Below, one piece after another: positions 1 to 64,000 of a stretch of 64,000 nucleotides of DNA (its first letter is position 1; each line of letters starts with the position of its first letter). Source of the DNA: an uncultured Verrucomicrobiae bacterium (GTDB lineage Bacteria; Verrucomicrobiota; Verrucomicrobiia; Limisphaerales; UBA11358). The DNA is taken from NCBI GenBank assembly GCA_963744965.1, contig CAVUVT010000007.1, forward strand, positions 16,642 through 80,641, read 5' to 3'. Position numbers and translations under genes: made by a program. The notes beneath the pieces are model-generated. The model saw only the letters and a list, made by a program, of their open reading frames with translations. It was not told the origin of the DNA and made no database searches.

Positions 1-511
1 CGGCGAGCAGCAGCGCCGGCTGGTTCACCAGGGCGCGCGCGATAGCCACGCGCTGTTGCTGGCCGCCGGAGAGTTGATTGGGATAATGATCCGCCCGTTC
101 GCTCAGACCGACCAGTTCGAGGGCGCTTTGGGCGCGCTGGCGCTGCTCGTGCGCCGGGATGTGCTGATGGCTGTAAAGCATCGGCATCTCCACGTTTTCC
201 AGCGCGGAAGTGCGCGCGAGCAGGTTGAAGCCTTGAAAGACAAAACCGATCTTCCGGTTGCGAATGTCGGCCAGCGCGTTCCGGTCCAGTGTGGAAATGT
301 CAATGCCATCCAGGTCAAAACGGCCGCTGGTCGGGCGATCGAGACAGCCGATCAGGTTCATCAGGGTGGATTTGCCGGAGCCGCTGGCGCCCATGATGGC
401 GACAAATTCGCCGGGTAAAAGCTCCAGCGAAACGCCTTGCACGGCATGCACCTCCACCTCGCCCGTGTGGTAGGTCTTGCGCATGTCTTCCAGTTTGATG
501 ACGGAATTCAT
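1..511 (-). CDS. ABC transporter ATP-binding protein, MacB/LolD-like (runs off the window start)
   Basis: Hand translation from ATG 511: MNSVIKLEDMRKTYHTGEVEVHAVQGVSL..., Walker A GASGSGKST, signature LSGGQQQRVAIARAL; follows a MacA-like gene. Confidence 0.9.
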   Translation of the reverse strand, partial: MNSVIKLEDMRKTYHTGEVEVHAVQGVSLELLPGEFVAIMGASGSGKSTLMNLIGCLDRPTSGRFDLDGIDISTLDRNALADIRNRKIGFVFQGFNLLARTSALENVEMPMLYSHQHIPAHEQRQRAQSALELVGLSERADHYPNQLSGGQQQRVAIARALVNQPALLLA

Positions 512-565
512 TGGCTGCGGGTCGGCGGTGCTGCCATTCAAGATGGTTTCATTCCGGCCGGACGC

Positions 566-1846
566 TCAAAAACGCCGGCGCAGGGCGAACGGATTTTGCG
601 TTCCCTGATCTGAGGTCAGGCCGGGAATCGCCAGACCGGTGACCACCTGGTCGCCTGCCTTCAATCCCGACAGCACTTCGGTGTCAATATTGTCGGTGAT
701 GCCGGTCTTGACCTGCACGGGTTTCAGCCGGGTGTCTTTGCCGGTGGCATCGTGGCTCAACACATAGACGGTGTGCATCACCGGGTGTTCGCCCGGTTCG
801 TGAGCGCCCCGGCCGCCCCGCCCGGGTCCGCGGTTGCCCTCCCGTTCGCCATTGTTGTTATTGGCATTGGTGCCGCTGCCGGCGGCGAGCGCGTTGGTCT
901 CGACCCCGGCCATGTCCACCGGCTGAAAACGCAGCGCTGAATTGGGGATTGCCAAGACTTGGTTGTGTTGGGCGACAACGATGGAAACGCTGGCCGTCAT
1001 GCCGGGTTTCAGGCTGTAATCCGCGTTGGTCACGCCGATGACCGTGTCGTAAGTCACCACGTTGTTGACCGTGGTGGGCGCGTTGCGCACTTGGATGACG
1101 ATTCCGTGAAACGTGCGATTCGGGTAGGCGTCCACAGTGAAATCCACGCTTTGGCCATCCTTCACGCTGCCGATGTCCGCCTCGTCCACGGCGGTGTCAA
1201 TCTGCATCTTCGTCAGATCGTTCGCGATTTGAAACAGCGTCGGCGTGTTGAAACTGGAAGCAACCGTCTGTCCCAGATCCACCGCGCGCGAAATCACCAC
1301 GCCGTCCACCGGCGAATGAATTTTACAGTAGCCCAGGTTGGCGAGTGCGTTGGTGACCGAGGCCTCTTGAATTTGCACCTGTGCCGCAGCCTCGTCCCGC
1401 GTGGCGATGGCCGTGTCGTAATCGGAACTGGAAATCAATTTGTTCGTGAACAACTCGGCATTGCGCTCCGCCTCCGCCTGCTGCAACTCCAGATTGGCCC
1501 TCGCATTGGCCAGATTGGCTTTGGCTTGTTCGACCGCCGCCTGATAAGTCGAAGGGTCAATCTCCGCGATGACCTCATTCGACTTCACAATCGAATTGAA
1601 ATCCACGTTCAGTTTGGTGATAATGCCCGAAACCTGGCTGCCCACCGTCACGTTCACCACCGGATTCAGTGTGCCCGTTGCCGTCACCACTTGGGTCAAA
1701 TCTCCCCGGGTGACCGCGACCGTCTGGTACTCCGGCGCGTCGGTGTGGCCACGTTTGAAATACCAAACCCCGCCAGCAATGACCACACCGGTAGCCACAA
1801 TGACGATTGTCCGCTTCATCCAATGATTGCTCCGATTTTCTGCCAT
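566..1846 (-). CDS. Efflux periplasmic adaptor (MacA/HlyD family)
   Basis: N-terminal TM, VTVGSQVSG lipoyl-like half, coiled coil, IHSPVDGVVISR, LKPGMTA. Confidence 0.9.
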   Translation of the reverse strand: MAENRSNHWMKRTIVIVATGVVIAGGVWYFKRGHTDAPEYQTVAVTRGDLTQVVTATGTLNPVVNVTVGSQVSGIITKLNVDFNSIVKSNEVIAEIDPSTYQAAVEQAKANLANARANLELQQAEAERNAELFTNKLISSSDYDTAIATRDEAAAQVQIQEASVTNALANLGYCKIHSPVDGVVISRAVDLGQTVASSFNTPTLFQIANDLTKMQIDTAVDEADIGSVKDGQSVDFTVDAYPNRTFHGIVIQVRNAPTTVNNVVTYDTVIGVTNADYSLKPGMTASVSIVVAQHNQVLAIPNSALRFQPVDMAGVETNALAAGSGTNANNNNGEREGNRGPGRGGRGAHEPGEHPVMHTVYVLSHDATGKDTRLKPVQVKTGITDNIDTEVLSGLKAGDQVVTGLAIPGLTSDQGTQNPFALRRRF

Positions 1847-1985
1847 ATGATCGCAATTCGTCGGCTGTTGCCGTTTTAGACAAGGCCAGCGACCGACAAG
1901 TTACGTGATTTTGCGCAACTGTCCATGCTTTCATCCTTGCGCACTTTCGGTTTGAGCCGGGCGCGCCTGGGCTTAGAATTGTCCC

Positions 1986-3035
1986 GTGCTTGAACAGTTC
2001 ATTCCACAACTTGCCGCTGGGCATCCGCTCTCGGACGAACAAGTCCGCCTGGCGGTTGAACAATTAACCGACGAAAAAGTTCCGGCCGCCGGCAAAGCCG
2101 TCTTCCTGGCCGCGCTGGCACAAAAAGGTGAAACCCCCGGCGAAATCGCCGCGTTCGCCCGCGCCCTCCGTGACAAATCAATTCAACCGCCGCTCGATGC
2201 CGAAACCCGCGCGGGGGAAATCCTTGACGTCGTCGGCACCGGCGGCGATCGCCTGAGCACCTTTAATATCTCCACGACCGTCGCGCTCGTGGCGGCGGCG
2301 GCGGGGGTGGTGGTCGCCAAGCACGGCAACCGCGCCAACACCTCGCCCGTTGGCAGTGCAGATGTCATGGAAGCACTGGGAATTCCTTTTGATCTGGAGC
2401 CGGCGGACGCCGTCCGTTCGCTTCGCCGTCACAACTTCGCTTACTTCTTCGCGCCCAAATATCATCCGGCATTTCGGCACATCATTCCGGCGCGCAAGCT
2501 CTGCGCCGAACGCGGCCAGCCTACCATTTTCAACTTCCTCGGCCCGCTGCTGAATCCGGCCCGGCCCACCGCGATGCTGGTGGGAGTGCCGCGCCCGGAT
2601 TTTTGCGAACCGTTCGCCCGCGTCCTCCAGTCCCTCGGTGTGCGCCGCGCGATGGTGGTTTGCGGCGCGGCGCGGGATGAAACCGGGTCCCTTCGGCATC
2701 TCGATGAACTTTCCCCGCTGGGGCCGACCACAATTGCCGAGTTTTATCAGGAACGCGGGTTGGCTTGCTCAACGCTGTCGCCCGAGCCGTTTCCCTTGCA
2801 ACCGGCCGCGCTGGCCGATCTCCGCGGCGGAGACCGCGAAGTGAACGCCACCATCATCCGCCGCATCCTGCGCGGCGAGGAACGCGGTCCGAAGCGCGAC
2901 GCAGTCTTGTTAAATGCCGCCGCCGCACTCTTCGTCACGGGCAAAACAGAGTCGCTGGTTGAAGGCTGGGATTGGGCCGCTGAAATTATTGATGACGGGC
3001 GGGCAAACGCGAAACTGGCCGAACTCGCACACTGA
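1986..3035 (+). CDS. trpD: Anthranilate phosphoribosyltransferase
   Basis: DVVGTGGD, FNIST, KHGNR, GSADVMEALG, TIFNFLGPLLNP motifs. Confidence 0.95.
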   Translation: MLEQFIPQLAAGHPLSDEQVRLAVEQLTDEKVPAAGKAVFLAALAQKGETPGEIAAFARALRDKSIQPPLDAETRAGEILDVVGTGGDRLSTFNISTTVALVAAAAGVVVAKHGNRANTSPVGSADVMEALGIPFDLEPADAVRSLRRHNFAYFFAPKYHPAFRHIIPARKLCAERGQPTIFNFLGPLLNPARPTAMLVGVPRPDFCEPFARVLQSLGVRRAMVVCGAARDETGSLRHLDELSPLGPTTIAEFYQERGLACSTLSPEPFPLQPAALADLRGGDREVNATIIRRILRGEERGPKRDAVLLNAAAALFVTGKTESLVEGWDWAAEIIDDGRANAKLAELAH

Positions 3036-3038
3036 TGT

Positions 3039-3725
3039 TCACGGCGATTCTTCGGCAGCTTCAGTAGTTTCGGCGATTTCCTGCGAGGCGTAGTGCAGGC
3101 CGAGGTTGTGCTGGGCGGTTTTGTCGCCTTGCCGTGCGGCGCGGATGAACCACTTCACGGCCTCCTGCTGATTTTGCTCCACACCGCGTCCGGTTTGGTA
3201 ACAAAGGCCAAGATTGCACTGCGCGGGCGCGCATTCCTGTTCGGCGGCGTCGCGATACCATTTGACGGCCAGTTTGAAATTTTGCGGCACGACCTGGCCC
3301 GTCTCGTAAAAAACTCCCAGATTGAATTGTGCCGCCGGGTAACCGCGCTCCGCTGATTCGCGATACCATTTCACCGCTTCGGCGTAATTCTGCGTCACGC
3401 CCTGGCCGGTTTCGTAGAGCATGCCGAGGTTAAATTGCGCCGCGGGATCGTTTTGTTCCGCCGCTTCGCGCAACCATTTGGCCGCCTCGCCAAATTCCTG
3501 CGGCACACCGGCGCCGTTCAAATAACACACGCCAAGATAACATTGCGCGACCGGGTCGCCTTGTTCCGCCGAACGGCGAAACCATTTTACCGCCTCCTGA
3601 TAGTCCTGCGTCACGCCCTGGCCGTTCTGGAAACAGACACCGAGATAGCACTGCGCCTGCGCATCGCCTTCTTCGGCGGCGCGGCGCATCTCTTCAAATG
3701 TGTCCCAAGTGCGACGGTTTGACAT
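3039..3725 (-). CDS. Sel1-repeat protein
   Basis: About five 36-aa repeats AQxxLGxxYxxGxGVxQxxxEAVKWxRxAAEQG. Confidence 0.9.
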   Translation of the reverse strand: MSNRRTWDTFEEMRRAAEEGDAQAQCYLGVCFQNGQGVTQDYQEAVKWFRRSAEQGDPVAQCYLGVCYLNGAGVPQEFGEAAKWLREAAEQNDPAAQFNLGMLYETGQGVTQNYAEAVKWYRESAERGYPAAQFNLGVFYETGQVVPQNFKLAVKWYRDAAEQECAPAQCNLGLCYQTGRGVEQNQQEAVKWFIRAARQGDKTAQHNLGLHYASQEIAETTEAAEESP

Positions 3726-3858
3726 GGCGTAAAAATCGAAATTGTGACATCCTTTTTGTGCCGGCTCTAAAATAGATTGTATTCACGCGAATTCAAGCCG
3801 TGAATTCATCGGCGCGTTTTCACTTCCGCTGCGCGAACCGGCCTGCTAAAAAGCTCCC

Positions 3859-4674
3859 ATGGCAACCCCATTAACCATCGGCTTTCTCGGCGCGGGCAAG
3901 ATGGCCACGGCACTGGCGCGTGGCTTCATTCGCGCGGAAATTGTTTTTCCAAAAGAAATCATCGCCAGCGACTTGTCCGAGGTGGCACGCGCCGCCTTCA
4001 CAAAGGAAACCGGCACCGAAACCACCTCGTCCAGTGCCGACGTTTTGAAATTCGCCAAGGTGCTGATTCTGGCCGTGAAACCCGACCAGGTCGCCGGGGT
4101 TCTGGCCGAACAACGCGGCAATTTCACCAACGAGCATCTGCTGATTTCCATCGCCGCCGGGGTGACGCTCGTCAAAATGGAAGCGGTGCTGCCCGTCGGC
4201 GCGCGCATTGTCCGCGTCATGCCCAACACGCCCGCGCTTGTGGGCGAGGCGGCGGCGGCGTTTGCACTCGGCAAATCGGCGACGGCAGCGGACGGCGAAC
4301 TGGCGAAGAAACTTCTTTCCGCCGTCGGCATCGCGTTTCCAGTGAAGGAATCGTTGCTCGACGCCGTGACGGGCTTGAGCGGCAGCGGCCCGGCTTACGT
4401 TTATCAATTCATCGAAGCATTAAGCGACGGCGGCGTGGCGGCGGGCTTGCCGCGCGACATTGCGACCAAGCTGGCGGCGCAGACGGTTTTGGGCGCAGCC
4501 AAAATGGTTTTGGAAACCGGCCAGCATCCTGGCGCGCTCAAGGACCAGGTCACCAGCCCCGGCGGCACGACGATTGAAGGCCTGCACGAACTGGAAAAAG
4601 GCAAACTGCGCGCCACGGTGATGAGCGCCGTCCGCGCCGCGACGGAGAAATCGAAGAAGCTGGGACAAAATTGA
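3859..4674 (+). CDS. proC: Pyrroline-5-carboxylate reductase
   Basis: GFLGAGKM, RVMPNTP, GLSGSGPAY, VTSPGGTT. Confidence 0.95.
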   Translation: MATPLTIGFLGAGKMATALARGFIRAEIVFPKEIIASDLSEVARAAFTKETGTETTSSSADVLKFAKVLILAVKPDQVAGVLAEQRGNFTNEHLLISIAAGVTLVKMEAVLPVGARIVRVMPNTPALVGEAAAAFALGKSATAADGELAKKLLSAVGIAFPVKESLLDAVTGLSGSGPAYVYQFIEALSDGGVAAGLPRDIATKLAAQTVLGAAKMVLETGQHPGALKDQVTSPGGTTIEGLHELEKGKLRATVMSAVRAATEKSKKLGQN

Positions 4675-5390
4675 AACTTAAAGCCATGACACCGTTGAAT
4701 CTTATTCGTGAATTGTTTAGCAATCCACTGAAGCAATCGAAACAAACTAAGCAGGCGGAACAAGTGAGTCGTCTGCAAAAGAAAACTCGCGCAAAGGTTG
4801 ATGCGGTCTATGGCCCTGTAGGCGATCTTGGAACAGCGATTGTCAGTGCTGCGTTCAACACTTATCAGAATCTTGCCCAAGTGTTCGGCTTCCGTGTGCA
4901 GGGCGCACCATCCGAGCCGCAGATGCTAACATTCTACGAATTTCTCTACTTCTATTCTCACATAATGTTGAGAACGGCAGCCGCAAAAGGTTTCACGCAA
5001 CCTCAAATTGAAAAGCTGCAAGGCTACCTTGGCCCACTGCTTGCCTCGACCGCAGTGGATTCTTTCATAGGTCACTGGCCTGATGATTTCTGAAAAAGGT
5101 TGCGGAGAGATTTCTATGATGGGCTAAACATTGCAGAGCAAGAGTATTCACAGTGTAGAGGACTTCTGTCGCCAGATGACCCACTCAACGAAGACACGCT
5201 GGTGGGAAAATTGGCGCGCAACATTGCCGACTTGTGGGAACGCTCCTCCAATGAACCAGCCAAGGTCGCTGTGGCCACTGCCGTTCTAAAAGCGTTCCCG
5301 GCCATGCAACTTGACCAGCTTATAGCCAAAGTTGCATCCGTGATCGACTCTGTAGATGTCGAAGGGATCCGCGAATTCCTAGAACGATGA
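4671..5390 (+). pseudogene. Hypothetical protein interrupted by an in-frame TGA at 5091-5093
   Basis: ORFs 4671-5093 and 5100-5390 are in the same frame (GHWPDDF*KRLRRDFYDG); codon usage differs from flanking genes. Confidence 0.5.
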
Positions 5391-5530
5391 AGATCATTCC
5401 AAAACAACGCAGTTTTGTTTTCCCGGATTGGCACAAAACGGTTTTGACAAAGCGCCTCACCAAAGTTGAAGCCGGCAAAGGCGAATTCCTAACGCTCGCG
5501 CAACTCAAGAAGCGCCTCCAAAAATTGTAG
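5387..5530 (+). CDS. Small protein resembling the C-terminal half of a putative addiction-module antitoxin component
   Basis: Hand translation MKIIPKQRSFVFPDWHKTVLTKRLTKVEAGKGEFLTLAQLKKRLQKL; PxWH..L..R...G..EF pattern; ATGA overlap with the upstream stop. Confidence 0.5.
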   Translation: MKIIPKQRSFVFPDWHKTVLTKRLTKVEAGKGEFLTLAQLKKRLQKL

Positions 5531-5588
5531 TAGACGACGTGAGGAGTCTCTAATTTATAGAATGAGCCTCGTCACCTCGGCTCCTACA
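5526..5588. repeat. GTAG-type REP doublet (related copy at 17034-17101)
   Basis: TGTAG..GACGACGTGAGGAGTCTC ... GAGCCTCGTCACCTCGGCTCCTACA imperfect inverted pair between convergent genes. Confidence 0.6.
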
Positions 5589-5593
5589 AAACT

Positions 5594-6181
5594 TCAACGC
5601 CTGGCGATTAACTCCCGCACGTCCACCGCGGCCATGCCCGCCGCGCGAATGGCTTGCAGGCCGAGGTCGGTATCTTCGTAGGCGCGGCAAAATTTCGGCT
5701 CCACACCGATGCGCCGCGCGGCTTCGAGAAAAATGTCCGGCGCGGGTTTCTGGTTTTTTACCATCTCACTCGTCACGATGGCATCGAACAGATGCCGGAT
5801 GTTCAGGCGTTCCAGCACGAGGATGATGATTTTTTCAGTGCCGCCGGACGCAACGGCCATCGGGATTTTGCCGTGATTTGCCTTCGCAATCTCCACAACG
5901 GCGTGGATGGGTTCGACCTGCGAAAGAGTCGTCAGGTAAGTTTCCTCTTTTTCGTGCGCGACGGCGATATGGTCGAGCGACCGGCCCTGTTCCTGCGCGA
6001 GCAGCTTGAGAATATCGCGCGCCGGGACTCCGCCGAGCGAATAAAAACGGTCTTCGGGAAAATGAAGGCCATACCGTTGCGTGACCATGTGCCACGCACT
6101 CCAGTGCAATGGCATCGTGTCGGCCAGGGTGCCGTCGCAATCGAAAATAAGTCCGCGCGGTTCAAAGTGTGTGGTTTTCAT
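5594..6181 (-). CDS. HAD-superfamily phosphatase (YqaB/beta-phosphoglucomutase-like)
   Basis: FDCDGTLADT, KPAPDIF, YEDT motifs. Confidence 0.9.
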   Translation of the reverse strand: MKTTHFEPRGLIFDCDGTLADTMPLHWSAWHMVTQRYGLHFPEDRFYSLGGVPARDILKLLAQEQGRSLDHIAVAHEKEETYLTTLSQVEPIHAVVEIAKANHGKIPMAVASGGTEKIIILVLERLNIRHLFDAIVTSEMVKNQKPAPDIFLEAARRIGVEPKFCRAYEDTDLGLQAIRAAGMAAVDVRELIARR

Positions 6182-6297
6182 TTTCGTCAGATGATGTTCG
6201 TCGGTCTATAAAGCCGGGCAGCGCTTCCAGCCTGCCTCCAAAAAAATCTGCCGCTCAAGCGGTTTTCTCAAAATTTGAGACTGGCAAGATGCCAGTC

Positions 6298-7377
<1,080 letters not shown>

Positions 7378-7458
7378 TTTGGATTTTCGATTTCGGATTT
7401 ATGATCGACGCGTCAATGGCAAATCGTAAATCGCAAATTTCGCGGGCATGGGCTTTGG

Positions 7459-7500
7459 AAAAGAAACCGCCTGCATTCTGCCGAAACAGAGCGCAGGCGG
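7459..7500 (-). terminator. Probable intrinsic terminator after rpmE
   Basis: CCGCCTGC...GCAGGCGG stem followed on the minus strand by TTTCTTTT. Confidence 0.5.
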
Positions 7501-7515
7501 ATAAATGTCAAAAAG

Positions 7516-7761
7516 CTACTTCTTTTTTTTCTTTGTGGCGGCAAACGCCTCTTGGGCGGCTTGCGTCTTGGCGGCACGTTGCTGGAATTTGTCCACGCGG
7601 CCGGCGGTGTCCACGAACTTTTGCTGGCCGGTGTAAAACGGGTGGCACACGTTGCAAATGCCCACGATGATCACGGGCTTGGTGGAGCGGGTCTTGATCT
7701 CATTGCCGCAAGCGCAACGGATTTCGGCGTCCACATATTTCGGATGTATGTCCGTCTTCAT
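7516..7761 (-). CDS. rpmE: 50S ribosomal protein L31 (Zn-binding type)
   Basis: MKTDIHPKY...CACG...[10 protein letters not shown]...GRVDKF. Confidence 0.97.
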
Positions 7762-8010
7762 AAAAAAGGCCCGCAAGCTTACCACGAACGAGCCGGATGA
7801 CAAGGGGGAATTTGCAGGAATACGGCGCCGCCCGTTAGGAGATCTCGTTTGCTTACAAGAGGTTTGTTTCAAGAGAAATATCGCACGGTGCAAATTGTGC
7901 GTTGGTATCGGCAAGAATTTTTCGTATAAACCTGCTTCCCTCTGTTAAAATCAATTATGAGTGATTTTCCCTTTGCGCGAATGGCGCGTAAAGTTTAACG
8001 TTTTTTGGCT

Positions 8011-8084
8011 TGTCCGATGGTGTAACGGTAACACAGCGCCCTTTGGAGGCGTTATTCATGGTTCGAATCCATGTCGGACAGCCA
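8011..8084 (+). tRNA. tRNA-Gln(TTG)
   Basis: Acceptor TGTCCGA/TCGGACA, anticodon arm GCGCC-CTTTGGA-GGCGT, GGTTCGAATCC, encoded CCA. Confidence 0.95.
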
Positions 8085-8099
8085 AACTTTTATTTTACC

Positions 8100-10058
8100 T
8101 TACTCCTCTAATTCCGGCTCGCAGGTTCCACAAGCCTCGGCGTCGGTCGATAAATCGTTTGCTTGTCCTGTCCCCCCACAACGCTTCAACCAAACCAAGA
8201 GGATGCTGATGTCGGCGGGCGACACCCCGGAAATTCGAGCCGCCTGACCGATGGTCGTTGGCCGAATTTTTGAAAGCTTCTGGCGCGCTTCAAGGCGCAA
8301 GCTTGGGACTGTCGAGAATTCAAAAGTGTTGGGAATCTGCTTGTCCTCCAAATTTTTGAACTTCTCAATTTCTGCCTCCTGCCGTTCGATGTAACCAGCA
8401 TATTTGATGGCGATCTCAACTTGCTGGATTACTTCCTCGGACAGGGTGTCGTTGCGGTTCGGCAAATCTTTGTAGCCAACTTCAGGCCTGGAAAGAATTT
8501 TTGCTAGGGAAATGTTTTTACAATATGTTGAGTATAAACGCTTTAACTCGTCATAAATGGCTTTTTGTTTGGAGCAGAATATTGAATACTTGCGTTCTTG
8601 TAAAAGCCCGATTTCATGTCCGATGTCTGATAGCCGCATATCGGCATTGTCTTGGCGGAGCAAAAGACGGTATTCAGCGCGCGAGGTGAACATCCGGTAA
8701 GGTTCAGTTGTGCCTTTGGTGACCAAATCATCAATCAGGACGCCAATGTACGCTTGGTCGCGCCGCAGGATGATGGGATCGAATGAATTGATGCTTCTGA
8801 CTGCATTAATTCCAGCGATGATTCCTTGAGCGCCAGCTTCTTCATAGCCGGAGGTTCCGTTGATTTGTCCGGCTAAAAACAGATTCTTACAAGCCTTTGT
8901 TTCCAAGGACGGCAGTAATTGTGTTGGGTAAGCAAAATCATATTCCACGGCATAGGCTGGACGCACGATTTCAGCGTTTTCGCAACCGATGATTGTTCTA
9001 ACCAACTCTACTTGAATTTCAAACGGCAGACTTGTTGAGAAGCCGTTGACGTAGAATTCGTCGGTTTCAATCCCCTCTGGCTCAAGGAAAATTTGATGCC
9101 GCTCCTTTTCCGGAAACTTCACAATTTTATCCTCAATTGACGGACAATATCTTGGCCCGATTCCTTCAATAGTACCTGAATATAAAGGAGATTTGTGTAG
9201 ATTTGACCGAACTATTCCAGCGGTTTTTTTTGTGGTAAATGTTATGAAGCAGCTCAATTGGCCGTTGATTTTATCCAAGATCGAACCCGGCGGATATTTG
9301 CCAGCGGAATGGCCACTGCCATACATTTTTTTGCCCAGTTGTTCCATGTGGAACAAATCATCCCTCCAAAATGTGAAATAGGGAACTGGTTCGTCTCCCG
9401 ATTGAGTTTCCGTCTTGGAGAAGTCAATTGATCGCTTCAAGAGTCGCGGTGGGGTTCCGGTTTTTAGCCGACCGAGCTCAACACCGATCTCTTTGAGTGA
9501 TGCTGACAGGCCTAATGCGGCCAAGTCGCCAGCCCGCCCGCCAAGCTGCTGCTTCGAGCCAACATGCATCAAACCTCGGAGGAATGTCCCGGTCGTTATT
9601 ATTATTGCTTTTCCAAGGTACTGGACGTCAAGTGTAGTCTCGACCCCAAAGGCTATTCCGTCCTTTTGAAGGATTTTTGCCGTTTGTCCCTGTTTTAAAT
9701 CCAAATTAGGTTCTGATTCACAAACCCATTTAAGGCGAAATTGATAGGCTTTTTTGTCACACTGAGCTCTTGGTGCCCAAACAGCCGGACCCTTTTTTGT
9801 GTTCAACATCCTGAATTGCAGGCCGGTCATGTCTGTAGCCTTGCCCATTTCTCCCCCCAGAGCATCAATTTCGCGCGCTAGATGCCCTTTTGCGAGTCCG
9901 CCGATGGCAGGGTTGCAAGACATCTGTCCGATGGAATCTGCATTCATCGTGAGCAGCAAAGTTTGACAGCCCATTCTGGCTGCTGCCAATGCGGCTTCTA
10001 TTCCAGCATGGCCGGCACCGACAACAATGACGTCGTATTGTTTTGGATAGACGAACAT
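8100..10058 (-). CDS. mnmG: tRNA uridine-5-carboxymethylaminomethyl(34) synthesis enzyme MnmG (GidA)
   Basis: VVGAGHAG, MSCNPAIGG, RLKTGTPPR, GPRYCPSIEDK, GQINGTSGYEEA, YRMFTSRAEYR. Confidence 0.98.
   Translation of the reverse strand: MFVYPKQYDVIVVGAGHAGIEAALAAARMGCQTLLLTMNADSIGQMSCNPAIGGLAKGHLAREIDALGGEMGKATDMTGLQFRMLNTKKGPAVWAPRAQCDKKAYQFRLKWVCESEPNLDLKQGQTAKILQKDGIAFGVETTLDVQYLGKAIIITTGTFLRGLMHVGSKQQLGGRAGDLAALGLSASLKEIGVELGRLKTGTPPRLLKRSIDFSKTETQSGDEPVPYFTFWRDDLFHMEQLGKKMYGSGHSAGKYPPGSILDKINGQLSCFITFTTKKTAGIVRSNLHKSPLYSGTIEGIGPRYCPSIEDKIVKFPEKERHQIFLEPEGIETDEFYVNGFSTSLPFEIQVELVRTIIGCENAEIVRPAYAVEYDFAYPTQLLPSLETKACKNLFLAGQINGTSGYEEAGAQGIIAGINAVRSINSFDPIILRRDQAYIGVLIDDLVTKGTTEPYRMFTSRAEYRLLLRQDNADMRLSDIGHEIGLLQERKYSIFCSKQKAIYDELKRLYSTYCKNISLAKILSRPEVGYKDLPNRNDTLSEEVIQQVEIAIKYAGYIERQEAEIEKFKNLEDKQIPNTFEFSTVPSLRLEARQKLSKIRPTTIGQAARISGVSPADISILLVWLKRCGGTGQANDLSTDAEACGTCEPELEE
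9340..9355. promoter_or_regulatory. parS-like centromere site inside mnmG
   Basis: TGTTCCATGTGGAACA, a near-perfect 16-bp palindrome matching the parS consensus TGTTNCACGTGNAACA with one mismatch. Confidence 0.75.
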
Positions 10059-10064
10059 TAGAAA

Positions 10065-11660
10065 TTAAGTTGCAGCGTACATGCGTTCTAATATGCTGCC
10101 ATCAAACGACTTATAAGCGACGACTTTTTGATTAGTGGATAGATGTTCGCATATTTTGAAGATGTGTTCAACGTCATCTTCCGCATCAATGCCTTTAGTA
10201 ATTTCTTCGACGCTAAACCCTGTGCCAGGCTGTTTGGAGAGAAAATCCAACACCTTGCGCTGTGCTTCAATCACCTTACTAGCCGCCTTCTTCCCAGCCT
10301 CGACTCCAGGTTGGTGGTAGGCGTTGACGTTGATCAATGAGGCATAGAGGCCGACAGCGCGTTCAAATAACGCGATCAGCATTCCAACCACGAAGGGAGA
10401 TATTTCTTTGACAGTGATGGAAACGGATTCCCTATCCTTTTCTGCCAGTGCTTGGCGTGTCCCCAAGTAAAATCCGTGAAGATAATCCCCAGACGTCACT
10501 TTTGATTCTACCTCTAATTTTTGGCTATCCCCATCATTCAAAACCTCGATAAAGGTGACAAAGAAATTGTTTGGTCCATCCCTAAGCTGTTGAACATATG
10601 AGTGCTGGTCTGTTGCCCCCTTGTTTCCGAATACCACAATTCCCTGATTGACCAGAACTTGATCCAAATTATCCTCTTTTCCGAGTGATTCCATCACAAG
10701 CTGTTGGAGATACTTAGAAAACAGTTCCAAACGGTCTTTATAGGGTAAAACGACCATACTTTTTGTTCCTTTACCGTTACCTGACACGTACCAAGCCAAT
10801 GCAAGCAGAGCTGCAGGATTAGCTTCAACGTTATAAATCCTTGTTGATTTGTCGCACTCACAAGCTCCTAAAATCAAATTAGTTATGTCAATTCCTTGTA
10901 GCGCGGCCGGTAGTAGGCCGACAGGTGATAACTCGCTGGTTCGGCCCCCGATCCAATCCCACATTGGAAATCGCATTACCCATTTGTTCTTAAAGGCGCG
11001 CTTATCAAGTTCGCTGCCGTGAGTGGTAATGGCGACTGCGTGTTGTCCGAAATGAAGACCGACGCGTTTGAAAGCACTTTCTGCTACCAGCATTCCGTTG
11101 CGGGTTTCCTTGGTGCCGCCGGATTTGGAGATAACGATGCAAAGAGTTTTACCCAGATCGGATCCAATCGTAGCAAGAACCCTGTCCATGCCATCGGGAT
11201 CGGTGTTATCAAAGAAAAAGGGCTTGAGCTTGTCGGTGCGTGGATCACCCAAAGCATGGGCGACAAATTGCGGTCCTAGCGCTGATCCGCCAATACCAAT
11301 CAAAAGATAATTTTCAAACAGCCCGCCAGCACCGCGAATTTTGCCCGTGTGAATTTTAGCCGCGAATTTCTTGATTCGGGCGACAGTATATTCAATCTCC
11401 TTGCGAATTTCCGGCGATGGCGCGAGCGGTGGATTTCGCAACCAATAATGCCCAACCATCCGGTTTTCATCTGGATTGGCGATGGCCCCGGATTCGAGCG
11501 CTGTCATGTTGGCGAACGCCTTTTGCATTTGTGGTTCCATTGCCGCGAAGAATGAATCATCCACATTCATCCGGCTCAAATCCACGGCCAGCCCAAGTTT
11601 CGGAAACTCAGTGTAATATTTTTGAAATCGCTCCCACCATTCCAGCTTTGAGTAATTCAT
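10065..11660 (-). CDS. pgi: Glucose-6-phosphate isomerase
   Basis: [53 protein letters not shown]; start could be 11675. Confidence 0.95.
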
Positions 11661-11824
11661 AAAATCGGAAATCATGTCGAATAAACTCGACTGCAACGTC
11701 TGGCAAGAAAATAGCGTGTACGAACAAATTCGCAATGAGCGAAGTCTGGACAATTAGAAGGCTGAATTAGACTCGAACTTCGGGCAACCAACAGAACAGG
11801 AAGTTGGTCAACTTCGCACCTTGT

Positions 11825-13555
11825 TTATTTCAACGGCAAAGTGACGCGAATGGTTGTACCGGAGCCAAGTTGCGACTTGATTCGGACATCCCCGTGATGT
11901 GTTTCGATAATGCGGCCAACGATGGCCAAACCCAATCCTGTTCCCTCGGCCTTTGTGGTGCTTAATACTGCTGTGAATGCGCGTTCTTGAATTTCCTTGC
12001 TCATGCCGCCACCAGTGTCCTTGAACTCCACGGTGACGTGCGTTGCACGCGGATTGCTCCGCGGCAAACGAATGGCTTTGGACTTGACCGTGAGTGTCCC
12101 TCCTCCTGGCATAGCCCCGGCGGCATTAAGGATTAAATTCAAAAACACCTGTTCCAGTTGCGGCGCGTCACCCATCACGACCGGTAAATCCGGCTGCAAT
12201 TGGCGGACCAGCCGGATGTTCTGATTCGCCAGCTTGTGCCGCACAAGCAACCCAAGTTCATCCACCAACTCATTCAAATTCACCGGCACGAGCTTGGGCT
12301 CGGTTGTGCGCGCAAACGCGAGAATCTGCTCGACAATCTTGTTTAGGTGTTCGATTTTCGCGTCAATGATCCGGGCGTCCTTCGCGCGCGGGTCGCCGTC
12401 CGGGAACTTCAAATCCAGTGAATGATACAGCAGCTTCATCACCGTGAGCGGATTGCGGATTTCGTGTGCCACCTCGGCGGCCAAAAGGCCGAGCGCGGAG
12501 AGTTTTTCATTCTGCCGCAACTGTTCCTCAACGTCCACGACGCGCTCATAAAGCCGCGCCTTTTCTATCGCAATCGCCGACAACTCGGCCAGCGCGCTTA
12601 AAATGCTGATTTCCTCGTTGGAAAAGCTATACGGACGGCCCGTGTAGATGCTCAACGCTCCGATCGCCTGGCCGGCGAAGATCAGCGGCACGCTCAACAG
12701 CGAAACCAAGCCTTCGCGCCGCGCGACTTCGACGTGCTGATAACGGCTTGACTCCTGGACATTGGCGACCTGCATCGGTTTTTTGCGGCGGACCACGACG
12801 CCGAGCAGGCTGTCGCCGACGGCCAATCGTGGTTTGTTGATGTAGGCTTTGCCTGCACCGTAGCTGGCGCGCAAATCGAGCCATTCGCGGCTTTCGTCCA
12901 GCATCATCAGCGAACACGTCCGGGCGCCCATCAACACACCCGCTTCACGTGTGATGGCTTGTAACGCTTCATCGAGATTCAACGTGGAATTGATCGTCCG
13001 GCTCACACTGGCAAGGGATTCGAACAAATGCGCCTTCAGTCGCAATTGCTCATAGAGCCAGGTGTTTTGAATCACCTTGGCTGCTTGCACCGCCAGTTCC
13101 TGGAGCAATTCCTGATCTTCCGTGCTGAAGGCGTCCGCACGATCCGAATCCATGTTGAGCACGCCGCGCGTTTCCCCGTTCACTTCCAGCGGCACGGCCA
13201 GTTCCGACCGCACACCGCGACGCGCCATCACGTAGCGCGGGTCCTGCGTCACGTCGCCGACGCGCGCGGGCTTGCCGGTGCGCGCAACCCAGCCGGTGAT
13301 GCCTTCCCCAACGCGCAATTTGAGCCGCGCCGCCGCCGCCGGCAGGTTTTGCGACGCGTGGATTTCCAGAAAGCCCGATGTGGGGTTGATCAAGACCACC
13401 GAACCGCTCGACGCGTGTATCAGCCGCACCGCTTCGCTTACGATCAATTGCAGCGCTTTTTGGGGTTCAAGCGTGGAATGAATGACATTGCTCACTTGAT
13501 AGAGCAATTGCAGTCGCTCGTAACGCGACATCCGTCTGGAATGCTTGTTACTCAC
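11825..13555 (-). CDS. Two-GAF sensor histidine kinase
   Basis: Two GAF-like domains, H-box AHEIRNPL, N-box NLILNA, DTGGG, GTGLGL. Confidence 0.9.
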   Translation of the reverse strand: MSNKHSRRMSRYERLQLLYQVSNVIHSTLEPQKALQLIVSEAVRLIHASSGSVVLINPTSGFLEIHASQNLPAAAARLKLRVGEGITGWVARTGKPARVGDVTQDPRYVMARRGVRSELAVPLEVNGETRGVLNMDSDRADAFSTEDQELLQELAVQAAKVIQNTWLYEQLRLKAHLFESLASVSRTINSTLNLDEALQAITREAGVLMGARTCSLMMLDESREWLDLRASYGAGKAYINKPRLAVGDSLLGVVVRRKKPMQVANVQESSRYQHVEVARREGLVSLLSVPLIFAGQAIGALSIYTGRPYSFSNEEISILSALAELSAIAIEKARLYERVVDVEEQLRQNEKLSALGLLAAEVAHEIRNPLTVMKLLYHSLDLKFPDGDPRAKDARIIDAKIEHLNKIVEQILAFARTTEPKLVPVNLNELVDELGLLVRHKLANQNIRLVRQLQPDLPVVMGDAPQLEQVFLNLILNAAGAMPGGGTLTVKSKAIRLPRSNPRATHVTVEFKDTGGGMSKEIQERAFTAVLSTTKAEGTGLGLAIVGRIIETHHGDVRIKSQLGSGTTIRVTLPLK

Positions 13556-13570
13556 AATTGAAACTCAAGT

Positions 13571-14692
13571 TCATCTCACTCGCGCCGTCAGCACCAGGCC
13601 CGTCGTTCCAAAAATCATGTTAGGCAGCCAGGCCGCCAGCCATGCGGGCAGATGGCCGGCGGAACCCAGCGCGAGGCTCACCTGCTGGATTATAAAATAG
13701 GCGAAGCAAATGAAAATGCTGCCGGCCACGCCGACGAAAAGATTCCGGCGTCCCGAAGCCGCGCCAAACGGAATGGCGATGAGCACCACTACCAGACAGG
13801 TCCAAGGCGCGGCCAATCGCCCGTGGAATTTGGTGAGCAGCCAACTTGCATCCGCCCGCGGCAAATTCGGATTTAGCCGCAAATGATGGTAAATGACTTT
13901 GAGCGGAATATCCGCCCGGCGGGAATTGCGGAGGCTCCGATAGCCGCTGATTTTTATCTCGTCCTCAATTTCCGCCGGTTTTTCGGTGAATTCCGGCATC
14001 GCCAGCGCATTTGTTTGAAATGACGGCAACAGTGGTGCGCCTGCGTCCGTTTGCGAGTATTCCGCCGCGTTGAAAAAAATCCAGACGCCAGCGATGCGGA
14101 TCGCGCGGTCGGCATACAAGCGGTGGCTCGAACCGTCGGGCAACGTCCAGTTCACCTGCGGTTTCAGCATCTCGGAGGTTTTTACGCGATATTCGGCAAT
14201 AAACCATGTGCGATGATCGCGCGCATTGGTGAAGCCGAAGTTGCGGAATTCGTTCTGCGTTGCAGCATCGCCGGGCTTTTGCACATGGCGTTCCAATATT
14301 CGTTCCGCCCAATTCGCACTGCGCGGCACGCACCATTCATTCAACCAGAACAAAACCATGCTCGCAGCCAAACCCACGACCAGATAGGGCACGCACAAGC
14401 GCCACAAACTCACGCCCGCCGCGCGCATGGCGGTGATTTCGTTGTGGCGCGCGTGATTCGTAAGCGTGTAAAGCAACGCGAGCAGCAGCACTACCGGCAA
14501 TATCGTCACCAAAAATTCCGGCGCCATGGCAACGGAATACTCGATGACTTCGAGCAAATTCAATTGGCGTTCCTGCATTTCCTGCAATTCGGCAAACAAG
14601 TCGTACGTAATCCAGAAAATCAGAAAACCGCCGAGGCAATACGCCAGCGGCGTGAGCAGTTCGCGGAACAGATATCGGTCGAGCAACCGCAT
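13571..14692 (-). CDS. lptG: LptF/LptG family LPS export permease
   Basis: MRLLDRYLFRE, NEITAMRAAGVS, C-terminal LAAWLPN; six TM segments with a periplasmic domain. Confidence 0.8.
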   Translation of the reverse strand: MRLLDRYLFRELLTPLAYCLGGFLIFWITYDLFAELQEMQERQLNLLEVIEYSVAMAPEFLVTILPVVLLLALLYTLTNHARHNEITAMRAAGVSLWRLCVPYLVVGLAASMVLFWLNEWCVPRSANWAERILERHVQKPGDAATQNEFRNFGFTNARDHRTWFIAEYRVKTSEMLKPQVNWTLPDGSSHRLYADRAIRIAGVWIFFNAAEYSQTDAGAPLLPSFQTNALAMPEFTEKPAEIEDEIKISGYRSLRNSRRADIPLKVIYHHLRLNPNLPRADASWLLTKFHGRLAAPWTCLVVVLIAIPFGAASGRRNLFVGVAGSIFICFAYFIIQQVSLALGSAGHLPAWLAAWLPNMIFGTTGLVLTARVR

Positions 14693-14875
14693 TGTGTGGT
14701 CAGAGTAAGCGGGGCGAGTCGTCTGGAGCAAGTTTTGTCGTCAGCGCAAAACTGATCCGCCGGATGAAGCTCAAGGCGTGTCGCTGGTTTTCGCCCGCCG
14801 GCGCGCTCCAGCGCGTCAGCCCCCTCCGTTCTGGCTCGCCGAGCCGTAGCTTCGCAGTAAAGCGGAGTGCGAGGC

Positions 14876-14935
14876 TGGTGGGTTGGCCGGGACTCGAACC
14901 CGGGACCAACCCCGAAAGCTTTCGGGGCTGCTCTA
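14876..14935 (-). repeat. tRNA-Lys-derived copy: 35 bp identical to the tRNA 3' end, anticodon arm replaced by a palindrome
   Basis: 14876-14910 equals 15196-15230, then CCCGAAAGCTTTCGGG, then GCTGCTCTA resumes the tRNA sequence. Confidence 0.85.
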
Positions 14936-15184
14936 ATGCAACCAGCTTTGCAGTATTGCCAATGCCAGTTGTGGGTTCTTTTTGCGCTTCATCTCCCGTT
15001 CCAAGGCACATGCCTCGGCCAAAGCAGCCAGTTCCACTGCCGCTACGATTTCCAGGTTGCCACCCAATCGTTTCGTCGAGTGCGTTTGGCCACGCCGGTG
15101 TTCTTCAAGCCGGCGCTCCAGATTGGTTGTTGAGCCAATGTAATGTCGCCCGGAATCACCGCGCAGAATGTAAGCCCAGGCCAT
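14933..15184 (-). CDS. Small GIY-YIG nuclease family protein
   Basis: MAWAYILRGDSGRHYIGSTTNLERRLEEH...ALEREMK: Y..YIG, catalytic R and E pattern. Confidence 0.85.
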   Translation of the reverse strand: MAWAYILRGDSGRHYIGSTTNLERRLEEHRRGQTHSTKRLGGNLEIVAAVELAALAEACALEREMKRKKNPQLALAILQSWLH

Positions 15185-15195
15185 TTTCTTAAAAG

Positions 15196-15271
15196 TGGTG
15201 GGTTGGCCGGGACTCGAACCCGGGACCAACGGCTTAAAAGGCCGCTGCTCTACCGACTGAGCTACCAACCC
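15196..15271 (-). tRNA. tRNA-Lys(TTT)
   Basis: GGGTTGGTAGCTCAGTCGGTAGAGCAGCGGCCTTTTAAGCCGTTGGTCCCGGGTTCGAGTCCCGGCCAACCCACCA. Confidence 0.96.
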
Positions 15272-15296
15272 ACAAAATTAATCATCCGTCAAAAAT

Positions 15297-15363
15297 GGGG
15301 TTTTAACCCCCGCACCAACCCCTGATCCTTTCGGAGCTGCCCTACCCGTTGAACTGCCAGCCC
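15297..15363 (-). repeat. Degenerate second tRNA-Lys-like copy
   Basis: ACCAAC-CCCTGATCCTTTCGGA-GCTGCCCTACCCGTTGAACTGCCAGCCC aligns with tRNA ACCAAC...GCTGCTCTACCGACTGAGCTACCAACCC. Confidence 0.55.
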
Positions 15364-15513
15364 GCCAAGGTGCCAAAGGTTATCATCCTAAAACAGTCGC
15401 CATGTCACGCAAGGTTTTTCGCGATGAATTAAGGCCGAAAAGGCTGCCGGCCGCGTTCTGGCTTCCGGATCATTCAGTTTTTGTGATTTGTCTTTTTGAC
15501 CGCACGGGTTAAA

Positions 15514-16385
15514 GTGATTTCATCAAAACTGCCACTTGCGTAAAATTCTGGGGCGTGCGCGGCTCGATTCCGACGCCGGGCCCGACAACCGTGCGCTATG
15601 GCGGCAACACGTCCTGCGTCGAAGTGCGCGGCGGCGGAGAAATCATCCTCTTCGATGCGGGCACGGGGCTGCGTGCGCTGGGCCGTTCGCTGCTGTCGGA
15701 ATTCAAGGATCAGCCGCTGAATCTGACCCTGCTGCTGACGCACACGCATTGGGACCACATTCAAGGCCTGCCGTTTTTTGGGCCGATTTACAATTCCCGC
15801 TGCCGGTTGCGAATTTTGGGCTGCGAAGGCACGCGCAAAGGTCTGGTCAATGCACTGACCGGACAGATGGAAAGCACTTACTTTCCCGTGCCGTTCAACA
15901 AACTGCCGAGCAACATCGAAATCGAGGAACTCAAGGATTTCAACTTCAACATCGGCTCGGTGCGCGTGCGGGCAATGCGTGCCAATCATCCGGGCCTTTG
16001 CGTCGGCTACCGGCTGCTCTCGTCCGGCCGCTTGATCGCCTTCTTCCCCGACGCCGAGCCGCGCACGGGCGGCAAGGACCGGGAAATGATTGACTTCCTG
16101 CACGACGTGGATTTGTTGATTCTCGATTCGCAATACGATGCCAGGGAATACCAAGAGCACCTCGGCTGGGGACACGGTTGCGTGGATGACTCGGTCACGC
16201 TCGCCATGCAAGCCGGGGTCAAACAGCTCTCCCTATTCCACCACGACCCGGACCACGACGACAAGCGGATTGACAAGATGGTCCAGCATGCACGCCGGCT
16301 TGTGGCCAAACAAAGGGGGAAATTGCATGTGGATGCCGCGCGCGAGGGGGTGACGCTTGAACTGGCCAAAAAATCCGGACGCTGA
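15514..16385 (+). CDS. MBL-fold metallo-hydrolase (phosphodiesterase-like); start region appears frameshifted
   Basis: VKFWGVRGSIPTPG, YGGNTSC, DAGTG, THTHWDHIQG, HHDP; conserved N-terminus lies upstream of GTG 15555; GTG 15514 is in frame if one A is added to the run at 15525-15528. Confidence 0.85.
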
Positions 16386-16547
16386 TTTTGCGGTCTTTGC
16401 CACTCGGTGCCAGCAGGGAATTCAGTTTCAACAAACAGTGTGCGGGACAGAAACTTAAATGCAAAACACACTTACAAAACCCTGAAAAGGATAGGCTGCA
16501 GAACGAGCCGCCGAATATCTGTTTGACGGCATCCGACGCGCACTGAT

Positions 16548-16961
16548 ATGGCCACGCCCGAACAAATTGTTTGCGAGGTTTGCCACGAACGACCTGCGAC
16601 TCATCACGTTTGTGACGCTAATACGGGAACGAGCCGCGACCTATGTGCCGAGTGCTTTGAGCCATCAGCGTCGCCCGAAGTACGCCAGTTCAGAGCCGCA
16701 GTGCGTGACGCGCACTGTCAGTATTGCGGCGGGCAGCCTTGCGCTGGCGGCACTGATATTCTCGCACTGGTGACGGGCGTTCAGAAATTAAAGTTTATGT
16801 GTATGCCGTGTTCGATGGAGCATAACCGATACATTCGGCAGCAGATGCAGAGGGATGTTTCCGGATTGTCTCAGCATCAGCAGTTGGCGCTCCTTCGGAA
16901 GCTCGACGCGGAAGCAGACCAGCACATGAAGCAATGGGTTTCAGAGAGAGGTTCACATTGA
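16548..16961 (+). CDS. Hypothetical Cys-rich, probably Zn-binding protein
   Basis: CEVC..RPATHH..LCAEC (like the McsA N-terminus), CQYC, CMPC. Confidence 0.6.
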   Translation: MATPEQIVCEVCHERPATHHVCDANTGTSRDLCAECFEPSASPEVRQFRAAVRDAHCQYCGGQPCAGGTDILALVTGVQKLKFMCMPCSMEHNRYIRQQMQRDVSGLSQHQQLALLRKLDAEADQHMKQWVSERGSH

Positions 16962-17033
16962 AGCCGTCTAATATGAGGATAGGCTGCAAATTGCCTTCGG
17001 CTACGGCGCGATGAGCGCACGACATTTTTCATT

Positions 17034-17101
17034 TGTAGGAGTCGAGGTGACAAAACTCTAATTTCAAATTTTATTCAGAACCTCCTTACGTCGGCTCCTA
17101 C
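17034..17101. repeat. GTAG-type REP doublet (family of 5526-5588)
   Basis: TGTAGGAGTCGAGGTGAC ... CTTACGTCGGCTCCTAC. Confidence 0.6.
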
Positions 17102-17104
17102 CGA

Positions 17105-17872
17105 TCAAATCGGTCTCTCGCCGTAGTTGATGGCCATCGCGCCGCCGAGCAAATTGATGACGCGCACATTCACCAGCTTCGATTCACGCATTTTTTCCGC
17201 GACCCCCTCTTGCGCCGGATAATGCTTGAGCGATTCGAGAATGTAGGCATAGGCGTCCGCGTTACCGCAGAACAATCGGCCGATGAGCGGCACGGAGCAG
17301 CGCAAATGGCCGAAATAAATTGCGCGCCAAAGGGCGTTCGCCGGTTTGCCAAAATCCAGCACCACCAGCCGTCCGCCCGGCTTGGCCACACGGCGCATTT
17401 CTTCCAGACCTTTTTCCCAGCTCGCCAGATTCCGCAAACCGTAACCGACGGTGACAATGTCGAATGATGCATCGGGAAATGGAATTTGCTGCGCGTCGCC
17501 CTGAATGAATTGCGGATTGCGGACACCAACTTTCGTCGCGTGCTCGCGATTTATCGGAGTTGCGGATTGCGGATTTTTTTCCCGTCGCCGGGTTTCAGCT
17601 ATCTCAAGCATAGCCGTGCTGAAGTCGAGACTGGTGACTTCCGCGCCGTTGCGCGCGAGGGCAAAGGCGATGTCACCGGTGCCACAGCACAAATCAAGCG
17701 CCCGATTGCCGGATCGAACGGCGGCGAGTTCGACGACCCGGCGTTTCCAGCGCCGGTGCAGGCCGAAGCTTTGGAGGTCGTTGAGCAAGTCGTATCGCCG
17801 CGCGATGGCGGTAAAAAGGTCGTTGACCTTTGCCGCGCGTTGTTCGCCGGGAGTGTAGAAACCGTTGCTCAC
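17105..17872 (-). CDS. ubiE: UbiE/MenG family quinone methyltransferase
   Basis: YDLLNDLQSFGLHRRWK, LDLCCGTGD, GYGLRN, RVAKPGG, AYAYILESL. Confidence 0.88.
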   Translation of the reverse strand: MSNGFYTPGEQRAAKVNDLFTAIARRYDLLNDLQSFGLHRRWKRRVVELAAVRSGNRALDLCCGTGDIAFALARNGAEVTSLDFSTAMLEIAETRRREKNPQSATPINREHATKVGVRNPQFIQGDAQQIPFPDASFDIVTVGYGLRNLASWEKGLEEMRRVAKPGGRLVVLDFGKPANALWRAIYFGHLRCSVPLIGRLFCGNADAYAYILESLKHYPAQEGVAEKMRESKLVNVRVINLLGGAMAINYGERPI

Positions 17873-18008
17873 GCGGGCAGTTTAGCACATTGGCGGGCGC
17901 AAAAACCATAAATGCGTCAAATAGCTTTGCGCCAGCGGAAGCGTCTGGTAAGTTGGCATAAAATTGGCTGTCAGAAAGATACGAATCATTGCACAGCCGT
18001 AGAAAATT

Positions 18009-18434
18009 ATGAACGCCGAAAAATCGGCAGCGCCGAAAAAGAAAATCCTGGTGGTGGATGACAACGAAATCATCCTCAAGACGGTTACCTTGAAGCTGCA
18101 AGGTTGCGGTTATCAAGTTATCACCGCGCTGGACGGCTCCGAGGCCGTTGCCGCCGCGCGCAAGGAAACTCCCGATTTGATTCTGCTGGACATCAACTTT
18201 CCGCCGGACGTGGACGGCGTGCCGTGGGACGGTTTTCGCATCATGGATTGGTTTCACCGCCTGGACCCGGCAAAAAAAATCCCCATCATCATCATCACCG
18301 GCCTTGAAGATATGAAAAACAAGGAGCGTGCCACCTCCAGTGGCGCGGTGGCGTTTTTCAACAAGCCCATCAACCACGACGACCTGCTCAAGGTGGTTCG
18401 TGCGACGTTGGGTGGTTCGGACAAGTCAGCCTAA
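18009..18434 (+). CDS. Single-domain response regulator
   Basis: ILVVDD, DLILLD, IIITG, FNKP. Confidence 0.9.
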   Translation: MNAEKSAAPKKKILVVDDNEIILKTVTLKLQGCGYQVITALDGSEAVAAARKETPDLILLDINFPPDVDGVPWDGFRIMDWFHRLDPAKKIPIIIITGLEDMKNKERATSSGAVAFFNKPINHDDLLKVVRATLGGSDKSA

Positions 18435-18484
18435 AATCGGGCTTGTAATTCTGGCGGGTTTGCCTAGCCTCTTTTTTCCTGGAA

Positions 18485-18561
18485 GCGAGCGTAGCTCAGC
18501 CTGGTAGAGCATCACGTTGCCAACGTGAGTGTCGAGGGTTCGAATCCCTTCGCTCGCTCCA
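18485..18561 (+). tRNA. tRNA-Gly(GCC)
   Basis: GCGAGCG/CGCTCGC acceptor, TCACG-TTGCCAA-CGTGA anticodon arm, GGTTCGAATCC, CCA. Confidence 0.96.
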
Positions 18562-18648
18562 ATTTTCATGCGGTTCTGGCATGAAATTTCATTCGTTTCT
18601 GGCACGAAACCCGCTGGCTATCCCCCAAACATAAACGATTATTTCATC

Positions 18649-18903
18649 ATGGCCCAACCTACCAAACCCGTCAACCTGAGCCTGGAGCAAATCGCCGAGT
18701 TGAACCAAAAACTCTCCACGTTGCGACACGACCTGAACAACAGTCTCTCGCTGATTGCCGCCACCGTTGCCTTGATTCGCCGCCGGCCGACGGTCACCGA
18801 ACAAATGTGGAACACACTGGCCGAACAACCCCGCAAAATCGGCGACTCTTTTTCCGAGTTCGCCCGCGAGCTGGAGGCGGCGCTCCACATCGCGCGGCCT
18901 TGA
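18649..18903 (+). CDS. Small stand-alone HisKA-like (H-box) protein
   Basis: LSTLRHDLNNSLSLI resembles a kinase H-box; no ATPase domain. Confidence 0.6.
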   Translation: MAQPTKPVNLSLEQIAELNQKLSTLRHDLNNSLSLIAATVALIRRRPTVTEQMWNTLAEQPRKIGDSFSEFARELEAALHIARP

Positions 18904-18967
18904 CCGGCCGGATTCTATCCGGCTTTTCACTTTGGCCGGGACCGGTTTTTTGGCAGACTCGCGCGCG

Positions 18968-19543
18968 ATGGAACCAACCGAAGCGGATCTGATTGCCGCA
19001 GTGTTGCGAGGCGATGCCGCCAGTTTCGAACCGCTGGTACAAAGGTATTCGCCGCGTGTCTTTGCCACTGCCCGCCGTTATGCGCGCCGCGAAAGCGAAG
19101 TCGAGGACATCTCGCAGGAAGTCTGGCTCAAGGCGTTTGAAAAACTCAAAAGTTTCCGCGGTGAGGCTCCGTTTGAACACTGGCTCATGCGGCTGACGGT
19201 GCGGACGTGCTACGATTTTTTGCGCGGCCATCAGCGCAACCGCGAGTCGTCGTTTTCGGATTTGACCGAGCCGGAAAACGACTGGCTGGAGCGGTTCGTG
19301 GCGCAGCCGGAAACCGCCTCCGAAAACGCGGATGCGGCCAGGTTGCTCGTCGAGCGCATTCTGGAACGGCTTTCGCCCCAGGCGCGGCTGGTCATCACGT
19401 TGCTCGAAATCGAAGACCGTTCGGTCAAGGAAATCGCCCAACTCACCGGCTGGTCGGTGCCGCTGGTGAAAGTGCGCGCATTTCGGGCGCGGGCCGAAAT
19501 GCGAAGAATCCTCGCCAAGATGGCCATGGACAAATATTTGTAA
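18968..19543 (+). CDS. ECF sigma-70 factor
   Basis: EDISQEVWLKAF, FEHWLMR region 2; SVKEIAQLTGWSVPLVKVRAFRAR region 4. Confidence 0.92.
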   Translation: MEPTEADLIAAVLRGDAASFEPLVQRYSPRVFATARRYARRESEVEDISQEVWLKAFEKLKSFRGEAPFEHWLMRLTVRTCYDFLRGHQRNRESSFSDLTEPENDWLERFVAQPETASENADAARLLVERILERLSPQARLVITLLEIEDRSVKEIAQLTGWSVPLVKVRAFRARAEMRRILAKMAMDKYL

Positions 19544-19583
19544 CCCGACCCCGCAAGACGCCGTCTAAAAAACCGGGGTTTGT

Positions 19584-19889
19584 ATGAACATCGCTGAATT
19601 GCAAGAGAAATTGCTCGCCGCCGCCCGCGCCAACCCGCCGGGCGACCGTGTGCCGTATGCGTTTGAAAAGCGCGTGATGGCCCTGCTCGCGGCTCGCCCC
19701 GCAACCGATCCTTTGGCGTTGTGGCTGCGCGGGCTTTGGCGGGCGGCCGCGTCGTGTGTGGTAATCGCCTTGCTGCTCGGCGTGTGGGCCTTTTTCAATC
19801 CGGCGGCTTCGACCAATGCCGACGACCTTTCCCAGAATTTTGAAAACACGCTGTTGGCGTCCGTGGACCAAGGCGATCAGGCACAATGA
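19584..19889 (+). CDS. Membrane protein, putative anti-sigma factor
   Basis: Single TM; directly follows the ECF sigma gene. Confidence 0.65.
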   Translation: MNIAELQEKLLAAARANPPGDRVPYAFEKRVMALLAARPATDPLALWLRGLWRAAASCVVIALLLGVWAFFNPAASTNADDLSQNFENTLLASVDQGDQAQ

Positions 19890-20419
19890 ATTCGTGGAAA
19901 ATCATTCTGCCGATAGTGGTGATTTTTGGCGCGGGGGTTTTGACCGGCGGTTTGCTGGTCAATTACGTGGAACAACCGCACCCCAAGGATGTTCAGCATC
20001 CGCCGGACGAATTAATCCCTCATCCGCAGGCGAGTAATCGCGACCTCGACCAGCCGCGGCCGCAGGATTTGCCCATACCGCGCCTGCCGGAAATTCTCGG
20101 CAAGCAATTTGTGCAACAGCTTGACAAGACGCTTCATCTCACGCCGGAACAACGCGCCGCGATTGCCAAAATCGTCGCCGACGGCCAGGAACGCAACCGC
20201 GAGATCTGGACCAATGTCGCGCCGCAGATGCACAAGGTCCTGCAGGATGTCCGGCTGCAAATGCGCGAGCAACTCACGCCGGAACAACGGAAACAGTTTG
20301 AGGTATTGCTGAAACGATTTCGACCGGCAGGACGCCGCCCGCAATCGCCGCCCAATTCGCCGTCAGCCACCAACGAACCGCCAATGCTGGAGCCGACCAA
20401 TCCGCCACCGGGCGTTTGA
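19886..20419 (+). CDS. Exported LTxxQ-motif protein (Spy/CpxP-like)
   Basis: N-terminal TM, two LTPEQR motifs; third gene of the ECF cassette. Confidence 0.7.
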   Translation: MNSWKIILPIVVIFGAGVLTGGLLVNYVEQPHPKDVQHPPDELIPHPQASNRDLDQPRPQDLPIPRLPEILGKQFVQQLDKTLHLTPEQRAAIAKIVADGQERNREIWTNVAPQMHKVLQDVRLQMREQLTPEQRKQFEVLLKRFRPAGRRPQSPPNSPSATNEPPMLEPTNPPPGV

Positions 20420-20422
20420 TTT

Positions 20423-21139
20423 TTATTTTCCGTTCAGCAGGACGCCGATTTTTTTGCGCAGTTCCTTGGTGACCGAATCCATGGAGCGATTGGCGTCCAC
20501 GATGTTGAAGTCGTAGGTTTTTTGCAGCCGCCGGAACACGGCCTGGATCGCCGTCTGATATTTCACAAAGCTGTCGAACATGTCGCGTGACAGGCCGAGG
20601 TCCATGCCACTTTCCCAATAATCCAGCGTCGCGCTTTTGGCGAGATTGCGCTGAACCAGTTCCTCCGGTTCGACGGAAAGATAAAACACCGCGTCGGGTT
20701 CGAGCGCGATGCCATAAAGATTTTTCAGCCACGCCTCATCCATGCCGCGCACCATGTCGCGCGCCATGAGCGTGTAAATGTAGCGGTCGGCCAGCACGAT
20801 GAAACCCGCCTTGAGCGCCGGCAAAATGATGTTTTCCAACTGGTCGGCGAAATCCGTCGCGTAAAACAGGCTCAACGTCGTCCGGCTTAAAATATTTCCT
20901 TCCTGCGCCCCTTCGAGTTCGGCACTTACGAGCGTGGAGCGTTTCAAACCGACCTGCACCGTGGCATGGCCGCCGGTTTCGAGACTGTCCACCAGCCGCA
21001 CAATTTGTGTGGAGCGGCCCGAACCGTCCGCGCCTTCGACCACGATCAATCTGCCCGTGAGGTCCTCAAGCTGAACGCCGGGAATGCCATGTCCGTAAAA
21101 TCGGCGGCGTTTGTTTGTGGGTTCGGGTTTTGTATTCAT
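20423..21139 (-). CDS. Thymidylate kinase-like protein (copy 2)
   Basis: VEGADGSGRSTQ P-loop, ADRYIYT, ESGMDLGL. Confidence 0.85.
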   Translation of the reverse strand: MNTKPEPTNKRRRFYGHGIPGVQLEDLTGRLIVVEGADGSGRSTQIVRLVDSLETGGHATVQVGLKRSTLVSAELEGAQEGNILSRTTLSLFYATDFADQLENIILPALKAGFIVLADRYIYTLMARDMVRGMDEAWLKNLYGIALEPDAVFYLSVEPEELVQRNLAKSATLDYWESGMDLGLSRDMFDSFVKYQTAIQAVFRRLQKTYDFNIVDANRSMDSVTKELRKKIGVLLNGK

Positions 21140-21885
21140 GCGGCCGAATCCTCTTCCATCTCCGCTGCCTTGCCGTCGGGCGGAGCCGCTGGCGGCAGCG
21201 GCAACGGGCTGCGGCGTTTGAACTTTTTCAAATCAATGCGCTCGCTCACCAATTTGCGCACGAGCGCCTGTTGTTCTTCCACGTGCAGGTTGGCGTCCAT
21301 CACGACAAAATTGAATTCGCCGCTGACGGCCATGTATTGCTCCAAAATGCGGCCCTGAAAAATGCGGAAGCTTTCGTAGGGATCATTCGACAACCCCAAA
21401 TCCATGCCCGCCTCGAAAAATTTCAGCTTCGGCCGGCCTTCGAGAATGCGGTTGAGCGACACTTCCAGATCCGCCTTGAAGAAAATCGTGAGGTCGGGCT
21501 GGGCCGCGAAATTGTAAATGCCGCGCACCCATTCGGGCGGGCAGCCGCGCACCACGTCGCGCGCGAACGCGGTGAAAATGTAACGGTCGCACAAGACCAC
21601 GTAGCCCGCGCGCAACAGCGGCAGCAGATGGCGTTCGTAGCGGTCGGCGAAGTCCGTGGCGTGAATGAGACTGAAGGTCGTCGGCGTGAGCAGTTCGCGC
21701 TTCTTGCCCTTGCTCGTGGCCGACTTCACCAGTTCCGACGAGTTCCACTCGCTGAAATAGACCTTGATGCCCTCGGCTTCCAGCCAGCGCTTGAGCAGAT
21801 AAATCTGCGTGGACTTGCCCGATCCGTCGAGGCCCTCGACGGCGACAAGTCGTCCCGAGAAATTCAGTTCGGCAAAAGTTTTCAT
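21136..21885 (-). CDS. Thymidylate kinase-like protein (copy 1)
   Basis: VEGLDGSGKSTQ P-loop, CDRYIFT, EAGMDLGL. Confidence 0.85.
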   Translation of the reverse strand: MKTFAELNFSGRLVAVEGLDGSGKSTQIYLLKRWLEAEGIKVYFSEWNSSELVKSATSKGKKRELLTPTTFSLIHATDFADRYERHLLPLLRAGYVVLCDRYIFTAFARDVVRGCPPEWVRGIYNFAAQPDLTIFFKADLEVSLNRILEGRPKLKFFEAGMDLGLSNDPYESFRIFQGRILEQYMAVSGEFNFVVMDANLHVEEQQALVRKLVSERIDLKKFKRRSPLPLPPAAPPDGKAAEMEEDSAA

Positions 21886-22075
21886 CTTTCAAGCCAGCCG
21901 CATTTTTTGATTCTATGCAATCTGGCGCGCCTCACAAGCGCAAGTTGATAACAGAATTGTCGCCCGCAGCATTGTTAAATTTGCGTGAAAGTTTGGGAAA
22001 CGATTCACAATTTAACTTGTTCCCATTGTAACCGTTGTTTATGTTAGCTTGCGCGCCCTTTTGAGGGCGTTGTTT

Positions 22076-22585
22076 ATGCCAACACGGAGTGAAATCGGCT
22101 ACGATTCTAAAATTGAAGGCGACGTCATTGTCACACGCATTGATGCGGCCTTGAATTGGTTTCGCAAAAACTCCCTTTGGCCGATGCCCATGGGCCTGGC
22201 TTGTTGCGCCATTGAATTGATGGCCGCCGGCGCGAGCCGGTTCGATATTTCGCGCTTTGGCTCGGAGGTCATGCGTTTCTCGCCGCGGCAATCCGACGTG
22301 ATGATCGTCGCCGGAACCGTCACTTACAAAATGGCGACGGCAGTAAAGCGCATTTACGACCAGATGGCCGAGCCGAAATGGGTCATCGCCATGGGCGCCT
22401 GCGCCTCCACCGGCGGCATGTACCGCAGTTACTCCGTGCTGCAAGGGGTGGACAACATCATCCCGGTGGATATTTATGTGGCCGGCTGCCCGCCCCGGCC
22501 CGAAGCGCTGCTCGACGCGCTGATGAAACTGCAAAACCAGGTGCAACACGAGCCGCTGTTGGCGACGCTGAAGAAAGCCGGTTGA
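22076..22585 (+). CDS. nuoB: NADH-quinone oxidoreductase subunit B
   Basis: [30 protein letters not shown]. Confidence 0.96.
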
Positions 22586-22717
22586 ATAAATTTTCGCCAC
22601 AGATTGAACACAGATGAAACACGGATACAGAAATGGAGTAATGGAGTTTTGGAGTAAGGGGTCTCCGTTCTTCCAATTCTCCAGCACTTCAACATTCCTA
22701 CACTCCATTTCCCACCT

Positions 22718-23296
22718 GTGAGCGCGCTCGAATTCGCCAATCAACTCAAAGCCAAATTCGGCGACCTGCTCTCCGAGCCGGCGGAGTTTCGCGGCGAAAT
22801 CACCCTCCAGCTCGCCGACGCGGAACGAATCGCGGAAGTGTGCGAATTTGCCAAAAAGGAACTGGGCTTCGATTATCTCGTGGACATCACGAGCATTGAC
22901 AACTATGGCGAAGACCCGCGCTGGACGGTGGTTTATCATCTGCGCCGCCTCGCGGATAGTTGCGAATTGCGGCTGAAAACCGGCGTGAGCGAGGAAAAAT
23001 CCGAATTGCCGACCCTCATCGGCGTGTGGCGCACGGCCAACTGGCACGAGCGCGAAATCTACGACATGATGGGCATCCGGTTTCGAGGCCATCCCGATTT
23101 GCGCCGGATTTTGATGTGGGAAGGCTACCCGTACTTTCCGTTGCGGAAGGATTTCCCGCTCGCCGGCAAACCAACGGTCGTGCCGGAAGTTGCTTTCACC
23201 AAAACCGCGCCGCTCGAAGGCGGGCCGTTTGTCACCACGCCGGGCGGCAAGGACGCCATTGAACGCGAACCGCGCGTGCGGACGCCGGAGGACTGA
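22718..23296 (+). CDS. nuoC: NADH-quinone oxidoreductase subunit C
   Basis: ANWHEREIYDMMGI, HPDLRRILM, PLRKDFP. Confidence 0.95.
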   Translation: MSALEFANQLKAKFGDLLSEPAEFRGEITLQLADAERIAEVCEFAKKELGFDYLVDITSIDNYGEDPRWTVVYHLRRLADSCELRLKTGVSEEKSELPTLIGVWRTANWHEREIYDMMGIRFRGHPDLRRILMWEGYPYFPLRKDFPLAGKPTVVPEVAFTKTAPLEGGPFVTTPGGKDAIEREPRVRTPED

Positions 23297-23297
23297 T

Positions 23298-23885
23298 ATG
23301 GGCTGGGTTTCTAAACGCGAATGTGATGAAGAGCGATTAACCGCTGCGGTTGCTGGAGCGAGATCGAAGAAGAAACGTGGTTCAAAGAGAGCTAGACAAA
23401 CCGAATTGAAAGTGTTCCTTGAGGGTGGAAAAAAAGAAAATGAAGAATTGAGGAAACGCCTTCAAGATTTAGAAATTTCATTGAGTGAAGCAAAGACTAA
23501 GGTCGTTGAACTTCAAAAAGCAAATTTGCAGATGCCGAAAATTCAAAATGAGAATGAAAACTTAAAGACAACGAACAAATCTTTAAGCAGAGATTTGGAA
23601 CAATGGAAAACGAAACATCAAGAATGTCTTGCGAAGTTAAAGGCAGTGACCTTTGAAAATACATCGCTTAAACGACAAATCGATGGACTAAACAATCAAA
23701 AGGCTAAGTTGGAGCGAGATTATCAAAAGTTGCATTTGTCAGCTACCTTGCAAGTGCAAGGAACTCCAAACGTTAAAACGCCGAAGGCACCACAAGCTTT
23801 GCCGAGCCTGCCATTGAAGCAGAAATCGGCTTCTTTTGGCGTTCCTGTAATTCCGCCCGAAGGATTAAGCGGGTTGGTCCATTAA
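23298..23885 (+). CDS. Hypothetical coiled-coil protein, AT-rich insert
   Basis: K/E/L-rich heptads; codon usage unlike the nuo genes. Confidence 0.6.
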   Translation: MGWVSKRECDEERLTAAVAGARSKKKRGSKRARQTELKVFLEGGKKENEELRKRLQDLEISLSEAKTKVVELQKANLQMPKIQNENENLKTTNKSLSRDLEQWKTKHQECLAKLKAVTFENTSLKRQIDGLNNQKAKLERDYQKLHLSATLQVQGTPNVKTPKAPQALPSLPLKQKSASFGVPVIPPEGLSGLVH

Positions 23886-23896
23886 ATAAATTTACG

Positions 23897-25168
23897 ATGT
23901 CCACCGTTCAAGCAACTGAAATTCGCGGCCCCGCCGCCCGCGCGAGCGATGCGGTTGAAGAATTGCGCGACATGCAGGGCGAAAAGATGGTCCTGAACAT
24001 GGGGCCGTCGCATCCCGCCACGCACGGCGTGCTCCGCATCGTGCTCGAACTGGATGGCGAAATCATCACCAAGGCTGAGCCCGACGTGGGTTATTTGCAT
24101 CGCGGCGACGAAAAAATCGCCGAGAACATGACCTACACCCAGTTCATCCCTTACACGGACCGGCTGGATTATCTCGCGCCGCTGGCCAACAACGTCGCCT
24201 ACGCGCTCGCGGTGGAAAAATTGCTGGGCATTGAAAAGAATCTGCCGCCGCGCTGCCAGTACATCCGCGTGATCTGCGCGGAACTGGCCCGCATTTCGTC
24301 GCATCTGCTCGGCGTCGGCTGCTTCGGGATGGACATCGGCGCGTTGACTGTCTTTCTGCTCACGTTCACGGAGCGCGAGAAAATTTACAATTTGTGCGAG
24401 GCACTCACCGGCGCGCGGTTCACTACGAATTACACGCGCATCGGAGGCGTGTCGCGCGACACCCCACCCGGCTGGTGCGATGCCGTCCGCAAATTTCTCA
24501 ACGAGGTCGTCGTCAACATCGCCGAGGTCGAGACGCTGCTCACGCGCAATCGCATCTGGGTGGACCGCACGCGGGACGTGGGCGTCATCTCGAAGGCTGA
24601 CGCGATTGACTACGGCCTGAGCGGCCCGAACCTGCGCGGCAGCGGCGTGGATTACGATCTCCGCAAGGCCCAGCCGTATCTTTGCTACCCGGATTTGCAG
24701 TTTGACGTGCCGCTCGGGTCGGTCGGCGACTGCTACGACCGTTACCTGGTGCGCATGGAGGAAATGCGCCAGAGTGTCCGCATCATCCATCAGTGCCTGG
24801 ATAAAATTCCCGGCGGTTTCGACAATAAATCGAAAGAGCCGGTCAACGTGGCCGACGGCAAAATCGTTTTGCCGCCGAAGGACAAGGTTCTGTCGGGCAT
24901 GGAGGAATTGATTCACCAGTTTATTCTCGTGACGCAAGGCATGAACGTGCCGCCCGGTGAAATTTATTTCGGCCACGAGAATCCCAAGGGTGAACTCGGC
25001 TTTTACATCCACAGCCGCGGCGGCGGCACGCCTTACCGGATGAAGATTCGCTCGCCCTCGTTTGTGAATCTGAGCATTTTGTCACACCTGATGCCGGGTC
25101 ACATGATGAGCGATACGACCGCCATTCTCGGGTCGTTCGACTTCGTGATGGGGGAGTGTGACCGCTAA
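23897..25168 (+). CDS. nuoD: NADH-quinone oxidoreductase subunit D
   Basis: NMGPSHPATHGVLR, GYLHRG, DRLDY, ENPKGELG, GECDR. Confidence 0.97.
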   Translation: MSTVQATEIRGPAARASDAVEELRDMQGEKMVLNMGPSHPATHGVLRIVLELDGEIITKAEPDVGYLHRGDEKIAENMTYTQFIPYTDRLDYLAPLANNVAYALAVEKLLGIEKNLPPRCQYIRVICAELARISSHLLGVGCFGMDIGALTVFLLTFTEREKIYNLCEALTGARFTTNYTRIGGVSRDTPPGWCDAVRKFLNEVVVNIAEVETLLTRNRIWVDRTRDVGVISKADAIDYGLSGPNLRGSGVDYDLRKAQPYLCYPDLQFDVPLGSVGDCYDRYLVRMEEMRQSVRIIHQCLDKIPGGFDNKSKEPVNVADGKIVLPPKDKVLSGMEELIHQFILVTQGMNVPPGEIYFGHENPKGELGFYIHSRGGGTPYRMKIRSPSFVNLSILSHLMPGHMMSDTTAILGSFDFVMGECDR

Positions 25169-25181
25169 CAGAAGGAAAAAT

Positions 25182-25541
25182 ATGCCTGACACAATTGGTT
25201 GGTGCGACATACCGGTCAAAGACCTTGACCGTGCCATAAAGTTTTACAGCGCGGCACTCGGCCAAACCGTCTCGAAAGAAACTTTTGGTGAAATAACTTT
25301 CGGACTTTTGCCGAATGCCTACAACGGCGTCAGCGGTTGCCTCGTTCTTGATGATGCGCAGCCGTCCCCAAACGGCCCGATGATTTATTTGAATTGTGAA
25401 GGCCGGCTTGAAGACGCGATTGCTGCAGTGGAGAAAAACGGCGGAAAAGTTTTGAAACCGAAACATCAAATTGGATCTCACGGTTTTCGCGCCGTGGTTT
25501 TGGACAGCGAAGGCAACCGTGTTGCATTACACTCAAAATGA
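25182..25541 (+). CDS. VOC/glyoxalase family protein
   Basis: WCDIPVKDLDRAIKFY, GGKVL, DSEGNRVALHS. Confidence 0.88.
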   Translation: MPDTIGWCDIPVKDLDRAIKFYSAALGQTVSKETFGEITFGLLPNAYNGVSGCLVLDDAQPSPNGPMIYLNCEGRLEDAIAAVEKNGGKVLKPKHQIGSHGFRAVVLDSEGNRVALHSK

Positions 25542-26023
25542 GTTTTCCCGTTCCAGCAAATCTTGAAGCCGGGATTGACGAATTGATTTCGCATTATCCG
25601 GTCAAGCGCGCGGCGTCGCTCATGGTGCTGCACGCCATCCAGGAACATTTCGGCTGGATTTCGCAGGAAGCGGTCGAGTGGACGGCGAAGAAGCTCGAAT
25701 TGCAGCCCATCAATGTTTACGAGTTGGTGACGTTTTATCCCATGCTCCGGCAGCAGCCGATGGGCAAGTATCAAATCAAGGTCTGCCGGACGTTGAGTTG
25801 CGCGCTGGGTGGTGCGTATGAACTCCACAAACATTTTTGCGAGAAGCTGGGCCTGGACGCGCACGCGCACGGTCCGCAAACGACTAAGGACGGAAAGTTC
25901 ACGGTCGAATTCGTCGAATGCCTCGCCAGTTGCGGCGCCGCGCCGGTGATGATGTGCAATGACGACTTCCACGAAGCCGTCAGCCATGCTAAGGCAGATG
26001 AAATTGTGGGGAGGTGCAAATGA
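25538..26023 (+). CDS. nuoE: NADH-quinone oxidoreductase subunit E
   Basis: VTFYPM, VCRTLSC, ECLASCGAAP. Confidence 0.95.
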   Translation: MSFPVPANLEAGIDELISHYPVKRAASLMVLHAIQEHFGWISQEAVEWTAKKLELQPINVYELVTFYPMLRQQPMGKYQIKVCRTLSCALGGAYELHKHFCEKLGLDAHAHGPQTTKDGKFTVEFVECLASCGAAPVMMCNDDFHEAVSHAKADEIVGRCK

Positions 26024-26049
26024 AGGTGCTGACTTCAGCCTTGGAAAAT

Positions 26050-26123
26050 TGGCTGCCCGACATGGATTTGAACCATGACAAACAGATCCAGAGTCTGCTG
26101 TGCTACCGTTACACCATCGGGCA
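26050..26123 (-). tRNA. tRNA-Gln(CTG), antisense within the nuo cluster
   Basis: TGCCCGATGGTGTAACGGTAGCACAGCAGACTCTGGATCTGTTTGTCATGGTTCAAATCCATGTCGGGCAGCCA. Confidence 0.93.
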
Positions 26124-26181
26124 AGCCGGAGCGTGGTCTAGACTAGACGCTTTTGCCGCACAGTCAAGGCACCGAACTTTT

Positions 26182-26325
26182 ATTAACACTGGACTTCAGT
26201 CCGGTGTGTCGCGGGCCGGGCAAAGGGCAAACCGTTTTAACGGTTTGGCCAGCTTCGAAGAAACCGTTGAAACGGTTTCAAGCTGTGGCGCGTTTTTCAC
26301 CGGGCTGAAGCCCGGTGTTAATGAG
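26182..26325. repeat. Non-autonomous REPIN/MITE-like element, family A
   Basis: ATTAACAC-hairpin, two AAACCGTT(TT/GA)AACGGTTT palindromes, hairpin-GTGTTAATGAG. Confidence 0.85.
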
Positions 26326-26350
26326 AATCTATATTCCGCAATTTGCTGAC

Positions 26351-27754
26351 ATGCCGCAGGAATACAAATTGATTTTGCAGCACGCCGACAAACCGGGTTA
26401 CACGCCGGACATCGAATGCTATTTACGTCACGACGGCTACGAAGCCCTTGAAAAGGCATTCGCTCTTCAGCCGAAGGATCTTCCGGACGGCAAAAAACTT
26501 TCCGGCCCGGAGCAAATCCGGCAGGAAGTCATGATCTCCGGCCTGCGCGGGCGCGGCGGCGCGGGTTTTTCATGCGGGCTCAAATGGTCATTTGTGGACC
26601 GCAAAAGCGGCAAACCGATTTATCTGATTTGCAACGCCGACGAATCCGAGCCTGGCACGTTCAAAGATCGCCAGATCATTTACAAAGACCCGCACCAGCT
26701 CATCGAGGGCATGATCATCTCGTGCTTCGCGAATGATGCGCATCTGGCCTACATCTACATCCGCGGTGAAATGCCCGACGGCGCAAAGCTCTTGAATAAA
26801 TGCTTGCAGGAAGCCCGCGCGAAGAATGTCCTCGGCAAAAATATTTTGGGCACCGGTTACGATCTGGAGATTTACGTCCACCGCGGCGCGGGCGCTTATA
26901 TTTGCGGCGAGGAAACCGGCCTCATCGAATCGCTCGAAGGCAAGCGGCCGTATCCACGCATCAAGCCGCCGTATTTCCCGGCCGTGTTCGGCTTGTGGAT
27001 GTACCCGACCATCGTCAACAACGTCGAGACGCTCTGCAACGTGAAGCACATCGTCACCATGGGCGGCGCGGAATTTGCCAAGCTCGGCACGCCCAACAAC
27101 ACCGGCACCCGCATCGTCAGCCTCAGCGGCCACGTTAGGAAACCCGGCTATTACGAAATCGAAATCGGCAAGGCGACCATCGGGCAATTGATTTTCGACG
27201 CCAATTTCGGCGGGGGACTGCGTGACGGACGGAAGCTCAAGGCAATCATCCCCGGCGGATCTTCGGCCAAAGTTTTCAAGGCCGGCGAAAAATTTAAAAT
27301 CAAGGACAAGGAAGTGGACCTGCTCGATTTGCCCTACGATTTCGACACGCTGATACAGGCCGGCTCGATGAGCGGTTCCAGCGCCATCATCGTAATGGAC
27401 GATTCAACCGACATCGTCGAGGCGCTGGCGAACATCGCCGAATTTTATGCGCATGAAAGCTGCGGCCAGTGTACGCCCTGCCGCGAAGGCTCGCTCTGGA
27501 TGAGCAAGGCGTTGCACCGCCTCACGCATGGGGAAGGCCGTGCCGGTGACGCGGATTATCTTATCAAAATCGCCGACAACATTCCCGGCGGCCGCACGAT
27601 TTGCGCCTTCGGCGAGGCCTGCTCCTGGCCGGTGCAGAGTTTCGTGGCCAAGTTCAAGGAAGAATTTATTGCGAAAGGCGCAGCAGATGAAGAACGCCGC
27701 GCGAAAGAAATTTCCGCGCCGGAAGCAAAACTTTTGGAAGCCGCGTACCACTGA
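26351..27754 (+). CDS. nuoF: NADH-quinone oxidoreductase subunit F
   Basis: GLRGRGGAGF, NADESEPGTFKDR, GAGAYICGEET, ESCGQCTPCREG. Confidence 0.97.
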   Translation: MPQEYKLILQHADKPGYTPDIECYLRHDGYEALEKAFALQPKDLPDGKKLSGPEQIRQEVMISGLRGRGGAGFSCGLKWSFVDRKSGKPIYLICNADESEPGTFKDRQIIYKDPHQLIEGMIISCFANDAHLAYIYIRGEMPDGAKLLNKCLQEARAKNVLGKNILGTGYDLEIYVHRGAGAYICGEETGLIESLEGKRPYPRIKPPYFPAVFGLWMYPTIVNNVETLCNVKHIVTMGGAEFAKLGTPNNTGTRIVSLSGHVRKPGYYEIEIGKATIGQLIFDANFGGGLRDGRKLKAIIPGGSSAKVFKAGEKFKIKDKEVDLLDLPYDFDTLIQAGSMSGSSAIIVMDDSTDIVEALANIAEFYAHESCGQCTPCREGSLWMSKALHRLTHGEGRAGDADYLIKIADNIPGGRTICAFGEACSWPVQSFVAKFKEEFIAKGAADEERRAKEISAPEAKLLEAAYH

Positions 27755-28242
27755 TGAACTACCAGTTCACAATTCAATTTACCGAAGAGCATGTCAAATA
27801 TGCTTGCCGTAAATTTTTTGCGCGGTTTGTTGGAGTTCCTTTTCCAGTTGTATGTCTGCTTTTAGCTGCATTTGCGGTTCTGCGGATGGTGTCCGGAGAA
27901 ATGGACTTGCTTGCTGGAATTTGTCTGGCAGTCGCTGTGTTGGGATTGGGGATTGTTGGCGCGGCCTATGTGCAAAGGCGTGCTTATTCACTCTCGCATT
28001 TTCGCAAGACTGGGAATTCGGTGAGCTATGAATTGTCGGAAGAGTTTTTCAAGGCCAAATCGGCTTTGGGTTCCGTGGAGTTGAAATGGGAATCCTTCAA
28101 AGGCATCTGGACTTTCCCGAAGGTTTGGTTGCTGATGGTTGACAAGGCAAATTACGTGACTTTGCCTGCCGACCAAATAAACAACGAGATCAAAGAATTT
28201 TTGAAACGGAAAATAATTTCTGTTGGTGGAAAAGTTAAATGA
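27754..28242 (+). CDS. YcxB-like membrane protein
   Basis: Two TM segments then a soluble domain with ELKWESF; AT-richer insert. Confidence 0.65.
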   Translation: MNYQFTIQFTEEHVKYACRKFFARFVGVPFPVVCLLLAAFAVLRMVSGEMDLLAGICLAVAVLGLGIVGAAYVQRRAYSLSHFRKTGNSVSYELSEEFFKAKSALGSVELKWESFKGIWTFPKVWLLMVDKANYVTLPADQINNEIKEFLKRKIISVGGKVK

Positions 28243-29939
28243 GCGTAACTGTCACAACCGAAACAAAGTCCGCGCCTGCCACGATTGAAAAAATCAGGGT
28301 GAAGGTGGACGGGCGCGAAATCGAGGTGCCACGCCTCATGGCCGATTGGTCGGGCAAGCTCGTGCCCACGACCATGATCCAGGCGTGTGAGCTGGCGAAG
28401 GCGGATGTGCCGCATTATTGCTATCATCCCAAGCTGCCCATCGCGGGCAATTGCCGCATGTGCCTCGTCGAGTTCGGCACCCCGGCGCTTGGACCAGACC
28501 GCAAGCCGATTTTAAATCCCGACGGCACGCCGAAGATCATGAAATCGCCGCGTCCGGCCATCGCCTGCGCCACGCCGGTTTCGTCCGGCATGGAAATTTA
28601 CTCGAACACGCCCGGCGTGAAACAAATGCGCCAGGGTGTGTTGGAATTTTTGCTCATCAATCACCCGCTCGACTGTCCGATCTGCGACCAGGCCGGCGAA
28701 TGCAAGCTGCAGGAATACTCGGTGGATTACGGCCAGAGCGCGAGCCGGTTTGTCGAAGCCAAGGTCCACAAACCCAAGGCGGTTGACCTCGGCCCGCGCA
28801 TCATGCTCGACGACGAGCGCTGCATCCTTTGCACCCGCTGCATCCGGTTTTCGAAGGACATCGTGGGCGACGACGCGCTCGGCATTGTCAATCGTGGCAG
28901 CTACAACACGCTCACGGCTTATCCCGGCAGGGCCTTCGACAACAATTACACGTTGAACACGGTGGACATTTGTCCGGTGGGCGCGCTTACGTCCAAGGAT
29001 TTCCGGTTCCAGATGCGCGTCTGGTTCCTCAAGGAAACCAAAAGCATTTGTACCAGTTGTGCGACCGGCTGTAACATCCTCATCGGTTCACGCGAGGAAA
29101 AGATTTACCGCTATACGCCCCGCGAAAACGACGCCGTCAACGGCCCGTGGATGTGCGACGCCGGGCGGCTGAACTACAAGTGGATTGGCCGGGAAGATCG
29201 GTTGACAAAAGTCCAAAGCCCAAAGTCCAAAGCCCAAGGTCAACCCGCCTCCTGGTTGTCGGCGCTGACAGAAATTGCCGAATTATTGAAGAAAGCTCCG
29301 GTGGGTTCGGCGGCCATCATCGCCTCGGCCCATCAGACGAACGAGGAACTGTGGTTGATTTCAAAATTGAAGGTGAAGCTCGGGGCCATTAGTGATTCCG
29401 TTTCCCGCACGGGAGAAGGCGACAAATTGCTCGTCAGCGCGGACAAAAATCCAAATGCAAATGGCACACAACTGACCGGCATGGCTGCGAATCCGATGGG
29501 AACAAACCTGCCGAAGATCGCCGAGGCCATTCAAAGTGGCAAAATCAGGACATTGATCGTCTTCGGCGAAGACGTGACCCGACTCGGTATTGGTACGGAT
29601 TTGCTGGGCAAATTGGAGACGCTCATCGCAAGCGACATTTTGCCGAACGCAACAACCAAGCTGGCGCATTATCTGTTGCCTGGTTGTGCGCACGCTGAAA
29701 AGCGCGGCACGTTCACGAACACGAAAGGCCGCGTGCAGAAATTCATGAAGGCGGTCGAGCCGCCCGGCGAGGCGCGTCCGGAGTGGGAATTTTTGCATGA
29801 TTTGGTTTACAACATCACCGGCCAGGACGGATTCCTGACCATCGAAGGTCTGTTCAACGAAATGGCGAAGGAGGTGCCCGAGTTCAATGGCTTGACGTGG
29901 GCCAGCCTCGGTGACACGGGCGTGACGGTGAAAATGTGA
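28239..29939 (+). CDS. nuoG: NADH-quinone oxidoreductase subunit G (short form)
   Basis: CYHPKL, GNCRMCLVE, HPLDCPICDQAGEC, CILCTRC, CTSCATGC. Confidence 0.94.
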   Translation: MSVTVTTETKSAPATIEKIRVKVDGREIEVPRLMADWSGKLVPTTMIQACELAKADVPHYCYHPKLPIAGNCRMCLVEFGTPALGPDRKPILNPDGTPKIMKSPRPAIACATPVSSGMEIYSNTPGVKQMRQGVLEFLLINHPLDCPICDQAGECKLQEYSVDYGQSASRFVEAKVHKPKAVDLGPRIMLDDERCILCTRCIRFSKDIVGDDALGIVNRGSYNTLTAYPGRAFDNNYTLNTVDICPVGALTSKDFRFQMRVWFLKETKSICTSCATGCNILIGSREEKIYRYTPRENDAVNGPWMCDAGRLNYKWIGREDRLTKVQSPKSKAQGQPASWLSALTEIAELLKKAPVGSAAIIASAHQTNEELWLISKLKVKLGAISDSVSRTGEGDKLLVSADKNPNANGTQLTGMAANPMGTNLPKIAEAIQSGKIRTLIVFGEDVTRLGIGTDLLGKLETLIASDILPNATTKLAHYLLPGCAHAEKRGTFTNTKGRVQKFMKAVEPPGEARPEWEFLHDLVYNITGQDGFLTIEGLFNEMAKEVPEFNGLTWASLGDTGVTVKM

Positions 29940-29967
29940 AATGGGAGTTCTGCAATTGCTGCGGCCT

Positions 29968-30114
29968 CTCATTAACACCCGGCTGAAGCCGGGTGTTGGA
30001 ATGCGGAACGAGGCTAAACCGTTTTAACGGTTTGGCCGCGCGAGTTCAAACCGTTGAAACGGTTTTATTCGCGGATGGACGTTGGTCACCCGGCTGAAGC
30101 CGGGTGTTAATGAG
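29968..30114. repeat. Non-autonomous REPIN/MITE-like element, family A
   Basis: CTCATTAACACCCGGCTGAAGCCGGGTG ... CACCCGGCTGAAGCCGGGTGTTAATGAG with two inner palindromes. Confidence 0.88.
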
Positions 30115-30148
30115 ATGAATTTGAGTTCGATCGAATGCAAAAAATACG

Positions 30149-31198
30149 ATGATGGACTGGCTGAACAGTTTGAGCGATGCACAGCAATTCGCGCTCTTCA
30201 CGGGCGTGAAGATCCTGGCTGCGTTTGCCATCCTGATGACGATGGTCGCCTATATCGTGCTGGTCGAGCGGCGCGTGTGCGCGTTCATGCAGGACCGCGT
30301 CGGGCCGAACCGCGTCGGGCCGTTTGGCCTGCTCCAGCCGGCGGCGGACGGCGTCAAAGCCTTTCTCAAGGAAGAATTCACGCCGGCGCACGTGCGCAAA
30401 ATTTATTTCTTCCTGGCGCCGGGCATTGCCCTGATGCCGGCCATTCTTAATCTTGCGGTGATTCCGTTTGGATCGAAAATCGGCAATCAGTCGATGGTGC
30501 TCGCCAATCTGAACGTCGGCATCCTCTACACGTTCGGCATGGTGTCGCTCGGTGTGTACAGCATCGTGCTGGCGGGCTACGCGGCGAACTCGAAATATCC
30601 GTTCCTCGGCGGCATCCGATCCAGCGCGCAGATGATTTCCTATGAAATCTCCATGGGCCTGTCGGTCATCCCGGTCTTTCTGCTCGTCGGCAGTTTGAAT
30701 CTCAATGACGTGATCGGGTATCAGGCGCATGGCCTTTTCAGCTGGCTGGTGTTCAAGCAACCGCTGGCGTTCGCGATTTTCCTCGGCGCGGCCTTTGCCG
30801 AAACCAACCGCACGCCGTTCGATCTGCCGGAGGCCGAGCAGGAACTGGCCGGCGGCTACAACGTCGAATACAGCTCGATCAAATTTGCGCTGTTTTTCAT
30901 GGGTGAATACGCGAACATGATTCTCGCGTCGGCGATGATGGTGACGCTGTTCTTCGGCGGCTGGACGCTGCCGTGGTTTGGTCTCGACCAGACTGCGACG
31001 ACGCTGCCGGGCGGCATCGCGCACATCGCGATCTTTCTGGCGAAGGTGTTTGGGTTCCTGCTGTTGTTCATCTGGGTGCGCTGGATGTGGCCGCGCTTCC
31101 GGTATGACCAGTTGATGGATCTGGGCTGGCGACGTTTTTTGCCGCTGGCGCTGGCGAACATCGTTGTGACCGCGGTGATTTTGTGGATGAAAAGTTGA
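30149..31198 (+). CDS. nuoH: NADH-quinone oxidoreductase subunit H
   Basis: [41 protein letters not shown]. Confidence 0.97.
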
Positions 31199-31244
31199 GC
31201 AACAGAGAAAAATGATCGCTATGGCCAAACCCACTTGTGCGCCG

Positions 31245-31847
31245 CTCATTAACACCCCGCTGCAGCGGGGTGAAAAAATGCGGGAGCGCGGAAAGAACCG
31301 TTTTAACGGTTTTCTTTCGGAATGGTGAAAGGGGGAAATATGTCATTGCACTTTTACTCGAAAGTCTGGGTTCACTTGGCATGGGCGACGCTGGCGTGTG
31401 AGCCGATGCTCTCGAAGTCGGCGGCGGCAAATGCCTCTGTTTGGCTGACTGACTACTCGAAACAAAAGAACATTTATCTGAAGATCAATTATTTCAATCC
31501 TGACCATGTTCACACCTTGATTGACTTGCCGACAAATCTCTGTGTCGAAGAAGCGGTGCAATTGTTCAAGGGCGGCTCGTCGCGTTGGATTAACGAGCAA
31601 ACGTTGATCCCCGGCAGGTTTTCCTGGGGGCGCGGCTACGGAGCGTTCTCGGTTTCGGAGTCGGCGGTGGCGGAAGTTGCGGCTTACATCGTGAACCAGG
31701 AAGAGCATCATCGCAAAAGGAGTTTTACGGACGAATTGAAACTTTTTGTCGAACGATACGGCTTGGAATGGCACGATGTGGAAACCGTTGAAACGGTTTC
31801 TCCCGCATTTCGGGTTGGGCAACACCCAGCTAAAGCAGGGTGTTAAT
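31245..31847 (+). mobile_element. Autonomous family-A element carrying an IS200/RAYT-type HUH transposase
   Basis: Same terminal hairpins and inner palindromes as the family-A repeats, flanking the transposase ORF. Confidence 0.8.
31340..31846 (+). CDS. IS200/IS605-like (Y1 HUH) transposase
   Basis: HLAWAT, DHVH (HUH), FSWGRGYGAFSVS, YIVNQEEHH (catalytic Tyr). Confidence 0.9.
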   Translation: MSLHFYSKVWVHLAWATLACEPMLSKSAAANASVWLTDYSKQKNIYLKINYFNPDHVHTLIDLPTNLCVEEAVQLFKGGSSRWINEQTLIPGRFSWGRGYGAFSVSESAVAEVAAYIVNQEEHHRKRSFTDELKLFVERYGLEWHDVETVETVSPAFRVGQHPAKAGC

Positions 31848-31856
31848 AAAAAACGA

Positions 31857-32399
31857 ATGATCGTCAAGCGCAAACCGTTGAATCTTTGGGAACGGCTTTA
31901 CCTGCCGGCGATTGCCGGCGGGTTCCAGGTCACGCTCCGTCATTTCTTCAAGCGGAAGGTGACGATGCAATATCCCGAGGAAAAATGGGCCGTGCCGCCG
32001 GACTACCGCGGCGCGCCCTATCTCGTGCGTGATCAGGATGGCAACACCAAGTGCGTCTCCTGCCAGCTTTGCGAATTCGTCTGCCCGCCTAAGGCCATCA
32101 AAATCATTCCGCCCGGCCCGGCTGGCCCGCTGGCCGACCGACCGAACGCGGAAAAGATGCCGCTCGAATTCGAGATCAACATGCTCCGCTGCATCTTCTG
32201 CGGCTTTTGCCAGGAAGTCTGCCCGGAGGAGGCCATTTTCCTGCAAAAGGATTATTCGCTCACCGGCACCAGCCGCGCCGAGATGATTTACAACAAACAA
32301 AAACTGCTCGAACTCGGCGGCACGCACGGCGGCGTCCAGAAATGGAAACACAAGCTGGAAGAAGCCAATGAACAGGAAAATTTTCCGGTGAAAGTCTGA
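31857..32399 (+). CDS. nuoI: NADH-quinone oxidoreductase subunit I
   Basis: CVSCQLCEFVCP and CIFCGFCQEVCP. Confidence 0.95.
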   Translation: MIVKRKPLNLWERLYLPAIAGGFQVTLRHFFKRKVTMQYPEEKWAVPPDYRGAPYLVRDQDGNTKCVSCQLCEFVCPPKAIKIIPPGPAGPLADRPNAEKMPLEFEINMLRCIFCGFCQEVCPEEAIFLQKDYSLTGTSRAEMIYNKQKLLELGGTHGGVQKWKHKLEEANEQENFPVKV

Positions 32400-32511
32400 C
32401 CTGATGAAAATTGAATTGTTAAATCGTTACATGGTTAAATCGGTGACTTGTCGCGCTGGCTGGAGTTGCATTGCAACGATTCAACCATTTAACAAATCAA
32501 CCATTTAACGA

Positions 32512-33021
32512 ATGTCACTGCCCGACATTTTATTTTACGTGTTCGCGTTCCTGACGCTGCTGTGCGGCGGGCTGGTCGTCGCCAATCCGTTCAGCCGCAA
32601 CCCGGTCACGAGCGCGATGTTTCTGGTGCTGACCTTCATTTCGATGGCCGGGCTGTTCGTGCTGCTGCACGCGTTCTTCCTCGCGGCGGTGCAAATCCTC
32701 GTCTATGCCGGCGCGGTCATGGTGCTCTTCCTGTTTGTCATCATGCTGCTGGATTTGAAGGAGGAGGAACGCCGCAAAATAAAAATGTTCAGCCTGATCG
32801 GCGGATTGGTTTCCGTCGGCGCCATTTTGATGATTTTTGTGAGATCCATTCTGGCGGCGAAGCCGGGCGCTAATTTGTCCGCGCCCGCGTTGGAGGGAGA
32901 AACCGCCGCGCTTGGCAAACTGTTGTTTACGCAATACCTGCTGCCTTTCGAAGTCGTCTCCGTGCTGCTGCTCGTGGCGATGATGGGCGTGATTTTGTTG
33001 AGCAAAAAGGATCTGAAGTGA
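32512..33021 (+). CDS. nuoJ: NADH-quinone oxidoreductase subunit J
   Basis: QILVYAGAVMVLFLFVIMLL, YLLPFE. Confidence 0.95.
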   Translation: MSLPDILFYVFAFLTLLCGGLVVANPFSRNPVTSAMFLVLTFISMAGLFVLLHAFFLAAVQILVYAGAVMVLFLFVIMLLDLKEEERRKIKMFSLIGGLVSVGAILMIFVRSILAAKPGANLSAPALEGETAALGKLLFTQYLLPFEVVSVLLLVAMMGVILLSKKDLK

Positions 33022-33124
33022 AAAGTAATTCGTTAACCTTGTTAAATGAGTCAAACGGGTCGGAAGCCCGCGCCGCCGGCGCGTATTTAACCCATTTAAC
33101 CAATCACTTATTTAACCAACCAAC

Positions 33125-33430
33125 ATGAACGTCGGACTCGAACATTATCTGGCCGTCAGCGCCTTGCTGTTCTGCCTGGGCCTGCTCGGCGTCATCACGC
33201 GGCGCAACCTGCTGGTGATGTACATGTCGCTGGAGCTGATGCTCAACGCGGCCAACCTCGCGCTGGTCGCGTTCTCGCGGTTCACCAACAACCTGAACGG
33301 CCAGATTCTGGTTTTCTTCATCATCACCGTCGCGGCGGCGGAAGTGTCCGTCGGCCTGGCACTCATCGTCGCGCTCTACCGCAAACGCCAGACCGCGCAC
33401 GTCGAGGATTTGACCACCATGAAGCTGTAA
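33125..33430 (+). CDS. nuoK: NADH-quinone oxidoreductase subunit K
   Basis: ELMLNAANL, VAAAEVSVGLA. Confidence 0.96.
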   Translation: MNVGLEHYLAVSALLFCLGLLGVITRRNLLVMYMSLELMLNAANLALVAFSRFTNNLNGQILVFFIITVAAAEVSVGLALIVALYRKRQTAHVEDLTTMKL

Positions 33431-33591
33431 TTTTTGCCACGGATGAAACACAGATTGAACACAGATAAAACGTCCGCAGATTTCGCCGATGGGCGCAGAT
33501 TGAATTTATTGGAACCAAATCTGCGAAAATCTGCGCCATCTGCGGATAAAAAATCCATGTTTCACCTGTGTGCATCTGTGGCTGGTAAAAA

Positions 33592-35532
33592 ATGAAATAC
33601 GAAATTTTTCCTTGGTTGATTTTGTTTCTGCCGCTGCTCTCAGCGGCGGTGATAACGCTTTTCACTTTACGTTGCCGCACGACGAGCGCTCTCCTGTCCA
33701 TCGGTGCCATCGTCACCGGCTTTATCCTCACGATTGTTTTCATCGCCAACAATGGCTGGACACCCGCGCCTTCCGAGCTAACAACCAACTGGCTCTCCAT
33801 CGGCAACCTGAACATTGATTTCGGGCTGAAGCTCGACGCGTTGAGCCTGATGATGATGCTCATCGTCACCGGCGTGGGCGGCGCGATTCACATTTATTCG
33901 TTCGGGTACATGAGCGAAGACCGCGGGTTTTCTCGCTTTTTCGCGTGCATGAGTTTGTTCACGTTCTCAATGCTCGGCATCGTGCTGGCGAACAATTTCA
34001 TCCAGCTTTTCATCTTCTGGGAACTCGTTGGCGTGTCCAGTTACCTGCTCATCGGGTTTTGGTTTGAAAAACCCAGCGCGGCGGACGCGGCCAAAAAAGC
34101 GTTCATCGCCAACCGGCTTGGCGACTTTGGATTTCTCCTTGGAATAATCGCACTTTGGGGTATTTCGAGTCATTGGGGCAATTCGGGTCATGGATTGAAT
34201 TTGTTAAATTTCGATACAGCGAGCAGTTTTGTAAGACAGAACATTGACTGGGCAAATCCAGGTCGAGAGGTGCTGTATCCTTCACCGTCCGATCTCAATC
34301 TTCCATTCACTATAATTGGCCTTCTGATTTTCTGCGGTGCGATGGGCAAATCCGCGCAATTCCCTCTGCACGTCTGGCTGCCGGACGCGATGGAAGGCCC
34401 GACACCGGTTTCCGCCTTGATCCACGCCGCGACGATGGTGGCCGCCGGCGTTTATATGCTTTGCCGGACGATTTCGATTTATACTCCGGACGCACTCCAC
34501 GTTATCGCTTACATCGGCGGATTCACCGCGTTACTCGCCGCGTTGATTGCCATCCAGCAAAACGACATCAAACGCATCCTGGCCTACTCGACGCTTTCAC
34601 AACTCGGCTACATGGTCATGGCTGTTGGGTTGAGTGGCCCGACGGCTGCGATGTTTCACCTGACCACGCACGCATTTTTCAAGGCATTGCTGTTCCTGGG
34701 CGCCGGCTCGGTCATCATCGCGCTCCATCACGAGCAGGACATCTGGAAGATGGGCGGGCTGCGCCAGAAAATGCCGGTGACATTCTGGACGTTCCTGTTC
34801 GCCACGCTGGCCTTGTGCGGTGTGCCGCCGTTCAGCGGATTTTACTCGAAGGATTCCATTCTGGCGCAGGCGCTGGAACAAAAAAATTATCCGCTCTTCG
34901 TGCTGGGCGCGGCAGTGGCGGGTTTGACGGCGTTTTACATGTTCCGACTTTTCTATATCGCATTCGTCGGCAAATCCCGGACGGAAGCTGCCGGCCACGC
35001 ACACGAATCGCCGGTGGTCATGACCTGGCCGTTGATTGTGCTCGCGGTGTTCTCGGTCATCGGCGGGATCATTGGCGTGAGCGGAATTTACGCGGCGCAA
35101 TTCTCCCCGGAAGAATCCGGCGCCTCGCTGGCACAAGGAATCATCGAGCCGTTTGTGAAATCGCCGGGTGGAGCGCTGATTGGCCTGGCGTTTGTGGCGG
35201 CCGGTTTCTTTGCCGCGCGGGCGTTGTATCAGAACGCCCCAGACGATCCGCTGCCCGCCAAGCTGGGCAAATTCGCCACGGCGATGAAGAACAAGTTTTA
35301 CTTCGACGAAATTTACGAGGCCACCTTCATCCGCGCGCATGATTTCATCGCGGCGGTGGCGGATTTCATTGACCGCTGGGTGGTGGATTGGGGCGGCATC
35401 GGCCTGGTGCGCGGCGGCACGGATTTCACCAGCCGCGCGCTGCGCCTCATGCAAACCGGCAACCTCCAGACCTACGTCTTCCTGTTCGCGCTCGGCGTGG
35501 CCGTGGTGCTGTGGTTCGTGCTTGGAAAATGA
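33592..35532 (+). CDS. nuoL: NADH-quinone oxidoreductase subunit L
   Basis: KSAQFPLHVWLPDAMEGPTPVSALIHAATMV, AYSTLSQLG, HAFFKALLF. Confidence 0.97.
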   Translation: MKYEIFPWLILFLPLLSAAVITLFTLRCRTTSALLSIGAIVTGFILTIVFIANNGWTPAPSELTTNWLSIGNLNIDFGLKLDALSLMMMLIVTGVGGAIHIYSFGYMSEDRGFSRFFACMSLFTFSMLGIVLANNFIQLFIFWELVGVSSYLLIGFWFEKPSAADAAKKAFIANRLGDFGFLLGIIALWGISSHWGNSGHGLNLLNFDTASSFVRQNIDWANPGREVLYPSPSDLNLPFTIIGLLIFCGAMGKSAQFPLHVWLPDAMEGPTPVSALIHAATMVAAGVYMLCRTISIYTPDALHVIAYIGGFTALLAALIAIQQNDIKRILAYSTLSQLGYMVMAVGLSGPTAAMFHLTTHAFFKALLFLGAGSVIIALHHEQDIWKMGGLRQKMPVTFWTFLFATLALCGVPPFSGFYSKDSILAQALEQKNYPLFVLGAAVAGLTAFYMFRLFYIAFVGKSRTEAAGHAHESPVVMTWPLIVLAVFSVIGGIIGVSGIYAAQFSPEESGASLAQGIIEPFVKSPGGALIGLAFVAAGFFAARALYQNAPDDPLPAKLGKFATAMKNKFYFDEIYEATFIRAHDFIAAVADFIDRWVVDWGGIGLVRGGTDFTSRALRLMQTGNLQTYVFLFALGVAVVLWFVLGK

Positions 35533-35594
35533 ACATGAGAATTCAACGCAAAGACGCAAAGAGCAAGGATGTCGAGAGCCGTCTATGGCTGTCG

Positions 35595-35747
35595 GTAGCA
35601 CCCGCCTCCGGCGGGTTCAATTCGGCGTCCCGCCGAATTGCCTCGGCGCGCGTGCGATTTATGTGGCCCGGGCGATCAACGACAAACCGTGCCTCCAAAA
35701 GGTTTCGGGCGCGACGCCCGAAACCACCCGCGGGACGCGGGTGCTAC
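35595..35747. repeat. 153-bp GTAG-type REPIN, family B
   Basis: GTAGCACCCGC...AATTCGGCGTCCCGCCGAATT...TTTCGGGCGCGACGCCCGAAA...GCGGGTGCTAC. Confidence 0.88.
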
Positions 35748-35797
35748 ATCATTATTCTTGGTGGGCTAGTGTCCTGACAGTTCAAAAAAAATTAGCG

Positions 35798-37489
35798 ATG
35801 TCCATTTTAACTTACATTTTGGGTTGGCCGCTGATTGCGGCGATTGTGCTGGTGTTCGTGCCGCGCAATTATCGCGTCATCATCCGCGCCGTCGCCCTCC
35901 TGGCCACGTTCATTTCGATGCTGCTGGCGGTGAAAATGTTCTGCCAGTTTGTCACCGGCCAGGCGGGTTATCAGTTTGAGCAGCAAATCCCGTGGGTGCC
36001 GTCACTCGGCATCAGCTATCACGTCGGCGTGGACGGCTTGAACGTCGGCTTGATTTTGATGGGCGCGATTGTGGCGTTCGCGGCGGCGTGTTGCTCGTTC
36101 GAAATCAAGTCGCGCGAGAAGGAGTTTTACATTTTGCTGCTCGTGATGACCGGCGGCATCCTCGGCGCTTTCGCGTCGCTGGATCTGTTCTTCTTTTATT
36201 TCCTGCACGAACTCGCGCTGGTGCCGACGTTCATTATGATTGGCGTCTGGGGACGCGGTGAACGGAAGAATTACGCGACGTTCCAGATCACCCTTTACCT
36301 CAGCATCGGCGCCCTGATTGCGCTCATCGGCCTCATCGCGCTTTACCTACAGGCTGGCGCGAACACGTTCGACATTCCGAAACTCACCGAATACGTCCAG
36401 GCGCACCCGCTGGCTGCACATTCGCAGAATTTCATTTTCCCGCTGCTGCTGTTCGGCTTCGGCATTCTGGTGTCGCTCTGGCCGTTTCACACCTGGGCAC
36501 CACTGGGTTACGGTTCCGCGCCGTCGCCGACGGCGATGCTGCACGCGGGCGTGCTGAAAAAATTCGGGCTTTACGGTTTGATCCGCATCGCGCTGCCGCT
36601 GATGCCACAGGCGGCACAACATTGGATGCAAATCCTCGCCTGGCTCTGTCTTGGGAACATTCTTTACGTCGGCTGGGTGGCCATGCGGCAGCGCAACCTG
36701 AACCTGCTCATCGGCAACTCCAGCGTAGCGCACATGGGCTTTGTTTTCCTTGGTATTGCCAGCCTGAACCTCATCGGCGTGACGGGCGCGGTGGTCATCA
36801 TGGTTGCGCACGGCTTCCTTGCGGCGCTGACGTTCGGCCTGAGCGGCTACATTTACCGGCAGACCGGCACACTGGAGATGAGTGAACTCGGCGGACTGGC
36901 GCGCAGGCTGCCGTTCATCGGCACGGCGCTGTTGATGGCGGCGCTGGCCGGCTGCGGGCTGCCGGGGTTCGCGAATTTCGTCGGTGAAGTCACCGTGTTC
37001 TTCGGCGCGTGGCAGGTGTTTCCGCTCGTGACCAGTCTCGCGATTTGGGGCGCGTTGATGATTGGCGCGCTCTACATGTTGCGCGCGATGCGGAACGTTT
37101 TGCACGGCCCGCTGCCGGAAAAGTGGGCGGGCATTTCCGATGCGTCGAATGTCTGGCGCAAGCTGCCTTACGCGCTGTTGCTGGCCTGCCTGTTGGTGTT
37201 CGGCTGTTTCCCGCGCCTGCTCACGGAAAAAATCACGCCGGATGCGGAGAGGATTGTGCGCATGGTGCGAGGCGAAACGGTTGCTGTGGGTAGCACCCGC
37301 GTCTCGCGGGTTCAATTCGGCGTCCCGCCGAATTGCGTCGGCGCACGCACGATTGGTTTTGATCAGACGAAAGACGGCAAGCTGAGTTCGCAAACAGTTT
37401 CGGGCGCGACGCCCGAAACAACCCGCGGGACGCGGGTGCTACAAAACGTTTCCGTCCGCATTTTGATAAGTAACACAACTTTGAATTGA
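35798..37489 (+). CDS. nuoM: NADH-quinone oxidoreductase subunit M, with a repeat-derived C-terminal extension
   Basis: PFHTWAP, AGVLKKFGLYG, SSVAHMG, GLPGFANFVGE; real start MSILTYILGW. Confidence 0.94.
   Translation: MSILTYILGWPLIAAIVLVFVPRNYRVIIRAVALLATFISMLLAVKMFCQFVTGQAGYQFEQQIPWVPSLGISYHVGVDGLNVGLILMGAIVAFAAACCSFEIKSREKEFYILLLVMTGGILGAFASLDLFFFYFLHELALVPTFIMIGVWGRGERKNYATFQITLYLSIGALIALIGLIALYLQAGANTFDIPKLTEYVQAHPLAAHSQNFIFPLLLFGFGILVSLWPFHTWAPLGYGSAPSPTAMLHAGVLKKFGLYGLIRIALPLMPQAAQHWMQILAWLCLGNILYVGWVAMRQRNLNLLIGNSSVAHMGFVFLGIASLNLIGVTGAVVIMVAHGFLAALTFGLSGYIYRQTGTLEMSELGGLARRLPFIGTALLMAALAGCGLPGFANFVGEVTVFFGAWQVFPLVTSLAIWGALMIGALYMLRAMRNVLHGPLPEKWAGISDASNVWRKLPYALLLACLLVFGCFPRLLTEKITPDAERIVRMVRGETVAVGSTRVSRVQFGVPPNCVGARTIGFDQTKDGKLSSQTVSGATPETTRGTRVLQNVSVRILISNTTLN
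37290..37442. repeat. 153-bp REPIN, family B, inside the nuoM 3' end
   Basis: Same length and arms as 35595-35747. Confidence 0.88.
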
Positions 37490-38931
37490 TGAACGCATCC
37501 CTGCTCAATCTGGAAATCTGGGTGATCGGCCTCGGCCTCGTGCTGATGCTCGCGGATTTTTGGGTGCCCGCCGAACGCAAGCGCTTCCTGGGTTACGCTG
37601 CCGCGGCGGCGCTGGCGGTGTTGCTGGTCCTGAACCTGGGCCATTGCGCCACCGGCACCGCCTTCAACGGCATGTTCGTCCAAGACGGGCTGGCCGTGTT
37701 TTTCAAGTGCTTCTTCATCATTGCCGCGATTCTCGTGCTGTTCATGGCGGTGGAATTTTCCGATCGTATCGCGTCGGGCATTTCCGAGTATTATTCACTG
37801 ATCGTTTTTGCCCTGTCGGGAATGTTGTTTGCCGCGTCGGCGAACAACTTCGCAATGCTGTTCGTTTCGATTGAACTGATCACCGTCACGTTTTACGTGC
37901 TTACGAGCTTTCAACGCGGTCGGCTCGTGTCGCTCGAAGCGGGCGTGAAATACCTGATTCTGGGCGCCTTGTCGTCGGCGTTCATGGTCTATGGCATCGC
38001 GCTGGTGTGGGGAACGACCGGCAAGCTCAACTTCAACGAACTGGCCTCGGTCGCCGGCCAGTTTGCCGGGAATAAAATCTTCCTGCTCGGCATGGTGCTG
38101 GTGCTGGTGGGCCTCGGATTCAAGATCGCCGCGTTTCCGTTCCAAATCTGGGCGCCGGACGTTTATCAGGGTGCGCCGACCCCGACGACGGCATTTCTGG
38201 CCGTCGGCTCCAAGGCCGCCGGGTTCGTTTTATTGCTGCGCGTTTTGTTCACGGCGATTCCCAGCGTATCGGCCCATTGGACAAACCCGTTGATCATCAT
38301 CTCCGGAATCACGATTCTTTACGGCAACCTGTGCGCGCTGCCGCAGCGCAACCTGAAACGGCTGCTGGGTTATTCGAGCATTGCGCACGCCGGTTATCTG
38401 CTGCTGGGCGTGGCGGCGTTGAGCGCGAGTGGACAGGCGGCGATGCTTTATTACCTGAGCGGCTATCTGTTCACGGTGCTGGGAGCATTCATGGTGATTT
38501 GCCTCGTGATGCGGCATCTGGAAAATGAGGACATTTCCGCGCTGGCCGGATTGAATCAACGTTCGCCGCTGGTGGCCACGACGCTGACGCTGGCGATGGT
38601 GTCGCTGGCGGGCATTCCGCCCCTGGCCGGATTTTTTGGTAAATTTTTGCTGCTGAAAGCCGTCCTTGAGCAAGGCGCGGCGAATCCGGGTTATTATTGC
38701 CTCGTGTTCACGGCGCTGGCGGGCGTGGTGATCTCGCTTTATTATTACTTCGGCGTCATCCGCGCGATTTACTGGAGCAGGGACGCGCCGGCTGATTTGT
38801 CGCCGATTTTACTTTCCGGCCCGGCCAAGGTTACCCTCGTGATTTGCATCGCCGGCATGTTCTGGATCGGATTGTTTCCGAACGTGATGGTCAACCTCGC
38901 AACCGAAGCGGTGAAGGCGCTGAAGTTGTAG
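37489..38931 (+). CDS. nuoN: NADH-quinone oxidoreductase subunit N
   Basis: EAGVKYLILG, FKIAAFPFQIWAPDVYQGAP, SLAGIPPLAGFFGK. Confidence 0.96.
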   Translation: MNASLLNLEIWVIGLGLVLMLADFWVPAERKRFLGYAAAAALAVLLVLNLGHCATGTAFNGMFVQDGLAVFFKCFFIIAAILVLFMAVEFSDRIASGISEYYSLIVFALSGMLFAASANNFAMLFVSIELITVTFYVLTSFQRGRLVSLEAGVKYLILGALSSAFMVYGIALVWGTTGKLNFNELASVAGQFAGNKIFLLGMVLVLVGLGFKIAAFPFQIWAPDVYQGAPTPTTAFLAVGSKAAGFVLLLRVLFTAIPSVSAHWTNPLIIISGITILYGNLCALPQRNLKRLLGYSSIAHAGYLLLGVAALSASGQAAMLYYLSGYLFTVLGAFMVICLVMRHLENEDISALAGLNQRSPLVATTLTLAMVSLAGIPPLAGFFGKFLLLKAVLEQGAANPGYYCLVFTALAGVVISLYYYFGVIRAIYWSRDAPADLSPILLSGPAKVTLVICIAGMFWIGLFPNVMVNLATEAVKALKL

Positions 38932-39065
38932 TGACTTGAAGAATAATTCCGGATGGCCGGAGCAAACGGGTTTATTAGGCGGGCTTGCGGGATGAAAAAA
39001 CTGGAATGGACTTGCCATTGTCCGGGATGGCCGCCATATTGCACCGCAAATTAAAGACAGATTTT

Positions 39066-39299
39066 ATGGCTGACGCTGCAAATCGCTATCCCGAAAACGT
39101 CCCGGGCAAATACTACGTGGACAACCAGTGCATTGACTGCGACCTGTGTCGCGAGACGGCGCCGGATAATTTCAAACGCAACGACGACGGCGGATACTCG
39201 TTTGTTTACAAACAGCCGGCATCGCCGGAGGAAGAAGGGCGTTGCAAGGAAGCCAAGGAGGGCTGTCCGGTTGAAGCCATCGGCGACAACGGCGCCTAA
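39066..39299 (+). CDS. Ferredoxin
   Basis: CIDCDLC ... CPVEAIG. Confidence 0.92.
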   Translation: MADAANRYPENVPGKYYVDNQCIDCDLCRETAPDNFKRNDDGGYSFVYKQPASPEEEGRCKEAKEGCPVEAIGDNGA

Positions 39300-39306
39300 T
39301 CGGCGC

Positions 39307-41345
39307 TTACGCGGCCGTGGCAATGCCGGAGTCCGCCGGCAATGAAACGCGGACGACCCCGGCCGGCCGGCCTGCGGCGGAACAATTTCCAGCTTGCCGT
39401 GGTGTGTCTCGATGATTTTCCGGCTGACGGTCAATCCCAGCCCCAAACCCACGTTGCGCGTGGTGAAAAACGGCGCGGGCGCCTTGCGCGCGGCCTCAGC
39501 GGTAAAGCCCGACCCGTTGTCCTGAACTTCAATCTGCACGTCCGGCGCTCCGCCGCGATTGACATCGGTGTGCAACGTGACGCCGATTTTCGGCTCCTTG
39601 GGATTCGCCTGAAGCGCATTGAGCATGATTTCAGCCAGTGCGTGTTTGAGCGCGGTGCGGTCGCCGGTAATGACGACGGGTTGGCCGCCGGTTTCAAACT
39701 GCAATTTGCCGGCCTCGGCGGTCTGATGTTTGCGCGCTTCCTGGTAGGCTTCCTCAATCAATTTTCCGACGGGGAAGGTTTCCTGTTCGATGTGCCCTTC
39801 GCGCGCGAGAAACCGCATCTGATTGATCAACCGCGTGACGCGCTTGACGCCGTCGGCGAGGGCCTGGTCGAGCGATTCGCGGAATTCCCGGTCCCGGTAT
39901 TTCTCCGCGAGCAACTGCTGGTGGGTGGCCAGCGGCACGAGCGCGTTGCCGATTTCGTGCGCGAGCCGGTCGGCCATGGCTTTGATGAGGCGCAGGTTCG
40001 CGGCCTCGACTTCCAGCCGCCGCAACTGTTCGGTCTGGGTGAGATCATCGGCGGTCAGCAACACGGAAACGGGCACGGTGGAATTTCCCTGCCGGAACGG
40101 CACGACACTGACGGTGTAAACCGTGCCCGGCGAATTTTCCGGTTCGTAGCGATAAGGCCCCATCGCCGCGCCGGTTTTCAGGACCTGATAAATTTTCGCG
40201 CCGAGCACCTGCGGCAGATCGCTGAATTCGAGTTCGCCGGTGCGTTTGTTCTTCTGGCCGAAGTGGCGGCGCGCGGCCTTGTTCGCGTGGAGCACCTTCA
40301 GGTCGCGTCCGACGACAATGCACGCGCTGCTGAGTTCGCGCAGCACGTCGGTCATCATCTCATGGTTGCCGGCCAGCCGGTCATGCAGTTCGATGTTGCA
40401 GAGGGCGAGGCCGACCTGCTCGAGCAGATGGAAAATGAGTTCCAGTTCGACGTTCACCAGCGGTTCGCCGGTGATGCGCACGTCGAAAACGGCCACGCCG
40501 GCAATCGCGTCCCGGGCGGGAATGGGCACGGCGACCTGCGCGCCGAGCAGTTCAAATTCCTTCTGCGTTTCGACGTCAGCCCGCGCCTCGTCGCTGTCGC
40601 GGCGGAGAATCCGGCCGAGCCGGGAAAGCTGGCCGCCGATGCCGGAATCGAGCGAGAGTCCCAGATGTTCGAGCAGCCCCGGCGAAAGGCCGATGGCGGC
40701 GACGGCCCGCAATCGGCGGCGGTCCTCCGGCAGGGGTGTTTCCGTGAGCGGCGAGGGACGGTTCAGGAAAATGGCGGCGCGGTTGACGCTGAGGATTTCG
40801 CGGAGGAACAGCAGGAATTGTTTCAACATCGCCTCGGCGTCCAGCGAATGGGTGAGAATGGACGAGAAATCGCTCAACACATCGAGCGTTTGTGACGCGC
40901 TGATGACGCGGGGGGGCGACGGTTCGGTCGTGCGGAAAAACGGGCTTCGCGCCGGCAGCGGCGCGGGCGCGGGGCGCCGGGTGGCCGGCGCATTCCATAA
41001 ACGTTCCAACAGCGAATTCAAAAGCCGGCTGCGAACCGGTTTGGCCAGCACGTGGGTGACGCCGCGCAAAAACGCCTCCTCCTCCCACTCGGACTGGGTG
41101 TTGGCTGTGAAAGCGATGAGGGGGGACCTGGCGTCGAGGCGGCGGAAACGTTCGATGACCCAGACCCCTTCGACACCCATCAAATCCACGTCGAGAATGC
41201 AGGCGTCGGCCAGTCCATGCACGAGCAGCGGCTCGGCTTCATCAACGCTGAGGCGGTGAACGACCTGGCATTGCTCCGGATTGAGACCCGCGCGAATGGT
41301 GTCGGCGAAATCCGGATGCGGAGACAATACCAAAATGGTTTTCAT
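39307..41345 (-). CDS. Receiver-GAF-PAS hybrid histidine kinase (frameshift near the C-terminus)
   Basis: AHEIGNAL, NALQA, DNGSG, FFTTR, GLGLGL; one extra G at 39357-39360 gives GVVRVSLPADSGIATAA* and removes the overlap with the ferredoxin. Confidence 0.8.
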
Positions 41346-41480
41346 CGCACTTCCAGGAAAAGTTGCCCGTACTCAGTACTCGGTTGCCACTTCTGTGGCT
41401 GTATATTCCACAATTCAAGCCCAAACGTCAATGGAATCTTGAGGCAATAATGCGGATTTTTTGGGCGTAAAACCGGAAAA

Positions 41481-42742
41481 TCATCCGCTGGCGAGCAGTT
41501 TTTCCCAAAGATTTTCGTTCAGCAGCGCTTTTTGGAGGAATTCCGTCTCGTCTGGCGCCGCGGCAGAGGGTTCGGGCTTGAGGGGCAGGTGCAGGGTGAA
41601 CGTCGTGCCGTGGCCGGGCTGGCTTTGGGCTTCGATCTTGCCGCCGTGATGGTGGACGATGAAAAAGCAGGCAATCAGATTAATGCCGTATTCGGACGGC
41701 ACGCTGCCTCGCACGACGAACGGATCGAAGATGACGCGCAAGGCTTCCTCCGGCAGGCCCGGCCCGTTGTCGCTGATATGAACGGCAATTTCCGGTTTGG
41801 TCCCGGCATTCTGCAATTCCGCCGCAAAGGTGATGCGGCTGCCGGCGGGCAGCATGGCCAGCTCGTCCTTCAGCAACAATTCAAACAGCCGGTAAAATTT
41901 CGGCTGGTCCACCTGCAGCGCGGGCAGCGAATCGGGAATCTTGTTTTCAATTTCGATCCGCCGGGCGGCGAATTGCTCCTGGAGCGGGGCCAGCGCCGCG
42001 CTGACGGTCTGGTGCAGCAACACCTCGTCGGCGAATTGCGACGCGGCGTTGTTTTCCGACGCGGACCAAAGGTCCTTGAGCAGGCCGTTGATTTTTTCAA
42101 TCTGCGACTGGACGTTCTGGTGATAATCCTGCCAGAACTCGGGGTTGCGCAGGGTGTTCAAATCCGTTTTTTCCTCGGCCATCTTCCCGGCGCGAGGTCG
42201 AGAAAGGTTTTTACCGCCACGAGCGAGTTGCGGATATGATGGCTCAAGCCGGCGGCCAGCAGGCCGAGGCTCACAATGCGGTCAGCGATCATCATGTTGC
42301 GCAACACGGACATTTTTTCGCGGAGCAACTGGTCGCGTTCGGCCTGCACCATGAAAAATTCCAGGCCCTGCCGGAGCGTCAGCTCGAATTGCGGCGGGTC
42401 CCACGGCTTGGTGATGTATTTGTAAATCGCGCCGCTGTTGACGGCGGCGATGGCGGCTTCCGCGTCCGTGTACGCCGTGACCAGCATGCGCAAAACCTGC
42501 GGGCGCAACTGCCGCGCCCGCCCCAGCAGCCAGACGCCTTTTTCCCCGGGCATCCGCTGGTCGGTCAGCAGCAGGCCGATCTCGTCGGCGTGCTGTTCGA
42601 ACAGCTTGAAGCCGTCCTGGGCATTGGTCGCCGTCAAAATCCGAAACTGATCCGCAAAGGCGCGCGTAAAGTATTTCAGCGACTTCTCCTCGTCATCCAC
42701 GTAGAGGATGGCGTATTTTTTGTAGTCGTAGAGATTTTCCAT
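41481..42742 (-). CDS. Receiver + HisKA + HATPase hybrid regulator, PhcR/PhcQ-like (frameshifted)
   Basis: ILYVDDE, TDQRMP, TKPWD, HHIRNSL, then DNGPG/IFDPF in another frame; one extra G at 42186-42188 joins DLAP-GKMAEE. Confidence 0.75.
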
Positions 42743-42751
42743 GCGCGGCTT

Positions 42752-44146
42752 TCAGTTGGTCGCCGGATTGGTCCGGACGGGGAATTCCAGCGTGAATTCG
42801 CAGAACTTTCCCGGCTCCGTTTTCACCGAAATCCTTCCCCCGGACTCCTTCACGATACGGTAACAGATGCTCAATCCCAGCCCCATGCCTTCGCCCACGT
42901 CTTTCGTGGTGAAAAACGGGTCGAAAATCTTGTCCACATCGGCGGCGGCGATGCCCGGGCCGTTGTCGCGAACCGACAAAATGCTGCTGCCGTTTTCTAC
43001 CCGTCCTTCAATCCGGATGGTCGGCTTTTCATCCCGGAACGACTTTGTTTTCAACGCATCGAGCGAGTTTTGCAGCAGGTTCGTGACCAGATGGATCAAT
43101 TTGTTCCGGTTCACCCAGATCGTCTGCTGTCCGGCAATCTGCTGGTCAATCTGAACCTTGTCCTTCCACTCGTTGCTCAGGAACCGCAGCGCCGAAGCGA
43201 CCACCTCCGTCACCGCCACCTGGTCCCGGCTCTCGGTTTCGGGATGCGTAAACATCTGCAAATCCGAGACGATGGTCTTCACCCGTTTGACGCCTTCTTC
43301 GACATCGTTCAAGACCTCGGTGTAATCCGCCTGTTGTTCCGGGGCCAGGTTTTGGCCCTGTTTGCGCAGGGTAAAGAGGCCGGTGATGGCGAAGTTCAGT
43401 GGATTGTTGATTTCGTGGATGATGCCCGCGCTCATGCGGCCGAGCGACGCCAGCTTCTCGGTTTGCACGAGTTGCATCTCGTTTTCCTTGAGCTGTTGGA
43501 GGCTCGCTTCCAGCGCCTTGCGGCTTTTGTCCAGTTCGTAACGCAGCGTGAATTCGCTGAGTCGAAGCTGGTAAAAAAAGTGGTTGCCCACAATGACGAT
43601 GATGCCGGTCAGGGCCAGGAAATAAAGATTGATGGCCAGATTGTTGAAAAATTCCTCGGGGGTCGGTTTCAGCCAATGGAAACCGCAGGCGGCCAGATAC
43701 ATCACGATGATGGCGGTCACACTAAACGTTGACTCCCAGATGTCCCAGCGCACCACGACACTCACGGCGAGCAGGATCAAATTAAGCGCCGCATAATAAT
43801 TCGAAGCCGCGCCCGTCAATGGTCCTTGCGCCGCGGCAATGATCCAGCACATGAAGAATCCGGGGAGGAGCGCGATGGGAATGCCCAGCCGGCGATAATG
43901 TTTTTGTCCCAGCTCGGTGGTGTGCCAATACCAGAGGCCGGCCGCCAGCACGGAACAGAGGAGCCGTAGTTCGAGAAAATACCAGCGTTGCGGGTGGTAA
44001 AACAGCCAGTCCATGACCGAGCCGAGCGGCATCAAAACCACCACCAGCACCGACGCGATTTTGCCCGTGCGCAGGCGTTCCTGCCGTTCATTGGCGACAA
44101 AAGCGTCGGCAAAATCGCGATTCGAAGATGTCAGTTTCTTAAACAT
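42752..44146 (-). CDS. Membrane sensor histidine kinase, PhcS-like
   Basis: About six TM segments, HEINNPL, DNGPG, FFTTK, GMGLGL. Confidence 0.85.
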   Translation of the reverse strand: MFKKLTSSNRDFADAFVANERQERLRTGKIASVLVVVLMPLGSVMDWLFYHPQRWYFLELRLLCSVLAAGLWYWHTTELGQKHYRRLGIPIALLPGFFMCWIIAAAQGPLTGAASNYYAALNLILLAVSVVVRWDIWESTFSVTAIIVMYLAACGFHWLKPTPEEFFNNLAINLYFLALTGIIVIVGNHFFYQLRLSEFTLRYELDKSRKALEASLQQLKENEMQLVQTEKLASLGRMSAGIIHEINNPLNFAITGLFTLRKQGQNLAPEQQADYTEVLNDVEEGVKRVKTIVSDLQMFTHPETESRDQVAVTEVVASALRFLSNEWKDKVQIDQQIAGQQTIWVNRNKLIHLVTNLLQNSLDALKTKSFRDEKPTIRIEGRVENGSSILSVRDNGPGIAAADVDKIFDPFFTTKDVGEGMGLGLSICYRIVKESGGRISVKTEPGKFCEFTLEFPVRTNPATN

Positions 44147-45655
44147 GGTCCGGCTTGCGCACTTCCATGAACAGATTCACCCCTGTCGCGTCGGAGCGGA
44201 CCTGGACGGCATCGTCGGGGGCGCGGTCCGGCAGCAGGGCGCGCAAATTTTGTGCGGTGCGATAAACCAGGTGCCAGTCCAGCAGGTACGCCATTCCATT
44301 CCGCAGCGGATTGGAAGGGTCCACGTTCGTCACCACCAGCAACCCCCCGGGCGCAACCCGGTCATAAAAGATGTCCATCAGTTGCGCGCAGGTGTGATCG
44401 GACAAATAATCAAAAAGCCCCGAGCAGTAAATAAAATCATGCTCCCGTCCAACGCCGGCTCCGCCGCGGCCGGCTTCAGGCTTTCCTTGAGCAATTGATG
44501 AACGGTTAGCTGCTGAAACCGGACGGCGGTTTGCCGGTGGAAACGTTCCTTGACGTCCTGGATCGCCTTTGCGACATGGTCCAGCGTTTCACGGTTGAAG
44601 TCCGTCAGCGTCAACTCGACCTGCTCGCTCAGGAGGGAATCGCCCAGGAACCGTTGCACCTCGACGGCGGGGCCGCAGGCAAAGTTGAAAATGCGCGCCT
44701 TGCGCCCCAGGCGCGACAGGCGCAACGCTTCGGTTTCCATGCACCGGGCGAGGTACGTCAGCCGGTTGCGATGTGCCGCCGCGGGCGCTTGTTTGAGAAA
44801 CCAGCAGTTGACCACCCGGGCGTACAGGGAACCGCCTTCCTGACCGTCGCGGGCAATCATGTTCACCATCTCATAATCGCCGGCATAACCGAGCGGTTTG
44901 TAAAAGGTGCGGTGGGCAAAGGGCGCGCACAGCACCAGGGAATGCAAATGCTGCCGCAGGTAACTTTCATGCGCCGGTCTTTGATCGCCCGCGATCTGGC
45001 CGGCAATCACTTCAAAATTTTTGAAAAGCTCGTTCACCGGCGGGATCACCACCCGCGCGAATTCCTCCGTCACTTCCTGTTCCAATTGCCGCCAGCCGCT
45101 GGCCGGCAGCGAACGAAAACCCATCTCGACCTGGTCCAGCCAGAGGCGCAGGTCGGCCAGGAAGGTTTGCAGGTCGGCGGTGATGATTTTGTATTCCGGC
45201 AACACCTTGTAGAGTTTTTGCCATTCGGCAAGAAACGCCTTGAATTCCTCCGTGAGCCGCCCGCCGCCTTGCGCCACCCAACCCGGGTCCACCGCCAGCC
45301 AGTGCGCTTCATCCAACGTCGCTTCGCAAACGATGCTCAAGCCCGCGTCCATCACATTGCGGACCACCGCGCGGCCCGAATAAATCGTCCGGTCTTTCAG
45401 GACAATTTTGAATTGGTTCAGCACTTCGGAAAGCCGCGGATTCACCCCCGGATTATACAGCTCGAACACGACCGCGTGCCGCGTTACGCGCACCAGAACG
45501 CCGCGCAACTCCAGCTCTTCGGCGGTCTGGAACGTTACCAGACTTTCCTTGACGCCGGAGGGGCTTGCAACCGTTTCGGTCCGCACGATTTTTTTGAGCT
45601 CGTGAAGTTGCTGTTCATTCCCTCCATTCCCGTTGGTGTTGACGGCCTGATTCAT
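44139..45655 (-). CDS. SAM-dependent methyltransferase, PhcB-like (frameshifted)
   Basis: KPLGYAGDYEMVNMI, AHRNR, NFACGPAVE; one extra G at 44444-44446 restores GEHDFIYCSGLFDYLSD...PGG. Confidence 0.75.
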
Positions 45656-46022
45656 CTCTGGGGAAAGGAATAGACCATTTTCCGCGCCAAAACAAAACGA
45701 TTCTTGACGTTTGCAACTGGCATCGCCATTGCTTTGTTCACCCCACGCCGCTTGCCGGTGCAAGGTCCGGCGTCTCGAATGCAATCGGAACCGGCAAAAG
45801 GGATGCTTGTCCCGTTACAGGACAGGCGGCATATTGAAAAATGATGATTCCTTTCATAGGGTGCGCTAAAAATGAGGCGCTTGAATTGAGGGTCGGAAAC
45901 CGGGGAACGAACGTCTGGCGCGGTTGCCGCTGCCCCGGCCAAAAACGGCGCCAGCAAACGGCGCGGACGTCATGGGACCTGCCGGGGCTGGCCCGGTCAG
46001 CCGCAACAAGGAATTTGGGGTT

Positions 46023-46916
46023 ATGATGAGAACAACCGGTCTTGCACGCGATGCCGCCGGGCGGCCTTCCTTCACGGGTTGCGCCGCCGCGCTGAAGGGC
46101 AAATCGCTGGCTGGCGGCAAATCGCATTCCGTCTCCTTCGGCGCGAACAAAATTCACTACGTCACCGTGGGCCGGGGAAGCCACACGCTGGTTTTCATCC
46201 ATTGCTGGGCGGGCAACCTCAGCTTCTGGCGCGAGCAGGTCCCGGCGCTGGCGGTCAAGGCGCGGCTGGTGCTCGTTGACCTCCCCGGCCACGGCCAGAG
46301 CGGCAAGCTGCCGGCGGCGTACAGCATGGATTATTTCGCCAGCGCCGTCCTCGCGGTGATGCGCGCCGCCCGGGTGGACAAAGCCACGCTCGTCGGCCAC
46401 AGCATGGGCGGGCCCGTCATCTACCGCGTCTATGAACAGGCGCCGGAGAAGGTCGCCGCGCTGGTGGTGGTGGACGGCTTTCTGCGCCGGCCCCGGGTGA
46501 CGCCGGGCCAGGCCGAAGAATTCATCGCCCGGTTTCGCACGCCGGAATACCGCGAGCACACCCGGCAGTTTTTCGGCCCCATGTTTCCCGTTCCCGGCAC
46601 CGAAGCCTTGCGCAACCAGGTTTTGTCCGAAATGCTCGCCACGCCGCAGCGCGTCATGTCCGGCGCGATGGAGGGAATGTTCGGCCCGGACCAGCCGGAT
46701 TGGGACTTGAAACCGGTAAACGTGCCCGTGCTCGTCATCAACGCCAAAGGCCCGCTGTGGAATGCGGATGACAAAAATTACGTCCGCTCGCTCTCGTCGC
46801 AAACCGATTACCGCGTCATGGAAGGCGTGGGCCACTGGCTCATGCTCGAACGGCCGGTGGAATTCAACGCCCTCCTCACGGACATGCTGCGGAAGTTTAA
46901 GCTGATTGCAAAGTGA
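46023..46916 (+). CDS. Alpha/beta-fold hydrolase
   Basis: DLPGHGQS, GHSMGG nucleophile elbow, GHWLMLE; start uncertain. Confidence 0.88.
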   Translation: MMRTTGLARDAAGRPSFTGCAAALKGKSLAGGKSHSVSFGANKIHYVTVGRGSHTLVFIHCWAGNLSFWREQVPALAVKARLVLVDLPGHGQSGKLPAAYSMDYFASAVLAVMRAARVDKATLVGHSMGGPVIYRVYEQAPEKVAALVVVDGFLRRPRVTPGQAEEFIARFRTPEYREHTRQFFGPMFPVPGTEALRNQVLSEMLATPQRVMSGAMEGMFGPDQPDWDLKPVNVPVLVINAKGPLWNADDKNYVRSLSSQTDYRVMEGVGHWLMLERPVEFNALLTDMLRKFKLIAK

Positions 46917-46988
46917 GCCGCGCGAAAGGCCGTGGTGTTTTTTGCGCGCCTGGCGCATTGCCGCGACGAGTCAATCGCGGCCTTCAGA

Positions 46989-48251
46989 TTAAAAATGCCA
47001 GCCCACCGACACGAACACGGCGGAACTGAAGAAATCATAATTGCCGTTGGCGGTCTGTCCGGCTATCTGTCCGGCTGTTGATGGGGTGCTGCCGGTGACC
47101 GTGTGGGTGGGGCCATAGCCGAGTTGATAGGCAATGTCGAAATTGAAGTGTTTGCCTTTGTAACCGGTCCCTGCGCTGAAGAAGTAACGGTCCATGTCCG
47201 CCACCAGCGGGGTGTAATGCGCGTTCGGCACGGAGTTTTCGTTATAGACGAAACCAGCGCTCGCGTGCCAGCCGCTGTCAAAATACCGCGTCGCGCCGAG
47301 TTCGTACATCCAGCTCGGCTGCCAGTCCAGTATCAATGGAATGTCTTGATGCGGCACGGCGGCCGGTGGATGTACCTGATGGATGCTGGTCGAACCGAAG
47401 CTGCTCCAATCCGTGTAATTCGCATCAAACTCCAGATTCCACTTGGGGGTGGGCCGGAAGGAAATGCCGCCGACGGCGCTCATGGGAAAAGTTAAATCCA
47501 TTTGTGCTGAACTCTTCGAACTGGGGGGGCGTAACTGCGATTCCGTCTGGCCGTCCAACGTCACCTTCGCCGGGCTGCGAAAAGTCGCGCCCAACGAAAT
47601 CTTCTCCATCGGTTGCCACCGGGCACCGAGATTGTATCCCACGCTCCAGCCGTTGCCGGTGAATTTAAAGTAGTTGGGCGGGGTGACTGATTTGGATAAT
47701 CCCTGCTCCAGATCCATGTCCACATAATTCACTAGCGGGCCGGCAGCGATGGAAAGCGATGGCAATATTTTGTACGCCACGACCGGATTGATTGTGAGAT
47801 AAGTCAGTGAGCCATTCAGTGCCACTGCGCGGAAACCCGTGTTCTGCGGCCAGCTCGACTCCCCGCCGTAAGGCGAGTAAACGCCCAATCCAAAACTCAC
47901 CGGCAGGTTCGTGGAAGAGTAGGTGTAGAAAATCTGGGGGACGGCGGCCAGATTGTCCTGGTTGTCATAAGAATGGCCGTGGTTGAGGGCGCTGCTCGGG
48001 GGACTGTAGCTGGAGTCGAGATAGATTCCATAAATGCCGCCTCGAAGATTGTTGCCCTCAAGCTGGGTGATGCCCGCCGGATTGTAATAAACAGCGGACG
48101 GATTGTCCGCCGTGGCCACAAACGCCTCGCCGCGCGCGGTCGCAAAGGCATCCTGATCCGCCAGCCCGAAGCCATTCGCCGAAGCTTTCATGGCCAAAGC
48201 TCCTGAAACCAGCATTGTCAGCAGCCTCAAGATGTTGCGTCGGTTTATCAT
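46989..48251 (-). CDS. FadL/OmpP1/TodX family outer-membrane transporter
   Basis: Signal peptide, ADNPSAVYYNPAG hatch motif, beta-strands, terminal aromatic F. Confidence 0.88.
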   Translation of the reverse strand: MINRRNILRLLTMLVSGALAMKASANGFGLADQDAFATARGEAFVATADNPSAVYYNPAGITQLEGNNLRGGIYGIYLDSSYSPPSSALNHGHSYDNQDNLAAVPQIFYTYSSTNLPVSFGLGVYSPYGGESSWPQNTGFRAVALNGSLTYLTINPVVAYKILPSLSIAAGPLVNYVDMDLEQGLSKSVTPPNYFKFTGNGWSVGYNLGARWQPMEKISLGATFRSPAKVTLDGQTESQLRPPSSKSSAQMDLTFPMSAVGGISFRPTPKWNLEFDANYTDWSSFGSTSIHQVHPPAAVPHQDIPLILDWQPSWMYELGATRYFDSGWHASAGFVYNENSVPNAHYTPLVADMDRYFFSAGTGYKGKHFNFDIAYQLGYGPTHTVTGSTPSTAGQIAGQTANGNYDFFSSAVFVSVGWHF

Positions 48252-48365
48252 CACCGATTCATGAGTTCCAACTACAGAACGAACACCGTAGATACGCATG
48301 GATGCCGCGCCGGAGCAAGCAAATCCAACCGCCCGCGCAACCGGTGCATCCGCGCACTGCCCCCC

Positions 48366-48436
48366 GGAGCGCCGGCCTCCGGCACGGCAGGTGTTGAGTT
48401 CTCCCACAAACGCGCCGGACCGGAGATCGGCGCTCC
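48366..48436. repeat. GGAG-type REP doublet (second copy 60485-60557)
   Basis: GGAGCGCCGGCCTCCGG ... CCGGAGATCGGCGCTCC. Confidence 0.75.
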
Positions 48437-48580
48437 ATTATTGCCACCGGAGTCGAGGGCAATGTCAAGATGCGCCCGGCGCAACCGTGCATCTGCGTTG
48501 GAGTTGTGGCGGCAGGCAGGACGTCCGCCCTCACGTGAGAATTCCCCGAAACATTTTATCGCGCCTTGAACCCCTGAACC

Positions 48581-48659
48581 GTAGCAGCCGACGTGAGTCG
48601 GCTCCGACATTGCTTAAAATAAGATGGAGCGGACTCATCCCGCTTTGCGGGACTGCTAC
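48581..48659. repeat. GTAG-type REP doublet (second copy 51288-51362)
   Basis: GTAGCAGCCGACGTGAGTCGGCTC ... GAGCGGACTC..CTGCTAC. Confidence 0.75.
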
Positions 48660-48837
48660 GAGTTTCATGATGAGGGTGAGCGTGAACACCAACTCCACTG
48701 AAAACGTCAAGGAACCGGTTTGTGAAAGATTCGCCCGGGGTCTTCCGTAATGAACACAGGCGAACATTTTGGATTTGTTTCAAACCAACTCCTGCCGGGT
48801 TTCAGGGTGGCTTTACTTTCATCCGGCGTGGGGTAAA

Positions 48838-49944
48838 ATGACTTTTGTGCAAAAAGCCGTCCAATTGATGATGGGATTTTTGTTGTTTGGCTCCGCCGTT
48901 TTTCCGGTCCAAGCCGCCTTCACGTCGTTCTATGTCTTTGGCGATGGCCTTTCCGCTGCGTCAAACAATTTGCCCGTCGGGCCGTGGTACTACGGTGATC
49001 GCTGGTCCAACGGCCGGGTTTGGGTTGAGGTGCTGGCCCAACGCCAAGGGCTGACTTTTTACTTTTCCAATAACATTTCCTATTTCGGCAACACCAGCAC
49101 CAATCTTGTGAGCGAGGTCAACCACTTCAGCCCGCCGGCTAATGCAAGCAATGCACTGGTGGTCATTTGGGTCAACAATGCGGATTTGTATGATCCAGCG
49201 ACGGCTTCCCCCCCGACCTTGGCGGGTTTTAACGCCGCCATCAACCAGTCGCAAATCAACCATTACAAGGCCATCACCAACCTTTACGCCAAGGGCATCC
49301 GCACCTTGGTCATGCCCAATGCCGTGGATATTTCCACTATTCCCGCATTTAATACTGACACCGCCTATACGAACCTGTTTCATCAGGCTTCCACGAATTA
49401 CAACGCTGCCTTTTATGCCACGTTGAACCAAGTCCGAACCAATTCCAGTTACTCCGGCCTGACCATTTATGTTCCGGATTTTTTTGCCCTGCTCACGAAT
49501 CTTCTGGCACACCCCGCCACCTACGGAGTGACCAATGCCCTTCAGTCTGGATTAAGCATTGATGCCTTAGGCGCACTGGGGACTCCGTCTCTGTCAAATG
49601 GTCCGGGAACAACTTATATCTTTTGGGATGGGCATGACCCGACTGCGATGGTTCATGACTGGATGGCCAATACCGCCCAGCAACTCATCTCGCCGGCGCA
49701 AATCAGCAATCTCACCGCGCTCAATGGCAGCAATCAGTTGGTTATGGCCAACGTCCCGATTGGCCAGAACGGTTTGATCCTTGGCCGCACGAATCTTCTG
49801 CTGGGGAACTGGACGACCAATCTGCTCTCCAACGGCACCAACACGTTCGCCAGCACCAACACAACGCAGACGGTCTATGTCCCCGCCTCCGGTTCGCCGT
49901 GGTATTACCGGCTGAAATTCCTCTATTCCTGGTCCTGGCCGTAG
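48838..49944 (+). CDS. Exported SGNH/GDSL-fold protein with altered catalytic motifs
   Basis: FGDGLS, RWSNGRVWVE, FWDGHDPTAMVH; signal peptide; C-terminal domain ending YYRL. Confidence 0.75.
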   Translation: MTFVQKAVQLMMGFLLFGSAVFPVQAAFTSFYVFGDGLSAASNNLPVGPWYYGDRWSNGRVWVEVLAQRQGLTFYFSNNISYFGNTSTNLVSEVNHFSPPANASNALVVIWVNNADLYDPATASPPTLAGFNAAINQSQINHYKAITNLYAKGIRTLVMPNAVDISTIPAFNTDTAYTNLFHQASTNYNAAFYATLNQVRTNSSYSGLTIYVPDFFALLTNLLAHPATYGVTNALQSGLSIDALGALGTPSLSNGPGTTYIFWDGHDPTAMVHDWMANTAQQLISPAQISNLTALNGSNQLVMANVPIGQNGLILGRTNLLLGNWTTNLLSNGTNTFASTNTTQTVYVPASGSPWYYRLKFLYSWSWP

Positions 49945-49957
49945 CCCGCATCATCTT

Positions 49958-50038
49958 CTGGGAGCGCCGGCGTCTCGCCGGCTGGGTTGGAACTGTCCGT
50001 CGCAACGCAGCGAGCCGGCGGGACGCCGGCGCTCCCAG
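49958..50038. repeat. REP doublet between convergent genes
   Basis: CTGGGAGCGCCGGCGTCTCGCCGGC ... GCCGGCGGGACGCCGGCGCTCCCAG. Confidence 0.75.
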
Positions 50039-50111
50039 AGGCTGATACCATTTCTCAATGACAACCGGTGCAATGGGTGGGCGGCGCTGCCGCGCAGCAG
50101 CACGGCCCTGC

Positions 50112-51164
50112 CTAAGCCGTTTTCCCCAGCGTTTCGTAGCCCCAGCGCAACATCCGCTCGGTGGTTTGCCAGCCGATGCAGGAATCGGTGATGGAGATGC
50201 CGTAACGCAAGTCCGCCGGATTTTTCGGAATCGGCTGGCTGCCTTCGTGAATGTTGCTCTCGACCATCAGGCCGATGAGCGACCGGGTGCCGTCCACGCG
50301 CTGCTGAATCACGCTCCGCCACACGTCCTCCTGCCGCGTGAACTGCTTTTCGGAATTCGCGTGGCTGCAATCCACCATCAGCACCGGCGGCAGCTTTTCC
50401 GCCTTCAATTTTTCCTCCGCCGCGCGGATGCTGGCCGCGTCGAAATTCGTCTGCGCCCGGCCGCCGCGCAACACGATGTGCGCGTCCGGATTGCCCGCCG
50501 TGCGCACGATGCTCGTGACGCCGTCCTGGTCAATGCCCAGAAAGCTGTGCGGATGCCGCGCCGCGCCCATCGCGTCAATCGCCACCTGCAAACTGCCGTC
50601 GGTGCTGTTCTTCAAGCCGACTGGCATCGAAAGGCCGCTGGCCATTTCCCGGTGCGTCTGCGATTCCGTCGTGCGCGCGCCAATCGCCGCCCACGTGATC
50701 AAATCGGCGATGTATTGCGGCACGATGGGGTCCAGAAATTCCGTCGCCGCCGGCAGGCCCAGCCCGGTGATTTGCAGCAGCAGCCGCCGCGCGATTTTCA
50801 AGCCCGTCTCGATGTCCTGCGAACCGTCGAGGTGCGGGTCGTTGATCAACCCCTTCCAGCCGACGGTCGTGCGCGGCTTTTCAAAATAGACGCGCATGAC
50901 AATTTCCAGGCGGCCGGCAAATTTCTCGCGCAGCGCGTTGAGCCGCCCGGCGTAATCCAGCGCGCCCTTTTCGTCGTGGACCGAGCAGGGGCCGATGACG
51001 ACGAGCAGGCGCGGGTCTTCCTGCCGCAGAATGCGGATGATCCGTTCGCGGCTGTGCGCGACCATCGCGTTGACGGCATCGGGCGCCGGCGACTGCGCTT
51101 TCAATTCCCGCGGCGACAACAGCCGGACAATTCCTTTGACGTGTAAATCCTGCGTCCGAAACAT
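50112..51164 (-). CDS. 3-deoxy-7-phosphoheptulonate (DAHP) synthase, class I-alpha
   Basis: [46 protein letters not shown]. Confidence 0.95.
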
Positions 51165-51287
51165 GCTGACCAATATAGCGCAGGCCGGCTTCGCGGAAAG
51201 GCTGAACTCGATTGTCGTTGGACCTGAGGCACAGCTCGCCACCACCGACAATGGCCGGGCAAACCTTCCGCGCCAGTCTCAAACCTT

Positions 51288-51362
51288 GTAGCAGCGGACG
51301 TGAGTCCGCTCCAATCTCATGCAAAACCCTGGAAAAGTGAGCCGACTCACGTCGGCTGCTAC
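51288..51362. repeat. GTAG-type REP doublet
   Basis: GTAGCAGCGGACGTGAGTCCGCTC ... GAGCCGACTCACGTCGGCTGCTAC. Confidence 0.78.
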
Positions 51363-51495
51363 GATGAGACGATGCACGGTTTTTGCAATTCCGTCCCTGG
51401 CCATTGTCAAAATTGTCAGGCGCAGGCGGATACCTGGCCGGCCCAAAAGCAAAATGCTGGCGTCCGGACGGTTTTCGGTTTATTAATTGAACGTT

Positions 51496-52272
51496 ATGAA
51501 AAATCTAATCTTAGCCATTCTCGCTCTGGTCTCCACCGGGGCGGTTCGCGCCGGCATCCACACCCAGCTCGTCGAATATAAACAGGGCGACACGACGCTC
51601 GAAGGATTCGTCGCCTATGACGACGCTATCCAAGGCAAACGACCCGGCATCCTGGTCGTGCATCAGTGGCTGGGGTTGACCGACTATGAAAAGCATCGCG
51701 CCGAAATGCTCGCGCAACTCGGTTACGTCGCGTTTTGCGCCGACATTTACGGCAAGGACGTCCGCCCGCAGAACACGCAGGAGGCCGGCGCCCAGGCGGG
51801 CAAATACAAAAGCGACCGGCAACTGTTGCGCGCCCGCGTCAACGCCGGCCTGGACGCGCTCCGCCGCCAGCCGCTCGTGGACCCGAAACACGTCGCGGCC
51901 ATCGGCTATTGTTTTGGCGGCACGACGGTGATTGAACTGGCGCGCAGCGGCGCGGATGTCGCGGGCATTGTCAGTTTCCACGGCGGATTGGATTCGCCGA
52001 CGCCCGCGGACGGCAAAAACATCAAGTGCAAGGTGCTGGTTTGTCACGGCGCGGATGATCCGTTTGAGAAGCCGGAGGACCTGGCCGCGTTCGAGAGCGA
52101 GATGCGCGATGCCAAAGTGGACTGGCAGCTCATCAAATACGGCGGGGCGGTCCATTCCTTCACCCAGCCCATGGCGGGCAATGACAATTCCAAGGGCGCG
52201 GCCTACAACGAAAAGGCGGACAAACGTTCGTGGGAAGCCATGAAACAGTTCCTGGCCGAAATTTTCAAATAG
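51496..52272 (+). CDS. Exported dienelactone hydrolase family protein
   Basis: Signal peptide, GYCFGG, HGADD, HSFT. Confidence 0.9.
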   Translation: MKNLILAILALVSTGAVRAGIHTQLVEYKQGDTTLEGFVAYDDAIQGKRPGILVVHQWLGLTDYEKHRAEMLAQLGYVAFCADIYGKDVRPQNTQEAGAQAGKYKSDRQLLRARVNAGLDALRRQPLVDPKHVAAIGYCFGGTTVIELARSGADVAGIVSFHGGLDSPTPADGKNIKCKVLVCHGADDPFEKPEDLAAFESEMRDAKVDWQLIKYGGAVHSFTQPMAGNDNSKGAAYNEKADKRSWEAMKQFLAEIFK

Positions 52273-52357
52273 GACGGAATCAAACCACGAAATACACAAA
52301 CACACGAAAAAGATTTGTTTTTGTGTATTTCGTGTGTTTCGTGGTTAACTTTCCGCC

Positions 52358-52930
52358 ATGCGCATCACCGGCGGCAACGCAGCGCGGCGGATTTTGAAAA
52401 CGCCGAAAGGTCTGGCTGTGCGTCCCACGCCCGACCTCGTCAAACAGGCGGTCTTCAACAGCCTGGGCGCGCGGGTGGCGGGCGCGCGCGTGCTGGAACT
52501 TTTTGCCGGCACGGGCGCGTTGAGCCTGGATTCCCTGAGCCGCGGCGCGGCGTCGGCGCTGTGCATCGAGAAGTCGCCCAAACACGCGGAGTTCATCCGC
52601 GCCAATGCCCGCACCGCCGGCCTGGATCCGGCGCTGGAAGTGCGCGTGCAGGACGTGTTCACCGCGCTGGCGCAATCCGCCGAAAGCGGGCGGCAATTTG
52701 ATTTGATTCTGGCCGACCCGCCTTACGGCGAAAAAAACATAGGCCGCCGCTCAACTTCCTTCGCGCAGCAACTCCTCGACGACCCCCATTTGCCGAAGCT
52801 GCTCGCGCCCGGCGGACGGTTCGTTCTCGGCCACACGAAACGTGACACACTGGATATCATTGTTCCCTGGAAAGAAGTGAAATTGCTCAAGCATGGCGAC
52901 AGCCTGATGCGGTTTTTCGAGCGCGGTTGA
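52358..52930 (+). CDS. rsmD: 16S rRNA m2G966 methyltransferase family
   Basis: MRITGG, RPTPD, LELFAGTGAL, ADPPY. Confidence 0.9.
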   Translation: MRITGGNAARRILKTPKGLAVRPTPDLVKQAVFNSLGARVAGARVLELFAGTGALSLDSLSRGAASALCIEKSPKHAEFIRANARTAGLDPALEVRVQDVFTALAQSAESGRQFDLILADPPYGEKNIGRRSTSFAQQLLDDPHLPKLLAPGGRFVLGHTKRDTLDIIVPWKEVKLLKHGDSLMRFFERG

Positions 52931-52935
52931 AATGA

Positions 52936-52996
52936 TTTGGGAGTGCGCCGACATGTCGGCGCTTTGAAAAGCGGTGACACGTCACCGCAATCCAAA
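52936..52996. repeat. REP doublet between convergent genes
   Basis: GCGCCGACATGTCGGCGC and GCGGTGACACGTCACCGC palindromes with TTTGG/CCAAA ends. Confidence 0.7.
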
Positions 52997-52997
52997 A

Positions 52998-54167
52998 TCA
53001 AGCTGTCGCCTTCTTGACCGCTTCGCGAATCGTTTTCCTGAATTTCTCGATGCCCTGGTCGAACGCGGCGGAAATCGGCAGCAGAGAGACTTTTTTGATT
53101 TTCTTTTTGAACTGCTTCAAATTCTTTTCGGCCACCGCCTCGTCCATTTTATTGGCCACCACGAGCCGGGACTTTTCGAGCAACGCCGGATCGTACAGCT
53201 CCAGTTCCTTGAGCAATTGTTTGTAATCGTCCCATGGCGCACGATTGTCCGTGCCCGCCATGTCGAGCAGCAGCACCAGGATTTTGCAGCGCTCGATGTG
53301 GCGCAGAAACGCGTGGCCGAGGCCGACGTTGCGATGCGCGCCCTCAATCAGGCCTGGCACGTCGCAAACCGTGAGCCGCTGCCAGTCGGGATATTCCACA
53401 ATGCCGATCTGCGGATGCAGCGTGGTGAACGGATACGGCGCAACTTTTGGCCGTGCCTTGGAAATGGCGGTGAGCAGCGTGGACTTGCCCGCGTTCGGAT
53501 AGCCGACCAGCCCGACTTCGGCCATGATGCGCAGCTCGAAAAGATAATCGCCTTTCTCGCCCGGCTCGCCCGGCTGGGCGAAACGCGGCGTCTGGCGCGC
53601 CGCCGTCGCAAAATTCCGGTTGCCCAATCCGCCCCGCCCGCCTTTGCAAAGCACGAATTGTTGCCCGTTTTCAGTGAGATCGGCGACGAGCTCGTCCTTT
53701 TCCAGATTGCCTGCGGAAAATTCCCCGGCGTCTTCCTTGCTCAAATCAATTTCCTGCGCCTGCCCGCCGCTGGCACTGCGTATCAATGGCCTTTTGCTCG
53801 CGCTGGTTGCGAACATCGGTTTTTCATTTTCGTCATCGCTATTTTCTTTTTCAACCGGCCGGTCGCCGCCCGCAATCCGCCAGACCAGCGTGCCGCACGG
53901 CACTTTGACAACGAGGTCCTTGCCCGCGTGGCCATCCATGCCCTTGCCGAAGCCCGGTTCGCCGGCCTCGGCGATGAGGCGCGGCTGATAATACTGGGCG
54001 ATGAGGTTGTTGAGATCGTGGTCGGCCTGCAAAATCACGCTGCCGCCGCGCCCGCCGTTGCCGCCGCTCGGCCCGCCCTTAGCGACATAAGCTTCGCGAT
54101 GGAATGCAATGCAGCCTTTGCCGCCATGCCCCGCCCGCGCGTAGATTTTTATTTCGTCAACAAACAT
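52998..54167 (-). CDS. obgE: GTPase Obg
   Basis: MFVDEI, Gly-rich Obg domain, GYPNAGKST, YPFTT, DVPG, NKMD. Confidence 0.97.
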   Translation of the reverse strand: MFVDEIKIYARAGHGGKGCIAFHREAYVAKGGPSGGNGGRGGSVILQADHDLNNLIAQYYQPRLIAEAGEPGFGKGMDGHAGKDLVVKVPCGTLVWRIAGGDRPVEKENSDDENEKPMFATSASKRPLIRSASGGQAQEIDLSKEDAGEFSAGNLEKDELVADLTENGQQFVLCKGGRGGLGNRNFATAARQTPRFAQPGEPGEKGDYLFELRIMAEVGLVGYPNAGKSTLLTAISKARPKVAPYPFTTLHPQIGIVEYPDWQRLTVCDVPGLIEGAHRNVGLGHAFLRHIERCKILVLLLDMAGTDNRAPWDDYKQLLKELELYDPALLEKSRLVVANKMDEAVAEKNLKQFKKKIKKVSLLPISAAFDQGIEKFRKTIREAVKKATA

Positions 54168-54235
54168 GAGCCAGATTCAGGTGTAATGTCGGCGCTGTGC
54201 GCCGATATATCGAGCCGCAGGCTCGACGCTACAAT

Positions 54236-54262
54236 AAAAAAGGCGAGGCGCATGGCCTCGCC
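54236..54262 (-). terminator. Intrinsic terminator after rpmA
   Basis: GGCGAGGC-GCATG-GCCTCGCC stem followed by T6 on the minus strand. Confidence 0.7.
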
Positions 54263-54282
54263 GTAAAATTCATTCGCGCCGG

Positions 54283-54543
54283 TTAATTCTTCGCGGCGGG
54301 TTCGGCCTTCACGTTCACGCGCCGGCCATTTTTGTCGAAGGCGATTTTGCCGTCCACCAGCGCGAAAAGCGTCCAATCGCGGCCCGTGCCGACGTTTTCG
54401 CCCGCGACAAACTTGGTGCCGCGCTGCCGGACGATGATGCTGCCGGCGGTGACGGATTCACCGCCAAAGGTTTTCACGCCCAGCCGTTTGCTGACGCTGT
54501 CACGACCGTTGCGGACGCTGCCTTGACCTTTCTTGTGTGCCAT
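54283..54543 (-). CDS. rpmA: 50S ribosomal protein L27
   Basis: [25 protein letters not shown]. Confidence 0.98.
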
Positions 54544-54547
54544 AAAA

Positions 54548-54859
54548 TCAGCCTTTGATCTCTTTGATTTTCACCACCGTCAATTCCTGACGATGACCGA
54601 TGGTTTTGTGATAGCCCTTGCGGCGTTTCATCTTGAAAGTGAGTTTTTTCTCGCCGCGCTTGTGCGCCACCACGTCGGCCAGCACGCTGGCCCCGCTAAC
54701 CGTGGGCGTGCCCACCGCCAGCTTGCCATCGCGATTGACCAGCAACACGCGGTCAAACGTGAACGGTTTGCCGGCCTCGACGGCCAGACGTTCGATTTCC
54801 AGCGTGTCGCCCGCGGCGACCCGATACTGTTTGCTTCCGGTTTCTAAAACGGCGTACAT
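54548..54859 (-). CDS. rplU: 50S ribosomal protein L21
   Basis: [24 protein letters not shown]. Confidence 0.97.
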
Positions 54860-54991
54860 AAATTAACCCGCAAAGGGTCGGGCATTAAGCCAGAACCGCG
54901 CCGGGCTGTCAACGCCGGATTTATTTGAAAATCGCATGATTCGCGAGGGAACCCGTTCCGACGTAACCCACTATGAATCATGCTAAAAAAC

Positions 54992-55050
54992 AAGTATTTA
55001 TTGTTTATCAATAAAAAATACTTGACTAACGGAATTGATGGATGTATTCT
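54992..55050 (+). promoter_or_regulatory. Sigma70-like promoter with an adjacent inverted-repeat operator
   Basis: TTGACT(55022)-17 bp-TATTCT(55045); TTTATTG-N5-CAATAAA at 54997-55015. Confidence 0.6.
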
Positions 55051-55057
55051 TTGCGCC

Positions 55058-55588
55058 ATGAATTCGAACGAAATGGTTCCAGAGACAAGCCGGCGGTTAA
55101 ATCGAGTCCGAACAGTCATTTGGGTAATCAAAATACTAATCGGTTTGGCCGTTGTTTGCGTCGTGGTGTTTAATTTAATTTTCCTGTCCAGTCTCGTTGG
55201 CTGGACTGACATTTCGCCAAGAAGCATATCATGGCCACCCTTTTCATCATATTCTTCAGCGCGCACCATCCCATCGCCTCTCCTGATATTGGGATTTATC
55301 AGGGTCGGATTATTTTTTGCTGGTGCTTTAGTCTTAAGCAGGCTGCTTCGGTTTTTTGCGAGCGGGAGTTTTTTCACCGCTAAAAATATCAATTGTATCA
55401 AATGGCTTGGTTGTTTGGTTGTCAGTGATTGGGTGATTGTAAAATTTCTACAGGTGATTGGTTCAAGAGCGCTGATGATTGGTTTTGACGACTTTGCCAA
55501 ACTGGCAATCGGATTTCTGGTTGTTTTGATCGCTTGGATCATGGACGAAGGCCGGAAAATTCAGGAGGAACAGGAATTGACCGTTTAA
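55058..55588 (+). CDS. DUF2975-like membrane protein 1
   Basis: Four TM segments, FFTAKNI..IKWLG, ends GRKIQEEQELTV. Confidence 0.8.
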   Translation: MNSNEMVPETSRRLNRVRTVIWVIKILIGLAVVCVVVFNLIFLSSLVGWTDISPRSISWPPFSSYSSARTIPSPLLILGFIRVGLFFAGALVLSRLLRFFASGSFFTAKNINCIKWLGCLVVSDWVIVKFLQVIGSRALMIGFDDFAKLAIGFLVVLIAWIMDEGRKIQEEQELTV

Positions 55589-55610
55589 CCAAACTACCTT
55601 TTCAATATTT

Positions 55611-56141
55611 ATGAATGCGAATGACATTTCCCCCATGGCCAGTGCGCGGCTGGAGCAAATCCAGAACCGGAGCCGGATCTTTAAAACGACCTTCCTGACG
55701 GCGGCCATCGTTCTTGGAATCTTTGCGATCATTTCACTGGTGGCGATGATGTCATTGGGCAAAGGACACCCAGATGTCCTGCAAGTTCTCCTCCCCGGAC
55801 TCAAATACGTTGGTTGGGCCGTGACCAGTTGGTTTGCCTACTGGCTGTTCTCCGCCTACGCCGGCAGCGGCCTGTTTGCCCCGGCGGTCGTCCAGCGCAT
55901 CCGCCACTTGGGTATCTGCATAGTGCTGGTAGGCATCTGCAACGGCGGCGTCGCCCTCTTGGTGACTTTGCTGGCCTCTTATCAGGCAGCCGTTCCATTG
56001 GCCTTCAGCCTGATGGTTTCGGTGATGGTTGTTTGCATCCAAGTTTTCTTCAACGTGGTTCCGGGTCTCGCCATCATTTTTATCGCCAAGGTAATGGACG
56101 AAGGCCGGAAAATTCAGGAGGAACAGGAATTGACCGTTTAA
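55611..56141 (+). CDS. DUF2975-like membrane protein 2
   Basis: Four TM segments, LFAPAVVQRIRHLG, ends GRKIQEEQELTV. Confidence 0.8.
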   Translation: MNANDISPMASARLEQIQNRSRIFKTTFLTAAIVLGIFAIISLVAMMSLGKGHPDVLQVLLPGLKYVGWAVTSWFAYWLFSAYAGSGLFAPAVVQRIRHLGICIVLVGICNGGVALLVTLLASYQAAVPLAFSLMVSVMVVCIQVFFNVVPGLAIIFIAKVMDEGRKIQEEQELTV

Positions 56142-56170
56142 CTGCACTCGAAAATCAAACTTACCGCATT

Positions 56171-56644
56171 ATGAAAAACATACAGAACAAAACCAGAATC
56201 ATCAAAGTCAGCAAGGTTTTACGAACCATTCTGCGCATCGGCCTGATCCTGCAAACAATCGGCTTTGTGGGCCTCACCAGCATGATCCTGACCGCCTCCG
56301 CAACCGGACTAAAATCACCGGTGGTCTTTGAAAACTTCGTCGCGCTGGCCGGGCTGCCGTTCGCATTTCTGGTCACGTTGAATTTCTTCCGGCTGTTTGA
56401 CCGGCTCAAGGCGGGTCATCTATTTAATTCGCAAACGGTCAAGCTTCTGGAGACAGCGGGCAAATGGTGGATCGTGTTGGGCATCGTTCAGATTATTTGC
56501 GGCGCTCTCAAGGCCTGGCTCTTTTCGCCGGACGTGACCATCGCCTCCGGCAATGCAATCGTTGGCGGACTGGCCGTGTATTTTATCGCCTGGCTCTTTC
56601 GTGAAGCGCAGGAACTGCAAGAGGAACAGGAATTGACCGTTTAA
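56171..56644 (+). CDS. DUF2975-like membrane protein 3
   Basis: Four TM segments, LFNSQTVKLL, ends ELQEEQELTV. Confidence 0.8.
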   Translation: MKNIQNKTRIIKVSKVLRTILRIGLILQTIGFVGLTSMILTASATGLKSPVVFENFVALAGLPFAFLVTLNFFRLFDRLKAGHLFNSQTVKLLETAGKWWIVLGIVQIICGALKAWLFSPDVTIASGNAIVGGLAVYFIAWLFREAQELQEEQELTV

Positions 56645-56648
56645 GCTT

Positions 56649-56885
56649 ATGCCCATCATCGTCAATTTGGATGTGGTTCTCGCCCAGCGCAAAATGCGGC
56701 TGAACGATCTGGCCGCCGCCGTGGACATCACGCCGCAAAATCTGTCCATCCTCAAAACCGGCAAGGCCCGGGCCATCCGCTTCTCCACGCTCGAAGCCAT
56801 TTGCGCCCATCTTGAATGCCAGCCCGGCGAGATTTTGGAATATCGTTCGGAAACCGAGAAAAAGAAGCTGCCCGTTCGGGCCTAA
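56649..56885 (+). CDS. Cro/C1-type HTH regulator (YozG-like)
   Basis: MPIIVNLDV..NLSILKTGKARAIRFSTLEAIC..CQPGEILEY. Confidence 0.92.
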   Translation: MPIIVNLDVVLAQRKMRLNDLAAAVDITPQNLSILKTGKARAIRFSTLEAICAHLECQPGEILEYRSETEKKKLPVRA

Positions 56886-57544
56886 GCCGGCGAATTCCGG
56901 CGTTCCTGCTGGCGCAACTCCCGTTCCCGACGCTTGATTTCGTCGCTGAGAAGCTCCTCCGCCGACCAGCCGTGAGCCTGCGCGAACGATGCCAGTTCAA
57001 AAAGTTCTTTTGCCAGTGCATCTTTGGTCACGCATCGCTTTGAATCGTGGCTTTCCGCAAGGACTTTGGCTTTGCGGGCCTTTTTCACGAGCTTCTCGGC
57101 GCGGAGCAGCGCGGGCAGGTGTTTCGGAATGCCGTCCAGTACCGAGTGCCGGGCGTGTTTCGTTCCGTGCTTTTCCGCCTTTTTGATTTTTTCCCAGTTG
57201 GCCCAGACTTCGGCCACGTCTTTGACCTTGGTTTTCCCAAAAACGTGCGGATGACGGCGCACCAGCTTCTCCACGATCAGCCGGCAGACCTTCTCAAAAT
57301 CAAACGCACCCCGCTCCTTCGCCAACTGGCAATGGAAGACAATTTGCAGCAGCAAATCGCCGAGTTCCTCCGCCATTTCGTGGTCATCTTCCGCTTCGAT
57401 GGCGTCAATCAATTCATAGACTTCCTCAACGGCATGGCGACGCAGCGTCCGGTGGCTCTGCTCGCGGTCCCACGGACAACCGGTGGGCGAGCGCAGCCGG
57501 GCCATGACTTTGAGCAGGTCGTTGATCGCTGATTTGCTTTTCAT
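56882..57544 (-). CDS. mazG: MazG family nucleoside triphosphate pyrophosphohydrolase
   Basis: GCPWDREQ, EEVYE, EELGDLLLQ, RRHPHVF. Confidence 0.9.
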   Translation of the reverse strand: MKSKSAINDLLKVMARLRSPTGCPWDREQSHRTLRRHAVEEVYELIDAIEAEDDHEMAEELGDLLLQIVFHCQLAKERGAFDFEKVCRLIVEKLVRRHPHVFGKTKVKDVAEVWANWEKIKKAEKHGTKHARHSVLDGIPKHLPALLRAEKLVKKARKAKVLAESHDSKRCVTKDALAKELFELASFAQAHGWSAEELLSDEIKRRERELRQQERRNSPA

Positions 57545-57664
57545 TTTGAATTAACCGCCAAGTCGCCAAGGTCGCCAAGAAAAACTCAAATCAAGAAACG
57601 GATTTCCCGCCTTCCTGTTTCTTCATCAACAAATCCGCCGTGGCGTTCTTGGCGTCTTGGCGGT

Positions 57665-58741
57665 TCACAAAATCACCAGGTCGTCGCGATGCACCACTTC
57701 GACCCGCGCCAGTTTCCGGCCGCGCACTTCGGCGGCGCCGAACTTTGCGATGCCGCGCGCGAATTCCGTCCCGTCCAGGTCGCAAATCCGAACCACGTCG
57801 CCCGCAGCGAATTCCCCTTCACATCGCGCCACGCCCGGAGGCAGCAGGCTCCTGCCCTTTTCGCGCAAGGCCAGCTTCGCGCCGTCGTCCACGAACAACG
57901 CGCCCTGGGGATGATGGAAAAACGCAATCCAGCGTTTGCGGCCCCGCAGCTTCGCGGGGTGCGCGACGAACAGCGTGCCTTCGTCTTCGCCGCCGAGAAT
58001 TTTGGCGAGCACCTGCTTCTTTTTGCCCGACGCGATGACGAGCGGAATGCCGGAACGCACGGCGATCTTGGCCGCCTGGATTTTCGAGGCCATGCCGCCC
58101 ACGGCGGTGTCGCTGTCCGTGCCGCCGGCGAGTTTTTCAATCGTCGAATCAATTTTTTCGATGACGGAAATCGTTTTCGGATTGGCCTTGCTGAAATTTT
58201 CGATGACGCCGTCCACCGTGGTTAAAATGACGAGCAGGTCGGCCGGCAGCAGCGCCGCCACCAGCGCGGACAAGGTGTCGTTGTCGCCGAATTTGATTTC
58301 GGTGAACGACACGGCGTCGTTTTCATTGATGATGGGCACGACGCCGCGGTCGAGCAGCGTAACGAGGGTGTTGCGCGCGTTGAGATGGCGCTCGTGATGT
58401 TCGAGATCGTCGTGCGTGAGCAAAACCTGCGCGACGTGCAGACCGTGCCGGGCGAACAAATCGGCATAGGTGGCCATGAGGCGCGACTGGCCGACGGCGG
58501 CGCACGCCTGCAATTCGGCGAGGTCGCCGGGACGTTTTTCATAACCCAGCGCGCCCATGCCCGCGCCGACAGCGCCGGAGGTGACGAGCACGATTTCCTT
58601 GCCGGATTTTCGCAACGCGGCGACCTGCGCGACGAGCTGTTCCAACTGCGCCGGGTCGGGCTGCTTGCGGCTGTCGGTGAGCACGCCGGTGCCGAGTTTC
58701 ACGACAACACAGGCGGCGGCTTTGACGGATTCACGATGCAC
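57665..58741 (-). CDS. proB: Glutamate 5-kinase
   Basis: VVKLGT, TSGAVG, INENDAV, GDNDTL, GGMASK, PUA domain. Confidence 0.96.
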   Translation of the reverse strand: MHRESVKAAACVVVKLGTGVLTDSRKQPDPAQLEQLVAQVAALRKSGKEIVLVTSGAVGAGMGALGYEKRPGDLAELQACAAVGQSRLMATYADLFARHGLHVAQVLLTHDDLEHHERHLNARNTLVTLLDRGVVPIINENDAVSFTEIKFGDNDTLSALVAALLPADLLVILTTVDGVIENFSKANPKTISVIEKIDSTIEKLAGGTDSDTAVGGMASKIQAAKIAVRSGIPLVIASGKKKQVLAKILGGEDEGTLFVAHPAKLRGRKRWIAFFHHPQGALFVDDGAKLALREKGRSLLPPGVARCEGEFAAGDVVRICDLDGTEFARGIAKFGAAEVRGRKLARVEVVHRDDLVIL

Positions 58742-58822
58742 GCGGTGAAATTAGAAGAAAATTCCCGCGTGGAAAATGTTAAAATGAGAGCCTGTTCCGA
58801 CTGCTATCCGACCGCGAAAACA

Positions 58823-58985
58823 CTCGTTAACACCGGGCTTCAGCCCGGTGGCGGATGACGGAAGAGCGATGTTGAGCCGTTTCAACGGCTTTATTGGCGA
58901 GCGGACATCATATGGCAAAAAAACGGTTGAAACCGTTTTCCTGTTCCCATCAACGAGGCACCCGGTTGAAGCCGGGTGTTAATGA
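58823..58985. repeat. Non-autonomous REPIN/MITE-like element, family A
   Basis: GTTAACACCGGGCTTCAGCCCGGTG, inner palindromes, CACCCGGTTGAAGCCGGGTGTTAATGA. Confidence 0.85.
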
Positions 58986-58996
58986 AAGGCATCACT

Positions 58997-59674
58997 TTAA
59001 TTCCCGTGCAAGCCGGGCCTGGGCAGTTCCACCAACGATCCAAAGAAATCCCCCCCGCGCAACGCGACGAGCACCGCCAAACCCGCCAGATCGGCCTGGG
59101 ACTTCACATTTTTCATCACGCAGTTTTCGAGGCCGATTTTTTGCGTGCGGTTGTGGCGCTGGTCTTTCAGGTCAATGAACTTCATCGTGCCGACCGAGAC
59201 ATTCAACACGTCAATGGACTGGAACTCGAAGCCGGTCTGTTTCTTGAAATCCGCCGCGCCATTGCCGCCACCGGCTTTTTTCGGCGGCCAGGCGGCCCCG
59301 AGTGAATAAATATTCGTGCGTCCGGCCTCGTTTTTCACGATGTCGAGTTCCCCCAGGTTGAAGCGCAGGAGCGTGAGGTGAATCTCATGTCTCGCGAGGG
59401 CGGCGCGGTCATATTCGGCGTGAATTTCCGGAATGTCGAGAAACGGCGTGCCGCCAAAATCCGGCGGGTTGTAGAGTTTCAGGTTCTGGATCGTCACCGT
59501 CGGCTCGGTGAGGCCGACCGAAAATCTTCCAATCTCCGCGTCCATGCCGGTCTGGGCGCGGATGCGATGTTCAACATAAACCCGGAGTATCGAATTGAAC
59601 GACAGCAGCAGGATGACAATCGCCACGGCCGCCAAAAGAACCAGCCGGAACAACCATTTAAAAAGCCACTTCAT
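58997..59674 (-). CDS. AsmA-like membrane-anchored protein
   Basis: N-terminal TM; LYNPPDF and beta-rich pattern typical of AsmA/DUF748 N-termini. Confidence 0.6.
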   Translation of the reverse strand: MKWLFKWLFRLVLLAAVAIVILLLSFNSILRVYVEHRIRAQTGMDAEIGRFSVGLTEPTVTIQNLKLYNPPDFGGTPFLDIPEIHAEYDRAALARHEIHLTLLRFNLGELDIVKNEAGRTNIYSLGAAWPPKKAGGGNGAADFKKQTGFEFQSIDVLNVSVGTMKFIDLKDQRHNRTQKIGLENCVMKNVKSQADLAGLAVLVALRGGDFFGSLVELPRPGLHGN

Positions 59675-59746
59675 TTTTATTCGGATTTACGATTTACGCA
59701 ATGCGCCCAAATTGTGAAACAAATCGTAAATCGTAAATCATAAATC

Positions 59747-60355
59747 TTAAATGGCGACGTCCTCCGGCCGCACTTCGAGGCATTCGTCCTGGTCCTCCCA
59801 AATGACGGCGGGATAAAGATTCAGCAGCTTCGGCGCGAGTTCGCGGCCCGCGCGCGTGAGCAAACGCTCGGCTTCCTCCGCCGCGTTTTCATAGGCGCGG
59901 TCGTAATCACTCGCGCGCCGGCGCTGGTGATCGTCCCAATGCGCGACGGCATGGACGGGTTCATATTGTTGCGCCCAGGCCTCGAGTTCAGCGCGGACGT
60001 CAGTGGAAATTTCGTCGAACGTCACCAGTGTTTCGTTGCAATGCTGGCAGATCAAACCCGACTCGCGCACGTCGCGCGTGAGCAGCGGCAAAAACGGGGC
60101 GCGGCAGCACGGCGATTCCGCATAAGCCGCCGGCGGCGTGGCCAGCCGCTTGAACCAGACCTGCCGGTCGTGCGCGAGCTGCGCCGCCAGCCGGTACGCG
60201 CCGACGAGCGGGTGCGAGAGCCGCCACGCCCGGCCTTCGAGCTGGCCGAGCGTTTGCGCCAGCCAGCGCCCGAGCGTGAGGTCGTCCCAGTCCTGAAACG
60301 CCCGGCCGTATCCCTTCCACAACGAGTCGAGCGGTGAATCCGATTCAAATGCCAT
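59747..60355 (-). CDS. Hypothetical protein with Cys pairs
   Basis: Host-like codon usage from MAFESDSPLD; SPCCRAP and CQHC. Confidence 0.65.
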   Translation of the reverse strand: MAFESDSPLDSLWKGYGRAFQDWDDLTLGRWLAQTLGQLEGRAWRLSHPLVGAYRLAAQLAHDRQVWFKRLATPPAAYAESPCCRAPFLPLLTRDVRESGLICQHCNETLVTFDEISTDVRAELEAWAQQYEPVHAVAHWDDHQRRRASDYDRAYENAAEEAERLLTRAGRELAPKLLNLYPAVIWEDQDECLEVRPEDVAI

Positions 60356-60484
60356 TGCCGGCAGGATGACGCGCGGAGGGAATTTTGTCGAGTGAGACGA
60401 TAACGCCGCCGGAGGATTCATGCGCCGCCCGCGCCCTTTCGACCGGGCATCCTGATACCACCCCGAGGGAGCATGGCGGAAAGT

Positions 60485-60557
60485 GGAGCGCCGATCTCCG
60501 AACCGGCACGAACGGGCGATTCCCGGCGAACCTTGCCGAACCGGAGTTCGGCGCTCC
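60485..60557. repeat. GGAG-type REP doublet
   Basis: GGAGCGCCGATCTCCG ... CGGAGTTCGGCGCTCC. Confidence 0.75.
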
Positions 60558-60634
60558 GGGGCAGTGTCAAGCTGCGCCCCTTTCAGCCGCCGTTTCACAT
60601 ATTTACATTGAAATACTTTTTGAGATTTGCTAAT

Positions 60635-62734
60635 ATGGCGCCTGTGGCAAAGCGAAAGACTGGCTGCTTATCATGGCACCGGCTGGGAAAAGTCCGGGTG
60701 GCCTGGTTGACGGCAGTGCTGATGGTTGTGCCTGGTTCGGGGAATATGCTTCACGCGGCTGATTTTGTCCTTTCCAGTGTCCCGTCCTCAAATGCGATCA
60801 CCGCTCTGCTGGATTATCAGGAAACGGATTACAGCGTCATCAACTGGGGCGTTTCCCTGACGACGCAAACAATTCCTTTCAGAAAAGAGCCGGCGGCGGC
60901 CCCGGGCAAAATCATCCGCGGCGTTTTGAATTTCGGTGGCGATTCCAGCAATTCAATTCCCTTTGTCTGGCAGCGCGACGCGGGAAAACTTTACCTCGAC
61001 CTCAATCGCAACCAGGATTTGACCGATGATCCCGAAGGGGCGTTCTCCGCCCGCGGGTTCAGGCCGACAAGTTACCAGACTTTCACCAACGTTCATCTGC
61101 TCTTCAACACCGCTTCCGGCAGGTGCCGGGTGCTGGCGGACATCAATTTCCAGGACTACGGTTCGCGGCCAGGTTGCGACCTTGCGGTGCGCTCGTTCTG
61201 GCAGGGCAAACTGACGTTGCAAGGGCGGGACTGGCAGGCGGGCCTCGTCCAAAATGTTTTGAACCCGTCGGGTTCATTCGAAAATAGCCGGTTGTTGCTG
61301 CGGTCCTGGGAAAAACGAAACGAGTCATTCAGCGCCTATAATAATTCGCCCGCCACCGTTCCCTTTTCGCGGAAAATTTTTATTGATGGCCACGCCTATC
61401 AACTGGATCTGGCGGCCAGACCGCCGGACGGCGAAGCCAGGCCCGCGCTCCAATTCACGGAACAATCCGTCCCGCTGGGCGAATTGAAAATCACCGGCAA
61501 TTTTATTCAGCGCCTGGTCTTGTCGGGCGGATCGCATCTCGTGGTGCTCGATCAACCGGCGGCCAGCGTGCAAGTTCCGACCGGCAGCTACAACCAATGC
61601 GACATCCTGCTGGAACAAAATGGCGCCAAGGCTTTTAACAATTCCAGCCAGTCGCAGGCTGGCCGTCGGATTTCCGTGGACGACAAGGCCCCGGCGGTGT
61701 TGAACGCGGGCGGACCGTTGACCAATTCCGTCATTGCCAGCCGCCACGGTCAGGATTTGCGCCTTGATTACCGCCTGGTTGGCGCGGGCGGCGAAACCTA
61801 CCAACTGGCGAATCAAAATCGCTCCCGGCCGCCGGAATTTGCCATTTACAAGGGCGACAAAAAAATTGCGTCCGGCAAATTTGAGTTTGGCTGAGGCGGC
61901 ACCTGTTCGCACTCATGGCGAGTGCCTCCCACTGCCGGCGGCAAACTGACCATCGTGGCCTCGTCCGACCTCGGCGCGCTGGGTTCCCGGGACGGTTTTC
62001 CGGTTGCCTACATCTGGGTGCTGCCCGGCATCGCCCCGCTGCTGCTGCCGTGGCTGGCCATTCTGGGGTTGCTCACCTTGAAGCCCAACCGGTGCGCGCG
62101 TGCCTGGTTGATCTGGCTGCCGCTCGGATGCGTGTTCGTGTTCACACTGGAACTTCTGCCCATCCTGCCGGCGGGAACAGATTTTTTCCTGGATGTCATC
62201 GCCGCGCTGGCCATTGGGCTGGCCGCCGTCTGGCTCCTGTCAAATCATCTGCGACAGCAACATCGCCTGCTCACGTTTCTGTGCCTTCTGCTCGCCCTGG
62301 CGGGGTTCAGCGTGCTGGCCGCGGCGTCAAGACAAGGCTGGAGCTTGATGACCATCGAATCGCTTCAAGTCGGGATTGTGCTGGCCGTCGGGGTTCTGGC
62401 CAGCGCAGTGGCATTGAGTCTTGGCGGATTGATCTGCCGCGGGCGCTACCGTCCGCTCGGACTTTATCCGTGGCTGCTCGTCTTGCTGGCCGTTGTCTGG
62501 CTGGTGATTGCCGCGCCCTTCTTTTTGATCGCGCTGATCGCTTCCGGCGGGAGGATTGCGTGGAGCGGGTTCTTTGTTCCCGTCCTCACGGTGGCGACGG
62601 TCAATTTCGCGACGCTGCTGCCGTTCCTGATTCTGTCATCCGCCAGTCCGTTTTTCCGCGAACGGCTCAAGGCGTTGCTGCATATGAAACCGGAGGCCCC
62701 GCCAGTGGTTGCGCCTTTGCTGAAGCCCAATTGA
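60635..62734 (+). CDS. Exported domain fused through an in-frame TGA (61892-61894, candidate Sec) to a multi-TM domain
   Basis: ORFs ending 61894 and starting 61922 share a frame: GKFEFG-*-GGTCSHSWRVPP; hairpin just downstream of the TGA. Confidence 0.7.
61895..61936 (+). promoter_or_regulatory. Candidate SECIS-like recoding hairpin 1
   Basis: GCACTC-ATGGC-GAGTGC at 61909-61925, 14 nt after the TGA; possible lower stem GGCGG/CTGCC. Confidence 0.65.
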
Positions 62735-62773
62735 AAACTTGAAATTGATGAATAAAAAACCAACCTCAACGTT

Positions 62774-64000
62774 ATGAAACTTTCCAGAAAATTGATTCTG
62801 GCCGGAATGGTTCTCGCCGGCACCGCCTTCGCGCAATCCGAACAATGGCTGGAATACCATACCAGCGCCGAGGGCCACGCCTACCACCAGATGGAACTGA
62901 CCACCAACCCGCCGCCCGGCGTCGCCCTGCCCAAACTGAACGCGCCGCCCTATTTCGCGCGCTGGCAGACGCCGATGGACCCTGCCGGCGGGCGCTGGCT
63001 CTGCCTCGACCGCACGCACAAGTCCGGGCCTTACGACCGGCTGTTCATTGACAGCAACGGCAACGGCCGGCTGGACGACGAAACGCCCGTCCAGGCGCGG
63101 CTGGATTCGTACAACGCCTTTTTTCCGCCGGTCCCGGTCGTTTTCAAGGGCGAGGACGGGCCGATTACCTATCATCTCGCGTTCCGGTTCTATCAATACG
63201 AAAAGAATCCCGCGCAATTGCTGGCGTCGTCCGCCGGCTGGTATGAAGGCGTGGTGAATTTCGACGGCGCGAAAAAACGCATCCAACTGATTGACGGCAA
63301 CGTCAACGGCACGTTCAACGACGTCGCGCCGGACCCGTATGACAGCGACCGCGTCCAGATCGAAGGCGACAAAACCGGCGAGCGTTTTCTGGGCAAGATG
63401 GTGGAAGTGGACGGCAAGCTTTTCAAAATCGAAGCCGCCCGCGACGGCGCGTTCGTCAAGGTGCAAAAGGCGGAAAACGTCACCCTCGGCCAGGTGCGCG
63501 TGCCGGAAAACATTTCCGAATTCGCCGCGTTCGGCGAGAACGGCCATTTCGTGCGCAAACCGGTGAACGGCGAATTCACCCTGCCGGCGGGCCATTACCG
63601 GATCTTCCACTGGACGATCAACCGCAAGGATGAAAAAGGCGCGGCGTGGACGCTGTCAGGCTATAATTTCCCCAAAACCGCCGGCTTCGAGGTCGCCGCC
63701 GATAAAACCGCCGTGCTGGAAATCGGCGAGCCGGTGCAAGCCGTGCTCAAGGCGACCGAGAACCCCAACCGCCAGGTCGCCTTCAGCCTCCGCTTCGAGG
63801 GCCGACAGAAGGAAGCCATCGAGATGCTGCGTGACGGGCAGCGTCCGCGGGGGCCGAAATTGATGCTGGCCAACGCCGACGGGACGTTGTGTTACACGAA
63901 CACGTTCGAGTTTGGGTGAGGCGGCGTTTGTTCGCTCTCATGGCGGGAGCCCAAAAATGTTCAGCGTCCGTTGGCCGGCAGTGTCAAAATCTTCAGCCCC
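62774..64000 (+). CDS. Exported paralog with an in-frame TGA (63917-63919, candidate Sec); frame stays open to the window end
   Basis: Signal peptide, DSNGNGRLDD motif, NTFEFG-*-GGVCSLSWREPK. Confidence 0.72.
63920..63961 (+). promoter_or_regulatory. Candidate SECIS-like recoding hairpin 2
   Basis: GCTCTC-ATGGC-GGGAGC at 63934-63950, 14 nt after the TGA; lower stem GGCGTTT/AAATGTT. Confidence 0.65.

Follow-up and report, generated by a model that had tools for sequence, protein, structure and literature searches.

Most prokaryotic selenoproteins described so far are cytoplasmic enzymes with a thioredoxin fold or a metal cofactor, and formate dehydrogenase is thought to maintain the selenocysteine (Sec) machinery in Proteobacteria. 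The arrangement closest to the locus described here is that of bacterial genes with a SECIS element inside the open reading frame, such as E. coli fdhF, where an in-frame UGA is followed by a small stem-loop within the coding sequence. The bacterial SECIS model sets a loop of 3–9 nt, a stem of 4–16 bp, a spacing of 16–37 nt and a minimum free energy (MFE) of −7.5 kcal/mol or lower, and also asks for a G within the first two loop positions (PMC13188914). Genes for FdhA often lie near sel genes (PMC4807772).

Other described families share single properties with the locus. A recent catalogue includes DsbA-like, DsbG-like and thiol:disulfide interchange selenoproteins (UxxC), as well as a predicted DUF1573 selenoprotein (PF07610) of unknown function with the motif UGC (PMC13188914). 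Hypothetical protein DG (NF049953), which was found computationally, is given there with the motif GUxG and no known domain (PMC13188914, PMC12013277).

The window analysed in this work, a stretch of 64,000 nt taken as a whole, contains two genes, A and B, that likewise combine an in-frame UGA with a small in-coding stem-loop. Unlike the product of fdhF, their products are not molybdopterin enzymes, look exported, match no known domain and would have Sec within a loop of the form G-U-G-G-[ST]-C. We consider it probable (roughly 0.85–0.9) that both belong to one large family of exported or membrane-anchored selenoproteins, a reading that builds on a conserved TGA, coding selection past it, a covarying hairpin, and a Sec machinery that is present, co-occurs with the family and is linked to it. 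The features of the two genes are as follows.

60608..60636, + strand: sigma-70-like promoter match TTGAAA-17-TAATAT (consensus match only, no functional evidence)
60635..62734, + strand: gene A, read through; 699 aa from ATG 60635, with an N-terminal hydrophobic segment and a predicted extracytoplasmic part
61892..61894, + strand: in-frame TGA of gene A (FEFG-U-GGTC); homologs show an invariant G-U-G here and a single TGA per match
61895..62731, + strand: gene A coding sequence 3′ of the TGA, comprising the end of the putative Sec domain and a polytopic membrane tail
62774..64000, + strand: gene B, read through, continuing beyond the window end; 423 aa, with a signal-peptide-like N-terminus
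63917..63919, + strand: in-frame TGA of gene B (FEFG-U-GGVC), in the column that is invariant G-U-G in homologs

Gene A reads ...KFEFG-TGA-GGTCSHSWRVP and its frame then stays open as far as the stop at 62732–62734; gene B reads ...TFEFG-TGA-GGVCSLSWREP and is open up to the window end, with its true stop on the contig 41 codons past the TGA, at what would be window positions 64043–64045. The initial annotation had reported FEFG-TGA in both genes with similarity continuing in the same frame, open to 62734 in one case and through the window end in the other, and all of this is present. Sec would be residue 420 of the gene A product (numbered from ATG 60635) and residue 382 of that of gene B. 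The start codon of gene A is uncertain, as the promoter-like match sits upstream of the proposed ATG and overlaps it.

The C-terminal tail of gene A comprises 279 aa with about seven to eight hydrophobic segments, and conventional gene calling turns it into a separate membrane ORF of 270 aa from GTG 61922. Gene A appears to join a Sec domain to a polytopic membrane tail, an arrangement found in frame in 26 of the loci listed, and gene B to be a soluble or secreted form of the same family. Close database orthologs of gene B all end at about 380 aa as ‘hypothetical protein’ with no Pfam domain, and an N-terminal hydrophobic segment is found in 215 of 232 family proteins. Contigs of relatives from metatranscriptome runs (at least 85% likeness) span the TGA of gene A (61766–62853 and 61863–62029) and that of gene B (63794–63934 and 63713–63929); as contigs, they do not show transcription.

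The TGA column and the sequence beyond it

TGA otherwise serves as an ordinary stop in this genome, as had been proposed, ending 797 of 1,400 long open frames. Scanned in all six frames for G-stop-GG-x-C, the 3.73-Mb genome yielded five matches, of which only those in genes A and B lie in long frames. Two crude genome scans for further in-frame TGA sites brought up 293 and 77 candidates with much noise, and the first of them missed genes A and B through its loop rule.

Homologs retain the TGA. When P0003 was compared with 401 genomes of the phylum, 21 matches were found in 14 genomes, each with exactly one TGA; profile A1 gave 22 matches in the identical 14 genomes, again each with exactly one TGA. 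G299:C249 is an extra, weak match of this profile in the phylum sample. The G-U-G column is invariant in an alignment of 21 members, which is conserved on both flanks, and the usual family motif is G-U-G-G-[ST]-C. The Cys four codons past the TGA, to which the initial annotation had drawn attention, is there in both genes but absent from 3 of the 21 aligned Sec members.

We scanned the species-genome collection with the DNA pattern TTYGARTWYGGNKGNGGNGGNWSNTGY, leaving the column open to TGA, TGY, TGG or GGN, and obtained at least 84 matches, on the 80 loci listed. Among those listed, 81 have TGA, all of them family-like, and the three that do not lie in short unrelated frames. The carriers among the matches listed are recorded as Planctomycetota, Verrucomicrobiota (including Kiritimatiellia and Lentisphaerae), Hydrogenedentota, Omnitrophota, Sumerlaeota and Riflebacteria. 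With TGA left out of the codon pattern, metagenomes gave 41 matches, in which L208 (TGC) is the sole family member and roughly half repeat a single unrelated sequence, ...FEFGCGG-stop.

The TGA might be an ordinary stop, followed by a separate gene (the membrane ORF from the GTG at 61922) or by a conserved regulatory RNA or terminator, with the continuity of the frame a coincidence; standard gene calling does produce this picture. Against this, the frame is kept across the TGA at 22 of 22 sites in the phylum sample and at all 81 listed sites, among which tail length varies widely, and amino-acid conservation in alignment A1 begins at the first codon past the TGA. Tails of 41 codons occur in 18 members; beyond the hairpin, these diverge by 0.51, 0.43 and 0.62 at codon positions 1, 2 and 3, compared to 0.68, 0.71 and 0.69 after the real stop, so that the tails show coding periodicity. 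Homologs without TGA are single continuous frames, membrane tail included: P0023, P0065 and P0045 join the Sec-domain region to a tail of the gene A type without interruption. A separate downstream gene was rejected on these grounds, as was a pseudogene reading of genes A and B. The ordinary-stop explanation is strongly disfavoured and, in our estimate, extremely improbable; continued coding past the TGA, which the initial annotation had deduced from the pair of genes, is borne out by aligned sequences and codon positions alike.

The wider family is more permissive at this column. At the protein level, 39 of 148 database representatives run uninterrupted through it, with Cys, which had been suggested as the residue to look for, the commonest (12). 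The other 27 have Gly (8), Pro, Thr and Arg (3 each), Ser and Leu (2 each), or Gln, His, Ile, Trp, Glu and Val (one each). Because 27 of the 39 are not Cys, the wider family can do without the residue, and a catalytic reading loses weight.

The hairpin downstream of the TGA

Each gene has a SECIS-like hairpin past its TGA.

61909..61925, + strand: SECIS-like hairpin of gene A, GCACTC-ATGGC-GAGTGC; stem 61909–61914/61920–61925, loop 61915–61919
63934..63950, + strand: SECIS-like hairpin of gene B, GCTCTC-ATGGC-GGGAGC; stem 63934–63939/63945–63950, loop 63940–63944; one G-U pair

Both have a 6-bp stem and a 5-nt loop, start 14 nt 3′ of the TGA and place the loop 20 nt from the UGA. The stems differ by an A-U/U-A swap, which changes His to Leu and Val to Glu, and by one U-A to U-G change. 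These features match their first description, and so does the covariation that it had read from two genes: over 21 sites, RNAalifold independently predicted the identical six pairs, five of them with compensatory changes. By pair count, stem pairing is 87.1% (including 28 double-sided cells), compared to 65.0% in shuffles and 28–49% with the partner slid. Among the matches listed, 76 of 81 further sites form all six pairs with the offset unchanged, from at least nine distinct stem sequences; the loop is most often GUGGC (51 of 81) or the AUGGC of genes A and B (17 of 81), and its GG is nearly invariant. Covariation within a coding region could, in principle, also stem from protein constraints. 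The stem couples changes in unrelated residue pairs (Tyr/Val, Leu/Glu, His/Val, Ala/Gly and Arg/Pro), and the family thus offers a clear-cut example of how an RNA signal shapes a protein sequence. The single Cys form with DNA, L208 (TGC), keeps only three of the six stem pairs.

The two hairpins fall within the loop, stem, spacing and MFE limits of the bacterial SECIS model, the 49-nt stretches having MFEs of −19.3 and −13.0 kcal/mol. They differ from the model as written in that AUGGC has G at positions 3–4 and not in the first two, where GUGGC has one. Taken singly, neither has a fold more stable than its shuffled counterparts (z = −0.98 and 0.03); the case for more than chance comes from the homologs and not from folding energies. 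A scan of 60600–64000 with Rfam gave no match and no SECIS family. No terminator-like T-run follows either hairpin, which speaks against the ordinary-stop explanation once more and led us to reject a terminator or attenuator reading.

Selenocysteine machinery in carrier genomes

The genome has its own route to Sec: selB, selA and selD exceed curated cut-offs, and gene B is followed, 3.5 kb further downstream, by a tRNA-SeC gene. FdhA over cut-off (TIGR01553) was not found in it. Across the 401 phylum genomes, selA occurs in 13 of the 14 carriers and in 10 of the 387 non-carriers, and selA, selB, selD or tRNA-Sec lies within 8 kb of a family gene in 26 of the 77 loci listed. The co-occurrence that had been anticipated holds with one exception, a 92% complete carrier (G398) with no selA at E ≤ 1 × 10−60 and no selB over cut-off. 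Chromosomal linkage to sel genes and, presumably, dependence on selA, selB, selC and selD are common to this family and the fdhF type. Of the 23 selA-bearing genomes of the phylum sample, 13 have the family, which for that reason may be a main cause of these bacteria keeping the Sec system.

Downstream structures stimulate read-through in some systems, and the UGA might be read through or recoded without selenium, the hairpin stimulating near-cognate insertion of Trp, Cys, Gly or Arg. Both the exceptional carrier genome and the Gly (8) and Trp (1) that align at the column in database homologs would suit this explanation. It has to contend, though, with the distribution of selA over carriers and non-carriers, with sel genes or tRNA-Sec adjoining a third of the listed loci (26 of 77), with a hairpin whose position and dimensions agree with the bacterial SECIS model, and with the use of TGA by 81 of 81 listed strict-motif members under a pattern that left the codon free. 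A Gly or Trp product is disfavoured because sense codons would then be expected, and the listed strict-motif members all have TGA. We therefore judge decoding without selenium to be very unlikely. The initial annotation had held that Trp or Gly at this position would speak against Sec; both do occur in distant homologs, but no Gly or Trp form was found among the listed strict-motif members with readable DNA, and because of this absence and of the way TGA forms track selA we do not take these homologs as a refutation.

The selenoprotein reading of genes A and B is thus strongly supported by comparative evidence. We infer that selenium is inserted at both sites: the UGAs at 61892 and 63917 would be decoded as Sec by the SelA, SelB, SelD and tRNA-Sec of the cell itself, the signal being the in-coding hairpin (6-bp stem, 5-nt loop with GG) 14 nt 3′ of each UGA. 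Sec may sit towards the end of an extracytoplasmic domain rich in beta structure, on an exposed loop rich in Gly, and, with the Cys four residues on, could form a selenenylsulfide redox site or a site that binds soft metals or chalcogens. This agrees with the UxxxC redox or metal-binding role put forward initially, which stays conjectural, and any specific biochemical function proposed for the family is doubtful.

Relation to described families

Comparison with described families yielded no identity. DUF1573 is a beta-sandwich domain common in secreted proteins of the Planctomycetes type, and its selenoprotein resembles the family in having a Sec-Gly-Cys-type motif but differs in the motif itself (UGC compared to UGG[ST]C); PF07610 matches neither gene A, gene B nor any of the 21 aligned members, and its lone match in the genome, on contig C8, has no stop. 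Hypothetical protein DG has a G-U-x-G motif and the absence of a known domain in common with genes A and B, and was rejected as NF049953 reaches no more than 17 bits in the genome, its cut-off being 130, with none of its matches on contig C7. The extracytoplasmic thiol:disulfide selenoproteins are alike in being exported, with Sec near Cys and a possible selenenylsulfide, but they have a thioredoxin fold and U-x-x-C, whereas the present family has U-x-x-x-C with a Cys that is not invariant; a thioredoxin-fold UxxC/CxxU identity was rejected on this spacing and the lack of a match to any thioredoxin-family model.

It might still be that this is a genuine selenoprotein family already described under another name, with nothing new to it: more than 110 prokaryotic families are on record, and several are unnamed hypothetical proteins in the part of the catalogue available (PMC13188914). 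Nearly all families in that part do have a Pfam or NCBIfam model (PMC13188914), whereas none matches gene A, gene B or the 21 members at E ≤ 1 in Pfam, save scattered single-member noise, and NCBIfam release 20.0 gives no match for 23 family proteins. The two models of nearest motif, NF049953 and PF07610, match elsewhere in the genome or nowhere, never at this locus, and the orthologs in databases are without exception cut short and named ‘hypothetical protein’. The 2026 catalogue of 119 families has, in the part available, no counterpart to the family (PMC13188914), and full-text literature on the motif, or on selenoproteins and these phyla, yielded nothing relevant and no description of the family within a scope that excluded survey supplements and BSepDB. 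We consider prior description unlikely; as the initial annotation had supposed, the family is absent from Pfam, NCBIfam and the checked catalogue, and so far unannotated. Structural comparison was similarly sparse, with a single match in a PDB profile search (E 0.66) and, for the Cys-form homolog P0007, only uncharacterised Planctomycetota and Verrucomicrobiota clusters, and no structural model, in the ESM Atlas. For a Prealbumin- or CarboxypepD_reg-like beta-sandwich, there are only the scattered single-member Pfam noise at E ≤ 1 and that lone PDB match; the family profile does match repeats of giant multi-domain proteins (21 stretches in P0004).

In contrast to the mostly cytoplasmic enzymes known, the family looks exported, has no known domain, uses Sec almost exclusively and lies beside sel genes in about one third of the loci listed. 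We put forward, tentatively and with more doubt than confidence, that it is the principal selenoprotein of the Planctomycetota–Verrucomicrobiota group and of several candidate phyla close to it. The protein would be exported, of non-thioredoxin type and dependent on selenium, and selection on it would keep the whole Sec machinery in these lineages, in the way supposed for formate dehydrogenase in Proteobacteria. The need for selenium itself would follow from the near absence of Cys forms among its close members. Searches reliant on abundant Cys homologs tend to miss obligate-Sec families and, if this is true, may systematically have passed over a class of extracytoplasmic ‘obligate-Sec’ proteins.

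Thousands of database entries for the family are truncated ‘hypothetical proteins’, and in the membrane-tail type one gene is annotated as two; a family model would mend annotation in Planctomycetota, Verrucomicrobiota and related phyla.

Two adjacent genes with an in-frame TGA

Two paralogous genes near the end of the window, A and B, both carry a TGA directly after the residues FEFG, and in both the similarity continues past it in the same frame. The initial annotation had proposed from this pair a new selenoprotein family with a conserved in-frame UGA and covarying SECIS-like hairpins, and the two-gene observation, including hairpins that begin 14 nt after the TGA, was confirmed from the sequence. 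The features are as follows.

58997–59674, − strand: 225-aa fragment-like (N-terminal) ORF upstream of gene A, matching DUF748/AsmA
59747–60598, − strand: 283-aa ORF upstream of gene A, without a Pfam match
60608–60636, + strand: sigma-70-like match TTGAAA-17-TAATAT, its second hexamer preceded by TG, overlapping the ATG at 60635
~60635–62734, + strand: gene A, ...KFEFG-TGA-GGTCSHSWRVP in one frame, open to 62734
61892–61894, + strand: in-frame TGA of gene A, after ...KFEFG
61909–61925, + strand: hairpin of gene A, 6-bp stem with ATGGC loop, 14 nt past the TGA
62774 to 45 nt beyond the window, + strand: gene B, ...TFEFG-TGA-GGVCSLSWREP
63917–63919, + strand: in-frame TGA of gene B, after ...TFEFG
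63934–63950, + strand: hairpin of gene B, 6-bp stem with ATGGC loop, 14 nt past the TGA

On comparative sequence evidence we put the probability that both genes belong to a selenoprotein family at roughly 85–90%, a reading supported by conservation of the TGA and the hairpin, coding past the TGA and the presence of Sec machinery. As the sigma-70-like match overlaps the ATG at 60635, this start of gene A is uncertain, and translation may instead begin at the in-frame GTG at 60644 or at another site. The 279 residues past the TGA of gene A comprise the end of the conserved domain and then a tail with about 7–8 hydrophobic segments; gene B has a signal-peptide-like N-terminus and, on the contig, a stop 41 codons past its TGA. 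Between the two stems there is one compensatory swap and one G–U change, exactly as had been described. TGA is otherwise an ordinary stop, as also claimed: it is the commonest one in this genome, ending 797 of 1400 long frames, and a six-frame genome scan for G-stop-GG-x-C returned five matches, those in long frames being the gene A and gene B sites only.

Conservation of the TGA, the downstream frame and the hairpin

Homologs keep the TGA, a check that the initial annotation had proposed. A six-frame search of 401 genomes sampled from the phylum with read-through protein B (P0003) gave 21 matches in 14 genomes and 11 genera, with exactly one TGA in each, and a profile built on the ~150 residues of the domain that surrounds the TGA (A1) found 22 matches, all within those 14 genomes and all with a single TGA. 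The only invariant columns among the 21 aligned members are G-U-G, within a conserved pattern that spans both sides ([FL]-x-[FY]-G-U-G-[GF]-[ST]-C-x-[YAH]-[ST]-[WG]-x-x-P); 18 of the 21 have a Cys at the fourth residue past Sec (+4 Cys). We also scanned one genome per species (~186,000 species) for the codon pattern of FE[FY]G-x-GG[ST]C, with TGA, TGY, TGG and GGN all allowed at the critical codon. This yielded at least 120 stretches; the 80 loci listed contain 84 matches, of which 81 have TGA and are all clear family members, and the remaining three (GGG, TGC and GGC) lie in short frames unrelated to the family, from one Streptomyces record and one MAG each of Gammaproteobacteria and Burkholderiales. 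By record title, about 53 of the 77 listed carriers are Planctomycetota and 12 are Verrucomicrobiota, including Kiritimatiellia and Lentisphaerae/Victivallales, with others that include Hydrogenedentota (3), Omnitrophota (2), Sumerlaeota (1), Riflebacteria (1) and Anaerolineales (1); all carriers among the listed loci are MAGs.

The proposed translation past the TGA is likewise supported. Amino-acid conservation in the alignment begins at the codon directly after the TGA, and pairwise divergence in the tail beyond the hairpin (18 members, picked for a 41-codon tail) is 0.51/0.43/0.62 at codon positions 1/2/3, as is typical of coding sequence; over the 20 codons past the real stop it is 0.68/0.71/0.69. 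A profile run against 1.84 billion representative proteins gave 936 hits at E ≤ 1e-10, and 3247 when the limit was relaxed to E ≤ 1e-3. Among 148 of the best 150 (two proteins of more than 1500 aa were dropped), 109 stop precisely at the Sec column, with ...FEYG or a similar ending, and the other 39 continue across it in a single frame. Three of these read-through proteins (P0023, P0065 and P0045) have a membrane tail that is homologous to the gene A tail (E values of 7e-26 to 3e-16), so the 270-aa ORF that gene calling would begin at GTG 61922 is the C-terminal region of gene A.

At the Sec column, the 39 read-through homologs have Cys (12), Gly (8), P, T and R (3 each), S and L (2 each), and Q, H, I, W, E and V (one each). 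The initial annotation had named Trp or Gly at this position as grounds for rejecting its proposal. Both do align there, but we do not accept the rejection, because Cys is the commonest residue, the read-through homologs are divergent, and the strict-motif family members among the matches listed in the species scan all have TGA, with no Cys, Gly or Trp codon. A fourth reason is that, when metagenome contigs were scanned for the pattern with non-TGA codons alone, one of 41 matches was a true family member, a TGC form (L208) whose hairpin has decayed to 3/6 pairs (n = 1). The single Trp could, at a guess, stem from gene calling with a table in which TGA encodes Trp. Even so, with so many residues at this column, the wider family evidently tolerates losing the reactive one, so any catalytic role should be proposed with caution. 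About half of the non-TGA metagenome matches (L178, L182, L185, L186, L191, L195 and others) are a recurrent, near-identical sequence, ...ARDCS.R.GFEFGCGG-stop, unrelated to the family.

The hairpin is conserved along with the TGA, and the suggested covariation points to selection on its structure. Unguided RNAalifold on the 21 sites predicted the same six pairs, in five of which both sides have changed with pairing kept. In a pair count that scored seven pairs, including a weak outer one, 87.1% of cells are paired in the structure as named versus 65.0% in column shuffles and 28–49% with the 3′ partner slid by 1–3 columns, and 28 cells have changed on both sides versus 8.2 in the shuffles. At the 81 sites listed in the species scan, 76 have 6/6 pairs at the same offset with varied stems (GTACTC/GAGTAC, GCTCTC/GAGAGC, GCTCCG/CGGAGC, GCACAC/GTGTGC and GTATTC/GAATAC among others), and the loops are GTGGC in 51, ATGGC in 17 and a few others. 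Since the stem is part of the coding sequence, unrelated residues co-vary: both in the window (61900–61925 and 63925–63950) and at loci L058–L137, those on its two arms change jointly as Tyr/Val, Leu/Glu, His/Val, Ala/Gly and Arg/Pro, paired changes that are hard to explain by protein constraints, and the hairpin is a clear example of protein sequence being shaped by an RNA signal. In the loop, a Trp or Gly codon retains GG, both in the window hairpins and at L058–L137.

Loop size, stem length and spacing (20 nt) fit the published bacterial SECIS model as set out in a May 2026 review (PMC13188914, section 5). The model also asks for a G within the first two positions of the loop, which GUGGC has but, as the rule is written, the AUGGC of the window does not. 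Neither hairpin folds better alone than shuffled sequences (z = −0.98 and 0.03), and no Rfam family matches. A terminator reading of the hairpins was rejected, as no T-run was seen after either.

Comparison with known selenoproteins

The recoding mechanism here is the standard bacterial one; the family, not the mechanism, appears to be new. Searches of Pfam and NCBIfam at E ≤ 1 gave no match beyond scattered noise for proteins A and B or the 21 aligned members, and a PDB profile search returned nothing usable. Table 1 of the same review lists 119 prokaryotic selenoprotein families and subfamilies with model accessions, and none of those tabulated there shares the motif or architecture. Two of them come closest in motif, 'hypothetical protein DG' with GUxG (NF049953) and the DUF1573 selenoprotein with UGC (PF07610); neither model has a match at this locus. 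Searches of article full texts returned no description of it, and we give an earlier listing elsewhere, for instance in supplementary tables of surveys, a low but appreciable probability. The deep-Sep paper itself notes that its method may miss selenoproteins without Cys homologs, which would explain why the family was overlooked. The family is notable for being widespread, nearly always using Sec over Cys, apparently exported, devoid of known domains and often linked to Sec genes.

Sec machinery, architecture and gene neighbours

The expected Sec machinery is encoded in the genome. The tRNA-SeC gene lies on the same contig outside the window, 3.5 kb downstream of gene B (L014:8146-8242; G000:C7:84145-84241), and selB, selA and selD form one cluster, all over curated cut-offs. 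Across the phylum sample, selA occurs in 23 of 401 genomes, namely in 13 of 14 carriers versus 10 of 387 non-carriers, given as counts without a test because the genomes are mutually related. Within 8 kb, a Sec-machinery gene lies beside the family gene in 26 of 77 listed loci (selA 15, selB 13, selD 8, tRNA-Sec 11), and in G376 and G262 of the phylum sample selA directly adjoins it. The selD beside the family gene in some Planctomycetota loci (L125:5394-6974 and six others) encodes a SelD whose N-terminus is rich in Cys and which has a CMD (AhpD-like) domain at its C-terminus. In the carrier G398 (92% complete), no selA was detected and no selB over cut-off, which could mean that the assembly has a gap or that the lineage is losing the Sec trait; its family gene (G398:C31:27697-28149) is the most divergent, with FSFG-TGA-GRGQSYSG and no +4 Cys, and its hairpin is intact.

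An N-terminal hydrophobic segment in 215 of 232 family proteins indicates that they are probably exported or anchored. Three architectures recur:

Long form with a polytopic membrane tail past the Sec domain (tails of ~270–310 aa), as in gene A
Short tail of ~40 aa, or variable, as in gene B
Short form of ~290 aa, often adjoining selA

Close database orthologs of gene B (71–92% identity) are all ~380 aa, without a Pfam domain and called 'hypothetical protein' where named; those labelled are from Verrucomicrobiota. Sec would occupy a glycine-rich loop in an extracytoplasmic domain and, with the +4 Cys where there is one, would most probably make up a selenenylsulfide redox site or a soft metal/chalcogen-binding site.

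Neighbours were compared across 97 loci. A large CarboxypepD_reg-repeat protein, with a C-terminal thioredoxin-like domain bearing QRPS(R/K) in place of CxxC, lies near the family gene in 18, and may be a partner of the selenoprotein; here it is the gene after B, just past the window end (L014:4699-8013; 1105 aa, about ten repeats and the same C-terminal domain). Other recurrent neighbours are a polytopic Fer4_5 4Fe–4S protein (14 of 97; here at L014:8680-9534, after tRNA-SeC), a class I SAM-dependent methyltransferase (9 of 97; for example, L114:4498-5301, L079:5604-6623 and related) and a 2-hydroxyglutaryl-CoA dehydratase D-component-like (HGD-D) protein (4 of 97).
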